A program made the position numbers and the translations under genes. The notes beneath the pieces were generated by a model that saw nothing but the letters and a program-made list of their open reading frames with translations, was not told where the DNA came from and searched no databases. Shown one piece after another: positions 1-64,000 of a stretch of DNA of 64,000 bases. The DNA comes from Macrostomum hystrix (taxonomy: Eukaryota; Animalia; Platyhelminthes). Within the stretch, counting starts at the first letter, position 1. Each line of letters starts with the position of its first letter. The stretch spans positions 24,738,001 through 24,802,000 of the forward strand of contig CATNEN010000001.1 of NCBI GenBank assembly GCA_950097015.1. Reading direction: 5' to 3'.

Positions 1-477
1 ACTGATAAACAGCATGAGAACTGGAAGTGTCAGACTGATAAACACCATGGGAACTGGAAGTGTCAGACTGATAAACAGCATGGGAACTGGAAGTGTCAGA
101 CTGATAAACAGCATGGGAACTGGAAGTGTCAGACTGATAAACAGCATGGGAACTGGAAGTGTCAGACTGATAAACAGCATGGGAACTGGAAGTGTCAGAC
201 TGATAAACAGCATGGGAACTGGAAGTGTCAGACTGATAAACAGCATGGGAACTGGAAGTGTCAGACTGATAAACAGCATGGGAACTGGAAGTGTCAGACT
301 GATAAACAGCATGGGAACTGGAAGTGTCAGACTGATAAACACCATGGGAACTGGAAGTGTCAGGCTGATAAACACCATGGGAACTGGAAGTGTCAGACTG
401 ATAAACAGCATGGGAACTGGAAGTGTCAGGCTGATAAGCACCATGGGAACTGGAAGTGTCAGGCTGATAAACACCAT
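1..477. repeat. 33-bp minisatellite (ATGGGAACTGGAAGTGTCAGACTGATAAACAGC), about 14 copies, intronic
   Basis: Near-perfect tandem units visible; explains ORF 14..487 (MGTGSVRLINS repeats). Confidence 0.95.
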
Positions 478-507
478 AAGCCGCTGACTTTTGCGCTAAT
501 ATTCCAG

Positions 508-36739
<36,232 letters not shown>

Positions 36740-37929
36740 ATTGCGTGAACACCCGAATTCCTTGCCTGCCACTCTTCTTAAGCTCTTGAAAAATCTGCCA
36801 TGAGTCTCGGGGAGGGTCTCTTAATAATTTTGAAACAAAAAATAATAATTTTGAAAGCTAAACACTAAGTTCGTCCACTCTCGATGACTCGATGGATTTT
36901 TTTATGAGTTTTCATCAAGAAATCTATAGGTCGTCGCTATGTAGTACATAAACTGTCGTCAAGGGTCTCTCTCACTCACACATACGCCGCCCTGCATCCA
37001 GTTCGCAATTTTTTTTGCAAAGCAAAACAATATTGTCACCGTGATTCATTCTGTTGTCTGTGTTCTGTCTGATTCTCGCTCTGCTCCAGTCCTGTCGCAT
37101 TGTACGTGAGGTCGATTTGGCACATGTATTCGCAACGCCAATCAAGCATGACCGTCATCTTTACTCGCAGTCTGTCCTCTTGCTGTTAGTTGATACTGTA
37201 AAAAATCAATCAACTGTTAAACACGTCAACAGCCGCTCTCGTATTCGTTTGTAGAAACAATTTGCTTTAACATTTATAGTAGCGGTATATGCAGAACTGG
37301 TTTAATAGTTGTGCTTATTTTTTGCTGGAAATGTGAATTTAATTTCTTGATTCGTCAGTTGATTCAAACCGTAATTAACTTACTCAGTGAGACTCTCACT
37401 GCTCTGCCACACTTTTATATTTAGATTGATTCTTACTAAAGAATGAGTACCCACTTTTATTGTAGAAGTCTAAATTCTTACTTGTTAAACTTATTTTTCG
37501 AGTGTCCAATGCCTATAAAAACTGACCACTAGCCCCGATTGAACGGAGCACAATTTGAACTCACTTGCATGCACTGCAGACGTGCTGTCTCCTCAAGCTA
37601 AGGCCTGAGCAATACAATATACTCTATGGTAGATCGATTGACAAATTTTCGAAACGGGCTTCGCGACTCAGAACTTACAATAATGCCTTTTTTCAACCGT
37701 GATAACTTTTCGATAGAATCGCCATGGTTGAACGAAATGCGGCTGTTGTCTTAGCTCTAATACGAAAGTTAGCCTAATTTCAATATTCAATATTCTTTGT
37801 TCAGATTTGCTTTGCCAGAAATCTAAATGACCAAGCACTAATTGCTGCTAGCGATTAAGCAAACTGTCGAATCAGTACTTTATCGCACAATGATTAGTTT
37901 TAGATCTAACCAATGACCTCTAGTGGCTA

Positions 37930-37935
37930 AATAAA
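37930..37935 (+). promoter_or_regulatory. Candidate polyadenylation signal of MPDZ
   Basis: First AATAAA I found downstream of the stop codon. Confidence 0.35.
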
Positions 37936-38168
37936 CAAGCGTTTTACTCTTGAGCTGTGGAAGGGAACTTCAAAGCAGATTTTTTAGTCGTTATTTAGAA
38001 AGCGATATTAATAATTTATTTAGTAAATTTGATAAAGTTCTGGATATTTTTAAACTTGGAACAACTAGTTGCACTGTGAAAGTGCATGTATCGTACAGTA
38101 AGCAATTCTTTGACTGGGGATTGTCTGACTACACATCATCAGAACCATGTGTCCAATCGGTATTTTAT

Positions 38169-38516
38169 TCATTTCGATCGATCGATTTCAAACACAGAAG
38201 CTCCTTTGTACTGATTTTGCACCTGCTGAACCACATCCTCAGTTCGCGGAGTGCTGAGGTAGGGCCGCAGGGTGCGCGAGTAGATTAGCTTGCCGTTCAG
38301 CAGCACATCGAAGCGTTCGTCGCCAAATTTGTCTCGATCGACTTCGAATCCTTCAATCGAGAGGTTGCCAGTGATCTTCTCTGTATAGATGCCGCGTGCC
38401 AGGATGTCGAATTGATCGCGATAGGCTGGGCTAAACCTCACATCGACTCTCACTCCGAGATCTTCTTCAATCCCCTGACGGGTTGAAGAGTCCTTGGATA
38501 TTGTGTCAGTGCTCAT
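38169..38516 (-). CDS. Rdx-family (SelW/SelT/MIEN1-like thioredoxin fold) protein, 115 aa, no Cys or Sec
   Basis: GVRVDVRF...LARGI...LSIEG...FDVLLNGKLIYSR...P.TEDVVQQV aligns by eye with MIEN1 GVRIVVEY...LASAV...IEIES...FEIEINGQLVFSK...P.EKDLIEAI; ATG in AAAATG context; minus-strand AATAAA at 38015-38020. Confidence 0.75.
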   Translation of the reverse strand: MSTDTISKDSSTRQGIEEDLGVRVDVRFSPAYRDQFDILARGIYTEKITGNLSIEGFEVDRDKFGDERFDVLLNGKLIYSRTLRPYLSTPRTEDVVQQVQNQYKGASVFEIDRSK

Positions 38517-39913
38517 TTTTAAGAAATCAAATAGGCGATTAACTAAGCTTGATAAATAGTGCCTCAATCAAAAGCTCTGTCAGTGCCATCAGTAAATTTT
38601 ACACGCATGTAATATATAGTTAGAGTGTCTATGAACAAAAAGGAATGTATAGTATAGTCTTTAATTGGGCAGTAACATTTGTTTTCACGAAATTTTGCTA
38701 CACTTAATTAAGCCCAAATTTAATTTATGTGAAACTGTGATGCGCTGAAATGCGTGATGTGATACTGAAATGAAATATATATGCAGTAAGTGCCAAATTA
38801 AAGTTTAAAACGAGACCCTATAATTAGCCTCGTCTAGTCTCATTATGTGCAGCAGTTGGGATACAGATAGTGCACCACCAGTTAAAATTTGGAAGAGAAA
38901 AAAAACTGGAAAATTAAAATTTGCACTTCGAACTACAATTAAAACACAAATCAAGCTCCCTAAATAGCACAACCGCAAGATTAAATTGATCAGATAACAT
39001 ACGAAGCTCTAGCAGCAGAGTTTTATATTCTTTGATCAAATGAAATTACAGAGATTGTATTATCTGATCAATCATCACAACAGCTGATAACTAATAATTG
39101 AGACTCCAAATTCCTTGCACAACGTAATCACACACATTCCTTTTTTGGCTTGATTTTTATTGCACACTGTTTTTTATCCCTAATTTCCGTTGTTTTTAAT
39201 CATTGTTTGTATGCCATACGAGCTGCCATGCAAAACATTTGCATATTTTTCTCGCAAAAATGCAGTACTCAGTATAAAAAAATTAAAACATAAAAAGAAA
39301 TAACATGCATCCCAAAAAGTTAAATAATTTGAATTCTACAAAAATAAGAATCGCACAATGAGCATGACAATGACAATGAGCATAATGAGCATGAGCAACA
39401 CTATATTTTTAGTCACACCCTAAGCCTAAGGGGATGATGCTTAAATTGTTTTAGTATTTTATTCCTTGAATCATTTAAAATGAATAATTTATATCTAAGG
39501 ACAGGGTTATAAATCAATCGGACTTAAGGAAGTCGAGCTTTCTTTTTATTTTATTACGAAAAATTTTTTTCGATATATATATATTTTTATTTATATTACA
39601 AGTTTTTTCTTTAATTTATTTTTAAGATGCCAATCATGGGACTTATGCATAGTAATTAAGCATTTTATATTTAGTTTTAGTGCTCAAATGTAAAACTGTT
39701 TGAGTAATGCTAGATGTCAATGTTGCACTAATTTAAAATAATTTACTTCGCTAATGATTATTTCTTTTTACCGGCAAGAATCTGTTCGTATATATATTGT
39801 TAGTAGTTTCTCTGTCGTTGCAATCTCAATAGACTTCAATTGCACATCCTTTTTGCTCCTATCTTCCATCAGCCAAAATTCAGTTAACATCTGGTTTGGA
39901 GTAAAAGGCTAAA

Positions 39914-40154
39914 ATGGCGGACCAGGCCGAAGCTAGCCTGGATCAGCCTGTAGCAGATGTAACGATTGCCGATCCTGAAAAATTTAAGAAATATCTTCTT
40001 AGGGTTGCCCAATGCCACTTTGAGGATGATGATGCTCATTTAGACAAAAAAATCATAGCAGCGCTAAATGAGAAGCAAACTGCGGACAGCATTAAAAAGT
40101 TTCTATCTGATCAACAAGTTCCAACTTTGATCATTCAAAGGCAGTCTGTTAAAG
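39914..40154 (+). CDS. DYNC1H1: DYNC1H1 exon 1
   Basis: MADQ...[16 protein letters not shown]; aaag|gtaaat donor. Confidence 0.85.
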
Positions 40155-43100
40155 GTAAATTGCTACTTAATGATGGAAAAGAGTTAGTCTGTCTGGATGA
40201 AAGCTATTGGAAAACTAGTTTTATAAATTTGGTCTAATTTCGTCTCTCCTTTGAATTATTAGATATTGTAATAGACTTAGCCAAAGCCCATAAGTCATAG
40301 TCACTGCCTACACTTAAAATAAGACTCAGTCAAATGTGATGTTTAAGAATTTAAGGTGTAAAACAGTTAATACATTTTTATTTATGCGCCTTCTTCTGGT
40401 GTTGTAGATATATTTCTTAGCTACTAATAAATGAATTTAAATGAAATCTAGCTTGAATCTTTACTAGTTTAATTTAGCTATTTTTAATCATGACATTTAT
40501 AGGGTCATCAACCGAACAGTGTGTCTTCAAAACCAAACAAGAACCTTAAAATAAGATTAAACCAGTCACTCAAATTTTAAAACCAAACATCAAATTCTCC
40601 ATTCAGTTTGATGATGTATGAAAATCATTGTTTAGTTTTAGATGAGAAACATGAATAACTTTTTTCCTATTTGACAAAATAGCAAAAGCATATACTTTTT
40701 TGAAAGTTATAAATGCTTTCTATAACTTGGCTTTTGATTTATAATCATATCTTAAACAGAAAATCTGTAGCTGGGTAATTCCATAAGAAGGTCATCAATG
40801 GGACATTATTTTTGTTTTCTATATTTAAAAAAATTTATATTTCCAACAAGTAAATAATTATATATAGTTTTATGTTTAAGTAGTTTTAAACATATTTATC
40901 TACCTTTAGGTATATATTTTTTGTTTTGATCATACTACCCATACAATCATTTCAATGTTCCGCGGGACATTATAAAAAGTTAATATAGTTTTCATTAAGG
41001 AACTAATTAGTCTTAAATTTAACTCAGAGAATATAAATATAAAAATAAATAAACTTTATTAAATCTAAAAACTGAAATAAAAAAGTTTTATGACCTAATA
41101 TATTTCTTTTTATCATAACTTTTGTTTTGAAAAGTTAAGGCTTTGCTTTTTAAAAGAGTAAAAAACGACCATCATTTTTTTTAATGAAAAGTTGTTTTAC
41201 CAAGTTCAAAAGGCTTGTGAAGTAATTTTTTGCTAAAATATTTCATTAGCCTATGTCCAAGTTAAATTTTCTTTTTTGTTAGCATGTGATAAGTTTAATA
41301 TGCTTAAAAAACCCTGCAAAGTTACCCAACGACCATCATTTCCTGGCATTCTTAAAACCTGTATATTTTCAGAAAACATTAATACTGTTCTCAAGTTGTG
41401 TATTTTTAATCAATTTTTCTTGTAAAAGGTTCTTGTGTCAATTTTAAAGACAATACATGCTCTTTGAATTCAAGCCTTTAAGAGAAACTGTTATCTTTAT
41501 TTCATCCTTTTTTAAATGCATGCCTTAAATTAATTTTCGACATGTACTATTAAAGTTGGTCCTACTATCCCTTTGTTAATTGTTTCATGCACAATTACTT
41601 CTATCAACTGATTAGCCACCTTTATGATTACCTATTCAGGCAATCTTGAAGTTTAATGTTTTGTTGAAGGTACAAGTACATGATGGTTTGATCTGAAATG
41701 GGAGATTAGTGTAATACATTTTATGGTTAGAAAAGCATTAAATATTTGTATTAGAACTAATATTAGTTATAAACAATCTTAAAACCACGATATTATCCAA
41801 AATAGAGAGATTCCTTATGTTGTTTTAAAAAATGATGGTCATTTTTTGAAACAAACGACCGTCAGTCCAACGACCGTCATCTAAGAAAATGCAAGCAACA
41901 CACTTAGAACTGGCTACTAACATGTGAAATTTGTTTATAACTGTTTATCTAGCTATTGTTTTCTACAACAAATGATTGATTGAGACAAAAACTTGCCTGA
42001 TTCGCAGGAATCTTGAACTTCCGTTGAAAATTTGAATCTGTCAACTTTCACCAAAAACGACCATCATTGAAAGTTTCTGTCTGCTACATTAACACAGTAA
42101 ATAAAATTACTTTAAAATGTATATTATTTTAATCTAGAGGTCACACCCATCAATATAGAACATAAAAAGTCTCGAGTTAGTTTGTCTTTAGTACAAATAT
42201 TTATTATTATGTACACCAACACAATGACCGTCATCTCATGGAATTAGCCAGCTTAGGTTCGAAGTTAAAAAATCCATATTCTTGTTTGGTTGATGATACA
42301 TTACCCTATTGTTTATAGAGTTTATTTGGTGTAGCAAACATGTAAATGAAAATAAGGCCTTTAGAAATGCCCTACTATATTTCTAATTATTATAGTTAAT
42401 GCAGAAACTGACCACCACTCAACTGAATTTGGCTTGAATTGAATTTGTTAAATATGCAATTAAGTTTTTTCAAGCACTATGTGTTAAAGTAAAAAAAATT
42501 TAGCAAACAACTTTTTTTGTTGCACTGCCACATTGTTTTGGCCATAGATATACCTATACCATCACATCATGTCATTCAAATCTTATACAAGTTGAAGTAT
42601 TAAGTTAGGGACTCTAATGAGTAAAAAAAACAAAAAAATTGAAAAAGATAAACAATGCCATGTTCTGATGAAAAAATAACATAAATTTTAGGTTAAGAAA
42701 TAAAGCCTATTATCAATAGAAAGAAGATAAAATTTATTTTACAACAAGTGTTTTTATGCTACAATTAGTGCAAAAACAAAAGGTTATATAATGGTGCCAA
42801 AATTTGTTTTTTAAAGCATTCACTGTGTGATCAAAATTTAGAAAAAAACTACCTTACGTAGAACTCAAATCTATCTGGTCATCTGGATCATAGCCCCTTA
42901 TGGGAAAAATACATTATGATAAAAACAACTAAAATATTGATCAAAAAATTGTTAATGTTTTTATTACTTGACCAATTTTGATGAGTGAGGTGTCTTTTAA
43001 CTGAGACAAGCAAGATCTGTAGCACAAGAAAACCAAAAATATGGAATTTTTTATTTTTAATTTCTCACTGGAGCCCCTTACTAAGTTATAGTTTTTATAT

Positions 43101-46100
43101 TATTTTTATATTTATCTTTTTATATTAAATAAACATAAAAAACTAGATGATTTCAGTAAATTTTTAGATACTCTTTTTTTTTCTTAATGGCCCTTTTTTA
43201 GTTTTTAATATGCTAGTATACAAACAAATGCATTATTATAGCTATTTGTTTTTTCAGTATAGACAAAATAGCTAAATATATAAAATTATACCATGAGGGC
43301 AAATCAGGTAATTAGTATGGAGATATAAATTAGCATATTATACAATATTTGCCAAGTCTAGTTATTATGTATTTTTAGTACCATTTATTATAGCATGACT
43401 AGAAAATATTAAACCCATTATAATTTTAACTAAACTAATAGAAACATTAAGTTATAGAGATTTCAAAAGAATATAAAATCTTACTCTTGTCTACTAAGTT
43501 GTAGGAGGTCAACCTTACTCTTCAGGTTCAGGAGATAATATTACAAAGCTAGTTGATATATATTAAAGCTATTTTAGCTTCTAAAACTTCTATAAATTTT
43601 GTTATAATAAATGTGGATTGATGTTTTCCTTATTTCAGGTTAAAAATATTGAATTTTGAAAATGTAATTTAGGTTTTGATTTTGAATATATTTTGAACAT
43701 ATGCCTTAAAAACTCTTCATAAACTTAATTTGGAATTTAATTTATGCTTTAACAAACTAGTATGAGTTGCTTTTGCTGCAATGCTCCTTGGTGATTGTTA
43801 TGAGCAGGTACCTCTTGGGACAATGAGAACAGGATAATTTTGATGTCCAATTATAGCATTTTAATGTGAATTTAGTTAAGCATTTTTTTCTGTTGGTGAA
43901 TGACAGCATCAAAGAAAATATAAGTATTATCTAGGTCTTTAGTAGTGATTGCACTTGTTAATAACATATTCAAGTAAGTGTAAGGGTGAATCAATAACTA
44001 TATTATTCACTAAGAACAATTGAACAATTTTTGCACCACAGATGAAGAGAATGAGGATGAGGCCAGTGCTGGAGATGCATCCTACACCATCAGTCCTGAA
44101 GTTCATTATGTCAGCTCCAAGATGCAAAGGTGAGAGATTTACTATTGATCAATGGACTCATGATTTTTTTGTTTTATTACATCAGTGTGTGAGTATTTCA
44201 ACCACCTGTATGAACCCTCTATTTCTCAGTGTGGTGCTCATCAAGCGAGGCCCTTTTGTTGAGGCAGACAAAGGCTTCTCTGCCCAGCTGCGAGTCTTTA
44301 GCTTCGGCGACGGTTCACCCTACGAGACACTGCACTCGTTCATTAGCCACGCTGTTGGGCCCTATTATAAGTCCTACATGCGAGAGAGTGGCAAGTCTGA
44401 CCGGTGAGTTCAATTTCATTCATTCATCTAACCATGCTATTCAGATTTAAGTTGTGGGCCCCAGAAACTGTTAAATTATCCACGTAATCCATGTTTGTTT
44501 TGTTTGTGGTTATTTGCGCTTCACAATGTCAATCTGCAATATCTGCACTAAAGGTTGTCTATTTGGATTTTTGTAGTAATTATTTAATATTGCTGTTCAC
44601 AAACTAAGCTTACAGTAGATGTAACAAAAAAGTGTATTCAAACAGCGTTAGTCTCTCAACCACTTGACTTTAGTCCAGTTCAGTAGCTAGGTTCAGTCCA
44701 TTCTTATCATAGCATTGTGTTGAATAATTACTCAATATTATTTAGCCAATTCTAGTGTTCTATCACAATTGTATTGTTCTAGCTAGTTCATCAAGTGCCG
44801 AGTCTATTGTTTTTATATAGTTGCCCACTTTTGCCATTGAAATGAGTAACATCCACCTGTAAGATTATAGCAACGATGTAGCTGTGGTGAAAATATATTT
44901 ACTTTGTGATACATTATTTTGCTCTGCCACTTGCTAACAATAAAACAGTGTTATATGGTTATTGGTTATCTGTACCACAGCATAGCAAATAGCAAGGTAA
45001 TTTTATTCTGATGTTTAATCCAATGATAATTGCTTGACACTGTCACACAAATCACCTAACACGTCACTTGCACACCGTTCCCTTTTTATTAATTTGTTAG
45101 GCATGGCATTGGAAGGTATTGACAGATAACTTTTATTGATAAAATTTAATTATAATTGCTTCTGTTGGCTTGCGTATAAAATTCATTGACGTTTCTTAAT
45201 CAGTACAGGCTTTAACTTTGTGCATGATTTTCGATTTGTTAATTCAGATTTTTTGTTTAGCATGTCTAATTATAACGAAATAACTATCGCATAACTATCG
45301 CTGTCGAATGATTCTTAGTGAAAAATTATGGCAGTTTAAAATACTGCTAGCTGTAAGCAGTATAAGTTGATAAAAATCACAATAATCTAACCATTGTTCC
45401 GCGTTGTTACCTAATTGTTGTTTGTGTTGTTAATTTATATTGCATAAAGTTTTAAATTTTAAAGTTTCTAGTTTCTTATTTTGTATTATAGATCTGACAA
45501 GATTACACTAATTTGTTTCCACCTATGCTCTGCAGTGCAGTAATCTGATGTTTATTTGCAGTTGGCTTTTCTAACGTAGAGGCACAACTAAACTGCTCTT
45601 GTTAATTACTGTCATGCTTATATCTTCGGATAGTTTTTTTGCAGCATTTTCAATATAAAGCTGCTGCATGCATATACCTTATTTTGTTTGAGAAGAATTT
45701 TCCAATCGACTATTAGCGCTGCACCCGAAGGCACCATTCTGATTAACGGCTAGTCAGTGCAGATATGCATCAGCGTGAGTGTGCGCCTGTGTGTGCGTAT
45801 GTGTGCTTAGGGATTAGCTAAATAGGGAATATAACCTAGCCCGTACTAATAGTATCATTATTATTACATTAGCTAGCTTATCTTCTAATGCACTTTGCGT
45901 TACTTGCTTCTACGTCATGAACTATTTATACATTGACTTTATACAGTATGTTAATAATCTTCCCGTCCATTTAAAAACTAACCGAATGATATAATCCATC
46001 AACAGGGACGGCGACAAGCTGGCTCCGGCCGTTGAGAAGAAGATCGCAGATCTAGAGATTAACCTGTTGCACCTGCAGCAGAACATAGACATACCGGAGA

Positions 46101-49100
46101 TCACTCTGACGCCGCATCCGGTTGTTGCTGCCATCATAAAGAAGTGCAACGAAGAGGGTCGCCGACCGAAGGTCACCGATTTTGAGGATAAAATTGAGGA
46201 CTCGCAGTTTCTCAATGCGCTGCAGTCCGGTGTAGCCAGATGGATCAAGGAGATCCAAAAGGTGAGAAAACTTACTAATGCCCGTTAGGCTTTAACAGTT
46301 AGAAGGCCAAGCTATTTTCCACTGGGAAAAGTAGCTACTATACCCACTGCCTACCTCACGACAGCTTCAACGCTGAATGACCACTTTAAGTGTAAGTCCA
46401 CCATGTGGAACAAAATTTAACCTTAACGATAAAATAACTTTAAAGCTGTTCCACATCAGCATCTTCGAGATTTTCAGTGATTCTTTGAGACCCCGGTGAC
46501 AACAACAACTAGCATTGCTCAGTATAAACCTCTATGAGGGATCCTTGCTGGTTCAAATATAAATTAATAATGAATAATAGAAGCCGACATGGTTCCAGGT
46601 TAAAAGTTTGTGAGCAGAACAGTTGTGCCTATAATAGTGGTTCTTCCCGCTAAAAAATAGGGATGTTTCTTTGGGTGATTCCAGTTGGAATCTTCGGTGT
46701 TTCCAGAAAAAGAAACAGCCGACCGCTGGAAACATACCAATCGGATGGTTACATGCTTAGAATCTACCCAACTGGGCGTTTTCTCGGTGCTTCTTGGTGG
46801 CGAAATGGAATCATCCAAAGAATCCTCCAGTTCGGAAGATTCCATGCTCAGAAACCGCCGAGGAATCGCCCGTAAATAATTCTCTGGTTGTCCCATGGGC
46901 TACTGGTTCGGGTGATTCTTCGGCGGTTTCCGCACAATTTACGGTTACATCGGCTGCTTCCTGGGTGGTTTCTTTAACTCTTGCGAGATAGGGGGGATTT
47001 CGGTAGATTCCACTCCTATTTTGCACAAAAAACCCGCCGAAGAAGCAGCCGAATTTTTTACAGGGTTGCCACTGGACAGCCTAATGAGGATCGTTGAATA
47101 TCTCGACAATGCCGATGTTTTGTGATTCTGGAGATTAATGGCGATTGGTTCAATGTTTTGGTAGATTCATTAAAAATCTGTAGGTATTTGACATGACCAC
47201 TTGGTCTTGACCAATGACCAATATCTCGAATACTCAAGGAAGCCTCTAAGCAGATAAACCTTAATCGCGTAATTATTTCTGTCTGAGAACGCCTTAGTCA
47301 GACAGTTTATAAAGTGCATGCATTAAATTTCACATTGTTTGCGATCAATACCTATAGACTCTCTGAGTTTTGCTCTAGTGCCTAGTTGTCTGTTGACTTT
47401 CCTTTCAGATTGGAAATTTTTTATTTCCTCTCTTTCCCTTATCGCTTGCAGCTGTTCCATTAGGCTAGACTCTCTTTCACGCGAACACGGACTGCTTTGC
47501 GTCCGTGTGCAATAAGCCCTGGAATTTAACAGACAAAAAACCAAGGCAAACTGAAGCCATATGTGCTTTGTCGTTTGATTATTGATTGGTTTTTATCGAT
47601 TTTTCTTTAGAAGGCAAGAGACAGAAATTCTGTTTTGTGGAATATTCTTCCGTTGTGGAAGTCTCAGAGCGCCTCTGAAACCAGTGCCCGTGTGTAAAGT
47701 GTTAAAAGTGATGCTGTTCTCAACTTAAATACATTTCGTACATTTATTACAGATATTCAAAAGAACAGAATTTGAATCCGAAAAGCCAAGCAGTTACTAC
47801 TTAAAAGTTCATGTCAGAATAATGGCTTTGAGCTTTGATGAGATGCGTTAAAACGCTACCTGCGATAATGCTAAGTGCCAGAGTTAATGCTTGGGACCGG
47901 GGGGTGAGTGGCAGAGCGGTTAACGCGTTTGCCTCTCGCACCACGGTCCCTAAGTTCGATTCCACGGCGAGGCCACATTTATTTGGGGCGCAGCCGCGGA
48001 GAGAAGGCTTTGGGGGCTTGTCGTGCAATTGACGCCCTTGAGGGCCAACCTCCAAAGCACAGTGAAGTGTACACTGCCTGATGATGAGAAAGTCAGGGCA
48101 GATGTACACACCTGTGTGAGCGTATACCTGCGTACAGTATCTTTGTGCGTGTGTGCTCAGGAGTCAGCGAAACGGGCAGAATTGCCTCCTCGCTGGCTGA
48201 GGGTCTAGTGTCACTAAATGATGTTCCATTGCCCGCAGCCCTCCTGCAATTATTTTTATTATTATTATGCTTGGGACCCGGCCCAGACATGTCGAAAATT
48301 TCAAGCAAATGGCGGAGTCCGGTAGATATAACTTAATCATATGAATTGTTAGCTGTGCCGCAGCGAATGCGATAAATTAGGCTGCAACAGTCCAGGGCGT
48401 GATCAGTTTGTGAATTAAGAAGTTTCGTTTAATAAATCGATGGCTTGACTTTTGACTATACATACTGACGATGTGATAATTAATGTTACCGAAAGTCTCT
48501 ATTCGCATCGAAGTCTTCTGTATCAATCTATGTTGCAATTTATAATTTTAGCGAAACTTCTTTTGTCTTGTCTTTGGCCATTCAGTTTTGTTACTTACAG
48601 TAGAGCAGAGCGCATAATTTCCAATGGATTTCATTTTCATTCAGGTTACCAAACTAGATCGCGATCCGGCTTCGGGCAACGCCCTGCAAGAGATCAGCTT
48701 CTGGCTCAATCTGGAGCGAGCCCTGTTCAAGATTCAAGAGAAGCGAGAAAGCATCGAAGTCACCCTGACGCTGGACATCTTAAAGCACGCTAAACGATTC
48801 CACGCCACTGTCTCGTTCGACTCCGACACCGGATTGAAATCCGCTCTAGGCGTTGTCAACGATTACAATCCACTGATGAAGGACTTCCCGCTGAATGAGC
48901 TGCTGTCCGCTACGGAGCTGGACAAGATCAAGCAAGCCGTTGTGGCCATATTTGGTCACCTGAAGAAGATCAGATCAACCAAGTACCCAATTCAGCGCGC
49001 TCTCCGCCTGATTGAGGCCATCTCACGTGATTTGAGCAATCAGCTGCTCAAAGTGCTCGGCACAAGGCGCCTGATGCACATTCAGCACGAAGAATTCGAA

Positions 49101-52100
49101 GAGATCATGACAGCCTGCTTTGACGTCTTCGTCTCATGGGACGACGAATACGACAAGCTTCAGGGCCTGCTGCGCGACTTGGTGAAGAAGAAGCGCGAGG
49201 AGATGATAAAAACTGTGTGGCGCATCAACCTTGCTCACAAGCGGCTGCAGACCAGGCTGGACCAGATGCGCAAGTTCCGGCACCAGCACGAACAGCTCAG
49301 ACAGGTTAGTTTTGCTTGCTTTCTAGCACCCTTATAGACACCAGCTTCTAGACATCCTGCGCAACCTTATCCTACTACTATCCAACTATCCGACTTCGCT
49401 TTTTCAGGTAATCGTTCGCGTTCTTCGTCCGCGCGGCCCCTCCAAAATTGAAGCCGCCGCCGCTGCTGCTGCCGCAGGTGGCTCCGACGAAGCTGGTGGC
49501 GACTCCAGCCCGGTGCAGGATGGCGGCCTGCCAGAGACGGCCGACTCCAACGCCTTCGAGGAGGTCAACTTGGCCTACGAGATTGTGAAAGAAGTTGACT
49601 GTTTGGAAGTGTCCAAGGAGGGCACAACGCTATGGGACGCTGCTATTCGACGCTACGAAGAGCGCATCGACCGCGTGGAAGCTCGCATCACCACCCGGCT
49701 GAGAGATCTGCTTGGCACTGCCAAGAATGCCAACGAGATGTTCCGCATCTTCAGCCGATTCAACGCCCTGCTGGTGCGCCCTCACATCCGTGGCGCTATT
49801 CGCGAGTATCAGACCCAGCTGATCCAGCGGGTCAAGGACGACATAGAGAAGCTGCACACCAAGTTCAAGGAGCAGTACTCTGACACAACGGCTTGCAAGA
49901 TGAGCCGCGTCAGAGACATCCCGCCAGTTGCCGGCTCCATCATCTGGGCCAAACAGATCGAGCGCCAGCTAAATGCCTATCTAAAGCGCGTGGAAGATGT
50001 GCTGGGCAAAGGCTGGGAGCATCACCTCGAAGGCCAGCAGTTAAAGAACGAAGGCGACAGCTTTAAGTCAAAGCTAAACACCAACGAGCTGTTCGAACAG
50101 TGGTCACAGAACATCAACCAAAAGCAACTGTCAATGACTGGCAAGATATTCAGCGTTGAAAGTGTCAAAAGGCAGGCTGGCGGCGGTGGCACGCTTTACC
50201 GTCTTAGGGTCAACTTTCAACCTGAGGTGATCACCCTGGCCAAGGAAGCCAGGAACATGCGCTGGCTCGGCTTCCGCGTGCCTCTAGGTATCGTTAACAA
50301 GGCCCACCAGGCTAATCAGCTATATCCCTACGCTGTTTCCCTGTGCGAGTCGGTCAAGTCCTACCAGAGCACGTGCTCTCGCATCGACTCCGAGCACGGC
50401 CAGGACGTTAATCTGCTCTGCGCCGGCCTGAGGCGCGAAGTCCAGCTGATCATCATGGAGGGCGCCACCCTAGTGTGGGAGTCCTACCGTCTAGATCCGT
50501 TCGTTCACAGGCTGGCCGACTCTGTCAACAACTATCAGGAGAAGACTGACGACCTACTGGCCATCACTCGCCAAATCGACGCCGAGATGGTTTCGCTTGA
50601 TACCTGCGGATTCTCAAAGCAGAACTTTACCGAAGTGATTAGCAAGATTCAGAAACAGATTGACGCTCTTAGTCTGCATGAATATGCTAACTTGTCACTG
50701 TGGGTATCCAAGCTAGACAAGGCTGTTGAAACTAAGCTGGCCGTTCGACTGGAGTCCGCCCTGAAAGCGTGGATTCGCATCCTCAAAGGCAACGTCAATC
50801 CCGAGGATGATGAAGTTGACGCATCAGTTGGCAGGCCTCAAATAAAGAAGATTGTACACGAGCTGCGGATTACCAACCAGCAGATGCACCTGCACCCAAG
50901 TTTGGAGGCCGCTCAACAGGAGCTTATGCACCAGCTGACACTGTGGCAGGAGAATGTCTCTAGCCTGCCACGCCTTAGCCACCAGCGCTACCAGGTCGGT
51001 CCCGCCCAGGTTGTGCAGCAGGAGCGCGATCGCACCTACGCCTCCGTGTTTAGCCGCCTATCTAATGCTGGCGAAGTGCTGGAGACTGCTCACGCGGAGA
51101 TTCAAAAGATTGTTCAGGAGGCTGAGGTGTACGTGACCACCTGGACTCGCTACCAAGCGCTGTGGGATCTGCAGCCTGACCAGGTTTATCCCAGGCTTGG
51201 CACGAATCCTGGCGTCTGGATGAATGTGTTGGACGAGATCAAAGCGATGCGGAAAACATTCGATGTGGCTGAGACCCAGAAAGAGTTCGGGCCGCTTGTG
51301 ATTCTGTTTGGCAAAGTGCAGGGCAAGGTGTCCATGAAGTACGATACCTGGCATAAGGATGTGCTAGGCAAGTTCGGCAACCTGATGTCCACACAGATGA
51401 ACACATTGTTCAGCGACATCTCGAAGGCGCGCAACAATCTCGAGCAGCAGCCGGGCGCGTCACCTGGCGCCAGCACTCAGGATGCTGTGGCTCTCATCAC
51501 ATATTCGCAAAGTCTCAAGCGTAAGATGAAGACCTGGGAGAAGACGGTTGAGCAGTGCCAAGCCGGCCAGGCTCTACTGTTCCGCGATCGATTCCAGTTC
51601 CCATCGGGCTGGCTGGACAGCGACCAGGTCACTGGCGAATGGTCGGCCCTCACCGACATTCTCAATCGCAAGACTCAGGCCATCTCTGGCCAAGTGGCTT
51701 CGCTTCAGGTCAAGATTGTGGCCGAGGATCGCCTGATTGAGGCCAAGACGTCTGATCTGCTGGCCGAGTGGGAGAAGCAGAAGCCGGTTGAAGGCGACTG
51801 CAAGCCGGACGAGGCGCTCCAGACACTCGCCATTCTGGAGGGAAAGCTGAGCCGGCTGCAGGAGGAGCGCCGCAATGTGCAGACGGCTAAAGAGGCCCTA
51901 GAACTGTCCGAGGGCGGTCCACCACCTAGCGAGGAGCGAGTCAAGGTTGCCACCGAGGAGCTGGCCGATCTGAAGGCTGTCTGGACCTCGCTAGGCAACG
52001 TGCACGACGATTTAACCGGCCTGCGAGACTCGCCCTGGCAGACTGTGCAGCCTAGGAAGCTGCGTCAGGATCTTGATGCGCTGGGCGCCCGCTTGAAGGA

Positions 52101-55100
52101 ACTGCCGGCAAGATTCCGCCAGTACGCCGCCTACACGCACCTGAAGAGTCGACTGAATAACCTCACCAAGGCAAATATGCTAGTTACCGAGCTGAAATCT
52201 GAGGCACTGAAGGAGCGCCACTGGAAGAACCTGCAGAAGCAGCTTGGAGTCACCTGGAACATGAACGACCTGTCTCTAGGCCAGCTGTGGGATCTTGATC
52301 TGCAAAAGAACGAATCTGTCATTCGCGATGTGCTCGCTGTGGCTCAAGGTGAGAAAGCCCTGGAAGAGTTCCTACGTCAGGTGACGGAGCTGTGGAAGGG
52401 CTACGAGCTGGAGTTGATCAGCTTCCAGAACAAGTGCCGACTGATCCGTGGCTGGGACGACCTGTTCAGCAAGGTCAAGGAGCATATGGCCAGCTTGAAT
52501 GCCATGAAGCTGTCGCCCTACTTCAAGCAATTCGAAGAGGAAGCCCTTGCCTGGGAAGATCGTCTGAACCGCATTAACGCTCTGTTTGACTGCTGGATCG
52601 ATGTGCAACGCCGCTGGGTTTACTTGGAGGGCATCTTCTCTGGCTCAGCCGACATCAAGACTCTCCTGCCCGTTGAGTCTCAGCGCTTTGCCAGCGTTAG
52701 CTCTGAATTCCTCGGCCTGATGAAAAAGGTTGCCAAGTCGCCGCTGATTATGGATGTGCTCAACATCCCGAATGCACAGAAGCAGCTGGAAAGGCTGGCT
52801 GATTTGCTAGCCAAAATCCAGAAGTCTCTCGGCGAGTATCTTGAGCGCCAGCGAGCCTCGTTCGCCCGCTTCTACTTTGTCGGTGACGAAGATCTGTTGG
52901 AGATCATAGGCAACAGCAAGAATGTGCACCGGCTGCAGAAGCACTTTAAGAAAATGTTTGCCGGAGTGCACACGCTTAAGCTGGACGAAGAGGCTACAGC
53001 TGTGTTTGGCCTCTGCTCCAAGGAGGGCGAAGAGGTGCCGTTTGTCACTCCGGTGTCTATCAAGGACAATCCGCGTATTAACGACTGGCTCACAATGGTG
53101 GAGAAGGAGATGCGCGTCACTCTGGCCAAGCTGCTGGCCAAGGCCACCCTCGGCCTGAAGGATGTCACGGCCAGTTCAGAGAACCGCGACGAAAAGTTTA
53201 TGGAATGGGCGGACACCTACCAGGCCCAGCTGGTCATCCTGGCTGCTCAGGTCATCTGGTCTGAGAGTGTTGAAGCCGCCCTGGCCTCTATTGACAAGGC
53301 TGGCGCCAAGACCAACCCGGACATGACTCCGATGGACACTGTGCTTAAGTCGGTCGAAGGCACTTTAAATCTGCTAGCGGACTCTGTTCTAAAGGAGCAG
53401 CCGCCTGTGCGTCGCAAGAAGCTTGAGCAGCTGATCATCGAGTACGTCCACCAGAGGGATGTCACGCGTCAGCTGATCGCCGACAAGATCGCGTCCAACA
53501 AGTCATTTGAATGGCTAGCCCAAATGCGATTCTACTTTGATCCAAAGCAGACTGATCCTCTCAAGCAGTTGATTATTCGGATTGCAAATGCTAGCTTTAA
53601 CTACGGCTTCGAGTACCTGGGCGTCGCTGAGCGTCTGGTGCAGACGCCACTGACTGACCGCTGCTACCTGACCATGACGCAGGCGCTCGAGGGTCGCCTT
53701 GGCGGCTCGCCATTCGGCCCGGCCGGCACCGGCAAGACCGAGTCCGTGAAGGCTCTTGGCAACCAGCTGGGACGCTTTGTGCTCGTGTTCAACTGCGACG
53801 AAACATTCGACTTCCAGGCTATGGGCCGCATCTTCGTCGGCCTCTGCCAGGTCGGCGCTTGGGGCTGCTTCGACGAGTTCAACCGGCTGGAGGAGCGCAT
53901 GCTGTCGGCTGTGTCTCAGCAGATCCAGGGCATCCAGATGGCACTCCGCGAGTACCTCACCGGCGATGCGAATGTGAAGCCCAAAGCTGAACTACTGGGC
54001 CGCGAGGTGCAGGTTCACCAGGACATGGCCGTCTTCATCACAATGAATCCGGGCTATGCCGGTCGTTCTAATCTACCCGACAATCTCAAGAAATTGTTCC
54101 GCTCTCTGGCCATGACCCAGCCGGACCGGCAGCTCATCGCCCAGGTCATGCTCTACTCGCAGGGCTTCCGCACCGCCGAGAAGCTCGCCGCCAAAGTGGT
54201 GCCATTCTTCAAGCTGTGCGCAGAGCAGCTCTCTGCCCAGAGTCACTACGATTTCGGCCTGCGCGCCCTGAAGAGCGTGCTAACTAGCGCCGGCAATGTG
54301 AAGCGCGACCGCATCCAGCAAATCAAGGCTGCTGCTGGCGACGATTACAATGAAGCCGAAGTTGCCTCGCGCCTGCCCGAGCAGGAGATCCTCATCCAGT
54401 CGCTCATGGAGACGATGGTGCCCAAGCTAGTCGCCGAGGATATTCCGCTGCTGTTCTCCCTTCTGTCTGATGTGTTTCCCGGCATTGACTATGTTCCAGC
54501 TGAGATGTCAGCTCTGCGCGCCGAGATACGCAAGGTGTGCGAAGAGATGCACCTGGTCTACGGCGAATCTGGCGAAGAAGGCGAACGCTGGGTGGAGAAG
54601 GTGCTTCAGGTGTACCAGATCACCAACATTCAGCACGGCCTGATGCTTGTCGGACCCAGCGGCTCCGGTAAAACCATGGCTTGGCGCGTGCTGCTCAAAG
54701 CGCTAGAGCGCCTTGAAGGCATCGAAGGTGTGGCCCACGTTATCGATCCCAAATCCATCAACAAAGACAATCTGTACGGCTTCATGGACCCCAACACGCG
54801 CGAATGGTTCGACGGTATTTTTACGCACACCCTGCGCAAGATTGTTGACAGCCTGCGCGGCGAGGCTGGAAAACGACAGTGGATCATCTTCGACGGCGAT
54901 GTTGACCCCGAGTGGGTGGAGAATCTCAACTCTGTGCTAGACGATAACAAACTGCTGACACTGCCGAACGGTGAGCGTCTCGGCATTCCGCCCAATGTGC
55001 GGATCATGTTCGAAGTGCAGGATCTGAAGTACGCCACCCTGGCCACCGTGTCCCGCTGCGGCATGGTCTGGTTCTCCGACGAGGTGCTCACCACCACCAT

Positions 55101-58100
55101 GGTGACTCACAATTATTTGAGCACATTGCGCAATGTTCCAGTCGATGAGTCTGAAGAAGGCTCAGTTCTGGACGTTCAGAAAAAACTGGCCGCGGTCTGG
55201 GAGCCGCAGCTACAGTCTGACGGCATCGTTATTCGCTGCCTGGGCGAGGCCGCCAAGCTTGACCACATCATGGACTTCAGCCGCATGCGCGCTCTGTCCT
55301 CTCTGTTCTCCATGCTGAACCAGAGCGCTAGAAATGTTGTGGCCTACAATGCCAGCCACCCGGACTTCCCCATGACTGACGAACAGATTGAATTATTCGC
55401 CAGCAAGTCTATTGTCGTATCGGTGGTCTGGGCCATGTCTGGCGATGGTAAGCTGCGCATTCGCGAACAACTCGGCGAATTCATTCGCGGCGTCTGCACC
55501 ATTCCCCTGCCGGCTGGCAATGCGCCACTCATTGATTACGAAGTCACAATTCAGGGCGAGTGGGCGCCCTGGGCCAACAAGGTACCGCAGATGGAGGTGG
55601 AGTCGCACAAGATCACGGCTACGGATGTGGTCATTCCAACTCTGGATACTGTTAGGCACGAGTGCCTGCTCAGCGGCTGGCTGGCTGAGCACAGACCGGT
55701 GCTTCTTTGCGGCCCACCCGGCTCTGGCAAGACCATGACACTATTTGCCGCTCTGCGCTCCCTACCCGACATGGAAGTTGTCGGCCTGAACTTTTCCAGC
55801 GCCACCACTCCGGAGCTGCTATTGAAGTCGTTCGATCAGTACTGCGAGTACAAGAAGACGCCAAATGGACTGGTGCTTGCGCCTCAGCAGCTCAACAAAT
55901 GGCTGGTGTTCTTCTGCGACGAAATTAACCTGCCAGACGAGGACTCCTACGGCACTCAGCGCGTTATCTCCTTCATCCGCCAGATGGTGGAGCACGGCGG
56001 CTTTCATCGCTGCACACCTGGCGATCTGCAGTGGGTGACTCTGGAACGCGTCCAGTTCGTTGGCGCCTGCAATCCGCCTACGGATCCGGGTCGCAAGCCG
56101 CTCTCGGCTCGCTTCATGCGCCACGTGCCCCTAGTCTATGTGGACTATCCGGGCCGCACTTCGCTAACCCAGATCTACGGCTCATTCAATAGGGCCATGC
56201 TGCGACAGCTGCCACCGTTGCGTCCATATGCTGATCCAATCACCAACGCCATGGTTGATTTCTTCCTGTTGTCTCAGGAGAGATTTACCGTTGACCAGCA
56301 GCCCCACTATGTGTACAGTCCGCGCGAGATGACCCGCTGGGTGCGCGGCATTCACGAAGCTCTGACTCAGGTGGACTCGCTGCCAGTCGAAGGCCTGGTC
56401 CGTATCTGGGCGCACGAGGCATTGCGACTGTTCCAGGATCGGCTGGTTGAGGACGGCGAGAGAAAGTGGACTGATGACACCATTGACCAGGTAATTGTGC
56501 TGATTTTTTTCATTTTGGATAATTTAATGAAGGTTGATTATTGTGCCTTTACGTTAGTTACTAAAGATTTAGTCATTAGCTTTCGTTAAACAAAATGATT
56601 AAACAAAACTCAATTCTGCAGGTGGCCGACAAGCACTTTCCGGGCATCAACAAACAGGAGGCCCTTCGTCGCCCGATTCTGTTCAGCAATTGGCTCACCA
56701 AAGAATACGGTCCAGTTGAACGGGAGCCTCTGCGAGACTATGTGCGCGCCAGGCTGAAGGTGTTCTACGAAGAGGAGCTAGATGTGCCCCTGGTGCTGTT
56801 CAACCAGGTGCTCGAGCACGTTCTGCGCATCGATCGGGTGTTCCGCCAGCCGCAGGGACACCTACTGCTTATCGGTGTTAGCGGCGCTGGCAAGACCACA
56901 CTGTCCCGCTTTGTTAGCTGGATCAATGGCCTGTCTGTGTTCCAGGTCAGCTTGCCCAGATTTTGCCGCTTGATATGAAACTAGGATTAGATAAAAATAT
57001 TAATCGGCTATAGGTTAGGCATTAGATTTAAATTGGGGATCTGGTAGAGGATGAGGATTCGATTTAAATTGGGGATTTGGTATAGGATAGGGATCAGATT
57101 GAAAATGGGGATTAGATTTAAAATGGGGATCTGTGATTGGATGTGGATTAGATTTAAAATAGGGATCTGGGATAGGATGGGGATTAGATTTAAAATGGGT
57201 ATCTAATATGGGATGGGAATTAGATTTAAAATAGGGATCTGGTATAGGATGGAGATTAGATTTAAAATGGGGATCTGTGATTGGATGGGGATTTGATTTA
57301 AAATGGAGATCTGCGTTAGGATATGGATTCGATTTAAGATAGGGATCTTTGATATGATAGGGGTTATATTAAATATAGGGATCTGTGATTGGATGGGAAT
57401 TCGATTTAAAATGGGAATCTTTGAGAAGATGAGGATTAATATATTTAAAATGAGGATGTGGGATATGATGGGGATTAGATTTAAAATATGGATCTGGGAT
57501 AGGATTGGGATTTGATCAATCAACAGTTCAAACAAGCCGAAATTGTGAAATAGGCAAGGAAAAGCAATCAGGAATCCCCAATCACAAAACTCGGTGACTA
57601 TTTCTCCCCCTGCTCAGGTAAAAGTACACAACAAGTACAGCGGCGAAGATTTCGACGAAGACCTGCGCTCCGTCCTGCGTCGCACCGGTTGCAAGGGCGA
57701 GAAAGTCACCTTCATCATGGACGAGTCGAATGTGAAGGACAGCAGCTTCCTGGAGCGAATGAACACCCTGCTGGCCAACGGAGAGGTGCCCGGACTGTTC
57801 GAGGGAGACGAGTTCCAGACCCTCATGACTCAGTGCAAGGAGGGCGCGGCCCGTGACGGCCTGATGCTCGATTCGCACGAGGAGCTCTACCGCTGGTTCA
57901 CTCAGCAGATCTGTCGCAATCTGCACGTTGTCTTCACAATGAACCCGAGTTCGGACGGTCTGAAGGATCGGGCCTCCACCTCGCCTGCGCTGTTTAACCG
58001 CTGCGTGCTAAACTGGTTCGGAGACTGGTCGCTTGAGGCCTACTTCCAGGTAATTGCATTCAGCTGAGCTATTAAAAGAGCTTAAGATAAACTTGGCATT

Positions 58101-61100
58101 GTAAGTAAGCATCTAAGAAATTGGATTTTAGCCAAGGGAAGTAGCAGAATTCTTCATTACTTAAGTCCAACTAGCTGACTGTAAAATTGGTATCAGCTTT
58201 AACTTATCTGGGGTAGCAGGTGTGTACATCTGCCCTGACCTTCTCATCGTCAGGCAGTGTACACTTTAACTGTTTTGCTTCGATGAATGTGACCTCGCCG
58301 CAGCTTCGAGCTCAGGACCTTAATTGCGACAGAGAACGGGTCGGACACTTCTTCCTTTCTCGTATATTAAAGATTTCACAATGCCACTCTGTTAACAGGT
58401 GGGCAAGGAGTTCACAGAGAAAGTGGATATGGACAAGCCTGACTACTCACTGCCCGACTATCCGCCACTGGCACTGGAGGGCCTGCCAACCAAGCCCAAC
58501 CATCGCGAGATGGTCAACAACGCCTTCGTGTTCGTGCACCAGACCCTGCACCAGGCTAATCAGCGGGTTGCTAAGCGCGGCGGTCGCGTGGCGGCCATCA
58601 CTCCGCGTCACTTCCTTGACTTCATTAATCACTACGTGAAGCTGACCAATGAGAAGCGGGCAGATCTGGAGGAGCAGCAGTTGCACCTGAACAAAGGCCT
58701 GACCAAGATTCGCGAGACAGTCGAACAGGTGGAGGTGATGCAATCCTCGCTCAGCCAGAAGCGCAGCGAATTGGAGCGTATGAACGAGCAGGCCAATCAG
58801 AAGCTCAAGCAGATGGTTCAGGATCAGCAGGTGGCTGAGGAGAGCAAGAAGAAAGGCGAGATGCTGCAGAAGAGCCTAGCTGAGAAGGAGGTCTTCATTG
58901 CTGAGAAGACTCGCGAGGTTACAGCGGAGCTCAGCCAGGTGGAGCCAGCTGTACAGGAGGCCAAGCAAGGTTAGCTCATTAGCTGTGCCATATTAATTTA
59001 CTTTGCTAATATTCGTTAGCTAATAGCGGGTGAGTTCAGTGGCGTAGACACGATTTTTTAAGGGGCCGGGGTCACCCTTACGCCCCTGGGTGAGTGCATC
59101 GTGCGTGGCAGAGCGTCTAACGCCTTGATTCCGCGGCGAGGCCACATTTATTAGGAGCTAGGTGCCCTGTATGAGTGTATGTCTGCGTACGGTATCCTAG
59201 TGTGTAAGCATGTATCCATGAGGCATTAGAATGGTTAAAATTGCCTCCTTGCGGGTCTTGTCGACATCAAATGATTGTGCCTGTGCATACAGCCTTCCTG
59301 AAAATATTATTGTTATTGTTATTTTGCATAGTTCTTACCGTGAAGGCTTGTCTTTATTTTGATGTACTTTAAACACGCGCGCGCAAATGCATCACCTCGA
59401 CATCACGAGATATCAATACTACTACTTGACCTAATGACTACTGCCCCACTGCAATTAATTTAAACTTAAGCCGTGAATGCGGTGACTCGGCAGCAGCTGG
59501 TTGAGGTTCGCACCCTGCCAAATCCGCCGCCATTGGTGAAGCTGGCTCTGGAATCAATCTGCACTATGCTGGGCGAGCCTACTCAGGATTGGAAATCTAT
59601 TCGCACAGTTCTTATGCGCGACAATTTTATTTCTCAGCTGCTCAATTATCAGACAGAAGATCTGAGGTGAGCAGTATTTAAAAAACGACAATTAACTCGC
59701 TAATCTGTGCTCTCGCCCCACCCTTTCCCTTTTCCCACCCGAAATCCCCAAACTGTGACTCAATGGCTCTGTCCCCAATCTATAGCCGTTGAGGGCATTA
59801 AGCGCAAGGACATTCAGGAGATCAAAGCCATGAAGAACCCGCCGATGGCGGTGAAAATGGCCGTGGAATCCATCTGTCTGCTGTTGGGCGAAAAGTCCAC
59901 GGACTGGAAGCAGATTCAGGGTGTCATTGTTAAAGACACTTTTGTGCCCAGTATTGTTAATTTTAAGACGCTGGAGATGCCGTAAGTTGAGCCACAGAGC
60001 CACCTAAGTAGTATTTATTAGCTGGGTGACCATTTTTCTTCGTTCTCTTATTGCGACGCTTATGGCAGTTGGACTAATTCACTTAGACACAAATGTTTGC
60101 GCTTAGAAGAAAATTTGCATTTAAACTGACTTCTGATTTGAAGTTTAATTTAATGAATAAGCAACAATAATGCATTATTTTTGCAATCCGAGTTGTTGCC
60201 AGGCAATATGTTCTAGCCATTAGAGCATATTTATAGTTCAAATTATAAGTCCGTTACCATCTGCCAATGCTCTTCTGCCAATTCGCACTTATTATATATA
60301 TATTCAATGACAACCCCATTGCATATATTGGTCATTATATTTATTGTAACACAAAGTCAATCAGTTATATTTTCATGCCATGGTTCTGGGGCATATTCAA
60401 GTATTTTTCTTATTCAATTGGTGATTTAAAGTTTTTTACCTTGCTAGATTACTTACAAGGCGGTAGTAGTTTTACTAGTATATATATGCTATAAAAAGCT
60501 AGACCACTAACGTCTTTGTATTCTCAGGTTCAGTTGTATGACAAGCATGCGTAAGTTAACGGCGGCAATTTAGGACCTCGAGTTTCTTTCAGCCCACTTG
60601 TCTTCCCTATATTTCTTCCTGACAAATGACCCCCTTCCCCAGCTTCCTTGCTGACAAATGACCCCCTTCCCCAGCTTCCTTGCTGACAAATGACCCCCTT
60701 CCCCAGCTTCCTTGCTAACAAATGACCCCCTTCCCCAGCTTCCTTGCTAACAAATGACCCCCTTCCCCAGCTTCCTTGCTGACAAATGACCCCCTTCCCC
60801 AGCTTCCTTGCTGACAAATGACCCCCTTCCCCAGCTTCCTTGCTAACAAATGACCCCCTTCCCCAGCTTCCTTGCTGACAAATGACCCCCTTCCCCAGTT
60901 GCTCAAGTATTTAGGACACAGGTACTTCAGTGTACAAATTAGCAGTCCGTCAGGCAGGCCCAGATATTCAGGATTGTTATTAATTATCTTCCGCCTTCAG
61001 CAGCACTGCCATAGCCACTGCCTCAGTTAATTATCCCTCTGTTATTTATTTATTAAGTGACAACATTCGCGAGACCATGAAGAAGAAGTACCTGTCCAAT

Positions 61101-64000
61101 CCGGACTACAACTTCGAGAAGGTCAACCGCGCCAGCGTTGCCTGCGGCCCCATGGTTAAATGGGCCATCGCCCAGATCAGCTACGCCGAGATGCTGCAGA
61201 AGGTCGAGCCGCTGAGGGCCGAGCTCAAGGCTCTTGAGGTGGAAGCCTCGGCAAATCGACAGAACGCCGAGGAGTGCCAGCGCGAGATCAGCCGCCTGGA
61301 GAAGAGCATCGCCAAGTACAAGGAGGAGTACGCCACCCTCATTAGCCAGGCTCAGGCTATCAAATCCGATCTGGCCTCCGTAGAGGCTAAGGTCAGCCGA
61401 TCTGTCGCTTTGCTATCGTCGCTTAGCAACGAAAAGAAGCGTTGGGAGAACGGCTCCGACGCGTTCAAAGCTCAAATGGAGACCATTGTTGGCGACTGTC
61501 TGCTTAGCTCGGCTTTCATGGCCTACGCTGGCTACTTTGATCAGCAGATGCGTACCACACTCTTCACCACCTGGTCTCATCACCTGCAGCAGGCTAATAT
61601 CAAGTACAGAGGCGATCTGGCTAGGGTTGAAGTGAGTCAGCGCACGCTTCTGCTATTATTTCTTGTTGCTATCGGTAGCTTTCTAATCGCATCCTCTTTT
61701 TTTTATCTCAAATTCCGAATCCTGATGAATCCAGTGAGCCGAAATGTGTATGACAAACTGCTCAGGTTAGACCACTAGATGCAATAGACTTTAGGTCATT
61801 AGATCTAATGATTCTGAAAAGCTTCTGTTTAGTCTCAAATCAAACTCGGCTGAAGCGTCTCGATGGAGCAGCGTTTGAGACCATTTTGAGCATGTTTACA
61901 CCATTGTGTTTAAAATTTCGTACTGAATGTAGTACTCGACATTCCAAACTCCTAAAATAAATTAATATAAAATGGTAGTTTTTCAGAACCTTGAGCACAT
62001 TGTGAGCCGCACTTGCTGCTCCTTTGGATTTATCTGGATAGCTCTATCATTGTTTTTCATATGCCACATTGGATCCCATTAATTAGACTAACGAATGATG
62101 CATAAAGTAGTGGACCGATTAGGCCTTTTAAAAAATAATGGGCCAATTTCAAGATGAGGTAATACTTATAATAAAATCTGATATCAGTTTGTTAAGGCTC
62201 GATTATTTGTCAACTAGACAATTGATTCCTATTTACCGAATGCTAATTAAACTTCTCCCTTGCAGTACCTGTCGAATCCTGACGAGCGACTCCGCTGGAC
62301 CTCCAACGCGCTGCCCTCCGACGACCTGTGCGTTGAGAACGCCATCATCCTGAAGCGATTCAATCGCTATCCGCTCATCATCGATCCGTCTGGCCAGGCC
62401 ACCGAGTTCATCGCCAACGAGTACAAGGGCAAGAAGATCACCCGGACCAGCTTCCTTGACGACGCCTTCCGCAAGACTCTGGAATCTGCTCTGCGCTTTG
62501 GCACCCCGCTTCTAGTGCAGGATGTGGAGAGCTACGATCCCATACTCAATCCAGTACTCAATAGGGAGGTCCGACGCACCGGCGGTCGCACCCTCATGAC
62601 GCTTGGAGATCAGGTATCATTAGCTATTTGTGCGATAATAAATGGCCTGTTTTGTGTGATAGTGAGTAGGTAGTCAAGTGGGATAATTAGAAGGTAGTTA
62701 ATTAGTGGGATAATAAATAGGCAGTTCAGTGGGATAATGAGTAGGCAGTTTAGTGGGATAATGAGTAGGCAGTTTAGTGGGATAATGAGTGGGCAGTTTA
62801 GTGGGATAATGAGTAGGCAGTTTAGTGGGATAATGAGTGGGCAGTTTAGTGGGATAATGAGTAGGCAGTTTAGTGGGATAATGAGTAGGCAGTTTAATAG
62901 GATAATTAATAAACAGTTATGTGGGATAATGAATATGTTGAGAAAGCCGGTATAATATAAGATAATATAATATAAGAAAAACACTAACCCGTACTTCACA
63001 ATAAACCCGCAGGACATCGACCTGTCGCCAACCTTCACCATCTTCCTATCGACTCGCGACCCATCCGTTGACTTCCCGCCGGATCTGTGCTCGCGCGTCA
63101 CTTTTGTCAACTTCACTGTGACTCGGAGCTCACTGCAGAATCAGTGCCTTAACGCTGTCCTGCAGGCTGAGCGACCCGATGTGGACAAGAAGCGCGGCGA
63201 CCTGCTGCGGATGCAGGGCGAGTTCCAGGCCCGACTGCGCCAGCTGGAGCAGGAGCTGCTGCGGGCTCTCAGCGCCGCCCAGGGCAACATTCTCAATGAT
63301 GACGCAATCATTACTCAGCTGGAGACGCTGAAGAAGGAGGCTGCCGAAGTGTCCGCTAAGGCAGCGGAGGCCGACCAGGTGAGAATAGTTCTGAGTCTGT
63401 GTAATTCAAACTAAACTAACTAAACTGGGACGCGTTGTAGCCTAATGCTTAGAGGACTCACCATTTTAAGGTCGGAGGTTCTATTCCCGTCATTTAGCAA
63501 GATACTTAACTCTGCATGGCTTCAGTTCCCCAGTACCCATTTAACAGCTGCATTAGCTGGGGGTAATTGAGGGTGGGTGTGGCGTCCCCCCAGTCCATGG
63601 ACTGAACAGCCGTACGCAGCTTTCAGATGCGCCACGCAGTGTTGTCGGTTGCATATCTGATCTGATTGGGGCCGATTTAATTAATTATTATTTATAATTC
63701 AACTATTTACATTTTTTACATTTACATTTTAGAATAAACATTTCTTAATGTTTTGTTTCCTCTACTACTTCCCAGGTCATGGAGGAGGTGGACACCGTCA
63801 GCCGTCAGTACCAGCCGTTGGCGCAGAGCTGCTCGGCCATTTTCTTCACTTTGGAAGGCCTCAGCCAGCTGCACTCGCTCTATCACTACTCGCTGCAGTT
63901 CTTCCTGTCTATGTTTAACGCCGCCCTGCACACCCAGGGCCTTCAGGGTCTGACAGAGCCAGCTAAACGACTGGAAGTGATCACAGCCTCTCTGTTCCGT
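39914..64000 (+). CDS. DYNC1H1: Cytoplasmic dynein 1 heavy chain, spliced, 3'-truncated by the window
   Basis: Exons 39914-40154, 44042-44129, 44230-44403, 46006-46261, 48645-49304, 49408-56490, 56622-56945, 57618-58049, 58399-58969, [59471-59666 or 59786-59981], 61058-61631, 62266-62613, 63013-63378, 63776-end. P-loops [32 protein letters not shown]; dynein-1 tail motifs [13 protein letters not shown] and [13 protein letters not shown]. Confidence 0.97.
40769..42253. mobile_element. AT-rich non-autonomous TIR DNA transposon relic, ~1.5 kb
   Basis: Inverted termini AGCTGGGTAATTCCATAAGA / TCTCATGGAATTAGCCAGCT; internal repeated ACGACC(A/G)TCA motifs. Confidence 0.65.
44042..46261 (+). CDS. 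DYNC1H1: DYNC1H1 exons 2-4 (44042-44129, 44230-44403, 46006-46261)
   Basis: [21 protein letters not shown]; [15 protein letters not shown]; phases 1/2/2/0 consistent. Confidence 0.9.
46291..47210. mobile_element. Second, diverged copy of the 34630 MITE, interrupted by another element
   Basis: ttaacagt terminus; shared tttgtgagcagaa...tgcctat and ttgaatatctcgac...gttttgtgattctgga blocks. Confidence 0.6.
46646..47065. mobile_element. CCC...GGG-terminated MITE with 2-bp (TT) TSD, possibly CACTA/EnSpm-type
   Basis: Termini cccgctaaaaaat / attttttacaggg; internal 22-bp inverted repeat 46851-46872 vs 46909-46930. Confidence 0.55.
47899..48266 (+). mobile_element. SINE family 1, full length
   Basis: Perfect 12-bp TSD ATGCTTGGGACC (47887-47898 / 48267-48278), (ATT)n tail. 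Confidence 0.93.
48645..49304 (+). CDS. DYNC1H1: DYNC1H1 exon 5 (tail)
   Basis: [24 protein letters not shown]...HEQLRQ. Confidence 0.95.
49408..56490 (+). CDS. DYNC1H1: DYNC1H1 exon 6, 7083 nt (tail, linker, AAA1-AAA3)
   Basis: ORF 49513..56589; starts VIVRVLRP, ends cag|gtaatt. Confidence 0.97.
56622..58969 (+). CDS. DYNC1H1: DYNC1H1 exons 7-9 (56622-56945, 57618-58049, 58399-58969): AAA4 and stalk CC1
   Basis: GVSGAGKT; [18 protein letters not shown]; coiled coil ending [10 protein letters not shown]. Confidence 0.95.
57015..57512. repeat. Degenerate ~36-bp tandem repeat (GGATTAGATTTAAAATGGGGATCTG...)
   Basis: Motif recurs through the intron. Confidence 0.8.
59088..59320 (+). mobile_element. 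Degenerate SINE family 1 remnant
   Basis: gtggcagagcg, gattccgcggcgaggccacattt, aattgcctcct, tail. Confidence 0.6.
59471..59666 (+). CDS. DYNC1H1: DYNC1H1 exon 10A, microtubule-binding domain variant A
   Basis: taag acceptor, AG|gtgagc donor, 196 nt, phase 1-2. Confidence 0.9.
59786..59981 (+). CDS. DYNC1H1: DYNC1H1 exon 10B, microtubule-binding domain variant B
   Basis: tatag acceptor, CC|gtaagt donor, 196 nt, phase 1-2. Confidence 0.9.
60618..60899. repeat. 32-bp minisatellite (GACAAATGACCCCCTTCCCCAGCTTCCTTGCT), about 9 copies
   Basis: Period 32 (60621/60653). Confidence 0.95.
61058..64000 (+). CDS. DYNC1H1: DYNC1H1 exons 11-14 (61058-61631, 62266-62613, 63013-63378, 63776-end): end of MTBD, CC2, AAA5, buttress
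   Basis: [35 protein letters not shown]; [12 protein letters not shown]; [11 protein letters not shown]. Confidence 0.95.
62660..62935. repeat. 24-bp minisatellite (AGTGGGATAATGAGTAGGCAGTTT)
   Basis: Seen directly. Confidence 0.9.
63427..63700 (+). mobile_element. SINE family 2 (CORE-like), uninterrupted diverged copy
   Basis: tagcctaatgcttaga head, agcaagatacttaactc, and shared gagggtgggtgtggcgtccccccagtccatggactg block. Confidence 0.72.

Follow-up and report, generated by a model that had tools for sequence, protein, structure and literature searches.

The functional diversity of dynein-1 is usually credited to accessory chains and cargo adaptors, and a single heavy chain is assumed. Alternative exons of a motor with established functional differences are found in the muscle myosin heavy chain (Mhc) of arthropods. 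In the arthropod Mhc clusters, tandem homologous exons swap structural parts of the motor domain and tune its mechanochemistry (PMC3228551). In the flatworm dynein-1 heavy chain gene, DHC1, a mutually exclusive exon was predicted for the fluke Schistosoma mansoni (SmDHC1) by Pillmann et al. 2011 (BMC Bioinformatics 12:270; PMC3228551). The candidate was one extra exon of identical length that begins and ends in a split codon and is strongly homologous, and its position was given as 'the middle of the gene' (PMC3228551). Kollmar 2016 (PMC5100056) repeats the pointer to SmDHC1. Both papers are silent on the microtubule-binding domain (MTBD), on RNA evidence and on other flatworms. Apart from these remarks, a full-text search of the literature gave nothing on alternative exons in the MTBD of dynein-1. 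The first-pass annotation of the DNA analysed here had guessed that comparable exons might already be reported in flatworm DHC1 genes. The guess was correct, and the first notice of a mutually exclusive exon in a flatworm DHC1 is to be credited to Pillmann et al. 2011.

Our window is a stretch of 64,000 nucleotides from Macrostomum hystrix, and it contains two tandem exons, A and B, of the dynein-1 heavy chain gene. The pair resembles the SmDHC1 exon as an equal-length, homologous candidate with split codons in a flatworm DHC1, judged to be mutually exclusive. It differs in that the SmDHC1 exon is a prediction only, whereas A and B add a link to the MTBD, RNA evidence and orthology across species, and the pair is better documented than the kind already predicted in the fluke. 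With arthropod Mhc it shares homologous tandem exons that exchange defined motor parts. The motor and the filament are different, however, and the dynein exons form a single two-exon cluster that swaps filament-binding helices. The functional difference is established for myosin, whereas for A and B it is predicted from sequence. We propose that A and B form a mutually exclusive pair in the sole dynein-1 gene, used one per mRNA, that they derive from an old duplication of which both copies were kept, and that the exchange likely changes the affinity or selectivity of the motor for microtubules. We put the probability of this reading at about 0.85. The parts of the locus are as follows.

58399 to 58969, + strand: constitutive upstream exon, stalk CC1, phase 1 out (covered by spliced RNA of X3 and X4, contigs of 8.8 and 10 kb)
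58970 to 59470, + strand: intron spliced out when exon A is used, gt...ag (joint 58969>59471 in X3 and X4)
59471 to 59666, + strand: exon A, 196 nt, A-type end of CC1 and MTBD helices H1-H4 (sequence, RNA contigs)
59667 to 59785, + strand: intron between A and B, 119 nt (sequence)
59786 to 59981, + strand: exon B, 196 nt, B-type end of CC1 and MTBD helices H1-H4 (joint 58969>59786 in X3 and X4)
59982 to 61057, + strand: intron 3' of B, gtaagt...ag (sequence)
61058 to 61300, + strand: first part of the constitutive exon downstream, which encodes MTBD H5-H6 and then CC2 (sequence, Pfam PF12777)

The upstream exon ends in ...gccaagcaag at 58969 and is followed by gt. Exon A is preceded by ag and followed by gtgagc, and itself opens with cc and closes with ag. 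Exon B is preceded by ag and followed by gtaagt, and opens and closes with cc. The downstream exon is preceded by ag, and its first base at 61058 completes a split codon. Both A and B enter in phase 1, leave in phase 2 and have open frames, with two bases at each end belonging to split codons. The two exons are adjacent, homologous, equal in length, alike in phase and bounded by canonical sites, which are the features of a mutually exclusive cluster. They are identical at 25 of the 64 whole codons, or 26 of 66 residues with the shared split-codon alanine (39%), and BLASTP aligns them with 24/61 identities (E 4e-22). The description of this pair in the first-pass annotation, including its phases, splice sites and count of 26 of 66, was reproduced from the sequence, and our translations match its peptides exactly. 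Its statement that both exons together, or neither, shift the frame also holds. Because 196 is not a multiple of 3, either combination gives an early stop. When A is joined to B, the third codon of B reads TGA in the frame given by the sequence, and when both are skipped the downstream exon reaches TGA after 7 codons. A tandem repeat of 32 nt x 8.9 lies inside the intron 3' of B at 60615-60898, and an Rfam scan of 57000-62000 gave no match.

The exons encode part of cytoplasmic dynein-1. The best match of both among solved structures is human DYNC1H1, residues 3296-3358 (E 1e-18 to 1e-21). Axonemal chains match at 3e-5 or weaker and dynein-2 at E about 0.7-0.9, so that the PDB matches of both exons place them in dynein-1 rather than in the dynein-2 or axonemal classes. 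Identity to the mammalian sequence is about 60% for either exon, against 39% between A and B. The AAA+ P-loops of a dynein motor lie in a 2358-aa open frame upstream, at 49513-56589. The downstream exon matches Pfam PF12777 (dynein MT-binding stalk, E 6.8e-5), and the flanks of the exon pair match the coiled-coil stalk of a dynein heavy-chain model from a monogenean closely, as would be expected of a flatworm gene.

Helices were mapped on a predicted fold of P0125, a natural 498-aa database piece of dynein-1 with a B-type exon. Confidence in this model is moderate, with a mean pLDDT of 66.6 overall and values of 72-80 in the exon. It shows a six-helix knob between long coiled-coil helices, as in the stalk and MTBD of dynein. 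Residues 205-270, which correspond to the exon, are predicted to span the final turn of CC1 and the four short helices H1 to H4, and the next exon would hold H5, H6 and CC2. The earlier assignment of the segment to the end of CC1 and roughly H1-H4 agrees with both this model and the match to DYNC1H1 3296-3358. The helices of the MTBD that contact the microtubule are H1, H3 and H6 (PMC4298687, PMC7042235). On the modelled fold, exchange of A for B alters two of these three, H1 and H3, while H6 and CC2 stay constant. The first-pass annotation spoke of a swap of the microtubule-binding domain, and this is correct for H1-H4 but not for H5, H6 and CC2.

A tandem pair in an assembly might be an artefact, or its members might come from two paralogous genes. 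Each exon occurs once in the assembly (220 Mb, 42 contigs), and the only other dynein-1-type match of each is its neighbour at about 40%. All remaining matches are short, at most 44% identical, and belong to other classes of dynein. No second dynein-1 gene was found in the 220-Mb assembly by searches with exons A and B, and the two exons belong to the sole cytoplasmic dynein-1 heavy chain gene of M. hystrix. A and B are only 39% identical, each is single, they lie 119 nt apart in one gene, and RNA contigs connect both to the same upstream exon. The single copies and the RNA joints refute the idea of an artefact, which the first-pass annotation had itself named as a possible objection, or of paralogues, and we give it practically no weight.

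The RNA evidence comes from four public runs of two studies, used as assembled contigs rather than reads and compared over 57590-60590, a stretch that ends ahead of the downstream exon. In X3 and X4, spliced contigs of 8.8 and 10 kb skip a GT..AG intron at 58050-58398 and stop exactly at 58969, as expected where an assembly graph branches. Separate contigs carry the two ways onward. The joint of the upstream exon to A appears as 58966>59468, which with the cut moved by +3 is 58969>59471, and the joint to B as 58967>59784, which with the cut moved by +2 is 58969>59786. Both are present in X3 and in X4. In X1, a contig of exon A runs past 59666 into TGACAACATTCGCGAGACC…, which is the sequence from 61058 on, and this is the junction 59666>61058 listed among the earlier proposed checks. 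Contigs of exon B in X1 follow the genome as far as 59981 and then continue with 30-55 nt of other sequence, with 61058 lying outside the stretch compared; the departure at 59981 indicates that the donor of B is in use. No joint of A to B (59666>59786) was among those listed from the contigs of the four runs over 57590-60590, a set from which rare forms with both exons or neither may escape. One unspliced contig of low depth covers 59672-59813, and intronic contigs at low depth (3-6) look like unspliced precursor RNA. These joints bear out the mutually exclusive use that the first-pass annotation had claimed, and they run counter to its reservation that one exon might never be spliced in.

Contig depth reflects expression only poorly; with that caution, the exon A contigs of 252 nt have depths of 20.9 (X3) and 41.4 (X4), the joint of exon B has 9.7 (X3) and 17.5 (X4), and the ratio of A to B is about 2:1, or roughly 70:30. 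In X3, A and B taken together (20.9 + 9.7) come close to the constitutive depth of 31.5; in X4, their sum exceeds the constitutive depth. These depths are relevant to the view that one exon is a relic of the duplication, that its inclusion is splicing noise and that only the other form makes a working dynein. Exon A has a long branch (0.39) in a tree of exon peptides and has no close short relatives by word-index search, and exon B is without an otherwise invariant arginine. Both exons, however, are present at substantial RNA depth, both are open with canonical splice sites, and each retains the expected residue at every one of the 17 invariant alignment columns.

The relatives of the two exons also argue against a relic. 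Short exon open reading frames related to exon B occur in ENA/Logan contigs at 70-79% identity and carry the B hallmarks. A word-index search with exon A returned no short relatives, and in a full HMMER scan with exon A all matches were at 65% identity or less. An NCBI gene model of Protopolystoma xenopodis (P0180; Monogenea, Neodermata) has an A-type exon followed by a B-type exon. Exon A is 64% identical to the first copy and 40% to the second; exon B is 45% identical to the first and 76% to the second. By these identities the duplication is older than the split of Macrostomorpha and Neodermata, and the two copies were retained in the same order. In the tree, which was built from 172 exon peptides over 64 columns, is weakly resolved and includes three possibly human loci (L035, L037 and L041), exon B falls in a clade with six other B-type sequences (SH-aLRT 98) and exon A falls elsewhere. 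The persistence of both types in a monogenean, and the conservation of the B type at 70-79% in several other organisms, make it very unlikely that either exon is a relic. They also speak against the earlier concern that one exon might decay in relatives, and they uphold the earlier claim of an old duplication kept under selection. We regard it as confirmed that A and B are real, expressed and anciently conserved mutually exclusive exons that swap H1-H4 of the MTBD. P. xenopodis is, like S. mansoni, a neodermatan, and its pair makes it very probable that the SmDHC1 exon is the same exon as the pair in the window.

With either A or B in each mRNA, the animal makes two heavy chains, alike except for the final turn of CC1 and H1-H4. 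At a minimum, exclusivity is enforced by the reading frame, and nonsense-mediated decay would presumably clear aberrant RNAs that contain both exons or neither. A second device may act at the level of splicing. In alpha-tropomyosin, exons 2 and 3 are kept apart by a steric block between a donor and the nearby distal branch point. The only YTNAY motifs in the intron between A and B are ttaac and ctaat at 59692-59704, 28-36 nt past the donor of A and 83-91 nt ahead of the acceptor of B, and a pyrimidine-rich run extends from them up to that acceptor. The likeness to alpha-tropomyosin lies in the two-exon cluster, the candidate B branch motifs 28-36 nt from the A donor and the long pyrimidine run. 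The difference is that the branch point here is a candidate by motif position only. The donor of A may be too near the branch point of B to pair with the acceptor of B, and splicing of A to B would then be blocked. An inverted-repeat search around A and B, in this genome only, found nothing convincing for docking and selector pairing. There are weak AT-rich inverted repeats of 12-14 nt, for example 59454-59467 with 60141-60154, and the locus differs from Dscam-type systems in having these instead of a clear docking site.

The A-type (n=2) and B-type (n=7) exons were compared with 47 single-copy loci from metagenomes. The two types are separated by 25 type-specific columns. In human numbering, the A-type retains Q3302 (44/47 of the single-copy loci), an H3303-like residue (35/47), L3304 (47/47), V3305 (42/47), R3339 (47/47) and I3348 (47/47). 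Its oddity is mainly CTML where others have CLLL. In H1 of the B-type, Q is replaced by K, H by D, L by I and V by Q, giving K-D-I-Q, and a lysine or arginine stands before the NPP motif. The position of human R3339 (mouse R3337) in H3, which is arginine in all 47 single-copy loci and in the A-type, is glutamine in exon B of the window and leucine in the other 6 of the 7 B-type sequences. Human R3344 is mostly lysine in the B-type. By this comparison the B-type is the derived form, and the A-type keeps the near-invariant residues of single-copy dyneins.

Mouse R3337 is a likely partner of beta-tubulin D163, and mouse K3299 is a partner of D427 (Lacey et al. 2019, PMC6629372). The K3299 position is basic in A and B alike. 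Both forms also keep the basic pair of H1, the H1 glutamate, DWK, and an arginine or lysine at human 3344. Over the 64 whole codons, A has a net charge of -1 and B of +2. Published modelling ties MTBD charge to affinity and run length (PMC4987762, PMC9117880). The B-type residue changes and the charge difference suggest that the B form has an altered affinity or selectivity for microtubules. Motors with two different track-binding surfaces, and A/B heterodimers of them, as put forward in the first-pass annotation, are a possible consequence.

It could be argued that A and B are biochemically equivalent and that the pair persists as a splicing arrangement that is hard to lose, by neutral subfunctionalisation, for example through tissue-specific splicing factors. 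Most contact residues are intact in both forms, which fits such equivalence. On the other hand, several of the 25 type-specific columns fall at invariant or near-invariant positions of the 47 single-copy loci. The B-specific states at L3304, R3339, I3348, Q3302, V3305 and H3303 are common to Macrostomum and Neodermata. Such conserved states are expected of a maintained specialised form and not of drift. We consider equivalence somewhat unlikely, and the least improbable of the alternatives to two exons that were both retained from a duplication predating the Macrostomorpha/Neodermata split, with the B-type changes likely to alter microtubule affinity or selectivity.

Tandem copies of this exon also occur outside flatworms. 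When metagenome contigs were scanned for the pattern, 80 dynein-1 MTBD loci came up, and most of those with introns have the same 196-nt exon with the same boundaries. In three of them (L035, L037 and L041), which may be human, the peptide equals that of mammalian DYNC1H1; these three are in the boundary survey but were left out of the following count and of the comparison with single-copy loci. Among loci showing both flanking exons, 33 have a single copy and 3 have two. When loci lacking one flank are added, about eight distinct organisms have two tandem copies.

Two-copy groups in metagenome contigs: L024-26, L036, L038, L044, L045, L047, L059/L082, L102

The copies in L026, L036, L038, L044, L045, L047 and L059 are 196 or 199 nt long with ag/gtaag sites. 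Copies with an SNF or TNF insertion are similar to the dynein annotated in the beetle Popillia japonica (P0182), and this similarity indicates that the loci bearing the insertion are probably from arthropods. In L036, L045 and L047, the first copies are 79-88% identical to one another and the second copies 65-80%, and these copies have dN/dS values of 0.03-0.18, at a dS close to saturation. In the teleost Coryphaenoides rupestris, too, a gene model (KAG7247558.1) has two tandem copies, and open reading frames of its second-copy type are found on hundreds of Logan contigs. Copies within one gene are 81% identical at the upper end (arthropod-like) and 39-42% identical at the lower (flatworms). 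We tentatively suggest, as a possibility rather than as the probable case, that the H1-H4 exon is a recurrent hot spot of tandem duplication across animals, and that the flatworm B form would be a motor with altered affinity, or with altered selectivity for tubulin isotypes or modifications, in particular cells. If this is true, a choice among heavy chains that differ in their track-binding surface would be a widespread but so far overlooked means of regulating dynein-1. The tandem copies in the teleost gene model and in several other eukaryotes suggest that the pair has relevance beyond flatworms.

Our study indicates that the part of dynein-1 that touches the microtubule exists in two versions in M. 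hystrix, both of them expressed and conserved across deep flatworm lineages. The pair is in effect a natural domain swap, in which H1 and H3 would change while H6 and the stalk are fixed, and in which B is without an arginine reported to contact tubulin. It offers a direct route to understanding how the sequence of the MTBD sets affinity, run length and preference for subsets of microtubules.

The 196- or 199-nt exon for the dynein microtubule-binding domain (MTBD) is paired in tandem in about eight metagenome eukaryotes (loci L036, L045, L047, L038, L044, L024-26, L059/L082 and L102). The inter-copy intron of L036, at just 65 nt, is the shortest among these tandem MTBD exon pairs. A gene model of the teleost Coryphaenoides rupestris, KAG7247558.1 (P0013), also contains a tandem pair of the same exon. 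In the metagenome contigs L035, L037 and L041, the peptide of the MTBD exon is identical to that of mammalian DYNC1H1; these contigs may be contamination of human or other mammalian origin, and they were dropped from the comparisons once this identity was recognised.

A HMMER scan with exon A as the query also found five non-dynein proteins of 386-937 aa (P0014, P0022, P0102, P0070 and P0135), in which 2-5 MTBD-like units carrying the motif …L.E[LV][RK]SF.NPP..VK…LLG… are arranged in tandem. They appear to be free-standing arrays of domains similar to the dynein MTBD.

The introns of the M. hystrix gene contain the following repeats and short elements.

57009-57516: tandem array, 36-nt unit
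58217-58273: hairpin-like element of about 55 nt within the intron 58050-58398, GTGTGTACATCTGCCCTGAC...GTCAGGCAGTGTACAC
59412-59423 with 60007-60018: AT-rich inverted repeat, 12 nt, 92% complementarity
59454-59467 with 60141-60154: AT-rich inverted repeat, 14 nt, 93% complementarity
60615-60898: tandem array in the intron that follows exon B, 32-nt unit x 8.9, 98% identity, unit CTTGCTGACAAATGACCCCCTTCCCCAGCTTC
62649-62932: tandem array, 24-nt unit

In the public RNA runs X3 and X4, the hairpin-like element matched a great number of contigs whose flanking sequences are unrelated, at summed depths of 3154-4932. It appears to be a dispersed short inverted-repeat element present in many transcripts. 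In both short inverted repeats, the region just 5' of the exon A acceptor is complementary to the intron 3' of exon B. These AT-rich repeats may be chance matches, or they may form a looping element that influences the choice between exons A and B.
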